Shown here in pieces: positions 1-64,000 of a stretch of DNA of 64,000 nt (position 1 is the first letter of the stretch; each line of letters opens with the position of its first letter). Origin of the DNA: Neoechinorhynchus agilis (taxonomy: Eukaryota > Animalia > Acanthocephala). The translations under genes were made by a program, and so were the position numbers. The stretch is taken from the NCBI GenBank assembly GCA_051530055.1, contig CM121341.1, positions 10,022,784 through 10,086,783 on the forward strand. Direction: 5' to 3'. A model generated the notes under the pieces. The model ran no database searches. It had not been told where the DNA came from and saw only the letters and a program-made list of their open reading frames with translations.

Positions 1-1040
1 TAAACAAAAGTTCATTTCGATAATATTTTAATTCTATTCAATTGTTCCTTCGAATGGATGTGTATTCTCAATGGCGATTTGTAACACATTCGAGTTTTAT
101 TATTGAAATCTTCATTGCGAATCTTCAAGGCCTCAACTCGAGTGTGTAACAATTCGCCATTGAGAATAATATTTTGAATGAGTAAACAAAATTATTCTCG
201 AAATAAGATTGTGGTGATCATAATTCGGGATATTTCAGTAAACAAATTTTATGATAAACAAAAGTTCATTTCGAGAATATTTTAGTTCTATTCAATTGTT
301 CCTTCGAATGGATGTGTATTCTCAATGGCGAATTGTAACACATTCGAGTTTTATTATTGAACTCTTCATTGCGAATCTTCAAGGCCTCAGCTCGAGTGTG
401 TAACAATTCACCATCGAGAATAATATTTTGAATGAGCAAACAAAATTATTCTCGAAATAAGATTGCGGTGATCATAATTCGGGATATTTCAGTAAACGAA
501 TTTTATGATAAACAAAAGTTCATTTCGAGAATATTTTAATTCTATTCAATTGTTCCTTCGAATGGATGTGTATTCTCAATGGCGATTTGTAACACATTCG
601 AGTTTTATTATTCAATTCTTCATTGCGGATTTTCAAGGCCTCAACTCGAGTTCGCAACAATTCGCCATTGAGAATAATATTTTGAATGAGTAAACAAAAT
701 TATTCTCGAAATAAGATTGTGGTGATCATAATTCGGGATATTTCAGTAAACAAATTTTATGATAAACACAAATTCATTTCGAGAATATTTTAATTCTATT
801 CAATTGTTCCTTCGAATGAATGTGTATTCTCAATGGCGAATTGTTACACTGCTCGAGTTTTATTATTGAAATCTTCATTGCGAATCTTCAATGCCTCAGC
901 TCGAGTGTGTAACAATTCGCCATTGAGAATAATATTTTGAATGAGTAAACAAAATTATTCTCGAAATAAGATTGTGGTGATCATAATTCTTGATATTTCA
1001 GTAAACAAATTTTATGATAAACACAAATTCATTTCGACAA
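1..1040. repeat. Tandem satellite, 254-bp monomer, ~4 copies (truncated by the window start; degenerate tail to ~1300); each monomer contains a ~30-bp-arm inverted repeat
   Basis: TAAACA(A/C)AA(G/A)TTCATTTCG recurs at 1, 255, 509, 763 and ~1018. Internal IR: CTCAATGGCGATTTGTAACACATTCGAGT ... ACTCGAGTGTGTAACAATTCGCCATTGAG. Confidence 0.95.
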
Positions 1041-1560
1041 TATTTTTAATGAGTCTAAAATATGAAATATTCCAGAAATTTATTTGTGGAGATCATAATG
1101 CCAGATATTTGAGTGGAATATTTATATCTTCTATTATGATCATCAAAAGTTCATTTCGAGAATATTTTGAACGAGTCCAAAAGCCTAAGATCAAAAATAT
1201 TTCCGAAATGAATTTGATGTGATTATAATGCCGGATATTTTCGGTAAACAAATTTTTGTCCAGGATTATGATAAAAAAGTTTATTTCGATAATATTTTGA
1301 ATATGTCAATTTTATGTTTTTTAGAACATTTTTTCCTCGGCCTATTTTCATTTTAAGCATACATCGGTTTGACTGTAGCCGAAAAAGTCAAAAACGCTGA
1401 ATCAATGGAACCGGTTTACCGGCAAACATTAAAGAGTTAATTTAAGGCTAACAGTAAAAGGAAATGGAATGAACCTAACTGGAAAACTAATTTTTTTAGA
1501 TGGAACTTTTTATTCTATGAACGTGATTGAAAAATCGCCAGCTTCATGTATGATTCAGAT

Positions 1561-1576
1561 GTGTGTGTGTGTGTGT
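1561..1576. repeat. (GT)8 microsatellite
   Basis: gtgtgtgtgtgtgtgt read directly. Confidence 0.9.
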
Positions 1577-1935
1577 TTTTATCTTGTTGTGTACCAACAG
1601 CTCTACTTGAATCGATTTTCTTTTATGATGCTACTGAATAAAAGTCTTAAATGCTCTTAGATCAAATCGAGATGTGAGGTAAGAAACATCGCATCGTTTC
1701 CTAAGAAACACTAACCTGTTGAATCCAAGCCGAATGTTGACAATCACTACGAATCCAAAATTTAGTTGATGTTTTCATACCGTTGATTATCACACTAGTT
1801 TAGGCATTAGTCGGTTGTTAGCGCATCTTCCCAAAGCCATTTAAGGATCTCTTCGATGTACAAAGACTAAAGTAATCCATATCCGAGAAGACTTTCCACT
1901 CTTCGAGTTTTTATTGTGAACACCACCAAGCCTAA

Positions 1936-4900
1936 ATGAACAACCAAAATTTTCCACCAGTAAATGGCAATATATCTCGTGCCACGAAACGGAAGCGGAT
2001 TAATCCATGGGGCCCAGAGACGTACACTGAGCTTATAACTGCAGCCATTGAAAGCAGCATGACCAAATGCTTAGTTCTTCAGGATATTTACAATTATATG
2101 TGTGCTCACAAGCGTTACTTTAATGAACGACGGGATGAACCGGCCGCCAAAGGGTGGCATAATCAAGTTCGGCACACACTATCGACGAGTAACAAATTTA
2201 CAAGGATTGCACCTCCCAGCCGAGGAATGTCATCGTTATGGAAAATAAACCCTTCTTACCAAGATCGCCGGTTTAAGAGAAGTAGACTTAATGTTGCGAC
2301 AATCACATCGGGCACAATGGATAACGCATATAGAATGCTACTTGGTGTCGCTCACAATCCAGTTGCGGCTCCAATTCAGAATTGGAATGGAATGCATCAA
2401 TTCCGAACAGAAAATTTATATTCGCCACAAGCCCTTGGGAACGCCGGCTCGGGGCTTAATGTAACCAGTTATCCCTTTACTCATTATATTCAAGGCGGTT
2501 TCAATCCGGAACAAATTCAGTTTGAGGATCAGAATCGGACTATAAGACAAAATATTGAGCAAAATGACCCGCGTCTCGAACACCCAGCGATTGCTGAATT
2601 TAGTGCAGTTGGTCAATATGGAAACCAATCGAACCGTTATCGCGGTGGCGAGCATAACGCTCAACCGGGAAATGCCATCGGTATAAATGCAAATCCGGCA
2701 CAGCAACAATCGACAAATGAAATTCCACAAACCCTTTGGAACGCCGGCTCGGGGTTTAATGTCACCAATTATCGCCTTAATCATTCTATTCAAGGCGGTT
2801 TCAATCCGGAACCAATTCAGTCTGAGGATGAGAATCGGACTATAAGACAAAATATTGAGCAAAATGGCCCGCGTCTCGAACTCCCAGCGATTGCTGAATT
2901 TAGTGCAGTTGGTCAATATGGAAACCAATCGAACCGTTATCGCGGTGGCGAGCATAACGCTCAACCGGGAAATGCCATCGGTATAAATGCATCTCCAGCA
3001 CAGCAACAATCGACAAATGAAAATCACAAACACTTACGAACGCCGGCTCGGGGTTTAATGTTATTAATTATCCCTTAATCTTTCTATTCAAGGCGGTTTT
3101 AATCCGGAACCAATTCAGTCTGAGGATCATAATCGGATTATAGACAAGATATTGAACAAAATGGCCCGCGGCTCGAACTCCGATCGCTGAATTTAGCGCT
3201 GTTGGTCAATATGGAAACCAATCGAACCGTTATCGCGGTGGCGAGCATAACGCTCAACCGGGAAATGCCATCGACATAAATGCATCTCCGGCACAGCAAC
3301 AATCGACAAATGAAAATCTACAAACGCTTACGAACGCCGGCTCGGGGTTTAATGTTACCAATTTTCCCCATAATCATTCTATTCAAGGCGGTTTTAATCC
3401 GGAACCAATTCAGTCTGAGGATCATAATCGGATTATAGGACAAGATATTGAACAAAATGGCACGCGGCTCGAACTCCCTCCGGTTGCTGAATTTAGCGGT
3501 TGGTGAATATGGAAACCAATCGAAGCGTTATCGCGGTGGGGAGCCCAACGCTCAACCGGGAAATGCCATCGACATAAATGCATCTCCGGCACAGCAACAA
3601 TCGACAAATGAAAATCTACAAACGCTTACGAACGCCAGCTCGGGGTTTAATGTTACCAATTGTCCCCATAATCATTCTATTCAAGGCGGTTTTAATCCGG
3701 AACCAATTCAGTCTGAGGATCATAATCGGATTATAGGACAAGATATTGAACAAAATGGCACGCGGCTCGAACTCCCTCCGGTTGCTGAATTTAGCGCAGT
3801 TGGTGAATATGGAAACCAATCGAAGCGTTATCGAGGTGGGGAGCCCAACGCTCAACCGGGAAATGCCATCGACATAAATGCATCTCCGGCACAGCAACAA
3901 TCGACAAATGAAAATCTACAAACGCTTACGAACGCCAGCTCGGGGTTTAATGTTACCCATTGTCCCCATAATCATTCTATTCAAGGCGGTTTTAATCCGG
4001 AACCAATTCAGTCTGAGGATCATAATCGGATTATAGGACAAGATATTGAACAAAATGGCACGCGGCTCGAACTCCCTCCGGTTGCTGAATTTAGCGCAGT
4101 TGGTGAATATGGAAACCAATCGAAGCGTTATCGAGGTGGGGAGCCCAACGCTCAACCGGAAATGCCATCGACATAAATGCATCTCCGGCACAGCAACAAT
4201 CGACAAATGAAAATCTACAAACGCTTACGAACGCCAGCTCGGGGTTTAATGTTACCCATTGTCCCCATAATCATTCTATTCAAGGCGGTTTTAATCCGGA
4301 ACCAATTCAGTCTGAGGATCATAATCGGATTATAGGACAAGATATTGAACAAAATGGCACGCGGCTCGAACTCCCTCCGGTTGCTGAATTTAGCGCAGTT
4401 GGTGAATATGGAAACCAATCGAACCGTTATCGCGGTGGGGAGCCCAACGCTCAACCGGGAAATGCCATCGACATAAATGCATCTCCGGCACAGCAACAAT
4501 CGACAAATGAAAATCTACAAACGCTTACGAACGCCAGCTCGGGGTTTAATGTTACCCATTGTCCCCATAATCATTCTATTCAAGGCGGTTTTAATCCGGA
4601 ACCAATTCAGTCTGAGGATCATAATCGGATTATAGGACAAGATATTGAACAAAATGGCACGCGGCTCGAAATCCCTCCGGTTGCTGAATTTAGCGCAGTT
4701 GGTGAATATGGAAACCAATCGAAGCGTTATCGAGGTGGGGAGCCCAACGCTCAACCGGGAAATGCCATCGACATAAATGCATCTCCGGCACAGCAACAAT
4801 CGACAAATGAAAATCTAAAAACGCTTACGAACGCCAGCTCGGGGTTTAATGTTACCCATTGTCCCCATAATCATTCTATTCAAGGCGGTTTTAATCCGGA

Positions 4901-7250
4901 ACCAATTCAGTCTGAGGATCATAATCGGATTATAGGACAAGATATTGAACAAAATGGCACGCGGCTCGAACTCCCTCCGGTTGCTGAATTTAGCGCAGTT
5001 GGTGAATATGGAAACCAATCGAAGCGTTATCGAGGTGGGGAGCCCAACGCTCAACCGGGAAATGCCATCGACATAAATGCATCTCCGGCACAGCAACAAT
5101 CGACAAATGAAAATCTAAAAACGCTTACGAACGCCAGCTCGGGGTTTAATGTTACCCATTGTCCCCATAATCATTCTATTCAAGGCGGTTTTAATCCGGA
5201 ACCAATTCAGTCTGAGGATCATAATCGGATTATAGGACAAGATATTGAACAAAATGGCACGCAGCTCGAACTCCCTCCGGTTGCTGAATTTAGCGCAGTT
5301 GGTGAATATGGAAACCAATCGAAGCGTTATCGAGGTGGGGAGCCCAACGCTCAACCGTCAAATGCCATCGACATAAATGCATCTCCGGCACAACAACAAT
5401 CGACAAATGAAAATCTACAAACGCTTACGAACGCCAGCTCGGGGTTTAATGTTACCAATTGTCCCCACAATCATTCTATTCAAGGCGGTTTTAATCCGGA
5501 ACCAATTCAGTCTGAGGATCATAATCGGATTATAGGACAAGATATTGAACAAAATGGCACGCGGCTCGAACTCCCTCCGGTTGCTGAATTTAGCGCAGTT
5601 GGTCAATATGCAAACCAATCGAACCGTTATCGCGGTGGCGAGCATAACGCTCAACCGGGAAATGCCATCGGTATAAATGCATCTCCGGCACAGCAACAAT
5701 CGACAAATGAAAATCCACAAACGCTTACGAACGCCAGCTCGGGGTTTAATGTTACCAATTTTCCCCATAATCATTCTATTCAAGGCGGTTTTAATCCGGA
5801 ACCAATTCAGTCTGAAGGTCGTAAGCGGATTATACGACAAAATATTGAGCAAAATGGCCCGCGTCTCGAAATGCCTGCGATTGCTGAATTTAGCGCAGGT
5901 GGTGAATATGGAAACCAATCGAAGCGTTATCGAGGTGGGGAGCCCAACGCTCAACCGGGAAATGCCATCGACATAAATGCATCTCCGGCACAGCAACAAT
6001 CGACAAATGAAAATCTACAAACGCTTGCAAACGCCGGCTCGGGGTTTAATGTTACCAATTTTCCCCATAATCATACTATTCAAGGCGGTTTTAATCCGGA
6101 ACCAATTCAGTCTGAGGATCATAATCGGATTATAGGACAAGATATTGAACAAAATGGCACGCGGCTCGAACTCCCTCCGGTTTCTGAATTTAGCGCAGTT
6201 GGTGAATATGGAAACCAATCGAAGCGTTATCGAGGTGGGGAGCCCAACGCTCAACCGGGAAATGCCATCGACATAAATGGATCTCCGACACAGCAACAAT
6301 CGAGAAATGAAATTCCACAGACCCTTTGGAACGCCGGCACGGGGTTTAATGTTACCAATTATCGCCTTTATCATTCTATTCAAGGCGGTTTTATTCCGGA
6401 ACCAATTCAGTCTAACTATCATAATCGGATTATAGGACAAAATATTGAACAAAATGGCACGCGGCTCGAATTCCCTGCGATTTCTGAATTTAGCGCAGTT
6501 GGTCAATATGCAAACCAATCGAACCGTTATCGCGGTGGCGAGCATAACGCTCAACCGGGAAATGCCATCGGTATAGATGCATCTCCGGCACAGCAACAAT
6601 CGACAAATGAAAATCCACAAACGCTTACGAACGCCAGCTCGGGGTTTAATGTTACCAATTTTCCCCATAATCATTCTATTCAAGGCGGTTTTAATCCGGA
6701 ACCAATTCAGTCTGAAGGTCGTAAGCGGATTATACGACAAAATATTGAGCAAAATGGCCCGCGTCTCGAAATGCCTGCGATTGCTGAATTTAGCGCAGGT
6801 GGTGAATATGGAAACCAATCGAAGCGTTATCGAGGTGGGGAGCCCAACGCTCAACCGGGAAATGCCATCGACATAATTGCATCTCCGACACAGCAACAAT
6901 CGACAAATGAAATTCAACAAACCCTTTGGAACGCCAGCTCGGGGTTTAATGTTACCCATTGTCCCCATAATCATTCTATTCAAGCCGGTTTTAATCCGGA
7001 ACCAATTAAGTCTGAGGATAAGAATCGGACTATAAGACAAAATATTGAGCAAAATGGCACGCGGCTCGAACTCCCTCCGGTTGCTGAATTTAGCGCAGTT
7101 GGTGAATATGGAAACCAATCGAACCGTTATCGCGGTGGCGAGCATAACGCTCAACCGGGAAATGCCATCGGTATAAATGCATCTCCAGCACAGCAACAAT
7201 CGACAAATGAAAACGTAGAGTTATACAACCTGGAACAATGCCAACGTTGA
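1936..7250 (+). CDS. FoxO-like forkhead transcription factor with ~16 tandem 100-aa repeats; apparent frameshifts at ~3025-3500 and ~4158
   Basis: N-terminal 'RKRINPWGPETYTELITAAIESS...LQDIYNYM...KGWHNQVRHTLS...F.R.......SLWKINP' fits a forkhead domain with the FoxO-type N(A/P)WG start and pre-helix-3 insertion. ORFs 1936-3078, 3448-4176 and the frame ending at 7250 all encode the same 100-aa repeat. Confidence 0.8.
2431..7215 (+). repeat. 300-bp coding tandem repeat, ~16 units
   Basis: The motif ACGCC(A/G)GCTCGGGGTTTAATGTTACC recurs every ~300 bp from ~2440 to ~6930; central units are near-identical. Confidence 0.97.
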
Positions 7251-8049
7251 CCATAATGAGGACAGAATTTAGTTTCTATTTTAGATATAGCTAGATAGCA
7301 TCCACAAATAAAACGTTAGCTTCTTTTCATGTGCTCCATTTCGATTTACACAATTTCGATCATTTACAGTGTTGTGTTTTTGATATCAAAAATTAAAGTG
7401 TACAATGAAAAATATTTCTATCCGTATTTTCCGATATTTTTTCCATATAGCACTCAGTATTGAAGCGTTTTTTTACAGCGTTAGAGACATCCTGTTCTAA
7501 TTAACGCGGAGATATCGATTTTAGCAGAGAAAATATATGACAGCGCTTTCCTTAAAATGTGTTTTACAGGATGTTTTACTTTTAAATACAAATTCAATCA
7601 CGTTGGAGGCACTTTAAGGACGAAAGTCGCGGCTTCTTTCCACATAGAGATTCGTAGTGGCTTGAAGTATTGATCCACGAGCTATATTGACAAATTTTTG
7701 GCTAGACGTTAACGCCAATAAGGAAAGCCTTGGACGAGCGCGCAAAATCAGGTCTACGTCCTCAAAAGACAATAGTTTAAAACCATTGTTTGTATTCACA
7801 TTAGTGCGATTTTGATTCATACCCTTTAAGATGTTTGAAGACTGAATTATTCATATAGGTTGTTTTCTGGCGTAGAAATTAAAATGATTTTATTTTAAAA
7901 TCCGATTGATTTCGGCACAATCTTGTACGTGCTTATCAAGGTCTAAAAAATTCAAGTTGGGGATGGATCAATATTCACTGTCCTAAAATCGAGCCTAATG
8001 TCCTCCTTATTCCTTCGTCTACTGTTTCCAATTGGCCGATGAATACGGC

Positions 8050-10050
8050 CTCCATTATAACGCGCGATCACATTTGGATTCACTTCTTGGCGAAATGGTG
8101 CATTGTTGTTCAAAATGGTTAAGTATCGCGAAACTGGCATCAGTATCTCTCCTCAGAGCATATTTGTCTTCTTTTGTTCTCCTTTCCAAATTGTTTAGCC
8201 TACGTAGGATTTACTGCATTCAATGTAGGTAATTCTGTATACCACTGCGTTGCTTTCATGTTCCTCACGTTTCTTTACTATGGAGCTGAATGATTTGACT
8301 TTCTCGGTGTAGATACAACGCTCCATGTCTTTGGATGCAGCTCCTCTGATCAGGTTGTTAATTGTAGTAAATAACTCCTCGTCGACGAATGGTGAACCAT
8401 TGAAGGCTTTGTTTTGACTTCTAGCACAGTTTTCTTTGCATAGAAGGCTCTTTCAACTATATCTTCTTATCATGTAGATTGGATAGACCTTTTGTTTGAG
8501 CATGTCCCAAAGAAATTCAAGTTCCTCGCCGAGTCTTGGTTGTAGCAATAGTTATAGGCGCGATTAAATAGTGACTCTAATCTAGTTATTTTATATTTAA
8601 TTGGTGCCATTACAATGAATGAGGGCAATGTCAGCCGGTACACCAATCTTTGCATATACAGTGGTCTCAAACTCAGCTTATTTTAGCGTTATCGATACTT
8701 CCAAAAAAGAGATCACATTATGATTCTCCAAGTCGACGGTGGCTATTGGATGTTGTTGTGCTTGAAATTCAGCACGTGAGAAAACTTTTCCGTCTTTATG
8801 GACTTGTCTATTAAGATAAAAGTGTCATCAACGTATCTCTGCCAGAATTTCACACCCGGTAGGCTTGAAACATACTTAGCCTCCCAATCGCCAATGAACA
8901 ATTCGGCGAGAACTGGTTCAAGAGCACTCCCCATGGATAATCCATCTACTTAATCATAGCTCTTATCTTCGAAGTCGAAATTTCTTGCTCCTCGTGCACA
9001 TGTATAAGAGTTCCTTCCATTCAGATTCAGTCAAATTCCAGCCTTCTACATTGCGTTGAAGCATCGGAATCGCATGGCTGATCGCAGTCCAGTGGCACTT
9101 TTGTGAATAGCGACTTGGCCTCAGCAGAAATCATTCTATATTCTGCACATGCGTGCGCCTCCAATCTCCCTATGAACTCCACATCTGATAATACTGTGTG
9201 CTTACCCGGAGGCATTAAGTTTCTTAGCATGGTAGCCAATGCCCGAGTTGTTTTCGTATTATATGCAGAATGCGATGCAATAATTGGCCGAGCCTTTTCG
9301 CCAATAAATACATAATCGGTGCCAATCCATTGCTGGAAAGATGTTTCTGGTATATTTCAGGATCAATCCTTCCACGTTTCTTTAGTGAGAGTAGATATTG
9401 GTTGAACATAATTTCTCGTTTTGTAGTAGGGATAAAATTGCTACGTTTGCGTTCATAGTGAGTTAAGAAGATCCGATAAAGTCTTTAAAATAAAATTATG
9501 CCCCGTCGTATGCTTAGGTGTGCCCGGAAAATACATGAAGATTTGATTGCATTACGGAATCTTCTAGCACAGAACATTCGGTTAATACGTCGTATCCCTC
9601 GATTAGCGAGATCTATGATAGCGAAAAAACTCGGAGATTTGATCGATAAGGTTGACGGCGAATCCTTTTGATTGGTGCTAAAATGGATGCCCACTCCTTG
9701 ATTTCGCTTCAGCACTACGCTTATTCGTGGCTTGCTTAATCCTTGCGACATGCAAATGCGGTGTTGATTCGGACAGTCCAGTAACCAACGAACTCGATTA
9801 CCCGAAAAGCCAGGTAAGACTCTAATTCTAAGAGCTAACGGCATTCGATCTCTCCTCGAGACGGCTGGTTTAAGCAGAGATGACGGTAAAGGAAGAGAGG
9901 GCGTATCAACAGTTTCTTGGGAAAATGTCTCCTTGGGACTTTGCTAAGAGCAGCTTGTTCCTTGCAGTTTACGGAGTTGGTGAAATGGCGAAAAGGTGAG
10001 ATATACAAATGCCTCGATTTGTCACTGTATATTTTCAAAAGCTCTCGCCA
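8050..10050 (-). mobile_element. Decayed Penelope-like retroelement (RT + GIY-YIG endonuclease)
   Basis: Minus-strand fragments in the expected order: 'GLAPIMYLLAK', 'ISAEAKSLFTKVP', 'MGSALEPVLAELF...WQRYVDDTF', 'IKYKITRLESLFNRAYNYC', and at ~8190-8250 a GIY-YIG-like 'WIYRITYIECSKSYVG*T'. Many stops and frameshifts. Confidence 0.85.
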
Positions 10051-10580
10051 TTAAAACGATTGGTGCCGTCGGACACCAAGCATCGCAGAATTTCTAACTA
10101 AAGTTAATAAAGTGGTTGGTCGCAACAACAAAAAACCATTTTTATCAGCTGTGCGATTCAGAAAGGGAATCCTGGATGCTCGAGTCATTGGAGAATAAAG
10201 ATGTTTCGCCATTCCAATCGGAAATCAAAAACGTTGGTAAAAAGAAATAATTTCATTAGACAATCACGCTTTGGCATAGATTAAGAAGCTCGTCTCAAAT
10301 GAGGTTATTTTTTACGGAAATTCTCAGAAGATGAAGTTGCTCAAACCTGTTAGTCAGAAAACGTATTCATTTTAAAGACGCATTTTCTTCGGATGAAAAC
10401 TTCACACATATCAGCCAGCATAGGAACCAGTTTCTTACCATTCGTAGTGGTGCATTTCCGTGTGCATTGCAGTTAAACCATCACAGCAGCGCAGGCATCT
10501 TGGCTCGACTCCAGCATGTCTCACCGATTAGCAAAAAGCAAATAAGCACGCATTCAGTAGTCGTTTGGATCCAAGAAAAA

Positions 10581-13025
10581 ATGCTGCATTTAAGAACTTA
10601 TTTAATTTTTAAACGTGTCGTGAAAGCGAGACGACTTATCCTTTGTGTTGCCGTTACAATTCTATTCTTCTTTCATTTGTCACATTATTTAAAAGGTTCA
10701 CTTCGACGCAAAAACGTGAGTTTGCTGTATTAATGAGATCGTTGATTTTAAAATATCCTCTATTAGCCTGGAGGTATTCCCCAAAATGGAGTTGATTCTC
10801 ATTTGCAATCCATAGATGGCAAAGATCTTCAAAAACCTTTCATTGCTGATATAAAATGGCTTCAAAACTTCAACGATCAGTATCCCGTTACAGCATCTCA
10901 GCTCACTTTTGGTATAGAAATAACGAGCAAACAATTGAGTGCTACTCTTAATGTACAAATACATCTTTTCGTTTACAAGATTCAATTTGTAATTTAGAAA
11001 CTGAAGTGGCAACTGGGATCCGTGCACTCGGAATTAAAATGCAAAGACACTGATGACATTGGCGGTATTATAATTAATGTTAATTCAACGAAATTGTATA
11101 TTCTAAATTTCAAAAAGCAAGGAGATTACTTGTACGTTTGCAATATGAATCTTTCTTCTAAAAGATGGTTTGGAGATGTTGCACGAACTGTCGATATGTG
11201 AGTCGTGCACACGCTAAAACTCGAGTTTGTCTAATATTTCTCAAACTTTATAGATTCAAACTTAAACCCGTAAAAACAATATTTGGAATAGTGAATGTTC
11301 CAGCAAACACTGAACAGTTTATTCGGGATTACAACACATCCAAGTTTCTAGAATGCAACAAGACTCTACAAAAGAAGTTGTTCGACCTTTATCCGGACCA
11401 GCGACACAACGTTAACAGAGTGAACGAAAAAATCTTACCTGGAATAGTCGCGATAAAGAAGCAAATGAAATCTTTGGGGAAAAACTTTTTTCTTGCTGGA
11501 GGAACTCTTCTAGGTAGGTTAAACAAATCGAGCTTAGAACAGATTAATCGAAATGAAAATTTGTGAGAATTTTGTTTTAACATAAAGAAATGGCCGCATT
11601 ATCTGTTTTATAAAATGAACATTTTCATGCTTTTGGACAGAAATATTGAACTTCATTTGACAGTTATTAATGATCTGATTTTGTTTTTTATAAGAAGCTA
11701 CTTGAGACAATATTGATTTTGTCTGTAAATGCTGCCCTGAGTTCTCTGAGTTCCTTTCGTCCAAATTATTAGTTGGAACTAAGTGAGAACCGTGGTGATT
11801 GTATTTCCGGTTCACTTATTGAGTCACAATTTATTGACACAATTGGTCGACAGATTTTACCATGGCTGAAATATTCGTCAAGGTCGTAAAGATTTTTTAC
11901 TATTTTGCTTCGATAAGATTCTAAAGTTCGCGAAATTAATAACGGCCTAACTTTTGAATTTTGCTAGATGCAAAATTTAGTTTTAAGATCTTGTAGAATA
12001 AAAAATTTACGATTGCCGCATGATTTACTCTACGCAGGTTGGTACCGTCAATGTGGAATCATCGAGCAATCACTTGATGTTGATTTTGCAATGATGGACT
12101 ACGATTACGATATCAGCGTTTTAAGATCATTCTTGGGGAATAAGGATATATGGATCATATATAAATTCGGTCACGTATGTATCCAAAGACGGGTCTGTTG
12201 ATGTAAATCAATCGGTCATTATTAATTGAGCACTATTTTTTTTATCCAAAATAAAGGCATAAATAGTAATCTTTGGATAAAGATTAAAGTCGATGAACAT
12301 TTTTAGTTTTTCTGTAATAAAAAAGGAAAGGGAGCTCAAAGATCATTTCTTGCTCACAAACAATTAAAAAACGCATAAGCCTGATTTTCATAATTCTTTT
12401 AATCCCATTATTCAGAAGCGGCAAATCACTTAAGAATATATCGATATGAAAGCCTTACCCGGATCTTTATTGCAAAAAAATAAGCAGGACTTTTAAATCC
12501 ACATTATTTAAAGCGTTTATCGAGCACTGCATCGTTTTAGAATTAAAGTTGTTCTTTCAAAAATCTTTAGAGTTCAATGCCAGGCCATGAACTGCGTTTC
12601 ACAAACGGAAAATACACATTTGATCTGTTCATAGTCTATAAGGATTCCAAAAACGACACACTTCATTGTATTTACCAATTGGGGACAGATCATTACGTGT
12701 AAGTTATTAAAAAATTAACCAATCGAGGCCCTAGTCTTATTATTTAAGTCGATCGATAAGTCCTATACGCGAACTATGCTCATGTGACCTTCTCGGTATT
12801 CGACTTCAAGTCACATGTCAACCAGTGGAATATATAGAGAATGAATACGGACGTTATCCACGGTGGTTCCACCCGAAAACCGAAAATGTTTGGACTAATT
12901 TAAGATTCGATCAAAAATTTAACACCACATTCGCACTGTGTCAGTACCTCGAGCGATTTGATGCCCGAGGCAACCGCACACCGTACACAATACGAGAAAA
13001 AGACGGCAAGATTGTTAAATGTTGA
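10581..13025 (+). CDS. FKTN: Fukutin-like LicD-family phosphotransferase, copy A (multi-exon)
   Basis: N-terminal signal anchor (RRLILCVAVTILFFFHL). 'SKFLECN', then 'FFLAGGTLLG|WYRQCGIIEQSLDVDFA' across GT-AG intron 11514-12037, matches fukutin [22 protein letters not shown]. C-terminal 'YIENEYG'. The start codon is inferred. Confidence 0.8.
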
Positions 13026-13679
13026 AATCGTTTATTTGCAATAAACTTGTTTTCCTCAATTTATGACAAATTCACGCAAATCATATTTAAAAAATTACCA
13101 ATCAATGCAGAATTTTTAACCAAAGTTGGAAATTGGTTAGTCGCAACAACAAAGGACCCCACCGCATGCCGAATGTATCTTCGAGGCAATGGAGGATAAA
13201 GATGTTTTGACGTTCGAATCGGAACACCATGCATTCGAAATTGTAAAGTATAAAAACTCAGAAATTGACAAATTTTTTATTTAAACGACTATGGAGTAAA
13301 TTGTCGCTAAAGGCTAAACTAAACGCAATTTAAATGCTTTTACGTTTTTGCTTGTTTGGTGAAAAATTAACAGAATTTATTAAATCCGATATTTCGGCAC
13401 AATCTCGTACCTTTATCAAGGTGTGCGAACCGAATAAACGCAACTTCGAAGCGCTTAATGATGGCAATGCATTGAACAATAAGAGATGTGGCGGGCCGTC
13501 AGGGACTCTTATTGTCTACGCAACCCGGGTCCCTTCCCTAATTTGTCCTCCACTGAATTAAAACAGGTTCTAGATTCCATTAATCAGAACCTCTGCCCCG
13601 ACTCAATTTAAAATGAGTGCTCCACAACGGACACAACACAATCTTTAAGGCCGACATCTGAAGCTACGAAGTACTAAAA

Positions 13680-13900
13680 TATCCCATGAAATTACCTAAA
13701 AATTCGTTCTCTCAATCAAAACCCCAAACTGGGCTCTTCGCTGCATCATCCCCGAACTCATCGACCCTTTTATCCACATTATAAACCTCAGCTTTTTATA
13801 TGGCATCTACCCCTAGTGCCTGAAAACTATTGACTTTTAGCAGAAATTTCCTACTTCTCCAATCGTTTTTAGATCATTAAAAGAAGCATATACCTGCACC
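13680..13900 (+). mobile_element. Degenerate LINE (CR1/L2/Jockey-like) RT fragment
   Basis: Translates piecewise to 'IRSLNQNPKLG' and 'IIPELIDPFIHIINLSFLYGIYP', resembling the L..PL..IFN.SL..G.FP RT N-terminal motif. Confidence 0.45.
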
Positions 13901-13961
13901 AGCGCTCATCTAAGAAAAACTTAATTTTTGGATAAGAAACGGTAAACTCGAATACCCATAT

Positions 13962-15834
13962 TCAAACCTTACACTTGATTACACGACCGGTCGCTTTGTC
14001 TTTGAATTGATGTGAAACCTTTTTTCCGTTTTTGTCGTATCGTTCAAGGTACACACATTCGGCAAATGTCGAATTAAATGTTTGTTCGTATTTCAGATTA
14101 GTCCAAACTTCGTTGGTTCGAGGATAAAACCAACGTGGATACTTTCCATACTCATTCTCAATGTAGCTAAGTGGATCGCACGTAACCAGTAGTCGAATTC
14201 CAAGAAGATCGCAAGAACACAATTGCTTGATTGGAGTTATGGTTCGGCTAAAATCGGTGCAATTGTGGATAGGTCAGTAGACTTTACAAATGGATGCCTT
14301 ACACGAATCGATGATTTCCTGCTTGATAAATACAATGTAGCATATCGTCCGTACTGCTGTTCTTGTATAAAGCGAATAAATCAAACACATACTTTCCATT
14401 TGTCAAACGAATTTCTGAGCCTGGAATCGACGGCTAAAGCGATAAGATGAAATGCGGTAAGTTAACGTGAAATTTACTCACATGACCGTATCTTAGAGCT
14501 AATTTCATATCCCTTCCTCCCAAAAAAGCATTAGGTACCCTTTCGTTATATTCACTGTCAAATATTGCGAAATCAACATCTTTGGATTGCTCAATAATCC
14601 CGCACTGACGATACCAGCCTAGTAAGATATTTTCAAAAATTAAGCATTCCGTTTGCTTTACCTAGAAGAGTTCCTCCAGCAAGAAAAAAGTTTTTCCCCA
14701 AAGATTTCATTTGCTTCTTTATCGCGACTATTCCAGGTAAGATTTTTTCGTTCACTCTGTTAACGTTGTGTCGCTGGTCCGGATAAAGGTCGAACAACTT
14801 CTTTTGTAGAGTCTTGTTGCATTCTAGAAACTTGGATGTGTTGTAATCCCGAATAAACTGTTCAGTGTTTGCTGGAACATTCACTATTCCAAATATTGTT
14901 TTTACGGGTTTAAGTTTGAATCTATAAAGTTTGAGAAATATTAGACAAACTCGAGTTTTAGCGTGTGCACGACTCACATATCGACAGTTCGTGCAACATC
15001 TCCAAACCATCTTTTAGAAGAAAGATTCATATTGCAAACGTACAAATAATCTCCTTGCTTTTTGAAATTTAGAATATATACTCTTTTCTGACTATGAAAA
15101 GCGATTACACCTCCGAGATCTCTGTAGTTTGTACACTGAACTTCATTTAATGTCCATTCTTTTCTTCTTTTTAGATTCTAGGATAATAGGAAATGTTAAA
15201 TATAGAGTTTAAGTTGAGTTTTTTAATTTCAGACATAATCAGTTTTGAATTTTTATCCACCGTTAAAAGGCAGCAAAAAGGCAAGATTTCATAATTTTCC
15301 TAAAGATAACTCTTTCCTTCGACTTTTGCCGATGATTTTAAACAATCTCAGATGCATTCACTTTGCCAGTAGAAATTTAGTTGTCATTCACACTTTATAG
15401 CATTCGCATGCAACTGTTTACCGAACCTCATAAGTCGCTAATAGCGACTTTCCTCGATCAATATAGCCAAACGTCACCTCGTCCGACAAATTACGATTGA
15501 GATAATTAAGCCAGTCCAAATCAACCAAGAATATGTCGCATTCATTTTTTTGAATAACTCCTTGAAGCAGCGCTTTGAATTCGTTGGAATATACTCTAGT
15601 TCTCTAATCGCAAAAAAAATGCTTAAAGCTTTTAGAAATACTTACCGCCTGCTTGCGACCACAATTCCTCGACCTAAATATGTATGCCAATACAAATATC
15701 GAAATGAAAAAAGCTGAAATTCTTTGCTTTAATGTGTATCGGCGATAGAGTCCTGAGTAATCCCGTGAAAATAATGACATTCGGCGTGACATTTGTTGTG
15801 CTTTTGCAAAGGTCGTCTTGCGAACCCAATCCAT
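13962..15834 (-). CDS. FKTN: Fukutin-like LicD-family phosphotransferase, copy B (multi-exon)
   Basis: Signal anchor 'RISAFFISIFVLAYIF'; 'GGTLLG|WYRQCGIIEQSKDVDFA' across a 43-nt GT-AG intron 14619-14661; C-terminal 'VTCDPLSYIENEYG'. Confidence 0.82.
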
Positions 15835-17972
15835 ACGAATTCCTTGAATTTATTGTCTGCTGCCGTAACGTAGTGAATGGAAATATTTATCTTTGCTATG
15901 TGTCGCCATAGACACAGAAGTTGGAATGTGCGATGCGATATGATTGCGAGGTAGTGGCATATATATATGATTTCCTTTGTGTAGAGTTACTAGAATAAAT
16001 CGTGTTTTTTAAGTGGCTGAATCATGTAATGGCAACAGTGTAAATATTTTATTGGTCTATCAAGATCAACGACATTCTTTGACCTTTGAAACACGTTTGC
16101 ATTGGTTATTCTTCTTTCAAAATCAAACAGTTAAAATATCTTGGATAGACGTCTTTAGAATTTTATTACACGAATCGCTCATAGGTCAACAACGAACGAT
16201 ATTAAAAATAATCGCGAATCGAAAAACTTTTTTTTTGAATTATTGTGCTGCTGCATATTTATTAAAAATTATGTTTTTAAATCTTTATGTGCAATATGCA
16301 AATTTTGTCGAATTTTACAATCTCAAAAGTGTCAGTTTGACAACGGAGATAATGAGAAATAGTTAAATGTCATGTATTGTCATTATTAACTTTAAAATGC
16401 AAATTGCTGTATGATTCATTTATTTGATAATAGTGGAACAATATTTATTGCTTTACGTTCTTTTTCCAGCGATTTAATCATTATTTATTTTCATTCACCC
16501 TTTCACCGACTGCTATTGGCTAAAAACTTTTTAAACCCAATGTTCTTAATACACCTCTTGGATTATATTAACTTATACTCACAGCCAGAAAAAACCTTAA
16601 ATATTTTCCTGCTTAAGCAATATTCTGCGATTTCGTGAATATCGTATAAATTATAATTTTGGTGAAAATACTCCCGGTAATAGCATATTTGATTTATTGG
16701 AGATATTTCGCGAGGTACCCTCACCTCATCAGTCATTGCTTGTACGTTTTTTTCACCAAAATTATACTTCGACCAACCCAAAGGATTTTCTATCCACGAT
16801 ATCGTATAAATCATTCGCATTTTGGTCGCTGTGAGTGAATTAGAAATGCGCCAACGTTTGTCTCCTGTCTGGGGTATAAACTACTCATTTGAGATTTATA
16901 AATTGTTTAGGATGCTTAAATAAGAATTGAGATCCATGTGACAACTCCGTTTTGTATGTAATTTACTAACTTTGCTTTCTACTCTCCTACAACCAAACAT
17001 TAATGTTTCCCGTTGGCATTACTCTTGATTAAAGATATATCACTTCGCAAAACCAGAAAGTGCTTATTCTCTGTACTTGAAAGCGTAAATGTGTATTTTG
17101 TCTTCGATTCCCGAAATCCTTGTTAAATTGTTGTTAGAAATTTTCATTCAAATTATTTTGCTCATAGTCGTCAGATAATTTTTATACATTGTCCTTAAAA
17201 CAAAAATTCGCCGACTTTTAATTCTAGGTATAAGAAATCGAAAATATCCTAAGGTCTAGGATTCTTGACCATTTTCCAATGAAGAACATCCGGTCTGTTA
17301 TTATTTGCCGATTATTTACGGATACCCCAGGAAATCACGTTCATTTTTATTTCCGATCGGCTGCACAACTTCAGTGTTTGTTTCAATATGCCAAAAATGC
17401 AAAATCGCATTACTTTGCTTCATATTCGTTTTTAAAAGAAAAAAGATTCAGTTTTAAATACTGGTCCAAGAAATATAGATAGAATTTTTTGTGTTTCCGG
17501 ATTTAAAAAATCTTATTGCCCTACTTTCTAGTCCTACTTGAAATTAGTCGGAAATGTAATAAAAAAAGCAAAGTTATTCTCAATCTCTTTTGTTATAAAC
17601 TAGTCAATTTATAACAGTCTCCCTCTCTCCAGAATTAAATCAATGTATTCGCTGCGCAGTGAAAACTATTGGTTTCAAAGCGATTTCCGGATGTTGTCGG
17701 CGCATTTGTGCTTCAGCGATATTTCCGTCGGATATAAACAAAGACAAAATAATAGAAAATGGCATTTACAGTCAAACCTATAAACAGAGAATGCGTATTA
17801 AATCTTCTAGCGATTCACTGAAACGTTTCGACGATTGACGACAAGTTAAAAGCGATTAGGAAATCTAATTGGAATTATATAAGCAAAGTTCATTACATGT
17901 TTGCATGTGTCTTTTAGACCATTTCTATATTGTAATTGTGATTATATTGTGGTGGTATCCAAATAGGAACAT

Positions 17973-18109
17973 GGAAGCGATCTGCAAGCCTCCTGTGTGA
18001 GCCAGCAGACTCCCTGTTTTGCATACAAATTTGACTATGAGGCCCGCCCTTCCTGTACTTTAGGTTTCAAACCTTCAAACGGAATTTCCTTGGATCCGTG
18101 CTTTTTTTT
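17973..18109 (+). ncRNA. Candidate Pol III-type structured small RNA (possibly 7SK-like); unverified
   Basis: GC-richer intergenic island starting GGAAGCGATCTG, with several hairpins, a terminal ACGGA...TCCGT stem and T8 at 18102-18109. Confidence 0.25.
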
Positions 18110-18682
18110 GGGTGCATGGCACACCGTTCTAAACGAGCAAATAACTACATTCTAGAGACCCCTTTAACCAGTGTATAGCAGAATAAAGAGAGAGTTATAG
18201 TGGCACACATACGAGGATTTATTACCGTTTTGCGTTACCATAGTTGTATATTTATTCTCGTTGATGTAAGTGTTGATTGAAAATTTTGGCAGAAATAAAT
18301 CCTTTTCGTCTTTTAAACACTGCTCTCATGAACAGCCTATCAATTGGCTTAAAATTCGAGAATTCCCTCAGCGCCGCTTCTGTTTAGCCTATAAAGTCGA
18401 CTTTCCCGTATAATTGGATTTAAACGACTGTTGATGTATAAGTTGGCCGCTTTTGTTTAGTCAATGGAAGTCAAAAAAAAATTTCTAATCAAGTACGTCT
18501 CGTTTTTGATCATTTTCCTCTCACACATATCGTACTTTCGAAAATCAATTGGGAGTTCCTAGTGAGAGAAAGAGAGAGTAAGAGACTGTAAATTAACTTA
18601 TCAAGTTTAGATCCTTTCAAAACTCCCATGCACGTGCACTAGATGGAACGACGAAGACTGTAGTTTAGAAAAATCCAGGAAA

Positions 18683-20636
18683 ATGCATTATTGGAACTAC
18701 TCATGCTGCTTGATCAACGAAGATCCATCGTGTGAAACAGGTACACTTCCAATCGAAGCTCAAAGTACTCAGGACTTGTGTAAGTCTCTTTCTAAATATG
18801 ATACAGGACATCGTGGAGAATTCTGGATCATATCGCTCGCGATTTTCATCATTGGGATCATTTCTAATCTCCTTTGCATTATCATATTCGTGCGTGGACG
18901 AGTATGCTCTAATCCATCTATGAAGATGTTTAAAGTGCTCTCAGTGTTCAATGTTATCGCTCTACTCATGAATGTATTCAGTGCTTATGTCAGGGCTTCT
19001 GTACGAAGTCTTTACTCTTCTAAAATCTATTGTGGAATGTTCGGACTACTCTTTCTGTACTCCAGACAATTATCCTCTTGCACAATCGCTCTATTCAAGA
19101 ATGTTCGAGAGGAGGAGGCTGTTATTTATTTTTTAAGTAGAGTTTAGAAAGTCTTTTAGTTTCGTTTTCAATGAATTTAGAGCTAAGTAGTATGTGAAAT
19201 TATCTATGCAGGGTTAATGTTATTAATTCCATTTGGATCTTGTTTTCATTAAAGTAATTGAATTTTCGCCAAATACATTTAGAGTAGGTTCAATCGAGTG
19301 CGAAATTACTTAAAAAAATCTCGATATAAGATCTAATTTTTAGATGTGCTGGAACAAGTAAGTTCATGATAAATCGAATTAATATGGCATTTTACTCTTC
19401 AACGGATTTAAGGAGGCTTATGAAAGTACACTGACGAATATATGTCCTTTTCGGAAAGAGATAACTCATTTAACCAAATATGGATTAACCTTCTTCACCA
19501 AGACTTTTTCTTAGCCGAAATATATCCACAATCCTAGTTGGTTCACTTGAAATTGTAGTTTTAGTGTCGAACAAACGGCTAGCTTTATTCTACCTAACGG
19601 TTTATTATCTACGAATAAAAATATCAATTTAATGAAATTCCTCTTTTCAGCGTTAATATGGCTCACAAATGCCAACTTCTCCATATTTTTAACATATACA
19701 TTAAATGTCTACGGTCGATTTTCTTTAAATTTAATGACAAAATATTCTATAAAAATACGAACCAAATTGTTCAATGATTTAGGTTAGGAATTGTAAAAAT
19801 TTATTCGCGCTAGATTACCTTTATCGCTTTGTTAGACATAATACTTTTCTTAAAATGAATGTATTCACCTATAAATTCACTCGGATAATCCTGACTTAAT
19901 CTCAGTCGAGTACATGATCGTGGTCAAGTATCCCTTCAACAAAAATTACGTTCAAAAGTATCGAATGCTAACGCTGATAATAGTGATGATTTTGCTAGCA
20001 GTTCCAGTTCCGATGGATTTCATCTTTTACGTTGGTGCTAAAGACGATCGCCTTCATTGTCAAGTAAATCCAAACGTCCACAACGCCTACATCTACGAAG
20101 TATTTCGCTCAGTCTTAACGCTAATGGCCTACGTCGTTATCCCATTCATCATAATGTTCATTTGTAGCATTATCAACATCATAGAGATTCGCAAGGCGGG
20201 ATCTGAGTTCAAAAGGTACAGTTCTGGACGTCGTAGTACAACCTACATCTCAAACCAAGGAGTTTTAATGATGCTTTTCGTTTCATTTGCCTTTTTTGTT
20301 TGTGTTATGCCATATTATACATTCTGGTTTTGGACAATGATTTTCAATTATCCCACTTATTGCCGATACACTCAGAATCTTTATGAAAACGTTCAAAAGT
20401 GCATGGGCGCTAGCCACCCTGTGTTGACCCATATATTCCGAACGATGCGAGACCTCAACCATACAGTCAATTTCCCGCTCTATTGTCTTTCAAGCAACTC
20501 GTTTCGAAGTGAGTCCTTGTATTACTTTGTTTATTATCCCTACCAGCGAATCCATGCGAAGTTCAGTTCATGTTCCCGCTGTATACCTCTAAATTCGGTT
20601 AATCCAAACGATGACATTTCACAAGGCGAAAAGTAA
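18683..20636 (+). CDS. Rhodopsin-family (class A) GPCR, peptide-receptor-like; two main coding blocks
   Basis: TM1 'IIGIISNLLCIIIF' (GN-like), TM2-3 in 18683-19100; second block 'VEYMIVVKYP' (DRY-equivalent), TM5-6 and 'HTVNFPLYCLSSNSFR' (NPxxY/helix 8). The exact exon junction is unresolved. Confidence 0.85.
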
Positions 20637-20778
20637 TTCATCTTCACTGGGAAATATTGTTGTGTTTGTAAATAAAATCATGTTGTTTAAGTCAAAATAT
20701 TTGAACAGCGTCCAACTGTGGTATACTCACTAATGTTTAAAGAATCACCTGCTGGGTATATGGCACACACACATATAT

Positions 20779-23581
20779 ATGATTTTGAAGCATTCACCAT
20801 TAAAAAAAACTCAAATGAATACGTTCAGTGAATTGTTCAAACAAAAAACATGGATCGAACCGCTCGTCTTTACAGCAATATTTGGACAAATCGCTTCAAG
20901 CTTCTTCATGCAAGCAATTCTTGTGAGAGTTGCTTGTGTCGATTCACTCTCAAATCATTACCAAATCAAAAACATGAAAGTAACCTAATGGATTTCAGTT
21001 GCCCTCCACGAATTTTTTAAATTTATAGACCATCGAAGCATTGGTAATTTGGTGATCGTGTTATCGGGCACAATTCAGCTCCGTTATCTTTTCAACGAGT
21101 TTTAAAAATTACTTAGGGGTTCCTCGGCATAATTAAGGAGCTATTTTTAAGTTCGTTTGACCAATCATATTTCGCCTATAAAAATGCTTAATATACTTCG
21201 TTAAACATGCCTATCTACAATAAAAATCTATGAGTTCGTCATGGTTTTTGCAAAGATTATTATAAAAAAAATTTGGATCGCCTGTTCACACCAATTTATG
21301 CGTAATTGCATAAAATTAAAGGTTTATTTGAGATTTGATAAAGCATGCAAAAATCACAACTAAATATTTCTTAAATTAAAACATTACCGTTTAAGTTATT
21401 CATGAGTGAAATAAAGACTTTTGAGATTAACAAAGCTAAATATTGTTTTTACAGACTTCGCTCTTAGGCTCCATAAAGGCAATCCGAGATGCAAGATATC
21501 TCCTAGCAACGCTACTCTTCTGATTAAAATTATGAAGTGCGTCGAAATTTAATGTATAAAACACCGGTTTTCTCTCTTAAATATCTATATTTCTTCGAGT
21601 TATATTAATATGTTTATTATATATATATTGAGACTTTAGCTATATATCGCCTTCCTATTGGATTGTTTTGTCAAAACACTGAAATTCACGGGTCTAAGCG
21701 ATACTAACTTCTCAGTGGGGAATACTCTGATGAACATGTGGTCTTGGTGCTCAATGCCAACGACAGATAATAACTTAACATCGATTGTTGAGGATGGTGC
21801 AGCCAAAATGAGTGCCAAGGTTCATATAATAACAGTTGTTGTCTCGCTCTTTGCTGTAAATCTGTACTCGATTAGTGCCCATTGGCTTGGTTTTAAGAAA
21901 TGCCTTTTAATTGCCTTGATCGGAAATACGCTGGTCGATGGATGTCGTATATTTATGGTCTTCGCTTTAAAGAACGAATATATTATTAGTCTCATTTATG
22001 CGATATACTTCATGCAAGCTGCAGCTGGAGGATTGCTTGTAATAAATCATAATTCTAATAGTTATTTGGCCACAATCTGCCAATTGAATGGTGCAACGGA
22101 TACCGTGAGAACTATTCGATTCGGGATACTGGAGAGTTGCGTGTTTGTTGGAATGATTTGTGGGCAATTGTTCGTTAGTTTTGCTCTGGACAAAATCAGA
22201 CTCGTTTATATAATGACTGTAGCATTCGGAGCAACGCTTTTCTCCACTTTTTATGCATTATTATTTCTTATGGACGAAAAGAAAGTCAATGGATTTTATG
22301 AACCGTCTAAAGGAAACAAAGAAATGAAAAAGTCATTTAATGTTAAATCGTTCGTCAAACATATTTTACTGGCGGCGGGTTTTGGTAAAGATGCTGATGA
22401 CAATTCGAAAAGACGAAGGACATATATCGTATTATATTTTTCAATATTACTTTTAGTTGCTCTGTTCAGCACAGGTAAGCCGTAAATATGGTTATATTTT
22501 CTTTCAAAATTATGATCCCAAATTGATTACACTTTTTTCGACAGAAAACATATTTTGATTCGTTATTGCAGATTTTCGGGACTGCACAGTCGACAAAAGT
22601 TTACTTACGTTTAACTATTAATTAGGAAAATAAACGGGAATTATAGTCGTCTAGTTCAGAAACTGGAATTTCGATCCTCACAGACTTGATATGCGTTATA
22701 GCACCCGCTTTTCTTTTTAATTTTTCTACCAAATAGCTCTGCAATTAGTTAAAAAAATGAATGCCGTTTGTGTAGCTTTAAAAGCTGACTTCTCATTTAA
22801 GAGATTATATTTTTAATGAACATTTAAATCAGAAATATTCTCCTCAAATGTCCGCGCGGTCTTTTAAACATAAATGACACTTGTAAAGATGGAGAAGATG
22901 ATCATTTTCATGATGTCGAATGCAATTGTTGTTTATTTACGCTTACTGGAAAATTTTAATCGATAAGAGTTTTTCCTTTACTGAAAGGTTTTTATTTTAG
23001 TTCAACAAAGTTGCCTTTATATATTCCTTCGAACTGGCACACTTCAACTATCAGACAAGGAATATGGAATGTTCACCGCAATCCACCTATCATTGAGTGC
23101 AATTGGATTACTTGTCATTCTACCATTTCTTAAGAAAGTTATTAATTTAAGCGATCATGTTCTTGTGTTAATAAGCGCATTTGCGGAGACTTCTAACCTT
23201 TTAATCATCAGTTTGGCCAGGGATCAAAAGGTCCTATACGCATGTAAGTCACTATGATCCAATCGGAGAATAAAATTATCCAATTCTCACATCGCAGCAT
23301 GGGGAGGCGCAGCATTCGCTCCTTACCATATGCCAGCCATAAAATGCCTACTAACAATGCTCGTCGATAAATCTGAAATCAGTGAGTATAAATATTTATA
23401 TCGAGACTATAATCAATCTTTAGTTACACTGTTCAGTTGTTTCACATTCATTGTGGGAATTGCAAACTTTGCAGGAGTCTTTATATTCCAAACAATTTAC
23501 TTGTCAACCATTCAAACGTTTCCGGGTCTTGTGTTGATGATTGGAGCAGGCCTTGCTTTCCTTATTGTTCCACTCATGTAA
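20779..23581 (+). CDS. MFS transporter, SLC46 (PCFT/HCP1)-like, about 5 exons
   Basis: 'WIEPLVFTAIFG' N-terminus, 'RTIRFGILESCVFVGMICG' and multiple TM helices; canonical introns (donors 22475, 23244; acceptors ~21640, ~23000). The start may be the ATG at 20815. Confidence 0.8.
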
Positions 23582-24598
23582 AAATGAAAAACAACAACAT
23601 TTTGTTATTTACTGCGGCGTTTTTAGTTTAACGGCAATGTATCTAAAAAGAAAAGATGATCGACTCTCTCAAAGGATGATTGATTCTTTTCCGCTTGATA
23701 ATATTCAAGGAGCAGTGGAGCGACGAGAAATTAACAATAAAAAGAACTAATTAGTGATGACAGTATTTTAAAAGCCAATAATTTGATGCAGCTTAATTTG
23801 GAATATCAAGTTCGTTGTGCTGTGGGATAAATTAAAGGATCTTGCTTCGATCGGGTATCAGTCATGTCCATATTCGATTTCATCGCTGAAATCGCACTGC
23901 GCTGCATTATTAGTCTGATAACTCCGAAACGTTTCATGCTGTTTGAGACAGTTAGATATATGACTTGCCTTTGAAGAGGTACCGCTAGACTATCCGAGAG
24001 TTTTATTTCGATTTTACCCACAAGTTCGTTAAATCGCATTGAATTTGCTTCAAAGATGCATTAGCAATGATTTAAATGTTTTTTAATAATATACTAACAC
24101 AAGTAAAGCAGCGATCATGTCAACAGATTCTCTTTTAAGTACACGAAAAGGTCAGAATTACTTACAATTGTCGCATTTAAACCTCTTCCGACGTTTATCT
24201 TCAATAACTACTTTATCACAAAAGGAGCTTTGGTCTATCAAGAGCTAGATGCTACCAGACTCGAGAATTGTGCTACGCGTTTAACTTTTAAAGGGAAATC
24301 TTTGTCTTTTAAGTGTAAGTCTTCAATTTAAATAGCTTCGATATTTAACCAGAATGGTCATACGGTGTCCGCGTTTAATATACAATGGATAAAATTAATT
24401 CGTGAATCTAAGATTTTCGGAATTTCTACTAGTGAAAAATTGAAAATAGGGTAAAACGTTATCAAGGAAGCAACAAAAAATCGCAACTTTCTCGGTTCTC
24501 CACTACTCATTGTTATTTTAACACCTTTATCCTTACCAAATGATTAGAACATAGTCCATGGACTAACGATGCTCTTTATTATAGACTTTGAATTAAAA

Positions 24599-25230
24599 TT
24601 GCAGTGATCTTGTCTTAAACAGGAACATTTAGAACAAGTTAACTTTAATGACTAGATATTTGTAGAAATTAAAGGTTCAATTTCATTGCCTAAGTAGCTG
24701 GCGAATAATGAAGATTAAAATTTGATTAAAAAGTTCTCAAATTTATTGGAAGCCCGTTGCAGTGATCTTGTCTTAAACAGGAACATTTAGAACAAGTTAA
24801 CTTTAATGACTAGATATTTGTAGAAATTAAAGGTTCAATTTCATTGCCTAAGTAGCTGGCGAATAATGAAGATTAAAATTTGATTAAAAAGTTCTCAAAA
24901 TTATTGGAAGCCCGTTGCATTGATCTTGTCTTAAACAGGAACATTTAGAACAAGTTAACTTTAATGACTAGATATTTGTAGAAATTAAAGGTTCAATTTC
25001 ATTGCCTAAGTAGCTGGCGAATAATGAAGATTAAAATTTGATTAAAAAGTTCTCAAAATTATTGGAAGCCCGTTGCATTGATCTTGTCTTAAACAGGAAC
25101 ATTTAGAACAAGTTAACTTTAATGACTAGATATTTGTAGAAATTAAAGGTTCAATTTCATTGCCTAAGTAGCTGGCGAATAATGAAGATTAAAATTTGAT
25201 TAAAAAGTTCTCAAATTTATTGGAAGTCCG
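24599..25230. repeat. Tandem repeat, 158-bp monomer, 4 copies
   Basis: TTGCA(G/T)TGATCTTGTCTTAAACAGG at 24599, 24757, 24915 and 25073. Confidence 0.97.
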
Positions 25231-26164
25231 CGATTAGAAAATGCGGCAATTAGTATTGTTCAACTAGTGAAGCGGAATGATTTCGTAAATGCAAGCGGAG
25301 AAATGCTTATTGTAACTTAGTGCTAAGAATCCTTGAAGGAGAACGATTTTTTACGGGTACTTAAAAATTAACAAGATCGGCATTGTTACAAAACATTTGC
25401 TAAGGTTGCAATTATCGTCTCTAGAGAGAGAGGAGTATAATTTCCCACTCTATTCCCTCAAAAAATTCAAGAACAGCTCCCATTGACACTTCTAAACTAC
25501 GAAATGAGCTTTTAATTCAATCGAAACACAACCAGTATAATACATTTTTCGAAGCCGTGTTCTTGATTGAAAATTAGGTCGAATGCTGTCAGTTAATTTC
25601 CATTTTTATTTTGGCCCCTTTTATTTAGGAGTGTAAAATTCATAAGTGTGTTTGAGATGATCGTCGAAGTATGAAAAACCTATTGGTATTCAGACAATTT
25701 TTCATTTCTAGTCATTAACGGCGTACCAATCCCTCATTGGCCATCCATTCGCTTTTGTGGTGGACTTTTTCTCTTAAAGTAGGACAAGTGTCAGGAGTCG
25801 CCGAAATATATTTGGATTCGATGAAATGAGAAATGTCTTAAACATAGGAGGAGCTTCTTAATGTTTTGACGAAACGAAATTAAAATCATATGTCTGTTTG
25901 GGCTGCTTCCCGTACCAAGCAGCAAAATCGGATTCTCTTAGGCTTCTGATAGAGTTGCACAATGAAAACAGAATCAAGTGTGTGTGAGATGAGATTTGTA
26001 AGTGTTGGTATTCTTTGACGAATCATGCAAGCTTTGCCGTTTCAAATGCAATCCTAATAGTCTTTATTGACCATGTCTAAGTCATTTAAGGTGATCATGG
26101 CAAAAACTTTTGCCAACAAAAACGCTCGATTTAATCGATTGTCGGTCATCAGACGTGTAATTGA

Positions 26165-26603
26165 GTGTCCAGTTGTCCTATCCTCCATCTCCGACGACGA
26201 CTAGTACACCCAAAAGTGCAAATTATACTTCACAATCAGAACTGGGAGCTTTCTGTCATAAATGGAGACCATTTAACACTTTACAATTTATTTGGACAAA
26301 CGCCTGTCTACTATGCCAACTTCTCGTTTCTGTTATCACACGACCAAGATCAGGTGTCCGCTTGTGGCTACCATGTCGATAGATCCAGTGGAGGTGCTGT
26401 TTGTTCTTGGTAGTGTTCTTGCCAAGTCATTTCGTCGGATATCAGTGGAATTCAATCGACCATCGACAACTATTTATTGCAATCCTTCTTCTTTATATAC
26501 GCGTACAAAGTTCCTTTTCCGTCCACCAATTTCGATTCCTTCTCTCCTCAAGACTCAGCTCGCACAAATGGTACTCTACACTTCAACACCAAAGATGTAT
26601 TAG
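26165..26603 (+). CDS. Hypothetical protein exon(s), unassigned
   Basis: Coding-like frame with a possible 36-nt GT-AG intron (~26410-26445) that removes an in-frame TAG. No family recognised. Confidence 0.3.
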
Positions 26604-27919
26604 GTAAATATATTTTTCAATTTTATATCTAAATACTAATTTCATTAAATTGTTTAGGGACACTGCAGCTAAAGGCAGTCTCATTATGCCAATAATCAAT
26701 ACCAAAACAGCGTTCTTAGCAATAAAATATGCTCGGATAAAAATCCAAAGAGAGTTGCCGAACAAAATCTATAATTTACAACGTTAATTAGGTAAATATT
26801 TTGTCGACCAAAGATCGCTTCGCTGTATTTAGTCACAATTCAATGAAAAAGTTTCCAGTTCTCGTTCATTAAGAAATTATAGGTAATCTAACCATGATTT
26901 CCAATAGTTTTCCCTCGAATCCTTAAATAATTAACTAACCAGCATAACTTATTGATAGTTATATAGAAAAATTAAACGTGTAAACAGTACTGAAGTTTAA
27001 GTGTTTTAAAGATCAAAATTTAACTACCGTTTCTAAATTAGAAAATCGCACGATTTCGTTAAAATTAAGCTGATTAAATTTAAAATCTGGACCTGTTAAA
27101 ATTTGTTGCATTTATACTTAAAAATTTCATAATTAATGCAATCAATCTGAACAGACACTATAACTTTCGAAGTAATTTCTTAAAGGAATCGAACTCCATA
27201 GAAAATATTTATATTTTCAAAGTAAAAAATAGACATTTTCAAGCCATTCAAACTACTTTATTGTACAATAAACTAAGAAGTTTAAATATTAATTGAAAAA
27301 TAAAAATTTGTTCATCATATTTAATAGCCTTTGTGCTACAAAACTTCTTTAATAGATTATTTTCGGTGCTTTTCTGTAATTTTACAAGTTTGAAAAAATC
27401 GTGCCATTTATTTGCTAGATGAATGCAAGCTTAAATCGATTACGGCTTCGAATTTTCACGTATATTTGGCCTGACCTTCGGTGCAATACTCATTATGCCC
27501 ACTAGATCGAGATAATTTCTCGTTGATATCTTTGACAGAATTCGACCTTGCTTCTCCCACACATCACATCACTTTCCATGAGGACGGTTAAATTCTTCGC
27601 TTCGATTGAAATTGATCTCATGGGCATTGTCATTTAATAGTAAATTCGAATCGTTTTTCCCTCTATCTGTACACATGAATAATCCACGACATAGCGAATG
27701 CCCTTGAGATGTAATGCACTTTAGGTTCGTTTCTAGTTCGAAAACCTAAATGCATACAAAATTTTCTAGAATCTTTTGGATTGTTTTTCAAAGGGATCAA
27801 ACAGAGAACCTATTAGTGAATTGACTATCTCACAGTAAGACAATCTTTTCAGAAACCCATGACTATGAATTCGATACACGTACACACATTTTTGCCTCCA
27901 TTGTTTCAACTTAGATGCA

Positions 27920-28390
27920 ATGATAGGAGAATGCTCCAATCAGCAGTGTATCGGAGTAATCGAGCGCAAAGTTTCCTTTTTCTCGATGAAGCACAGACCG
28001 ATACCACAACCGCAACGGTTCTGTAGATTGCTTCGGAGAACAAAAAGCGACTTGGTACATTTAACTTTGCGTTATTTTGGTAATCTCAAATATTTATATC
28101 CATTTTTTTGCCTGTTATGATCAACCGACGGGATGGGGATTTTTGGATGTTCAAGGAAATTCTTGTCCGTAATTCCGAGGGTTCTTTATAGATGAGGGAA
28201 CGAAGAAATATGGGACGGTATTAGCTTATCAGCTGAGATCCATCAAGACTGCGAATTATCTCAGCTATGGGCGAAATGTGCCTTAAAATCGAATTGTCAT
28301 AGTTTTGTGAGATGCAAAAAAGATGAATGGTTAAGGTCTACTGAAAACGTGCTGGTGTTATATCATGCACAAGAGAGAAGTCGCATATGA
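27920..28390 (+). CDS. Hypothetical, fragmented coding-like segment (weak SMAD-MH2/IRF-association-domain resemblance)
   Basis: 'DLVHLTLRYFG' and 'EIWDGISLSAE...LWAKCALKSNCHSFVRC...WLRSTENVLVLY' lie in different frames; resemblance by eye only. Confidence 0.2.
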
Positions 28391-29700
28391 AAAGAATCGG
28401 AAGCATGGAGAGTTGAAGGGTGCCGGAAATGAACTCTCTTCCCCAAACGCCCTCAAATAAGGCTAAAATTCACGGACACTACTTATTAACAGCTGAGCCG
28501 TTTTAAAATGCCAAACTAATGGATACTGAAACGATCTAGCCAGTAAGATTAACATATTGTATGGATCAGTCAAACCGGCGTTTCACACCGGATTCTCCAA
28601 GAACACACACTTATCTTTAGGTTTATTATATAAGCGTACTTATAGATGTATGGTGGTGGTGGTGGTGGTATGATAGCGATGGTGGTGATCAACGGTTCCC
28701 AACCCACCGCCGACCTGACCAATATAAACACGCCTAGTCCGCTGACTTTTAGATCGATGATGGTATCCACATGTGGGTTCATTTTTTAAGACAATCCTGT
28801 CATGATTGGAGACGGGCGACATACGATACGGCTTTAAGACTAAGAGAAAGGTTATAAATGCCAAATGTATAAAAGCTTCTAGCTGACCGATCAGTGCAAC
28901 GTTTACCATTCGTGTACGACGGAGATTTAGCTCCCAGTCTAGGTTATCAAGGGTAAGAAAGATTTAAGAACTTCTTTTACTGATTTACAAATACCAAAAG
29001 AAGTCCAAATGGATATCATTCTAATGTTCGATAATTAGTCCAGAAACACGGCTCATACGAGATATAAGTCCAATGCTTTATGCAATTACGGTCCTAATGT
29101 GGAGCAATCGTTATTGCGGCGCTTTAAAACAAATTTCGGTGACTCTAAAACTTTTTTACTTAGGAAGGCTCGTCTTGGTGTGGATTTGTAGACGAATAAT
29201 GGCAGTTTGTTGTCGAATGGCATTATCAAAAGTGCTCGGATCAAATTGTAGGCTCTTCGGCTCATAACACTTCATTCGAATTTGCAGTAAGCTCGATGAA
29301 GGACTCGCTTTAAAAAGAAAAATTGCTACATTTGTCAACCGAGATAACTGAAGTTCGGTAATCGTTCAGGAATGGCATTTGGGTAAAAACGGTTTCCTTT
29401 TTATCAAAAGATCGCTTATTTGTATTTCTCGTTTCTAGTTGTTTCGTTGACGCTATTTTTACGGTTGAATATGTTAGCTTTAGAGAAAATTCGACCGATT
29501 CTCAATATCTCCTCAATCGTATTGTAATTCGTTGCTAACGAACGATCCCAAAAGTTTCTAACAAGTTTTTGAATAATATCAATAGTCCGTGATCGATGGT
29601 TACCTAAATTCTTTGTACTGTTTTTCAATTCTCGGACCCTTTCAGGTTTCAGATGGCACGTTAAAATGAGAGTTGTGCACTTCAAGTCAATGCGACCAAG

Positions 29701-32429
29701 ATGTTATTATTGTTCTTAACGCCGATAATATTTCCAATAAAAAGGACGAGCTCCAATATCTTATCAGCAGTACATTTTAAAGAAGATTCACCGCCTGGAA
29801 CGTTCTTGACGTGCATAAAGGACCAAGTGGACATGCCATTGGGAGAATTGGAATCGAACACATTTGACAATAAAGCTTCCGAATTATTTCGCTACGATAA
29901 TTCAACATTGAGTGTGTACAGTCGCAAATGGGTTGATCGTGAAGATCTGGAACGCAATAATCACTGCACTATGATTGATAATAATTGTTACCTGTATCTC
30001 CAAATCTATTTAATGACAAATGTTGACAGTCAGTTCTATTCACTACCGATCGCAATACTGGACATGGACGACAATGCACCGACTTTCAGAATGCAACACT
30101 TTAAATTAAAAGTAAATGAAAACGAAAATAGAATTCAGGCGATTCCATTGCCTTTCGCTGATGACGATGATTATTTAGACAAAAACAATCTAAACTATAG
30201 ACTCACATATAGTAACCTGCTGGATGCTGCTATTTTTGAACTGGAGAATGGTACAAATCTGCTGATAAAGAAACCTTTGGATAGGGAAAAAAACCCTTAT
30301 CACAATCTCGGATTAGTCGCAAGGTCTAGACAACTTGAGACGGTTTTACCAATTTCGATTTCGGTACTTCTTTGATTCTTAATCGCGTGAAAGATCCATT
30401 CCTTTTTCAAAATTTTAGATTGAAACGTGGTAAGACAAACGGCTTATGTGATTTAAAAAGGTTAACTCAAATAGCTGATTTTTCCCGAGATATTTTGCTT
30501 TGAAGACTTTTAATGGACACATTAAGTAAACCCCTACAATCTAAAAATGCAAAATTTGAAGACAGCAATAATCTTATTATTAAATTTTCAAACACTAGAG
30601 TACACTGATCTTTTAAATATTATATAGTAGATCAAGTTAGAGTCGAAATATTTAAAGAGAAATTTTTAGTCCGTAACAATGATACAGTTTAAACCTGTAT
30701 TTGAGAACCTGTGAGGTATTTTATAAAAGTTAAGCCTTTGTTTTGAAATGGCTCTAAGATTCGAGTAAGGGCGAATGTAGTTTGTGGAATTTGAGATGTG
30801 AAATGTAGGTGGCACTTGCTTTTGGCGAATGGCTTTATAATTGAACCTTTTTTGAAACTTTTTTCATCTATGAATGCAAGGTTTAAGAATTCGTGCAGTG
30901 TACCAACTTCTCTTCCTGTAAAATTGAGAATCAATGCCTTAAACGATTTGAACGACAATGCACCGGAGTGCGGACGCAATCGATTTGTTGTCGGGGACAC
31001 ATACGTTGGCCGGATTGGTCGTTTGATTGCTACAGATTCGGATAGTGGAGTAAACAGGGAGTTGCGAATGGGATTTCCTTCGTCAGCGAAGCCCGATTAC
31101 TTGGATATAAACGGTTCGGATAATAGTTTATATGTGACAAAGTCGATAAGAGCGAGTGGAATACATCACGATCAACTAATGTTTAAATTTCAAGTGTCGG
31201 ATAAAGGATATCCACCACTATCTACATACTGTCATGTGGCTTTGACTGTTAAGAAAGCCCCAGAATATTTGTTGACGACTAAGAACACCGTTAATCTGCA
31301 AAATAGAGTAATTTATATTCCTGATAATATGAAAAAGGCTGATACATTGATTGAGTTGACATTCAAAGAAAACGACGTTCATGATGATCCGTTTTCGATC
31401 GAATGTCGAAGTAAACTTTTACATTGTGAGAAGCATTCTAGTCGAATTAATGCAATCGTACTGTCCAAGAATCTTCTAGACGTTCAAGATAACAACGAAT
31501 ACGATATTGTTATTATAGTTGTTCGTGATAAGTATCCGTTAGTAAGAACCGAGAATCTATATTTCGTGAGACTGATTGCCGTGGATGCTATTACTATAAG
31601 GGAACCACAAAATCAAACAACTTTAACACTTTCCGTCGATATTGAACAGCCATTAATTCAATTGAAGGTTCAATCTATAAGTAGAACAATTGATAGTGCT
31701 CGATTCGACGAGAAAATGGAATGGAAAGTCGAGTGTAAAAATTTGAATTTACATATAAAAGAGAACGGATCAGTTTATTTAAAGCGGGTGTACCGCCCCG
31801 GATTGGCTAGAGTGATGGCTTCACTCGTCGGAGCTGTGAGTGGATATGAGTATCAGTCGATAGGTTTCAATGTACTTGTAAAACCTGAGATAATTGGAGA
31901 ATTGCGACGTAAATTGAAGAAGCGGAACTGGATGGTCGATGAGCAATCGGAGCGTGATGCAAACGTTCACTGGTATCGATCGATCGCGCTGATTTTTTCA
32001 ATCATGTTCGTTATCTTCTTTGGAATAGGAGGCGCAGTGGTTTTGCCGGCTTTAAGGAAAAAACCGAAACTGATTTTATGCTGGAGAGGAAACCGAAGAA
32101 ATCGACGGAAACGTGGAACCGGTCTGATTTCGCCTGAAGTGGCGGTGAGTCGATTGTGTCAGCGGACATTAAGTCTCGGAGACGATTATCTTGACGTAAA
32201 GACGATTGCATCCGATAAAACAAATCCAAGTAGCTCTATGCGACAATATTGTAATGGATATTTATTTAAGTCGGTCGATCGAATTCAAATACCTAATGGA
32301 CATTGTGAAGAAGACTACGTCGGCATAATTTGGGAACATTTGGATAACCGACATTCTAATCCTGATAAAAAGAATATTGTTTACGGAAAGACGGCTGATA
32401 TACAATCCCATAAATCCTCTTTCGTATAA
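29701..32429 (+). CDS. Protocadherin-like cadherin (signal peptide, cadherin repeats, single TM, cytoplasmic tail)
   Basis: 'VDRE', 'LDMDDNAPTF', 'ADDDD', 'KPLDRE', 'DLNDNAP', 'ATDSDSG', 'VSDKGYPPLS'; TM 'IALIFSIMFVIFFGIGGAVVL'. The junction across 30365-30900 is unresolved. Confidence 0.88.
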
Positions 32430-34276
32430 AACGCTCAGGATTGTAAAGAACGCATGTATAAAATTGTAAATATTTTTCTTTAAGAAAGTTTAAAAATGAG
32501 TCCTGAATTCTATAGTTGGAGACTTGGATCAAAATCGTTGAAGTTCAATTACCGGAAGGTTCTTGTGGTCACTAGTTTATCCTGACTACATCCATTTGGC
32601 ATATGTTCACTGATGAATACACCGACTGATAAAAAGAAATCAGTAGCAGAATCGGCGAAACACGGAGTAAGCAAATGCAGATTTTAAGGTACTAGCTAAT
32701 TTCAACAAATATCTTGCAAATAAATCTTCTAGCTGAGACATAGAATCCATTGCTACTTTGTTTACAACATTCATACTAAATTTCTTATCAGTAAAGTTTC
32801 TTTTAATCGTAAACAGTCGAACAACGGTATCCATATCAACTTGATATCAAGCGAAAATCTCGGTTAATCTGAATATTATAGCGTTGAATGTTCACCACAT
32901 TTAAAGTAATTTTGATATTTGTGATTGTAATTCGAGGAAATAGGGAGCAAAACAGCTTTATTTTATTCGAAGACTATTTTTGCAAAGACAATACGACATT
33001 TAAAGATTCCGTTTGTAATCCAAATCAGCATCCATACTTTCCCTTGTGTTGTGGACACGTATGAGTTTATGTTTAAAGTAAAATTAATCCCATTCTGCTA
33101 ATTTAGCATCAAGCATTGTCCAGGTTCCGATATTGCTATTCATATACGCTTAATGTTGGACATACCATAGAAGTAAGTTTTTGGCAAATCGTTGGAATTT
33201 TAATTTAAGCAATTCGAGTTTGAAATTTAGTTAAATTTTAGAAAAGCATGCTGAAAATAAATTGAATGATTTTTCTACTCGCTAAAAGAGAATTAAAACT
33301 GCTTTGAGAGAAACATTATCTTATTCATTTTCGTAAATCAATCAACATCGACGATTAAGTTCGGAAATTATGAAAAAAATACACTTTACTCATTTATGGT
33401 TGCCAGAATATCTAAATTTCTTGGAAATAAATTCACAAAATTTTGTTTTATTTGAAAGCAACATTGGTTCTCGGATGAATTGCTTATACATTACAGTGAG
33501 CAATAACGTTTTAACGGTCTAAAATATAATAATAACACGTTTATTTTGTTACTTTACAAGAATTGGACCAATGTACCTTTGGGTCCTCATGAACACTTCA
33601 GTTCTGATTTGTTAAATGAATGCGGTTGTTGATTTTGGACTGGATTACGGGTTCAGTCGTGTGGGAATATCCGGCCGGAGGATACCCATTCGGGTAAAAA
33701 TTGATGGTTATTGTTTGCCGGAGTGTTTGTGAGGTTGAGTCTTCCCTCAGGTTCATTTCGGGTCTCAGAATTTAAGAATTTCAAACGGGCTGCAATTTAA
33801 CGCTTCGATCAAAAAATGCTTTGACGATTGAGACCAGCACAAAATCATTGTTTACTACCGTATTGATAAATTTTAAATTAAATATAGCATTTGATTATGC
33901 TTCGTGTCTATTGTTTTTTTAAATCACTCCAATTAATCGTTCGTATTAAGTTTGATACGGCATATTTTGTGATTTGCAATTTGGCAATGATGCAACCTGC
34001 CGTTGAGGTACGACCGTGTTTTTAATTTTAATTTACTCAATGAAGACGCTTATAGCATTTTGATATGGGCGCATTCGGTCAATATCCTGTGAGTATGTTC
34101 AAATACTGTTATCACATCGAAAATGACTACTTTTTACTTTAACAGGATCTTCGTTTATTTTGAATTAATTTCAAGATCAATTTTTTTCGTCTTAAAGATG
34201 CTCACCAATGTGACTCTTATTGATTACCCTAAGCATAATAGCGTGAATCGGTGCTTTATTTTTCAGGCGCATGTCT

Positions 34277-34460
34277 TAATTTTAATTTGACATATAAACC
34301 CAAATATAATTGATTTATTTGCCTAGCTTTCACCGTTTTACGGCTTCAACTAAGCAATTGATGCACGAACTCGAATATTTAAAGTTGAAGCCGTAAAGTG
34401 GCGAAAGCTAGGCAAATAAATCAACTATATTTGGGTCGTACAAACGTCAAATTAAAATTA
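34277..34460. mobile_element. MITE-like foldback element (~78-bp inverted arms)
   Basis: TAATTTTAATTTGAC...TTGCCTAGCTTTC...TTTACGGCTTCAACT mirrored by AGTTGAAGCCGTAAA...GAAAGCTAGGCAA...GTCAAATTAAAATTA. Confidence 0.75.
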
Positions 34461-34971
34461 CCCTAAGCTTTTCAATTTTATACCAGCAATGTCAGCAACA
34501 GTCGCTTATCTTTCTTATAAAATTAAGAAGATTTATTAGAGACCACCAGAGCTTGATTTTCGCTTTCAATGCAAAAATGCTATGAAACTTAGTAGACTCA
34601 TTGACTCAATTTTTAATTGCAAGATGCCTATGTAACATTTCGTTTCAATTTAACTCACTATTTCGACTAAATTTAGTATTATTCTCAACGACTAGTTGAT
34701 TTGCCGGTAAGTTTACAAGTATGAAAAATATTATTTGAGAAAATTCAGCAACCATGGACGGATATTCCACAAAGTCACTACGAATGCATGCACTTTTTTC
34801 ATACCATTGGTTATATTCCAAATGCCGTTCGTGAACTAAATTATAATTTCAAAAAACTTTCGATCTTAAACCAGGTTCTCGATCCTATTAAAAGTATGTG
34901 CGAAGTACGTTATTATTATCACACGTCTCATGTAAGTTGATTTTTTAATTTCTTTTAGAACCTCTTAAATC

Positions 34972-35409
34972 GTGTTAAAGGCTTCAAGAGAAAAGCTTAT
35001 CCCTGCCAAGAAATGTGCTTATGTAAACATAATTCCATGGGATACAGAAATCGAAAATCAAGCTGGTTTATTGACACTTAAAAGACAGTTTCCATACATT
35101 GAAGTCGTACCGCAAACCGCATTTGTCAATTTCGATTGTAAGTACATTAATACCCATAGATTTACTTATATTTTTAACAAAGCACGTATTTGTCTTCTTC
35201 GAGTTAAGCTAAAAGATTTGTCTCAAGTATTCTACAAATTGATCCATGTAGACACTGGATTTTTGCTGTGTTCAACCTTTGATGGCGAATTGACTCTTGG
35301 AGTAAGAACGTTATTATATCAAACAATTAATGTCTTTTATAGAGTCATTATTCGAGAATGGATGGACACTGTCTTTTTAAAATCATTAAAATCAAAAAGG
35401 AAAATTTGA
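34972..35409 (+). CDS. Hypothetical protein exon
   Basis: 145-codon ORF in AT-rich sequence, preceded by an acceptor-like TTTTAG; no family recognised. Confidence 0.3.
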   Translation: MLKASREKLIPAKKCAYVNIIPWDTEIENQAGLLTLKRQFPYIEVVPQTAFVNFDCKYINTHRFTYIFNKARICLLRVKLKDLSQVFYKLIHVDTGFLLCSTFDGELTLGVRTLLYQTINVFYRVIIREWMDTVFLKSLKSKRKI

Positions 35410-36463
35410 CCATGTTCTGCGCCAAATCACGACGATTTAATGTGCATTTGAGATTGCCTTCGAATTCACAGTTCACTCTCGTAACAAATAACAGTGCTAA
35501 TAACAAAACGACGTCTTATTTTATGATTACATTCTTTGAACACCCTTCCACTAGCTGGCCAATAAAAAAGAACATCGCATATAGTTTAAAAGAGTAATGT
35601 TTATTGATAAAAATTACTTCGTCTGTCTTTGGGATTGTGTAAAAACATCAAAAGCATTATATTTTAGACGGTTTTATACTTGTGTTAAAAAAAAGAGATA
35701 CCTTAAAATTAAACTTAGATATTTACAACTATAATTAAAGACTTATATTTGAGATCGTGTGAAGATTTCAAAAATTAGTTGTAAATTTAATGTTTAACCT
35801 TGGTAAATATTCGTGGTTCATTCGATTAAATGCAAAAAAATTTAAAGGTAGGATTATCGAAAACGTCAATTTCAAAAGGATCACAACAATTTTTTGTTTC
35901 GAAAATAGCATGTGATATAATAGCGATGAGATGGTGCACAATAAAAAAGATAAAAACCATAGATCCAATAGGAATGCAATTAGAAACAAAATGCAATTTA
36001 AAACATCGAATAAAAATTAAAATGCAAAGAATTTGATCCCGTATCGGTATAAATTTGGGATCGTTTGGAAATCACGTTAATAGTGCCCATAATCTGTACG
36101 CGATAATTTACGTTTATTTTACCCCGAGGAAAACCAACAGCTTTAACTTTCATTCCCTGGGGTGTTTGATTGTAAATTATAGAAGATTATATCGCGACTT
36201 GTATATAATGAAATTGATTGTAATTGCTTATAGAATTGCGAAATTTTTTAAGACTGATCACTTTATGCCTTTTGGGAAACATGGCCATAGCTACTCGAGT
36301 CATTTTACCACACCTGAAGGGCAGAAAGCAATTTAATTACTATTCCTGCATTCTTATTGGTTGCTGAGAGAGCATAGTTATTTTATATTAGATATTGAGC
36401 ACATATATGCCTACGATTAAGTAAAGGATCTCCTTTCCAACCATACGATCAACTGTGAACCTA

Positions 36464-37230
36464 ATGTCTAAGAGAAAATATTCAACTTTCATGATGGATG
36501 AAATCCTTGGAACTAATCCACGTCCGAATGACTTCCATCTTGTTGATTTGTCCAACGTAAAGAACAAATGCTGCGAAATTTGTGGTAAAGGATTTGATAG
36601 ACAATCCTTACTTATAAGACACAAACGAATTCATACAGGTAAACGAACTTTTCGTAATAATTATTTTTAAATTCATACAGGAGTAAAACCGTTTGAATGC
36701 GCAATTTGTAAACGGCCATTTTCAACCTCCAGTTCATTGAATACTCATATAAGAATTCACTATGGCATCAAGCCATGCCGATGTGAAGTTTGCGGGAAAC
36801 AATTCACGGCTGGTAGCAATTTGTACTACCATCAATTGACTCATAAAGAAAACAAGCCTCACAAATGCTCTGATTGCGAAAAGAGTTTCTCAACCCCTTC
36901 TGAACTAAAATGCCACCGGTATTTGCATTCAGGAGAGCATCCATATAGATGCGTATGTGGAAAGAGATACGGAAAGGCAAATCTTTACAAAAGCCATTTA
37001 ATGCGCCATCTCGGTAAATATCTAAAATCAATGCAAATATAATATTTTTCGTTTTAGGTATTAAACCAGAAAAATGCCCATTGTGCGTAAAGAACTTCAC
37101 AATTGAGAAAAAATTAAAAGACCATGTCAAGTATATACATGGTATCGAAAACTACAAGTGCAAAATAAAAGACGAAAAGTTAACTATTGATGCACTTGAA
37201 CGAGCAATAATATCCTCACTTAATTCCTGA
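36464..37230 (+). CDS. C2H2 zinc-finger transcription factor with N-terminal eh1-like motif (6 fingers, 3 exons)
   Basis: 'FMMDEILG' (eh1-like). Fingers linked by HTG|VKPF, HYGIKP, HKENKPH, HSGEHPY, HL|GIKP. Introns 36639-36680 and ~37015-37058 are GT-AG; stop at 37228-37230. Confidence 0.9.
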
Positions 37231-38537
37231 AGCGAGTCTTAAAAAATAAAAATTTCAAGTATTCAAACTTTTTCAATTCGTGCCGAAAACTTTCTTTTAC
37301 GTCCACTTAAAAGAGTCCACAACGCTATATTATGTTTATAAAAGTACGATCTACTCCATTGATTAATTAAAGTGACAACTTTAGTTCGTTGTGATTTATG
37401 TGATTTTCATAAACCGAACAGAAGTAAGCGTTCATGTCATCAATTACAAACGATAGAACGAAATCAAGAGGTCTCCAATGAGTCCGAATTCAGGGCGGGT
37501 TTATTCATCTAGAAAATTCTCAAAGCGAGAGCAATCGATAATAATGACTTGACTAAACGAGCACAACACAAGAGTGATAAAAAATGTTGTTTAATATTTC
37601 GAACAACAAAAATTACAAATAATGTCCTTTTAGTTTGATATTTAAAATTAGTTTTTAATTTTTTCCGAAGCTGCTCTCTACATATAGGAATAAGAAATCT
37701 TCGTGAATCACATAACTTTAGGGCAAAATCTAATTGTGTAATACGAACCCGTAATTCACCTGATAAAAAAGAGAAGGTTTCTTGTTATCTAGAGATCGCA
37801 ATATTATTTGGTTGGCAACTTCTCAAGATTCTTTGTAATATTAGAGAGAAATTTATCGTTTTTTATGTTTATTTTAAAATAATTGCAGAACTTTATTGAG
37901 CTTAGAAAGATTATTTCGAATGATATTTTGCAAATAAATTCTGAATATAAAACAATCTGAAGTAAACAAATCTGACGCAGTTGTTTGCAATCACGTCTCT
38001 ATCCATGAGATTGGGAAATAAATGTTTAATTTACAAGTTTTAAAATTAATATGAAGAGAGCGGGAATTGCCCCTTTAATTAATATTTGCGATTTCAAAGT
38101 AAATAAATATTCATAGCGATCACTTCTATCGTTTGAATCTCACATTTGTGCACCAACACAAGCTTTTACAATGTTGTAACTATTTTCACGAGTTCATTGT
38201 GGTTGCTTCGATTGACCTACTTTGCGAGTAGTAAAAATCATTGTCCAGTATTGATTTTATTTACACCCATTAAAGAATGAGTTCGTCGACCTTAAATTAA
38301 TTCTCTGCTAAATGATTTTTGTGAGAACACGAGTACAGTTGCTACTGACATTTGGTTCCGCTTACCATCAATAAAGAGTATTTGCATTGACTACAGCTTA
38401 CTTGTATCTAAATGTCTAGAGACTGGTCAGGGTAATATTTTAACGCTAATATTTCGATAAATGTTGTATTTTTGAAATTCTTATTGAATTTTGGATGGAA
38501 GCAAAGTTTTTTGAAGAGCAAAAAGTACTCGAGATAT

Positions 38538-39955
38538 GGTAATCAATATCAGCCGGATAAAACGTATATCTTATTATGATATTTCGATTTAGAGGAAGCT
38601 TCATCCGTCTTTGTTTCTAAGACTCTAAATTACTCAATTACATAGAATACTTTTTATCCGGGAGAAGGAAGATATTGATCATTACAACTCATAAAGAAAA
38701 TAAAAATTATTTTTCTGCTTTGAATCTTCTTCTAAAGAATGCCAACCATGATTTAAAATCATTAAGAGCGAGAATCCTTCTGGGATGATAGAGTTAAAAG
38801 ATTTGGTGATCAATATCAGCCGGATAAATCGCATATTTACATATTTCTATTTAAAAAGAAGCTTCATCCGTCATTATTTTTAATACTTGAAATATTTCAA
38901 TAAAATACGTTTTATCCGGACGGAGGGGGAGATATTGATCACCACAATTCATAAAGAAAATAAAAATTATCTTTCTCCTTTGAATCTACTTTAATTCCAA
39001 ATATTTTGTTTCTGAAGAATGCCAACCATGATTTAAAATCATTAAGAGCGAAAATCCTTCGGGGATGATAGAGTTTAAGAGATGTGGTGATCAATATCCT
39101 ACGGATAAAACGCATATTTTGATATTTCGATTCAAAAGGAAGCTTCATCCGTCATTATTTTTAATACTTGAAATATTTCAATAAAATACGTTTTATCCGG
39201 GCGGAGAAGGGGAGATATTGATCACCACAACTCATAAAGATAATCAAAATTATTTTTCTCCTTTGAATCTACTTTAATTCCAAATATTTTGTTTCTAAAG
39301 AATGCCAACCATGATTTAAAATCATTAAGAGCGAAAATCCTTTGGGATGATAGAGTTTAAGAGATGTGGTGATCAATATCCTACGGATAAAACGCATATT
39401 TTGATATTTCGATTCAAAAGGAAGCTTCATCCGTCATTATTTTTAATACTTGAAATATTTCAATAAAATACGTTTTATCCGGGCGGAGAAGGGGAGATAT
39501 TGATCACCACAACTCATAAAGATAATCAAAATTATTTTTCTGCTTTTAATCTACTTTAATTCCAAATATTTTGTTTCTAAAGAATGCCAACCATGATTTA
39601 AAATCATTAAGAGCGAAAATCCTTCGGGGATGATAGAGTTCAAGAGATTTGGTGATCAATATCCTACGGATAAATCGCATATTTAGATATTTCGATTCAA
39701 AAGGAAGCTTCATCCGTCACTGCTTTTAATACTTGAAATATTTCAATAAAATACGTTTTATCCGGGCGGAGAAGGGGGATATTGATCACCACAACTCATA
39801 AAGATGATCAAAATTATTTTTCTGCTTTGAATCTCCTTCTAAAGAATGCAAACCATGATTTAAAATCATTAAGAGCGAAAATCCTTCGGGGATGATAGAG
39901 TTCAAGAGATTTGGTGATCAATATCGGCCGGATAGTATATTTCATTATGATTACC
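38538..39955. repeat. Tandem satellite, ~262-283-bp monomer, ~5 copies; monomer = ~140-bp hairpin + spacer
   Basis: GGT(G/A)ATCAATATC starts at 38538, 38805, 39086, 39368, 39651 and 39913. Internal IRs GGTGATCAATATC/GATATTGATCACC and GGATAAAACG/CGTTTTATCC. Confidence 0.95.
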
Positions 39956-40221
39956 AAATCTCTCAAATTCTACCAACCCCGAATCATCGATTCCTTGTAT
40001 TGAAGAACTCAAACACGTGTATTAATTTCGGACTCGAACTCTGAACCGAATTTCGAAGACGGCAATTTGTAAATTTGATTGATCTAATTACTAATTTCCC
40101 TTAGCTCATGCAATTCAGCAATAGAAATTGTTTATGTGATTGATTATAGATTCAAATTTGATTGCAGGTGTCTTTCGAAAGTATTAATCACGGTCTTTTA
40201 GGCTCATTGGCGTTTCGTTCA

Positions 40222-41440
40222 ATGATGAATAAGCCAAAGAGCGTTAACAAAAAAAGGAATAAATATGAGTTTGGGAATTATCCTAGGTATTACGGATACC
40301 GTAATGAAAAGCAAGAGGATCCGAGACTCCGGGTGTTCAATTCGGAAATTTTCGAAGACAAAGATGTCCTTGATATTGGTTCGTGTAAATGTGATTTTCT
40401 CCGTTTTAGCTCTTATAAACAGGATGCAACTCCGGCTTATTGACGATCGCAATCGCGAAAATCTATAAGCCAAGATGTATCACAGGTATTGACATGGACC
40501 GTAAACTCATATCAATGGCACGCAAAAATCTTCTAAAACAATCAGAGTCTATCGATTCTGGTCTTAAGAACATATATTTTCGAAGGGTAAGAGCTATAAG
40601 AGATAATCTTCTAGTAATGTTGAAATTAAATCGCTTCGTTTGACTCCAGATTTTTTTATAGTTTGTGTAATTTATTATTCTTAAAATTGGATAATTTGTT
40701 AACTTATCAAAATCTTGGAGAAAAACTTTATCCGGCAAAAAATACCTAGCCGTCCTCGTCCTCAATTGTCGCCCGAATGCTTGCAATGTCGCCTCTCAAC
40801 ACGGCGACGCTGATTTTTTGAACGAGGCATTGACCTTGCATCACCACTTATAACCTGAAGGCGTCGCTCCAGATCCTTCAGAAGTTGAAGAGCCTCGCTA
40901 CCAAAAGATCCGTAGGTCTCAACCCCAAAAGGCACAAATACATGAGCCAGGGCTAAAAACCCTTTTATTTAATTTCCGAAATTTTTATCATTCTTTTTGT
41001 TGCAAAAAGGAAGATTTCATGGCCTCGATCAATGAAGAAGTCTCACCTCAATATGAATGCATTCTTGGACTGAGCATTACAAAATGGATTCAGTTGAATT
41101 GGGGAGACGATGGCATCATGAATTTCTTTAGAAAAGTATCCAATCTCCTAAAAGAAGGAGGCTGGTTTGTTCTTGAGGCTCAATCTTGGTCCAGCTATAA
41201 ACGAAGGCGATCATTGAATCAAAGAACGCGTGAGAATTATAAGAATTGTAAATTAAGACCGGAAGGTTTTTGCGATCTTATTGTTACCCATTTCGACTTT
41301 AAGAAGGAAGCAGAATATAAAGTTGATAAGGTAGCAGGTAAGTGTGTTTCGAATATTCATGATTTAAGTTTCACGATGAAGGTTTTAACCGTCCGATTTA
41401 TTTGTTCAAAAAAGTACGATGTAAAGCGAATGCGGAATAA
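40222..41440 (+). CDS. MEPCE: 7SK methylphosphate capping enzyme (MEPCE/Bin3), compact methyltransferase-only form, 4 exons
   Basis: '[11 protein letters not shown]', 'VLDIG|CNSG', 'GIDMD..LI..AR', '[15 protein letters not shown]', '[13 protein letters not shown]', '|[11 protein letters not shown]'. Introns ~40378-40421, 40587-41009, 41338-41381. Confidence 0.93.
40700..40955 (-). mobile_element. 3' fragment of a CRE-clade non-LTR retrotransposon, antisense inside MEPCE intron 2
   Basis: The minus strand reads '[37 protein letters not shown]' and, after a frameshift, '[15 protein letters not shown]'. This aligns with 'FVPFGVESYGALGGSALTLLQDLSKKLREMTGDART...QNISLAVQRGNAASV' at 50754-51203. 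Confidence 0.85.
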
Positions 41441-41529
41441 AGAACATTTTGCGATACAGGTTTTGTTTCAAACAATAACCCTTGGTCCAAAATTCACAGC
41501 TTATTCTCAAATCATAGACAATCAAATCT

Positions 41530-42666
41530 TTTTTAAAAGGATCAAATTCTGAAGAACCAAAACAAATTTGTTATATAGAAGTATTCAGCCGGTAAATAAT
41601 TTTTATATTAAAGATGTTTGGCGAACTTAGTCATGTTTATCATCAGTTTAATAAATATTAAAAGACGTCTTCAATTCAAAAAAATTATTTACCGGATATG
41701 AAGACTTTTAAACAATAATTCTAATCAATAATCCCCCATTACCTCGTTACATATCGACATTTCAAAAAAGTATATATATGAGCGTAATATACAGTCAAAT
41801 CCTTTTAAAAGGATCAAATTCTACCAAACCAAAACAAATTTGTTATTTAAAAGTCGTCACCCGGTAAGGTATTTTTGTATTAAAGACGTTCGGCGAACTT
41901 TGTCACGTTTATCATTAGTTTAATAAATATTAAAAGACGTCTTTAATTCAAAAAAAATTATTTACGGGATATGAAGACTTCTAAACAATAATTCTAATCA
42001 ATAAACCCCTTTTCCTCGTTGCATATAGAAATTTCAAATAAGGTATTAATATGAGCGTAATATATAGTCAAATCCTTTTTAAAGGATCAAATTCTACCGA
42101 ACCAAAACAAATTTGTTATTTAAAAGTCGTCACCCGGTAAGGTATTTTTGTATTAAAGACGTTCGGCGAACTTTGTCACGTTTATCATTAGTTTAATAAA
42201 TATTAACCGACGTCTTTAATTCAAAAAAATAATTTACCGGATATGAAGACTTCTAAACAATAATTCTAATCAATAATTCTAATCAATAATCCGACATTAC
42301 CTCGTTACATATAGAAATTTCAAATAAAGTATTAATATGAGCGTAATATATAGTCAAATCCTTTTTAAAGGATCAAATTCTCAAGAACTAAAACAAATTT
42401 GTTATTTAGAAGTCTTCAACCGGTAAAGTATTTTTGTATTAAAGACGTTCGGCGAACTTTGTCACGTTTATCATTAGTTTAATAAATATTAAAAGACGTC
42501 TTTAATTCAAAAGAAAAATTATTTACGGGATATGAATACTTCTAAACAATAATTTTAATCAATAAACCCCCTTTACCTCGTTCCATATAGACAATTCAAA
42601 GCAAATGTATTTATATGAGCGCAGTATACAGTCAAATCCTTTTTAAAAGGATCAAATTCTGAAGAA
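41530..42666. repeat. Tandem satellite, ~273-bp monomer with ~60-bp internal inverted arms, ~4 copies
   Basis: GGATCAAATTCT at 41539, 41811, 42084, 42370 and 42649. IRs: ...CCGGTAAATAATTTTT/AAAAATTATTTACCGG and ATTAAAGACGT/ACGTCTTTAAT. Confidence 0.95.
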
Positions 42667-45177
42667 CGATATTTGTCCATGGTCCCCGCGATCTCCGCTG
42701 TAATGGGTCTGGTTCTCCACCACAATTAACCGAACCTTTTGTGCCTGAGACCCCTCAGATCACCACTGATTCTATTTCGATACCTGATATCGTGCGGTTT
42801 CTGCCCAGGAACGTCCTGAAACGGATCCCTAAAGGCGCGCGATATCTGGTCACCAAAGCATTTACGGGATTGGTCAACGATTGCCTGCAAACGAACTGTA
42901 CACCATCATGGACACGGCTCTTCGCTTTCCCGCGCTTAGTCCTCTGCACCAGCGGTGATTCTGGGATGTCTTTGACATCAACAATCAAGGAAAGGTTAGC
43001 CTCCTTTGAACAAATATTTAACGATTTTGAAAGGAATCTCCGCGAGGTTCGTAATCGACGCACTATGGAATGGGTTTGTTGCCGTTTTTCAAAGCGATCC
43101 CTGACTGAATGTGTTTCTTCGGAGGGGCTCTTTGGTTATTGTCATCCTCCGACAGTTTCGCAAAAGGAGACAGCGAGACGCTACAAATACTCCGGTCGAA
43201 GCACCCATGTAGTAGCGGAAGTTTTGAAATTCCATCTCCTCCCATACAAGACAGGACGCCCACTCAAATTTCAGACATAAAAAAGGCCATCTCAACTTTT
43301 GCAAATGGTTCGGGTCACGGGCTTGACGGACTAGGGCCTCAGCACCTAAAGGACATGATGTCCTTTTCAACTGGTGAAGCAGCTCTCTCTCTAGAAAGTG
43401 CGCTTTCTCGAATAGTCGACCGCCTGACTGGAGAGGACCTGAACCCCATTGCAAAGGACCTATTTTTCGGAGCCTCATTGTGTGCGCTCACGAAAAAAGA
43501 AGGTGGGATCCGTCCCATCGCCGTATCTTCGACGATAAGCCGACTCGCAGGAAAAATTCTCTGCAAACGTATTACAGAGAAAACCGGACAGCAACTTCGT
43601 CCAGTCCAACTGGGCTGCTGCACATCCTGCGGGGCGGAAGCTATTGTCCACTCGCTCCGAAACTTTGCTACGAGAAGCTCAGAGCCGTGCGTGATTCTTA
43701 AGTGCGATTTTCGGAACGCCTTTAACTTTCTCAATAGAGAAAACATGTTCTGCGCAATTAGGGATCACGCACCAGAAGCCTTCCAGTATTTTCTCAATGC
43801 CTACGGGACGGCGACTCCTTTGCTTTTCGAAGACCACCTCATTTGGTCCGAAAGAGGAGTGCAGCAAGGAGATCCCCTCAGTCCAATCGCATTCTCCCTA
43901 ACAGTAAATCCAATAGCGCATTCTCTCCATTCCAGCTTCAACGCTTGGTACTTGGATGACGCTACGCTCGGAGGTGATCCCTCCGTTGTACTGCGCGATC
44001 TGGAGAAGCTGATTAGGGAGACCTCGAAGATGGGCATTGAGCTCAATGCTGGAAAATGTGAGCTCCTTGTATTGAACATTGGAGACGATGCCAAAGTCAA
44101 AGAACTAATGGCTGGGTTCGAGGCCGTAGCTCCAGGCCTGAAACTCGTGACTCGGGAACAACTCAGCCTCCTGGGCAGTTGCGTCTTCGATTAAAATGTG
44201 GAAGATGAGATCGGCCATATCATACCGAAACTTTCGTTGCTGGGCGATAGGGTGAGCGCTCTCTCGGCTCATGAACCCTTGTTTCTCATAAAGAACGCGC
44301 TCTTCATCCCCAAATTATTGTACAAGGTTCGCACAGCAACATTTTTCAAACATAAGGAAGGATTGGCTAAGCTCGACGGCAAGGTGAGGGCTTGTCTCGA
44401 GCGTATTTTAAATGTCCAGCTCTCAGATGAGGCGTGGCGACAAGCTTCTTTGCCTGTGTCATCTGGGGGATTGGGAATTCGGGCACTAGTGGACCTTGCT
44501 TTGCCGGCCTTTCTTGGATCGTTTGAGGAGAGCCTACCAGTCTCAAAGAACATTTTGAAGGAAAAGTTCTGTCTTGACCGGGAATTCGTGGTGGCGGTTG
44601 AGGAATGGTGCCAGCAAACAGGCGCTAACCATGTTCCCGTGAATGACCTCAGACAGTCGATCTGGGACGGACCTCTTGTCGCGAGAGCTCACAGCTCTCT
44701 GCTTTCCGGTTTTCGCGATGGGGTCGTCCGAGCTAGACTGTTGGCAGTTTCAACACGAGAATCTGGGGCGTGGTTGGAGGCTGTTCCTCTGGCATCAGTG
44801 GGAACTCTTCTTACTGATGAGGTAACGAGGATCGCAGTATCCTTAAGACTTGGTCTCCCGATATGCACGCCCGATCGCTGTCGATGTGGGTCTTTGGTTG
44901 ATGCTTTCGGGCGACACGGTCTCGTCTGCAGAAGGTCAGCAGTAAGGTTCTCACGCCATTCTGAAATCAATAACACAATTTCTCGGGCGTTGAGAACGGC
45001 GAACTTCCCGAACATCGTGGAACCCGCCCACCTCTGTAGACTAGACGGCCGTAGACCCGATGGAATTTCGGTCTTCCCGTGGCGGGAGGGTAAATGCCTT
45101 CTCTGGGACGCCACGTGTGTGGATACCCTCGCAGCCAGCAACATCCCCTACTCCCTCGAAATCGCCGGTGGTGCCGA
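42667..45177 (+). mobile_element. CRE-clade non-LTR retrotransposon (RT, CCHC, REL endonuclease); one frameshift, one in-frame stop, 3'-truncated
   Basis: 'IPKGAR', 'GGIRPIAV', 'QLGC..GAEAIVH', 'GVQQGDPLSP', 'WYLDDATLG', 'GGLGIR', 'CRCG...GRHGLVC...RHSEIN', 'RPDG...WDATC'. TAA at 44192-44194 lies between two same-frame ORFs. Confidence 0.92.
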
Positions 45178-45313
45178 AGGAAGCAGAATATAAAGTTGAT
45201 AAGGTAGCAGGTAAGTGTGTTTCGAATATTCATGATTTAAGTTTCACGATGAAGGTTTTAACCGTCCGATTTATTTGTTCAAAAAAGTACGATGTAAAGC
45301 GAATGCGGAATAA
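45178..45313 (+). pseudogene. Duplicated 3' end of MEPCE (end of exon 3, intron 3, exon 4)
   Basis: Matches 41305-41440 (offset 3873); the identity continues to ~46138 versus ~42265. Confidence 0.9.
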
Positions 45314-45402
45314 AGAACATTTTGCGATACAGGTTTTGTTTCAAACAATAACCCTTGGTCCAAAATTCACAGCTTATTCTCAAATCATAGACAATCAAAT
45401 CT

Positions 45403-46870
45403 TTTTTAAAAGGATCAAATTCTGAAGAACCAAAACAAATTTGTTATATAGAAGTATTCAGCCGGTAAATAATTTTTATATTAAAGATGTTTGGCGAACT
45501 TAGTCATGTTTATCATCAGTTTAATAAATATTAAAAGACGTCTTCAATTCAAAAAAATTATTTACCGGATATGAAGACTTTTAAACAATAATTCTAATCA
45601 ATAATCCCCCATTACCTCGTTACATATCGACATTTCAAAAAAGTATATATATGAGCGTAATATACAGTCAAATCCTTTTAAAAGGATCAAATTCTACCAA
45701 ACCAAAACAAATTTGTTATTTAAAAGTCGTCACCCGGTAAGGTATTTTTGTATTAAAGACGTTCGGCGAACTTTGTCACGTTTATCATTAGTTTAATAAA
45801 TATTAAAAGACGTCTTTAATTCAAAAAAAATTATTTACGGGATATGAAGACTTCTAAACAATAATTCTAATCAATAAACCCCTTTTCCTCGTTGCATATA
45901 GAAATTTCAAATAAGGTATTAATATGAGCGTAATATATAGTCAAATCCTTTTTAAAGGATCAAATTCTACCGAACCAAAACAAATTTGTTATTTAAAAGT
46001 CGTCACCCGGTAAGGTATTTTTGTATTAAAGACGTTCGGCGAACTTTGTCACGTTTATCATTAGTTTAATAAATATTAACCGACGTCTTTAATTCAAAAA
46101 AATAATTTACCGGATATGAAGACTTCTAAACAATAATTTTAATCAATAATCCCCCATTACCTCGTTACATATCGACATTTCAAAAAAAAGGATTTATATG
46201 AGCGTAATATACAATCAAATCCTTTTTAATAGTATCAAATTCTGAAGAATGAAAACAAATTTGTTATTTAGAAGTATTCAGCCGGTAAATAACTTTTGTA
46301 TTAAAGACGCTCTATGAACGTCACGCTTCGTCCTCACGTCGAGGTTCGCAGAATGTCTCTAATAAAAAATTATTTACCGACTGAAGACTTCTAAATAACA
46401 TTTGCAATGTTTATGGTTCACCAAATGGATTAAAGTCGTTTAATAAATATTAAAAGGCGCCTTTAATTCAAAAAGTTATTTACTGGCTATGAAGACTTTT
46501 AAACAATAATTTTAATCAATAATCCCCCATTACCTCGTTACATATAGACATTTCAAAAAAAGCTATTTATATGAGCGTAATGTACAGTCAAATCCTTTTT
46601 AAAAGGATCAAATTCTTAAAAACAAAACAAATTTGTTAGATAGAAGTCTTCAGCCGGTAAAGTATTTTTATATTAAAGACGTTCTCCGAACCTCGTCGGG
46701 GTCATCATCAGTTTAATAATTATTAAAGGACGAAGCTTGAGGTTCGCAGGACGTCTATAATAGAAACGTTCTTTACCGGTTGAAGACTTCTAAACAATAA
46801 TTCTAATCATTGATCACAATTTCTCCTCACATAACGACTTAAGTGTAATATACAGTCAAATCCTTTTTTG
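45403..46870. repeat. Second array of the ~273-bp hairpin satellite, ~5 copies; distal units more diverged
   Basis: Same monomer as 41530-42666; the first ~2.7 units are part of the duplicated block. Confidence 0.93.
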
Positions 46871-47133
46871 TTTAGACTAAAATGGACGCTGGAATCGACT
46901 TTATTCGCCTCATTTTCGATACTCTCTCAATAAAATGTAATGAACGTTTTTAAATATTATTTTTATGCAGGTTATCGGGAATTTGTTGTTAGCCTTCGTT
47001 TCGGCTGAAAAATATCCAGAAATATTGCCAGATCACAAACTAAATTCGCTTTTGCTGTTTTCAAGAAAATTGCAATTGTCAATAGAATGCGATTTGTGTA
47101 TTTTTGGTGATGAGAAAAATAGAGATTAATTAA

Positions 47134-47295
47134 TTCTTAATATTTCATTTGTTTCGTCCGTCTTCTTCAGGTCTAAAAGGTAGAGGAGATAAGTCAGGGT
47201 ATCCTGAGATTTAGTCTGTAATCCGCAAGCCACCCTGACCTACCTTTACCTTTTAGACCTGAAGAAGTCCGACGAAACAAACGAAATATTGAGAA
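47134..47295. mobile_element. MITE-like hairpin element (related copy at 59380-59460)
   Basis: TTCTTAATATTTCATTTGTTTCGTC..CTTCTTCAGGTCTAAAAGGTA mirrored by TACCTTTTAGACCTGAAGAAG..GACGAAACAAACGAAATATTGAGAA. Confidence 0.7.
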
Positions 47296-47549
47296 AAATA
47301 CGTAATTGCTTAAATTTATCTTTATCGCAATGAACATACAGTTAAGCTTTTTCACACTCCCCTGATTGTGCATTTTTTCCCTTTAAAATACTTTCTAAGA
47401 TGTTTCCATTTTACTGGAGCTTTCACTATATTTGTTTTTAGATAAACAATTCTAAAAAAATATAATTCAACCTACGGGCACCAAATTTCTTGAATTCAAA
47501 GATTTAAACACTAATTCTTAAATGCTTTTTCTGGCAATCCTGTTTTTAT

Positions 47550-47724
47550 TGATTCAGATTTAGGACACCCTTTCCATGGCTTTTTAGTTTTTCCTTTTTG
47601 ACATGAAGCCACACTGATTTCTTACATCATAGAAGTGATTGAATCACTTAGACTCTCATACATACGATGAAGAGTTTGTACTATTAATCCGGATCCGATG
47701 AAGGGATGCCCTAAATCTGAATTA
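47550..47724. mobile_element. MITE-like element with ~23-bp terminal inverted repeats
   Basis: GATTCAGATTTAGGACACCCTT ... AAGGGATGCCCTAAATCTGAATT. Confidence 0.55.
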
Positions 47725-47914
47725 GAGCACTAATTATACATTTGGTTTAACAAATTGGTTTATAAAAATAATGAAGCTCAGCAATTTCAAAGTTTTATCA
47801 CGTAATATTTCTTAAAAACGCGCTAAACATGAGTCCTAAACGGCATATTCTCTTCTGGAAACTTATTTCGACCGCCCTCCCCTTTGAATTTTGCTGATTT
47901 TGAGGAGCTATGCT

Positions 47915-48201
47915 CGCCGTATAGTTGTTTTGAGCCATTTTTTTTATTGGCGTGAATTATTTCAGCAATTCGGCGGTCGGAGAAGTTTTGTTTTACATCA
48001 GTGAAGTGATATAGCGGCATAGCCTCCAATGTACGGTTAAAAGTGATTCTCAGATACCTCCAGGAGGAGGGACTCATCGGTGAGTTTCCTCTCTTCAGCG
48101 GTATTTCATCCCCTTTGGTTGTGCGTCATTGGCGTTCGTTGATTCGAACCCTTTGACCCTGAAACAGGGATGCGGGCACGAATCCACTAGGCCACCTCTA
48201 C
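47915..48201 (-). mobile_element. tRNA-derived SINE, copy 1
   Basis: Minus-strand head GTAGAGGTGGCCTAGTGG (A box) ... GGGTTCGAATC (B box), shared body AACCAAAGGGGA.GAAATACCGCTGAAG.GAGGAAACTCA, A-rich tail. Confidence 0.75.
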
Positions 48202-48309
48202 ACAACTACGAAGTGTACAAACTCAGCTGACGAAATCGGTTTGCTCAACCGCATGTTTTTATCATTTGTCGCATTGTCAGCTGATTTTCTCGACCGCATG
48301 TATATATTT

Positions 48310-48567
48310 CTTTTTTTATTGATGTGAATTAACACTTTCCGCGCTCGGAGAAATTATGTTTTATACCAGAGAAGTGAACCACTTAAACTCTGATGAAACG
48401 TTAAGAGTTCCTCGGATACCTCCAGGAGGCGATACTCGTCAGTGAGTTTCCTCCCTTCAGCGGCATTTCGTCCCCTTTGGTTGCGTGTCTTCAGCGGTAA
48501 CGGATTCGAACCCTTTGACCCAACAGACTGAGATTAGAAGTTTTAGCCCACTTGACCACCTCGCTAC
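48310..48567 (-). mobile_element. tRNA-derived SINE, diverged copy 2
   Basis: Head GTAGCGAGGTGGTCAAGTGG ... GGGTTCGAATCC, same body, AATAAAAAAAG tail. Confidence 0.75.
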
Positions 48568-48761
48568 AAGGGATTTTATGCGCTTCCCGGACCCAGATCG
48601 GTGAGTTGTGTGCCCAAAGGACCGAAAAATCGTTCTCACTGAGGTTGTCACAAACAAAGGACTACTTACAACGTTGGACAACTACTGTGAAAGAAGAAGT
48701 CCGAATGTAAATGCGAAAACTGTTCGAGATGATCAGCTGAGTTTGTACACTTCGTAGTTGT

Positions 48762-49035
48762 GTAGAGGTGGCCTAGTGGACTCGTGCCTTGAATCCCTGT
48801 TTCAGGGTCAAAGGGTTCGAATCAACGATCGTCAATGACGCACAACCAAAGGGGACGAAATACCGCTGAAGGGAGGAAACTCACTGATAAACTCCGCCTC
48901 CTGGAGGTATCTGAGGATCCTGAGAGATGTACGAACTCGTGTTTATATCACTTCTCTGATATAAAACAAAATTTCTTCGACCGCCGAAAGTGCTTAAACA
49001 ATTTCACATCAATAACAAAAAGCCAAATAAAAAAT
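48762..49035 (+). mobile_element. tRNA-derived SINE, copy 3 (inverted relative to copy 1)
   Basis: GTAGAGGTGGCCTAGTGG ... GGGTTCGAATC, same body, A-rich tail at ~49010-49035. Confidence 0.75.
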
Positions 49036-49083
49036 TTCTCGTGGTGAACATATACTTTTTTTGATAATAATAATATCATCGCT

Positions 49084-49416
49084 CGGATTTAAATTGATTG
49101 ATTCCCCCGATATTTCACGTTGGATAATTTCAAAAATTATCAAGGTTTGTCATTGTTTAAATGTTTTATCCGCATGAATATTGTCGGAATCATCCGACGT
49201 GAAATATCAGTAATAAATTAATCGGTAGTTTTCTGACGTAGAAATTTCCGATATTTTGGCACAATCTTGTACGCGTTTATCAAGGTTGTAAATTAATCTA
49301 TTAGACTAGAAGAGATATAGTCTGATTTTAAAATAAAATCATTTTAATTTCTATGCCAGAAAACAACCAATATGAACAATTCAATCTTCAAAAATAAATT
49401 AATCAATTTAAATCCG
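49084..49416. repeat. Nested inverted-repeat element of a dispersed family
   Basis: Outer IR CGGATTTAAATTGATT/AATCAATTTAAATCCG; inner IR GATATTTCACGTTGGAT/ATCCGACGTGAAATATC; segments match 7835-7945. Confidence 0.55.
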
Positions 49417-49814
49417 GGGTGGTAAAACTACTAAAAGGAAGTAAAATAGATTATACAATTACAGCCATTTCAATAGAGAATTTGAATTTAAAAAATAACA
49501 TTAATTTTTAGTATCTTAAGTACGATAATAGTTTTTCGCGTTTAGTAGAAAGAGGACAATTTATAACTTCCGCTCTTAAGGTTAAACTTTACTTTGGAGA
49601 CTCGATTTCCTTGTAGCTTTTACGCGTAAATTCATTTAAATTAGCATTTTCTAAGTAACGATTTATTTTTGAATTAGAATTGATATATTCAGAAGGTTCT
49701 GCGAAATTGCCTAACTGTTTCTCTTCATAGTATGAACAAAATACTCACCTGATTTCCAGAAATTAATGACGGATCTTCCTTTTTGATGTGACCACAAAAC
49801 TGTTTTAATTTCAG

Positions 49815-50435
49815 ATGAACTCGAATCAACTCATTATTGTCCTCCAAATGCTTTACACGGTGTCATCAAATAACCATTTTACCGATTACCGATGCCGATG
49901 CATCTGTCCATCACTCACGGTTGTCCCATTGGGTCAGAACTTGACTGACACCGGACGAAGAATCTACATTGGTGCAGTTCAAAAGGAACATTGCAACTGC
50001 GAACAAGTTGTCTTTAACATTAGTATCTCTGGGAATTTGTCTCAAGATTTCCAAGGACAATTTTGTCCTCGTTGCCAATGCGATTTCGAGTTACGACGAA
50101 CTGCTACAGTTCAGACCGTCGTTGGTGCCATAATTGTGCTCGTATTATTTCTCATGACATACATGGCAATTCTCCTTTGTCTTGAACCAAACGCGGACTC
50201 CGAGACAACAGTTCATGGAGATACTTCACATGAGCAAGGATTTGAATTTACTCGACAGATTGACGATGATGAACAGCGAAATAGGTGGCTTCAAGTGGAT
50301 GATAATGCTCAATATGAGCGATATCAGTCCAGCAGACTTATTAACCGGATGAGCAGAAAGCAAACCGAGTGGCAGCAGGCAGTAGAACGGCAGCGTGAGA
50401 ATGTATTTGATGATGACGGTACCATATTTGCCTAA
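49815..50435 (+). CDS. TMEM9: TMEM9-family membrane protein, single coding exon
   Basis: 'DYRCRCICP', 'CNCEQVV', 'CPRCQCDFELR.T.TV', TM '..LMTYMAILLCLEP', C-terminal 'WQQAVERQRENVFD'. Confidence 0.9.
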   Translation: MNSNQLIIVLQMLYTVSSNNHFTDYRCRCICPSLTVVPLGQNLTDTGRRIYIGAVQKEHCNCEQVVFNISISGNLSQDFQGQFCPRCQCDFELRRTATVQTVVGAIIVLVLFLMTYMAILLCLEPNADSETTVHGDTSHEQGFEFTRQIDDDEQRNRWLQVDDNAQYERYQSSRLINRMSRKQTEWQQAVERQRENVFDDDGTIFA

Positions 50436-50699
50436 GTTTTTTATCCATTAATTAAACGAGCTAACAGTATTGCTTCGTTCGCCTTTGACGACCCAATGAG
50501 ATATTTTTGACGAAATGATATGGAAAAGAAGGGCGGTTTTGAGGACGATCTTCTGCAATCGTGTTTCTACGTTCTTGTAAATCTTTGTTTGGCTGTTAGT
50601 TTTCTTAACCTGTTCTGTACCCTTCTTCAATTTCCCATCTCATTCTTTTTCGCTCTTGTAACTCTCAAAAGCTATAATCCTTTATTTGGATTTTCGCCT

Positions 50700-51260
50700 T
50701 TGTGGCACTGATTCAATTCCGTTCCACATTTACACTGCGTAATTTCTCGGGCGTTGAAAACAGCGAACTTCACCAACATCTTGGAACCCGCCCATCTTTG
50801 TCGACCTGACGGAATTTCGGTCTTTCCGTGGCGGGAGGGCAAATACCTTCTCTGGGACGTCACTTGTGTGGACACGCTCGCAATAAGCAACATTCCGTAC
50901 TCTCTCGAAATCCCTGGAGGTGTAGCCAGTGCAGCAGAATGGAGAAAGGTACGAAAATGTAGGGATTTAGCAAGGGCCCACTATTTTGTCCCCTTCGGAG
51001 TAGAGTCGTATGGAGCGCTTGGCGGCTCGGCACTTACTTTGCTTCAAGATCTCTCGAAGAAATTGAGAGAAATGACCGGCGATGCACGAACAAGTGTATT
51101 CCTGCAACAAAATATCTCGCTCGCAGTACAACGAGGCAATGCTGCTAGCGTGATAGCGACAGCCGAGGGAGGAGAGAAGCTCCAATTTTGCGGACGGTGG
51201 TGATTGCACTTTTTGTGCTTTATTGTTGTAAAACCTAGAAAAGTTTTTCCTTTTCAATTT
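50700..51260 (+). mobile_element. 3' fragment of a CRE-clade retrotransposon (REL domain and 3' UTR)
   Basis: 'EPAHLCRPDG...WREGKYLLWDVTCVDTLA.SN...FVPFGVESYG...QRGNA'; homologous to but diverged from 44990-45177. Confidence 0.88.
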
Positions 51261-51523
51261 CTTATTACGAGGATGGGCAGTGGTGTGAAAGCTGCTAGGA
51301 TTTGGTAAGGAAATTTCTTATCTATACTCTCACAGGTTTTTAAACAGGCCTAACCATCACGATTCCATGGAAAGTATGCGCTGAAAACAATTTTTTTATA
51401 GAAATTCAACGATATTCTAAGACACAGATGCATTAAAACGCTTTCTAACAAAAACGATTTTAAGAAAAATCGAAATTGTTTATTCTCTTTAATTTATCTA
51501 TAGAATTGCGAGCACGTCATTTT

Positions 51524-52320
51524 TCACTGTTCATTGCAATTAGACGCTGTTCCTATAAAAGCCCCGAAAATACAATTCTGTAGATTTGGCCATTTAGTTA
51601 CTTGTTGCACATGAGTGTCCTTTGAAACTTTTACACATTTCCACTCAGAGTCCAGCACATTGGGAACAGTTGCCAGCAAGACGGGTTCTCTTGAATTCAC
51701 CTGGGGACCGAATTCAATAGCGACTGCTGGACATTGTTCGGGAACAATTCCTTCGCCCGTCTGATTGTCAAAAGTCAAAGAGTTCACAACTACGGGTAGT
51801 CTTGATTTTGCAGCAGCTTTGTAGTTCGCAATATGAACCGATTTTGAGTTCCGAGGAAATCCGCAATGAAAGCATCGGGCAGACACAGAAACTGAGTTCT
51901 TCACTGGCCACACAGCGTTCAAATCCATTAAATTTATGATTTCGTGCTGGAGTATGCCACGGTCATTAAATTTACAATGAACGCATTGAAACGTGTAAGA
52001 CACCGAATACCTGGGAAGATTAAGATATTTCGCAAGATGTGCCAATACTGATATTGAAGCCATATTCACGAAGCTGCCAAAATCCTTAACGGTCTTCATC
52101 ATTGAACCACTTGGAACAACGTCGAAATTATACAATAGGGAATAGAAGGCAACGCCGAGAATGACAACAACATCGCGGTTCGTTACGGCGCGCATAAGAC
52201 TAAATCGCATCTCTTCCAACAGAGATTCCCATCTTCGTGATTCCAGTTCACGAAAATCAATCGGAACTGCAACGGGCACCAAGACAACTTCATTATTGTT
52301 GTATTGTTCTTGAGCACTCC
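51524..52320 (-). CDS. Hypothetical protein with two CxxC motifs
   Basis: Open frame of >250 codons with 'CVHC' and 'CFHC'; probable acceptor TTTGTAG near 52322. No family assigned. Confidence 0.5.
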
Positions 52321-52716
52321 TACAAACAGTCGATCGATTTTGTCAGGTTAGAAGACTTTTTAAATCAATATCGACCGACAACGAGTACCAATTGAACAAA
52401 CAGGGCAAAATATTACATCATTCTCGAGATTCAGTGTACAACGTGCTAAGCGGACCCGACGACCGTCGTCTGCGCATCTTAGACATTGAAGGTTCTTCGG
52501 TCTTTCCATTCTTGAAAAATATTTGCAAATAGTAGCGGAGTCTAAAACTAAGTGTTAAGTTTTAAATTAAATCCAAATATGAAAATTATCTGATTAATGC
52601 TTCTTAGTTGACTAAAACTCATGAAAACTAAAACTTTTTGAGATGAAAAATAGGTGTTAGGTGGTTACGTTTGATCAATTCGAAATATTTCGCTTCTGAT
52701 GAATGCTCATAAACGG

Positions 52717-53000
52717 CCTCGTTTCGCTTTCTTTTTTCGGTTCATTATGTTATCGCCGCTTAAAAACGAGAATAAAACCCGCTTCACAATTATCTAACAA
52801 CGGATTCGCTGAAAATATGGCTCATTATTATTGAGACAAGTGATCTTTATATTCTAACATTGAAACATGGCAACATCGAAAATATGTCTAATATCAAAAA
52901 ATTCAACCTTTAAACACCACTTTTTTCGGTGAAGCGAGTTTTATTCCCGTTTCTAAGCGGCGATCGTGAAGTGAACCGAAAGTAGGAAAGCGAACCGAGG
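52717..53000. mobile_element. MITE-like element with ~75-bp inverted arms
   Basis: CCTCGTTTCGCTTTC..TTCGGTTCA..ATCGCCGCTTA.AAACG.GAATAAAAC.CGCTTCAC mirrored at 52928-53000. Confidence 0.7.
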
Positions 53001-53014
53001 GGAATTGAAATAGA

Positions 53015-54088
53015 TTAAAAGCAGAAAAATAATTTTGATTTTCGTTATGAGTTGTGGTGATCAATATCTCCCCTTCTCCGCCCGGATAAAACGTATTTTA
53101 TTGAAATATTTCAAGTATTAAAAACAATGACGGATGAAGCTTCCTTTTGAATCGAAATATCAAAATATGCGATTTATCCGTAGGATATTGATCACCAAAT
53201 CTCTTGAACTCTATCACCCCCGAAGGATTTTCGCTCTTAATGATTTTAAATCATGGTTGGCATTCTTTAGAAACAAAATATTTGGAATTAAAGTAGATTA
53301 AAAGCAGAAAAATAATTTTGATTATCTTTATGAGTTGTGGTGATCAATATCTCCCCTTCTCCGCCCGGATAAAACGTATTTTATTGAAATATTTCAAGTA
53401 TTAAAAACAATGACGGATGAAGCTTCCTTTTGAATCGAAATATCAAAATATGCGATTTATCCGTAGGATATTGATCACCAAATCTCTTGAACTCTATCAC
53501 CCCCGAAGGATTTTCGCTCTTAATGATTTTAAATCATGGTTGGCATTCTTTAGAAACAAAATATTTGGAATTAAAGTAGATTAAAAGCAGAAAAATAATT
53601 TTGATTTTCTTTATGAATTGTGGTGACCAATATCTCCCCTCCGTCCGGATAAAACGTATTTTATTGAGATATTTAAAGTCTTAAAAATAATGACGGATGA
53701 AGCTTCCTTTGAATCGAAATATCTCCTAATAAAATATTCCGCGAGCTGGGAGGGAATCACATCTCTTGAATTCTATCATCCCCGAAGGATTTTCGCTCTT
53801 AATGATTTTAAATCATGGTTAGCATTCTTTAGAAACAAAATATTTGGAATTAAAGTAGATTCAAAGGAGAAAGATAATTTTTATTTTCTTTATGAGTTGT
53901 GGTGATCAATATCTCCCCCTCCTTCCGGATAAAACGTATTTTATTGAAATATTTAAAGTCTTAAAAACAATGACGGATGAAGCTTCCCTTTGAATCGAAA
54001 TATCTAAATATGCGTTTTATCCGGCTGATATTGATCATCAAATCTCTTGAACTCTATCATCCCCGAAGGATTTTCGCTCTTAATGATT
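53015..54088. repeat. Second array of the ~282-bp satellite, reverse-complement of 38538-39955, ~4 copies
   Basis: TGTGGTGA(T/C)CAATATCTCCCC recurs at ~53054, 53336, 53619 and 53899; units are the reverse complement of the 38.5-kb monomer. Confidence 0.95.
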
Positions 54089-54229
54089 ATTTAATTTGTT
54101 GATTTTATGAGCAAAACCTTAAAAGTTTAACGTTCTGCCAAACTTTTGGATTAGTGATTTTCTTGTGGTCTTACAAAATGGACAACACAGAAGGAAAAAG
54201 ATGAGGAAAATGTAAATAAGCTTCATTGA

Positions 54230-54420
54230 ATTACGAGCGTTTGAAAGAAGAGAAAGAGAGTGAAGAAAGGAAGAGAATTTCACGGCCAAGGATTTGGAGG
54301 TCATGATAGAAAGGAGGATTAAGGGAAATGAAGGAAGAGAAGTACAAAAAGGTTTGGAAGGGTGGGATGAGAAAACGAATTGAGTAATCAGGGTTAAACG
54401 AGAAAGAAAATGAACAGGAT
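54230..54420 (-). mobile_element. Possible degenerate LINE C-terminal relic
   Basis: The minus strand gives 'YSIRFLIPPFQT...LGREILFLPSLSFSSFKRS', resembling the '..SL..FK..L' end of CR1/L2 ORF2. Confidence 0.3.
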
Positions 54421-54732
54421 TATTGGAAGGAACTTATGAATGGGGCTCATTCGATGAGGACGAATATCGAATTTGTCCTTTTGACCATTAAACCTTCGGT
54501 GGCGTCTATGTTTTTGAAAATCTTTTTTTATCTAGAAAATAAATGGGAATTAAAGAAGAATAAATGGGTTTATTTGATAAAGTGAAACGTCTATGAACGT
54601 TGAACTTATTTTTTGCTTATTGTGTGTATTTCATTTAAATTTTTTGTTTGATGACGTATTTTAATACGTTTGCATCCCTGAAAGAATCTTGATCGTTACT
54701 GAAAAGACGGGACGCTTCAAGTGTGAGGTGTA

Positions 54733-56976
54733 ATGTCCGATTCGAGTGCTAAGAAAGTTAATCGATATATTAGCAAATATTGTCCTCAATCAGTGAATCA
54801 CAAACTTGTTTTAGCAACTGCGTATGATTTTATCGAAGGTCGAATCGATAAAGCCGATGCCTTTGAGGTTTTCAATGTACATGCCGGTCATCGAGGTTCA
54901 AAGAAGTTGCTACGTAAACTAACAAAACTTTCGAGCAAATACGACGATCGAAGAACACGATCAAGATCTCCTCTTGAGACTAATGAACATTCCAAATCAC
55001 CAAATCTACTTTACATACCGGCCGAAGGGTCTCCTGTGTCACTTGGTGCCAATTTCGTGGAATTATCAGAGTTTTTTGAGCGATATTAGATCATTTGTTT
55101 CGATTTTTGCTTTATCATTTTGGTCGATCTCATCAACATCCGAGAGGTCGTTTGATTCTGCTCCTTTCTCAGACGTTGAATGATCGGCCGAATGCAATCC
55201 TCAACAAAAACTAAATATTAATTGTTTAAAAAAGAAGAAGCTTTTTATTTGTGGCACCGATTGACGTAATCGATTTGACAACGAAAACCTGGACGCTGAA
55301 TGTCCTCCGACTGAATCGGTCCGCGATATTATGTTAGCTGCTCAACGTCAGATTCAGGAACGCCAAGCCGAAATGAACATTCGACTCGCGCCAAGAATGC
55401 CATCGGTGATTCCATCAAGCCATTCGAGTTCACTGTCCCGATTAACTCTTCCATTGATGGCAGCCGCATCTACACCTCCAACTCCTATAGAAAGCCGAGA
55501 AAGGCATTTTAAGGAAAGCTTAGAAGAAAAGACTAAGAAGATGATTGAGCTCCAGGCTCGAATCCAGAATCAAATGGGTTCTCTCGCTCAAGTGTATCCG
55601 AATATCATCGAGAAGCAGAAACCGGTATCGGTAATGATTGACAAAGAAGGTCGAACTGTTGACACGGCAACTGGCGCTGCCGTTCAAATGCCCGGACGAA
55701 TTCCGACTCTTAAAGCAAATCTTCGTGCTCAGAAGCAAAAAACAGCAACTAGTTCAATTGAAGAGAAGAAAGTTGAGGAAAAAGCAGAGAATTTCTTTAT
55801 AGATCCACGAATTGCTCTCAAGCCTGCAGTTCGTACTCGACGAAAAAACGCTCTTGTTTTTAACGAAAAAGGCAAGTATGAAGAACTTGCACGTCGCCAG
55901 CGAGCTCAAGAACGTCTTGAGTTTCTCCAACGTGAGATATTAGCGAAGGTTGGCGAAAATCAAATCGTCAAGGAAAGCAAATTCAATTTCGTTGAGAAAA
56001 GCGGTCCTGAAGGTGTTCCTGACATTGAATGGTGGGACTCGGTGATTGTCAGTAGTTACGACATTATCATTGAAAATGCCTCTGGTGACCGTCTATCTGG
56101 CATAAGTAATCTCGTGGAACATCCTATACAGATGCATCCGAAACAAATAACGGAGCAAATCACTCTTCCCATTTATCTCACCAAATACGAGCAGCGGAAA
56201 TTGCGACGGCAAAATCGAGCTGAACAGTTGAGGGAACAACAGGAAAAGGTAAGACTTGGTTTGGCTCAGCCGCCTGAACCAAAAGTGCGTCTTTCCAATC
56301 TAATGAGGGTTTTGGGAAATGAGGCTATTCAAGATCCAAGTAAAATCGAAGCCTACGTAAAAAATCAAATGGAGCGTCGGCTTAAAGCTCACCAAAATGC
56401 AAATAACGCACGCAAACTAACTGCTGAGCAAAAAAAGGCAAAGAAACGCAAAAAGCTGACTGACTTGCGTGGAGAAATGCTTCAGGCTGCCGTGTATAGA
56501 GTAGCCGATCTTTCTGATCCGGCGGTGAAGTTTAAGCTTGAAGCGAATTGCAAACAGCTCTTTATGACTGGATGTGTTGTATCCAATGTGATGAAATGTA
56601 GCACTAACGAGTAAACTAATTTTATCTTCATTTCATCACCGTAATGTGTAAAGGCGTCAATGCAGTCGTAGTCGAAGGATCTTTCAAACAACAAAAGAAA
56701 TATCAACGGCTTATGCTCCATCGAATCAAATGGGATGAAGTGTCCGTGAGAGAAGACTCGACTGATGCCAAACAGAACCATTGTTCGTTAGCTTGGCAAG
56801 GATCCGTACAGGAACGTGCTTTTAAGGATTTTCAGTTTAAAACCGTTCCTAGTGATGGTCTCGCCCGGGAAATTTTCCGGAAGCATCACGTGGAACATTA
56901 TTGGAATATTGCCATAGGTGATGTCGTTATAGAGAAATCGATGAGCAGGGAGCCGGAAATTGCAAATGATGTATAG
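54733..56976 (+). CDS. PRPF3: U4/U6 snRNP protein Prp3, with atypical introns
   Basis: Putative N-terminal PWI-like block at 54733; 'IMLAAQRQIQER', 'PDIEWWD', 'LVEHP', 'PIYLTKYEQRKLRRQ.R', 'PPEPKVRLSNLMRVLG.EAIQDPSKIEA.V..QM..R', 'NAVVVEG..QKKY.RLMLHRIKW', 'LAWQG', 'EHYW'. Confidence 0.93.
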
Positions 56977-57388
56977 GCAACGAGAGAGAGATCGCGGATG
57001 GTAAGCAACGGTAGTCGTGTCGAAAAATTAACATTTTTTTGTGAACTTTTCAATATTTTTGACCACTTAAAGAACTTGAAACTACTCCTTAATTTGTGGC
57101 ATTTTAAACATTTCAAACAATTGTTTGCAATGGATTTGCATTGCTTTTTTTGTAAAGAATAAAATCTCCTTCCTTCAAGATAATCGATGAAAACGAGATC
57201 AATGTACTCCATAGATTTTTGGACTAAAAATCAACTATCATTTTTGAGCTTTAAAAATATAAAACCGCCGGTAATTTTAGGTGGTTCCTTGTTTCAGTCA
57301 TCCTAAAAAACGTTTTGACAATTCAAATAAAACACCGCCGCTTTAACCTAAGGTCTAAATTTTTGTCTTTCAATTATTATTTATGCTT

Positions 57389-57544
57389 TTTTATGACGGT
57401 GAAAAACTAAAGGAATTTATTAAATCCGATATTTCGTAAGCACAATTCCGTGAGGTTGCTTGTAACCTTCTAGAAAGGCGTACGATCTTGTGCTTCCCAA
57501 ATATCGGATTTAATAAACTCCCTTAATTCCTCGCCGTCATAAAA
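57389..57544. repeat. Hairpin element with ~55-bp arms (dispersed AAATCCGATATTTC family)
   Basis: TTTTATGACGG..GAATTTATTAAATCCGATATTT..AAGCACAA mirrored by TTGTGCTT..AAATATCGGATTTAATAAACTC..CCGTCATAAAA. Confidence 0.65.
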
Positions 57545-58011
57545 TAAACATTTATTATTAATCAGAAATTCACTAAAATCGATTACGCGACGTAATTAAA
57601 GAGTTAAATTGACGCACTCGGCAGTGTTTCAACAACAACATTTTCCCGTCACTACTCATCGATTTTAGTCAATACTAAACGTTTATTGATCCATTGTGCA
57701 ACTGTGATTTTTTTAGCGATATTCGAACTTCGTTCTTTTGGTGTTCTTCAAAAAGTCAATCACTTTATAAAAGTCTGGAAATCCCTTTGAACACACGGTT
57801 CAGAAACGTGCATTAAAATAATATTTAAAAACGTTCATTATATTTTATTGAGGGAATATCGAAAAGGACATTAGAAAATGAGGCAAAAAAGGATTTGACC
57901 ATAAAATTTGCTCATATAAATACATTTGTTTCTTCTTTTTGTAAAAAAATTGGTCCTAGCCAAAAAAAATGATTTGACTGTAGTAAAACTCCTTAAAATG
58001 GTTTTCTTCAG

Positions 58012-58926
58012 ATGGTACGTAATGGGTTAAAATACATCAATCCTCGGAGTCCTTTGACCCAGGGCAAAGGGCCAAACGCTCTTTGGCGATACGAGTTTGA
58101 CAGAGAAATGTACGAACGGCGGATTCGTGTCGGTCCAGATCCATACAAACCACGCCGCCTCCAACTCCCATTCAACTACGAATCAGAGCTCGAGGCAATG
58201 AAACATCGATTCCAAGTGCCTAACCTTGATTCTCGTCTCCTAAAACAAGCCCTAACGGATATATCCGCCATTTCTGAGGACGATGGTATTATAATGGACG
58301 CTCAGATGGCACATAACCTTCAACTAGCACAGGAAGGTCGATCTATCACCCGGCAGAGAATCCAGACTCTTTACAGATACTGGTACCCTTTGTTGCCTAA
58401 CGAGGCACTCGATGCAATCAGCGATGATCTAATGAGTCGCGCCGGTGACTTGGCTGGACGACTCGGATTCTCTAGTCTGGTTCGGTGTGATTCTCGTGAG
58501 CCACCGACAAGTGCCACATTGGCTCAAACCTTATTCGGATTCATTGGAGCAGTCTCGAGAGACATTGGGCTCGAAAAGGCGATTGAGTTCGTAAATAGCG
58601 TTTTTCCTCATAACAGTAATCGAATGGACATTAATGAACTATGGCCTCCGAAGGATGCGGATGTTGGCCATATACTCAATGGGCTTCTGGGCGAAAATCG
58701 ATCACCAAGTGAACCAAGGTTGATGTGGACGTCAGGGGTCAATACGCCGTACGCTTGCTATGTAGTTGGTCATTATGACCGAGAAAAGGTTTTGTGTGGT
58801 TGGTCGGCTGGGCGGAGTGTAGAAGAAGCGGATCAAATGGCCATTAGAGATTCCATTAGGCGGATAATAGGAACCACTGAAGAGAATGTGTCTATGCCGA
58901 TTCATGGCCTTAACAGAATAATATAG
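58012..58926 (+). CDS. MRPL44: Mitochondrial ribosomal protein L44 (RNase III-like + dsRBD), single coding exon
   Basis: 'RVGPDPYKPRR...FNYESELEAM.HR', 'LLKQALT', 'LAQTLFGFIGAV', 'EPRL...G.NT....YVVG.Y...G...GRSVEEA..MA.RD..RR'. Confidence 0.85.
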   Translation: MVRNGLKYINPRSPLTQGKGPNALWRYEFDREMYERRIRVGPDPYKPRRLQLPFNYESELEAMKHRFQVPNLDSRLLKQALTDISAISEDDGIIMDAQMAHNLQLAQEGRSITRQRIQTLYRYWYPLLPNEALDAISDDLMSRAGDLAGRLGFSSLVRCDSREPPTSATLAQTLFGFIGAVSRDIGLEKAIEFVNSVFPHNSNRMDINELWPPKDADVGHILNGLLGENRSPSEPRLMWTSGVNTPYACYVVGHYDREKVLCGWSAGRSVEEADQMAIRDSIRRIIGTTEENVSMPIHGLNRII

Positions 58927-58954
58927 AGTATTTTCTGGGCGGAGGCAGCTACCA

Positions 58955-58982
58955 CTACTTTTTCTCTTTTTTTAAATTTCAG
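58955..58982 (+). promoter_or_regulatory. Unpaired 3' splice acceptor (polypyrimidine tract + TTTCAG) just upstream of the FAM32A ATG; candidate trans-splice site
   Basis: CTTTTTCTCTTTTTTTAAATTTCAG|ATATG within a 58-nt intergenic gap. Confidence 0.5.
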
Positions 58983-58984
58983 AT

Positions 58985-59299
58985 ATGGAATATTGCTGTG
59001 CAGGCGGTCCACTGAAGCTTAAGACAACGAATCGTGTCGTAAGAAAGCGTATCAAAAATGAAGTCATTCCTGTTGAGTCGACGACGGCCGAACCCAACAA
59101 GATGACGACGACAGCCATTCCAATGGATGGCCGTACAAAGGCAGAACTAAGGTTCGAGTTAGCACGCCAAAAAAGACTAGCTCAACAGTTGAACAAAAAG
59201 GAACTAAAGACCCATAAACAGCGAGTAGAAGAATTTAATGATAAACTTGAGAAATTAACAGAGTACAACGACATACCTAAAGTCAGCTGGACCAAATAA
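58985..59299 (+). CDS. FAM32A: FAM32A-family nuclear protein
   Basis: 'GPLKLK' and 'KTHKQRVEEFN..L..LTEYNDIPKVSWTK*' match the FAM32A termini. Confidence 0.95.
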   Translation: MEYCCAGGPLKLKTTNRVVRKRIKNEVIPVESTTAEPNKMTTTAIPMDGRTKAELRFELARQKRLAQQLNKKELKTHKQRVEEFNDKLEKLTEYNDIPKVSWTK

Positions 59300-59379
59300 T
59301 CAAAAAATCAGACGAAAATAAAATCTTTATTTATTCACGTTACGTTGGTGATTATAAAATAGAGACCTTTCTCTTATTG

Positions 59380-59460
59380 ATCTCAATATTTCGTTTGTTT
59401 CGATGGACAATTTGCGAAACAACCTGAAGAAGTCTAACGAAACAAATGAAATATTCAGAT
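59380..59460. mobile_element. Short hairpin element related to 47134-47295
   Basis: ATCTCAATATTTTCGTTTGTTTCG ... CCTGAAGAAGTCTAACGAAACAAATGAAATATTCAGAT. Confidence 0.6.
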
Positions 59461-60112
59461 CAATTATTATAATTCGCTATAAAAAAAGTAAATCAATAAA
59501 ACAGTCTCAGTTTTTGTAATCACCAAAGAACACAAACGAACTTTGAGATTTTTATCCTTCATGATAACATTCGGGTGAAAAGTAATCCTCTTGTGGCAAT
59601 TCACACCCCAAGAGTCAGTTTAAAAAGGTGAGCATGGCCCACGAAATATTACAAAATAAAACTGACTCGCGGGGTGTGAATCTCAACAAGAGGATTTGAC
59701 ATTTTTGTCTCGAGAATTCTTCCGGATATCAAGTGTTTTGTCGTCATCTATCGCACCATGCCGATTTTTCCATTAGATTTTTGGCATGTTGTGTGACGCC
59801 ATCCAAACGTCACAGTGCGCCGCATTTTGTGCTTATAACTTTATTTTTCGTTAAAATATTTCGACAAAAAGGTGGAAGCCTCATTTTTTTTATTATTTTC
59901 AAAGCAAAAAAATCAATCGATGATGAGAGTGGACTTTCTTGGGTTTTTTAACATTTTATGACCTTTTTTCCCAAAAAAGGGAGGGAATACGTGATTTGCA
60001 CGACTAATTTTCTCTATAACTAAAAGATATTGGAGTTTTAAAATCCTTTTGTTCTTATTCGTCCATATTGGTTGTTTTTTCTTCTTTCAAACACAGGATA
60101 AATTGAAATTTT

Positions 60113-63100
60113 TTGATGTCCGCCGAAGAATGGAACAACAAAATGTTCTTCGCCAAATCTATTCCCATTATTTGCGTCGTTTCCGGTAGCTCTGAAGATA
60201 TTTCCTTTCTGGAATGGGTTCAAATAACAATGGAATCGAAGGCAATCGCTTATAAATCGACCGAACTGGAAACCATTTCGACGTTGAATTCTGTTCAAAG
60301 CATGAATTTCGGTGCTGGTCTCTCAATCGACCAATGGATACGCATCAACTTTTGTCCATCGTCCACGTTGAAATGGCCTTTATTAATCACAATCGCCCAA
60401 AGTCCTTCTGAAAACCTCCAACAAGCCCTTCGAGCTCAATTGGGTCAAACAAATCTAATTTGTTTTAGTACGTCCGACGTTCGTTCATACGCTTTCGAAA
60501 CCGTATTTTCGAATGATGAATGTGTTTTTGTTTATCTCGAATAAAAAACGCATTCAGGTACAAGGTTATTCCGAAGAGACTTTTCGTATTGCTGCTCTTC
60601 GTAACATTTCAGCGTCCATAGAAGCGCGAATTATGAGACTAAATCCGAGTTGTGATTGTCTTAAAATCTCTTGTCTCCGAGAAGCTCAAGGAAATCGGCA
60701 GTGTGCGTTAGCGGTAATACGAAACTCATCCCTGGATCCAAAGATGTTCGCACTCAGGACGTTGGTCTTATTGATGAATCAATTTAGCTTTGAAGAAGCG
60801 TACGCTTATTTCTATCATTTAATAACAATTGAAAATCGCCATTATGCTTGTGATATGTTTGCCAAACTTTTGGAAGGAGGTGATCGTTTAGAATGTTATG
60901 CAAAGGTTTGTGCTTATGGTGCCGAAAACAATCATCGATTAGCCGAAAAAGCATATGATGCCTACATGAAACTAGGACTACAGTCTAAGGCAAAAGCAGT
61001 TTTGAATTTCGAGCCACAATATCTAGAAATCAAGCACAACATCTTTGTAGAAGATGAGTGCTTTAAATTCAGCGTTTTGAAAAAAGTCATTTTGAATGGG
61101 AATGTTTTTGTAGAGTGATGCTGTAATCAATAGGCTAGAGATCTTTTCTTTAATAATACTTATTGAGAAGGTTGCAATCTCCAGGATAGTAGATGCAATC
61201 GTAATTACCCAAGTATATGGGTTCCACGCATTCGTGACTTTATGCTCGAATTTTTTAGTCGGTTCGAAAATGACATTTTTCACTAGATCAAAATCTATAG
61301 GCCGATTTCTTCTCATTTGACAATCTAAGACCAGAAATTGAGCGATTCAAGGCTCTTTATTGGGGTTTTTCGCGAATAGAAATGCTCGAATTTTTTTGTG
61401 GGTTTGAAAATGAAATTTGTCACTATATCAAAATCTATAGGCCGATTTCTTCTCTTTTGACAATCTTAGACCAGAAACTGAGCGCTTCGAAGCTCTTTAT
61501 TGAGTTTTTTCGCGAATAAAAATGCTCGAATTTTTTAGTCGGTTTGAAAATGACATTTTTAACTAGATCAAAATCTATCGCCGATTTCTTCTCGTTTGAC
61601 AATCTAAGACCAGAAATTAAGCGATTCAAGGCCCTTTATTGGGTTTTTTCGCGAATAAAAATGCTCGAATTTTTTAGTCGGTTTGAAAATGACATTTTTC
61701 ACTAGATCAAAATCTATAGGCCGATTTCTTCTCGAAAGCTCGAATTTTTTAGTTTGAAAATGAATTTTCACTAGATCAAAATCTATAGGCCGATTTCTTC
61801 TCTTTGACAATCTTAGACCAGAAACTAAGCGCTTCGAAGCTCTTTATTGAGTTCTTCGCGAATAGAAACGCTCGAATTTTTTAGTCGATTTGAAAATGAA
61901 ATTTTTTACTAGATCAAAATCTATAGGCCGATTTCTTCTCGTTTGACAATCTTAGACCAGAAATTGAGCGATTCAAGGCTCTTTATTGGGTTTTTTCGCG
62001 AATAAAAATGCTCGAATTTTTTAATGGGTTTGAAAATGAAATTTTCTACTAGATCAAAATGTATACGTCGATTTCTTCCCTTTTGACAATCTTAGACCAG
62101 AAACTAAGCGCTTCGAAGCTCTTTATTGAGTTTTTCGCGAATAGAAACGCTCGAATTTTTTAGTCCATTTGAAAATGAAATTTTTTACTAGATCAAAATC
62201 TATAGGCCGATTTCTTCTCGTTTGACAATCTTAGACCAGAAACTGGGCGCTTCGAAGCGCTCAGTTTCTGGTCTAAGAAACTGAGCGCTTAGAAGCTCTT
62301 TATTGGGTTTTTTTCGCGAATAAAAATGCTCGAATTTTTTAGTCGGTTTGAAAATGACATTTTTCAATAGATCAAAATCTATCGCCGATTTCTTCTCGTT
62401 TGACAATCTAAGACCAGAAATTAAGCGATTCAAGGCTCTTTATTGGGTTTTTTCGCGAATAAAAATACTCGAATTTTTTAGTGGATCATAAAATGACATT
62501 TTTCACTAGATCAAAATCTATAGGCCGATTTCTTCTCTTTTGACAATCTTAGACCAGAAACTGGGCGCTTCGAAGCTCTTTATTGGGTTTTTTCGCGAAT
62601 AAAAATGCTCGAATTTTCTAGTCGGTTTGAAAATGACATTTTTCACTAGATCAAAATCTATCGCCGATTTCTTCTCATTTGACAATCTAAGACCAGAAAT
62701 TGAGCGATTCAAGGCTCTTTATTGGGTTTTTTCGCGAATAGAAATGCTCGAATTTTTTAGCCGGTTTGAAAATGAAATTTGTCACTAGATCAAAATCTAT
62801 AGGCCGATTTCTTCTCGTTTGACAATCTTAGACCAGAAACTAAGCGCTTCGAAGCTCTTTATTGAGTTCTTTGCGAATAGAAACGCTCGAATTTTTTAGT
62901 CGATTTGAAAATGAAATTTTTTACTAGATCAAAATGTATAGGTCGATTTCTTCTCGTTTGACAATCTTGGACCAGAAATTAAGCGATTCAAGGCTCTTTA
63001 TTGCGTTTTTTTCGCGAATAAAAATACTCGAATTTTTTAGTGGATCATAAAATGACATTTTTCACTAGACGAAAATCTATCACTGATTTCCTCGTTTGAC

Positions 63101-63801
63101 AATCTAAGGCCAGAAACTGAGCCCAACGTTTACTCCTTATGGGTTCGCGGACCCGAGCGGATTCGGTTCTGTCGGTCAAGTGGCGACATTGTTTATTTAG
63201 ATGTTCGAGTAGACATCCGTCGCCCGCTTTATATGATAGACTGCACGGAAAAACTAATCAAAGTTAAATTGGATGATCTTTACCATAAAGATAGTCGTGT
63301 AATGATTGATCAAACTGGCGAATCATTGGAAAGTGGCCAAGTGGTCGGTCTTCTTCGTTGTAAATTTAAATCGACGATAGATTGGGTTTTGGAAAGTGAT
63401 TTGTTAGGACGCCGTGAGGGAAAACTCGAAATCCCGGATTCTATAACTCCTAAATGTCGATTGCTCTCTCCTTCATTGTGCTTTGTTCAACAACAATTTG
63501 AATTAAAAATCATTAATGAAGAAAATCTTTTTAAGTCATGGTGTCCTAAAGATTTTCTTTGTCTACAAACAATAAAAAAGTCGAAGTTCGGCGTTGCGAA
63601 GAAGACAGCAGTGCCGATTTGATTGTGATTGGATCGATAACTGAAGCCGATCATGGATTTGTCTGCAATGTAATTCCTTTACGACATGGACGGCTCAAAA
63701 TGCCAATGTTTCAATTTTCGTCGGAAAATCAGAGTTGGAGGAAGGTAGATTCCGCTGAGTATATTCTTTGTATTCATCAACACGATAACCCCGTGCTTTA
63801 A
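60113..63801 (+). CDS. Probable divergent, shortened TRAPPC10/Trs130-like gene, interrupted by a satellite array
   Basis: By-eye similarity to TRAPPC10: N-terminal 'FAKSIPIICVVSG...STLKWPLLITI', middle 'AYDAYMKLGLQSKAKAV', C-terminal 'LLGRREGKLEIP' and 'VIPLRHGRLKMP'. Exon boundaries are not fully resolved. Confidence 0.45.
61243..63120. repeat. Tandem satellite, 140-bp monomer, ~13 copies with largely alternating A/B variants
   Basis: CTCGAATTTTTT at 61245, 61385, 61525 and onward. Variants AATT(G/A)AGCGATTCAAGGC and AACT(G/A)AGCGCTTCGAAGC mostly alternate. Confidence 0.97.
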
Positions 63802-64000
63802 GTTTTTGGTAAGGAAAGAATAATTTTTATAGAAATTCGCATAAAAATAGGACGTTTGATCGTTGGAGATTGCTTAAATCGGCTTTTTCATTTGAGAGAT
63901 CATCTAAAAGAACCGTCGCTTTATGCACCGTAGAGGTTATTTGCAACATCAACAACGAAAACTATTTTTATCGGTTCCGAGGAGGCAATGGAGTATAAAG

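Follow-up and report, generated by a model that had tools for sequence, protein, structure and literature searches.

What kind of gene joins a forkhead domain to nearly five kilobases of tandem repeats, and is the whole of it a gene? Few regulators of stress resistance, metabolism and lifespan have been studied as thoroughly as the FoxO transcription factors. Most invertebrates have one FoxO gene, an effector of insulin and stress. We analysed a 64,000-nucleotide stretch of DNA (the window) from the thorny-headed worm Neoechinorhynchus agilis, in which a forkhead open frame runs into a 300-bp array that is interrupted by frame breaks. Our preferred explanation, which we consider probable, is that the locus is a real, species-specific FoxO-derived transcription-factor gene with a coding repeat tail, and that the frame breaks are likely assembly errors.

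The locus itself is already in GenBank as a hypothetical protein (KAL7676083.1, 1703 aa, starting at the ATG at 1936), within an assembly of 102 contigs and 46.2 Mb (PMC12690905). Forkhead genes are not mentioned in the searched papers on the N. agilis genome, our literature searches on the topic gave no result, and the supplement of the genome paper mentions neither forkhead genes nor locus tags. RNA-seq data for the worm are available (PRJNA1223661; Zenodo 10.5281/zenodo.17199078). Small open frames flanking the gene had no Pfam match. The features of the locus are collected in Table 1.

Table 1. Features of the forkhead locus, in positions of the window.
Feature	Position	Strand	Basis
In-frame TAA, then start ATG (1936)	1933..1938	+	read from sequence
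FoxO-class forkhead (winged-helix) domain, aa 20-111, intronless	1993..2268	+	Pfam, PDB ranking, fold
Basic patch RRFKRSR (aa 111-117) and unique linker to array	2266..2412	+	translation
Tandem array, 16 units of 300 bp (100 aa), in frame with forkhead	2413..7213	+	TRF, unit alignment
Units 3-6, all six frame-breaking deletions	3011..4202	+	unit alignment
Modelled introns of KAL7676083.1 (about 137, 43, 23 nt)	3060-3196, 3483-3525, 4103-4125	+	sit on frame breaks
Homogenised core, units 4-10, 97-100% identical	3306..5402	+	identity matrix
Unbroken 1047-codon frame: units 6-16, 11-residue unique end, TGA stop	4107..7250	+	stop map, translation
AATAAA, candidate polyadenylation signal, 57 nt past stop codon	7307..7312	+	motif scan

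The domain is FoxO-class by sequence, fold, loop length and tree. Pfam matches PF00250 over aa 27-111 of the frame 1936-3078 (E 1.8e-17, 63.6 bits against a cut-off of 27), and in a PDB sequence ranking the best solved relatives are FoxO1 (75.4 bits), FoxO4 and FoxO3, at 75-61 bits, with FoxN3 at 46.6, FoxK1 at 42 and FoxM1 at 39.6 bits. The FoxO1 domain is 44% identical, aligning without gaps over aa 19-108, and the top relatives in the database go by the name Forkhead box protein O. AlphaFold predicts the order H1-S1-H2-H3-S2-S3 with pLDDT 94-98 over aa 21-110, and the top 14 Foldseek matches are all FoxO/DAF-16 domains (TM 0.91-0.97; best rmsd 0.7-1.1 A). The H2-H3 loop is of FoxO length, at a place where a profile alignment gives the ordinary Fox genes of the worm (L001-L005) a 5-residue gap. 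The forkhead phylogeny that the first-pass annotation had suggested separates the FoxO-like set from these five genes with support of 99, in a tree that has no outgroups of classes J, K, M, N and P and from which intron-split forkhead genes are also absent because their exons, looked at one by one, were not joined. PDB ranking, Foldseek, loop and tree agree on the FoxO-type DNA-binding domain that this annotation had described. The recognition helix reads WHNQVRHTLSTS against a FoxO consensus of WKNSIRHNLSLH; it retains W, N, R, H, L and S, which include the contact residues N, R, H and S of N-x-x-R-H-x-x-S, and departs from the consensus at five near-invariant positions. The winged-helix domain would probably still bind forkhead-type sites.

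Other features of FoxO are missing. With only about 20 residues ahead of the domain, the protein lacks the long N-terminal arm of FoxO. The claim that typical Akt motifs are lacking is upheld by a pattern scan for RxRxx[ST], which has no match anywhere in the 1703-aa model and two to four in each of the named FoxO proteins P0003, P0007, P0009 and P0012; the consensus of FoxO relatives displays RxRxxTWP and RRRAxSMD. At the FoxO position of the RRRAxS Akt site and the nuclear-localisation basic cluster, the locus has its basic patch, with the serine motif gone, followed by a linker with pLDDT of about 50. Pfam did not find the FOXO KIX-binding (PF16675) or TAD (PF16676) modules, PF00250 being the only real match in the open frames of the locus. 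This is a weak criterion, since 32 of the 44 proteins in our alignment (the 43 nearest relatives and the ORF of the locus) lack both, many invertebrate FoxO proteins among them, and the TAD is present in 12.

With these motifs lost, the protein would lie outside the usual Akt/14-3-3 nuclear-exclusion switch. Uncoupling from Akt had been suggested on the same grounds for this gene; the motif loss stands, but it is not special to the locus, as most of the inspected paralogues also lack Akt motifs. A canonical FoxO (L057), which it had been proposed to look for elsewhere, is present on another contig, and its coding sequence is interrupted after GWK by a GT-AG intron of about 48 nt; the two of its exons that were seen are likewise free of Akt motifs. 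Several paralogues have second exons that start at NSIRH or NAIRH. The domain at our locus is continuous, and because it has no intron where the canonical worm FoxO has one, the gene probably originated by retrocopying or intron loss.

The array begins within the forkhead open frame and carries it on. Tandem Repeats Finder reports 15.9 copies of 300 bp at 2439-7213 with 94% matches, and alongside it our own unit division and alignment, starting at 2413, gives 16 units, 13 of them with an exact 300-bp period. In the forkhead frame the consensus unit is free of stops, while the other plus-strand frames contain 2 and 10 and those of the minus strand 1, 6 and 7; GC1/GC2/GC3 of the array are 0.585/0.436/0.353, and 1,427 in-frame codons are without a stop. 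The tail is composed of 12.8% N, 10.4% Q and 10.2% G (N+Q+G 33%), is about 6% aromatic and is mildly acidic in net charge. Repeat finding, unit division, in-frame continuation and composition bear out the earlier description of some 4.8 kb of 300-bp units as 16 N/Q/G-rich 100-aa repeats. Beyond aa 120 AlphaFold gives no secondary structure, and the chain is predicted to be disordered, with a pLDDT of 40-50 that comes from an alignment lacking depth over this part. That the repeats share a frame with the domain, have a period that is a multiple of 3, contain no stops and show GC1 > GC2 > GC3 leads us to think that they probably are coding, and the GenBank gene model and the unbroken frames of paralogues of the same design also speak for the coding reading.

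Neither the repeat DNA nor its peptide has a second occurrence in the 46-Mb assembly. The 380-aa frame, the 159-aa N-terminus and a 150-aa stretch of repeat had no match in word-index protein searches, and the ESM Atlas gave no usable match; the repeat is therefore without a detectable relative. These blank searches are silent on expression, because the collection holds the family only from GenBank annotation, as a control showed; cluster look-ups led to the GenBank model alone. The forkhead binding motifs TGTTTAC and TGTTTA do not occur in the array; nor does AATAAA, of which the only further copy in the motif scan is at 2244, within the forkhead coding part. A 254-bp array lies upstream of the gene, and the 300-bp repeat is unrelated to it. 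Pfam hits to NADHdh_A3 and DUF4302 on the repeat frames were dismissed as noise summed over repeats, being at or below threshold with no single passing stretch.

Between units, pN/pS is 0.85 and the three codon positions are affected equally. Intact paralogue arrays give 0.66-0.72, and wrong frames give similar values; we rejected pN/pS between units as a coding test, as it does not separate coding from non-coding sequence here. Units 1-2 are the most diverged (83-93% identity to the others), and units 12 and 15 are 99% identical, which points to a 900-bp internal duplication. The array has grown by unequal exchange, with a recently homogenised core besides this duplication.

The stop map divides the locus into four open frames (1936-3078, 3156-3503, 3439-4176 and 4107-7250). 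All six frame-breaking events are deletions, and all fall within 1.1 kb of the 5.3 kb. Unit 3 has four of them, after 3024 (-1), 3075 (-1), 3142 (-1) and 3177 (-4), and only about six private substitutions; unit 4 has one after 3498 (-2) and unit 6 one after 4157 (-1), the broken units thus measuring 293, 298 and 299 bp. Three deletions shorten a brief run or repeat, turning GG into G and GGG into GG and removing one CTCC from CTCCCTCC. When the 10 missing bases are restored the frame has 1774 codons, in agreement with the ~1,770 aa predicted by the first-pass annotation if the frameshifts were errors. Hairpin non-GT-AG introns were rejected as a cause of the breaks: with the broken units falling short of 300 bp, there is nothing present to excise.

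Whether the deletions are real is the point on which the gene turns. The assembly is an Illumina and Nanopore R9.4 hybrid made with MaSuRCA, its ONT R9.4 reads coming from 50 pooled worms and its gaps closed with long reads, and for this reason we favour consensus errors over real decay, with reasonable but limited confidence. Errors are also favoured by the confinement of the events, deletions without exception, to a short segment, and by the four deletions of unit 3 beside its few private substitutions, as non-coding satellites of N. agilis have about 0.05 indels per substitution. Real frameshifts would mean either a decaying pseudogene or a gene that ends at 3076-3078, yielding a 380-aa protein and leaving 4.2 kb of array as an untranslated relic. 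We judge this less likely, though it has several points in its favour beyond the six deletions themselves. The ratio of indels to substitutions in the array (6:79) resembles that of non-coding satellites of N. agilis (4:78), and intact coding arrays have 0 frame-breaking indels in 218 substitutions; arrays of the other forkhead paralogues were assembled without any frameshift; the pN/pS between units gives no sign of amino-acid constraint; and truncated family members exist, such as a 179-aa copy in L050. A 380-aa product, with the forkhead domain and 2.2 units, would also be near the size of the nearest paralogues (331-332 aa). Decay, however, sits poorly with breaks that cluster in so short a segment, with four in a single unit whose divergence is otherwise no higher, and with units 4 and 6, which are 99-100% identical to their neighbours and yet have a deletion each. 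Neither the forkhead part nor the final stretch of 1047 codons has a break, and deletion errors are a weakness of the assembly method where repeats are near-identical.

It is very improbable that the array is a non-coding satellite abutting a short forkhead gene, its open frames a by-product of a stop-free unit. Minus-strand open frames do reach 394 aa, the missing amino-acid constraint fits a satellite as well, and a 152-bp satellite beside another N. agilis paralogue derives from a coding repeat. Against this stand the array's start inside the forkhead frame that it extends, a period exact in most units, codon-position GC as in coding sequence, a consensus that is stop-free in the forkhead frame only, and the confinement of the unit to this one place in the genome; four independent forkhead lineages, moreover, have arrays with multiple-of-3 periods, two of them unbroken over 1488-2203 aa. 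We give still less credence, and very little, to the GenBank model as it stands, in which three very short GT-AG introns are spliced to give the 1703-aa protein. Aligning the model with the window leaves just these gaps, GT...AG is legible at the gap ends, and the canonical FoxO intron of 48 nt is also short; but every modelled intron coincides with a deletion and takes out sequence that is translated in other units, one is only 23 nt, and 11 residues after the third break are in a shifted frame. Bridging frameshifts in this way is usual for gene predictors.

The preferred reading, a gene with a coding tail, gains from its relatives. The first-pass annotation knew of no FoxO with this architecture. 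Within the worm the locus does not stand alone, being a member of a large, species-specific family of FoxO-like genes. The N. agilis genome has about 115 forkhead matches, and most of those inspected are FoxO-like. Two intact repeat-tailed relatives (L047, at G000:C1:4.73 Mb, and L048, on contig C32, with cluster-mate KAL7667561.1) have frames of 2203 aa and 1488 aa, both with 51-aa repeats. Like our locus they are free of introns and Akt motifs and join an N-terminal FoxO-like domain to a long N/Q-rich coding array; they differ in domain sequence (37-38% identity), in a 51-aa unit that cannot be aligned with the 100-aa unit, in their unbroken frames, and in their C-terminal region, acidic, unique and about 430 aa long, to which nothing in the window matches. 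The nearest paralogues, KAL7674289.1 and its relatives (L006, L008 and L019), have 47% domain identity, group with the locus in the tree (support 86) and are likewise intronless with N/Q-rich tails; unlike those of our locus, their tails are not tandem repeats and do not significantly resemble the 100-aa unit. Arrays with units of 150 bp (50 aa) and 132 bp (44 aa) occur in two further forkhead lineages, so that the four periods are all multiples of 3, and the tails of different lineages are not alignable with each other. Judging from these sequences, repeat tails appear to have arisen independently several times in the family. Copy number varies between duplicate or haplotype contigs (28.8 vs 14.8 and 11.0 vs 5.6).

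Beyond the locus, we are struck by the family as a whole. The 46-Mb genome of N. agilis is very reduced, yet it has dozens of FoxO-like copies, most of those inspected without Akt motifs and all annotated in GenBank as hypothetical proteins, the model here with three artificial introns. The tail, at ~1,600 residues rich in N, Q, G, P and S, would most likely serve as a multivalent low-complexity effector or activation region; the first-pass annotation had offered a multiplied activation or condensate-forming domain as a possible role. We tentatively propose a fuller picture, as a possibility rather than an expectation, in which this gene is the longest-unit member of the family, intact and expressed, and an Akt-independent forkhead regulator has its strength or clustering set by the number of repeats. 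The same tentative picture takes in dozens of mostly intronless, Akt-site-free paralogues, of which at least four lineages would have grown tails (of 44, 50, 51 and 100 aa). If true, the worm would offer two natural experiments, one on a FoxO DNA-binding domain uncoupled from insulin signalling and the other on how the number of repeats in a disordered tail tunes a transcription factor.

How, then, does this gene compare with known systems? With FoxO proteins such as human FOXO1/3/4, DAF-16 and dFOXO it shares the fold, the H2-H3 loop, N-x-x-R-H-x-x-S and a basic patch after the wing. It departs from them in lacking the N-terminal arm, Akt sites, KIX-binding/TAD modules and post-GWK intron, in its five recognition-helix substitutions, and in the repeat of ~1,600 residues that replaces the usual C-terminal half. 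In composition and predicted disorder the tail seems akin to the low-complexity (Q/N-rich, prion-like) activation regions of transcription factors. Those regions are built from homopolymer runs or short degenerate motifs, whereas the tail here consists of near-exact 100-aa units.

The gene at 1936-7250 of the window, which covers C1:10022784-10086783 of the N. agilis assembly, encodes a forkhead domain of FoxO type, in line with the reading of the first-pass annotation. Residues 27-111 of its frame match Pfam Forkhead (PF00250, E 1.8e-17), and a sequence comparison with all solved structures ranks FoxO1 first (75.4 bits), then FoxO4 and FoxO3, with FoxN3 the next Fox class at 46.6 bits. The AlphaFold model, for which the sequence was aligned to 43 relatives, reaches pLDDT 94-98 at residues 21-110 and has the winged-helix order of elements. 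All of the top 14 Foldseek matches to the modelled domain are FoxO or DAF-16 domains, the best at TM 0.91-0.97 and rmsd 0.7-1.1 Å. Among 1.84 billion protein representatives, the nearest relatives are called 'Forkhead box protein O' wherever they are named, and belong to nematodes, flatworms and a mite; 12 of the 44 aligned sequences contain a FOXO-TAD module. In a profile alignment the H2-H3 loop has FoxO length, and it is five residues shorter in the five ordinary N. agilis Fox genes (L001-L005). Forkhead phylogeny likewise places the window's gene among FoxO-like sequences: a maximum-likelihood tree splits L001-L005 from all of these (support 99) and joins the gene, on a long branch, to three 331-332-aa paralogues (support 86), although Fox classes J, K, M, N and P are absent from the tree and the class assignment therefore leans mainly on the loop length and the order of the scores.

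At 2439-7213, Tandem Repeats Finder detects 15.9 copies of a 300-bp period (94% matches); split unit by unit, the array has 16 units, the first starting at 2413. The units lie in the forkhead frame and encode a 100-aa peptide; the consensus unit has no stop in that frame, 2 and 10 in the other plus-strand frames, and 1, 6 and 7 in the minus-strand frames. GC at codon positions 1, 2 and 3 of the array is 0.585, 0.436 and 0.353. Divergence is highest in units 1-2 (83-93% identity to the rest), units 4-10 are mutually 97-100% identical, and the 99% identity of units 12 and 15 marks a 900-bp internal duplication. The encoded tail is rich in N (12.8%), Q (10.4%), G (10.2%), S (7.6%) and P (7.6%), with 5.9% aromatics and a net charge of -4 per 100 residues. 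Residues 120-380 (2.2 units) are modelled at pLDDT 40-50 with no secondary structure, which is weak evidence of disorder, coming from a section of the alignment without depth. Neither the 300-bp unit nor its peptide occurs a second time across the N. agilis assembly, and no relatives of the peptide were detectable in protein collections. A 254-bp x 4.1 tandem repeat (window 1-1046, 94-97% identical) lies 5' of the gene and crosses the window start; considered as kin of the coding unit, it proved unrelated. On the 3' side, a short minus-strand open frame at 8743-8934 with a YVDD-like reverse-transcriptase motif has no Pfam match and is probably a decayed retroelement.

Features of the window's gene and of related forkhead loci in N. 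agilis
Feature	Position	Strand	Detail
Start ATG	1936	+	in-frame TAA directly 5' (read from sequence)
Six deletions	after 3024, 3075, 3142, 3177, 3498, 4157	+	from unit alignment
Stop TGA	7248-7250	+	ends frame after 11 unique residues
AATAAA	57 nt past stop	+	none within array
L057, likely canonical FoxO	2804-3211 and 3215-4204; G000:C3, ~957.8-959.2 kb		domain reads like FoxO consensus
L047, 51-aa-repeat relative			unbroken 2203-aa frame; 153 bp x 28.8 copies
L047 copy (L048)	small contig C32		1488 aa; 14.8 copies
L053	1101-2733		150 bp x 11.0 copies
L058	2874-3715		150 bp x 5.6 copies
L054	3826-4804		132 bp x 7.4 copies

Thirteen units keep the exact length of 300 bp; the other three are short, unit 3 by 1+1+1+4 nt, unit 4 by 2 nt and unit 6 by 1 nt. 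These six deletions split the coding sequence into open frames at 1936-3078, 3156-3503, 3439-4176 and 4107-7250, the last of 1047 codons; searches used these frames one at a time, with no stop codon crossed. With the 10 missing bases restored the frame has 1774 codons, matching the earlier estimate of a ~1,770-aa protein if the frameshifts are errors. The GenBank model, KAL7676083.1 ('hypothetical protein ACOME3_002339', 1703 aa), maps to the window with three gaps of ~137, 43 and 23 nt exactly on deletions, and reads 11 residues in a shifted frame beyond the third break; the gaps look like predictor devices, not introns.

We lean towards assembly error as the source of the deletions. The assembly, of 102 contigs and 46.2 Mb (PMC12690905), is a hybrid made with MaSuRCA, which combined Illumina with Nanopore R9.4 reads from a pool of 50 worms; HiFi data were very scarce, and long reads closed gaps. 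All six breaks are deletions, and they fall within 1.1 kb of the 5.3 kb, on the border of the near-identical core and immediately within it. Unit 3 alone has four deletions against only about six private substitutions, whereas three non-coding satellites of the N. agilis genome have, taken together, 4 indels to 78 substitutions.

Real deletions, amounting to truncation or decay, seem to us rather unlikely, but would leave a 380-aa product near the size of the closest paralogues. Such an origin would suit the indel:substitution ratio of the whole array (6:79), which resembles that of the satellites (4:78). Three intact paralogue coding arrays have no frame-breaking indels in 218 substitutions, so such arrays can assemble cleanly; their units, however, are more diverged, which makes them easier to assemble. 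The pN/pS of unit comparisons, 0.85 in the window's array and 0.66-0.72 in those of the intact paralogues, is similar when wrong frames are used and does not decide between error and decay.

The gene belongs to a large family. PF00250 has 115 matches in the 46-Mb genome, or ~75-80 loci with split-domain halves paired; only five of the 30 best forkhead loci are ordinary Fox genes, and at least 29 loci, representing 19 distinct sequences, are FoxO-like and have no intron. Every family member looked up is a 'hypothetical protein' in GenBank, the two papers on the N. agilis genome that were searched make no mention of forkhead genes, and a literature search found nothing on an acanthocephalan or rotifer FoxO expansion. 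As a control, protein collections were found to contain the family solely through GenBank annotation, so blank protein searches are uninformative on expression. Most of the forkhead loci inspected are FoxO-like and intronless, and they cluster at 2.7-2.9, 3.27-3.49 and 4.7-5.07 Mb of contig C1. At 4.889-4.934 Mb, within the forkhead cluster, matches recur in three pairs at a spacing of exactly 27,791 bp, indicating a recent segmental duplication.

A canonical FoxO elsewhere in the genome, raised as a check by the first-pass annotation, is likely represented by the ortholog L057 on contig 3. Its exons, read one by one and unjoined, place a GT-AG intron of ~48 nt within the domain, after GWK. 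Several paralogues begin their second exon at this point and the window's domain is continuous there, which fits an origin by retrocopying or intron loss.

Coding N/Q-rich arrays also occur in two further forkhead lineages, L053/L058 and L054. The four array periods (300, 153, 150 and 132 bp) are all multiples of 3, and the repeat tails cannot be aligned with each other, so their arrays have independent origins. The 150-bp array has unequal copy numbers on the chromosome and on a small contig (479-aa vs 745-aa exon). Just 3' of the 153-bp-repeat genes lies a 152-bp non-coding satellite (L047 1-1521, 10 copies; L048 1-3693, 24 copies), derived from their coding repeat, in which indels of 1-2 nt occur, unlike in the coding arrays.

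We propose a model where the product is a nuclear forkhead regulator, with basic patches before (KRKR) and after (RRFKRSR) the domain. Its recognition helix keeps N, R, H and S, with five substitutions, and as a FoxO-like helix would bind forkhead-type sites. Output would pass through a very long, multivalent, predicted disordered tail, whose length unequal exchange could change. To judge from sequence, this regulator would not be gated by Akt. Only ~20 residues precede the domain, too few to hold the first Akt site, and RxRxx[ST] is absent from most paralogues inspected and from both L057 exons seen. Even the canonical FoxO may thus be without the classic Akt switch, and uncoupling from insulin signalling, if it occurs, would cover the family, not the window's gene alone. 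Named FoxO proteins contain RxRxx[ST] 2-4 times each, whereas the whole 1703-aa model of the window's gene, as the first reading of typical Akt motifs had held, contains none.
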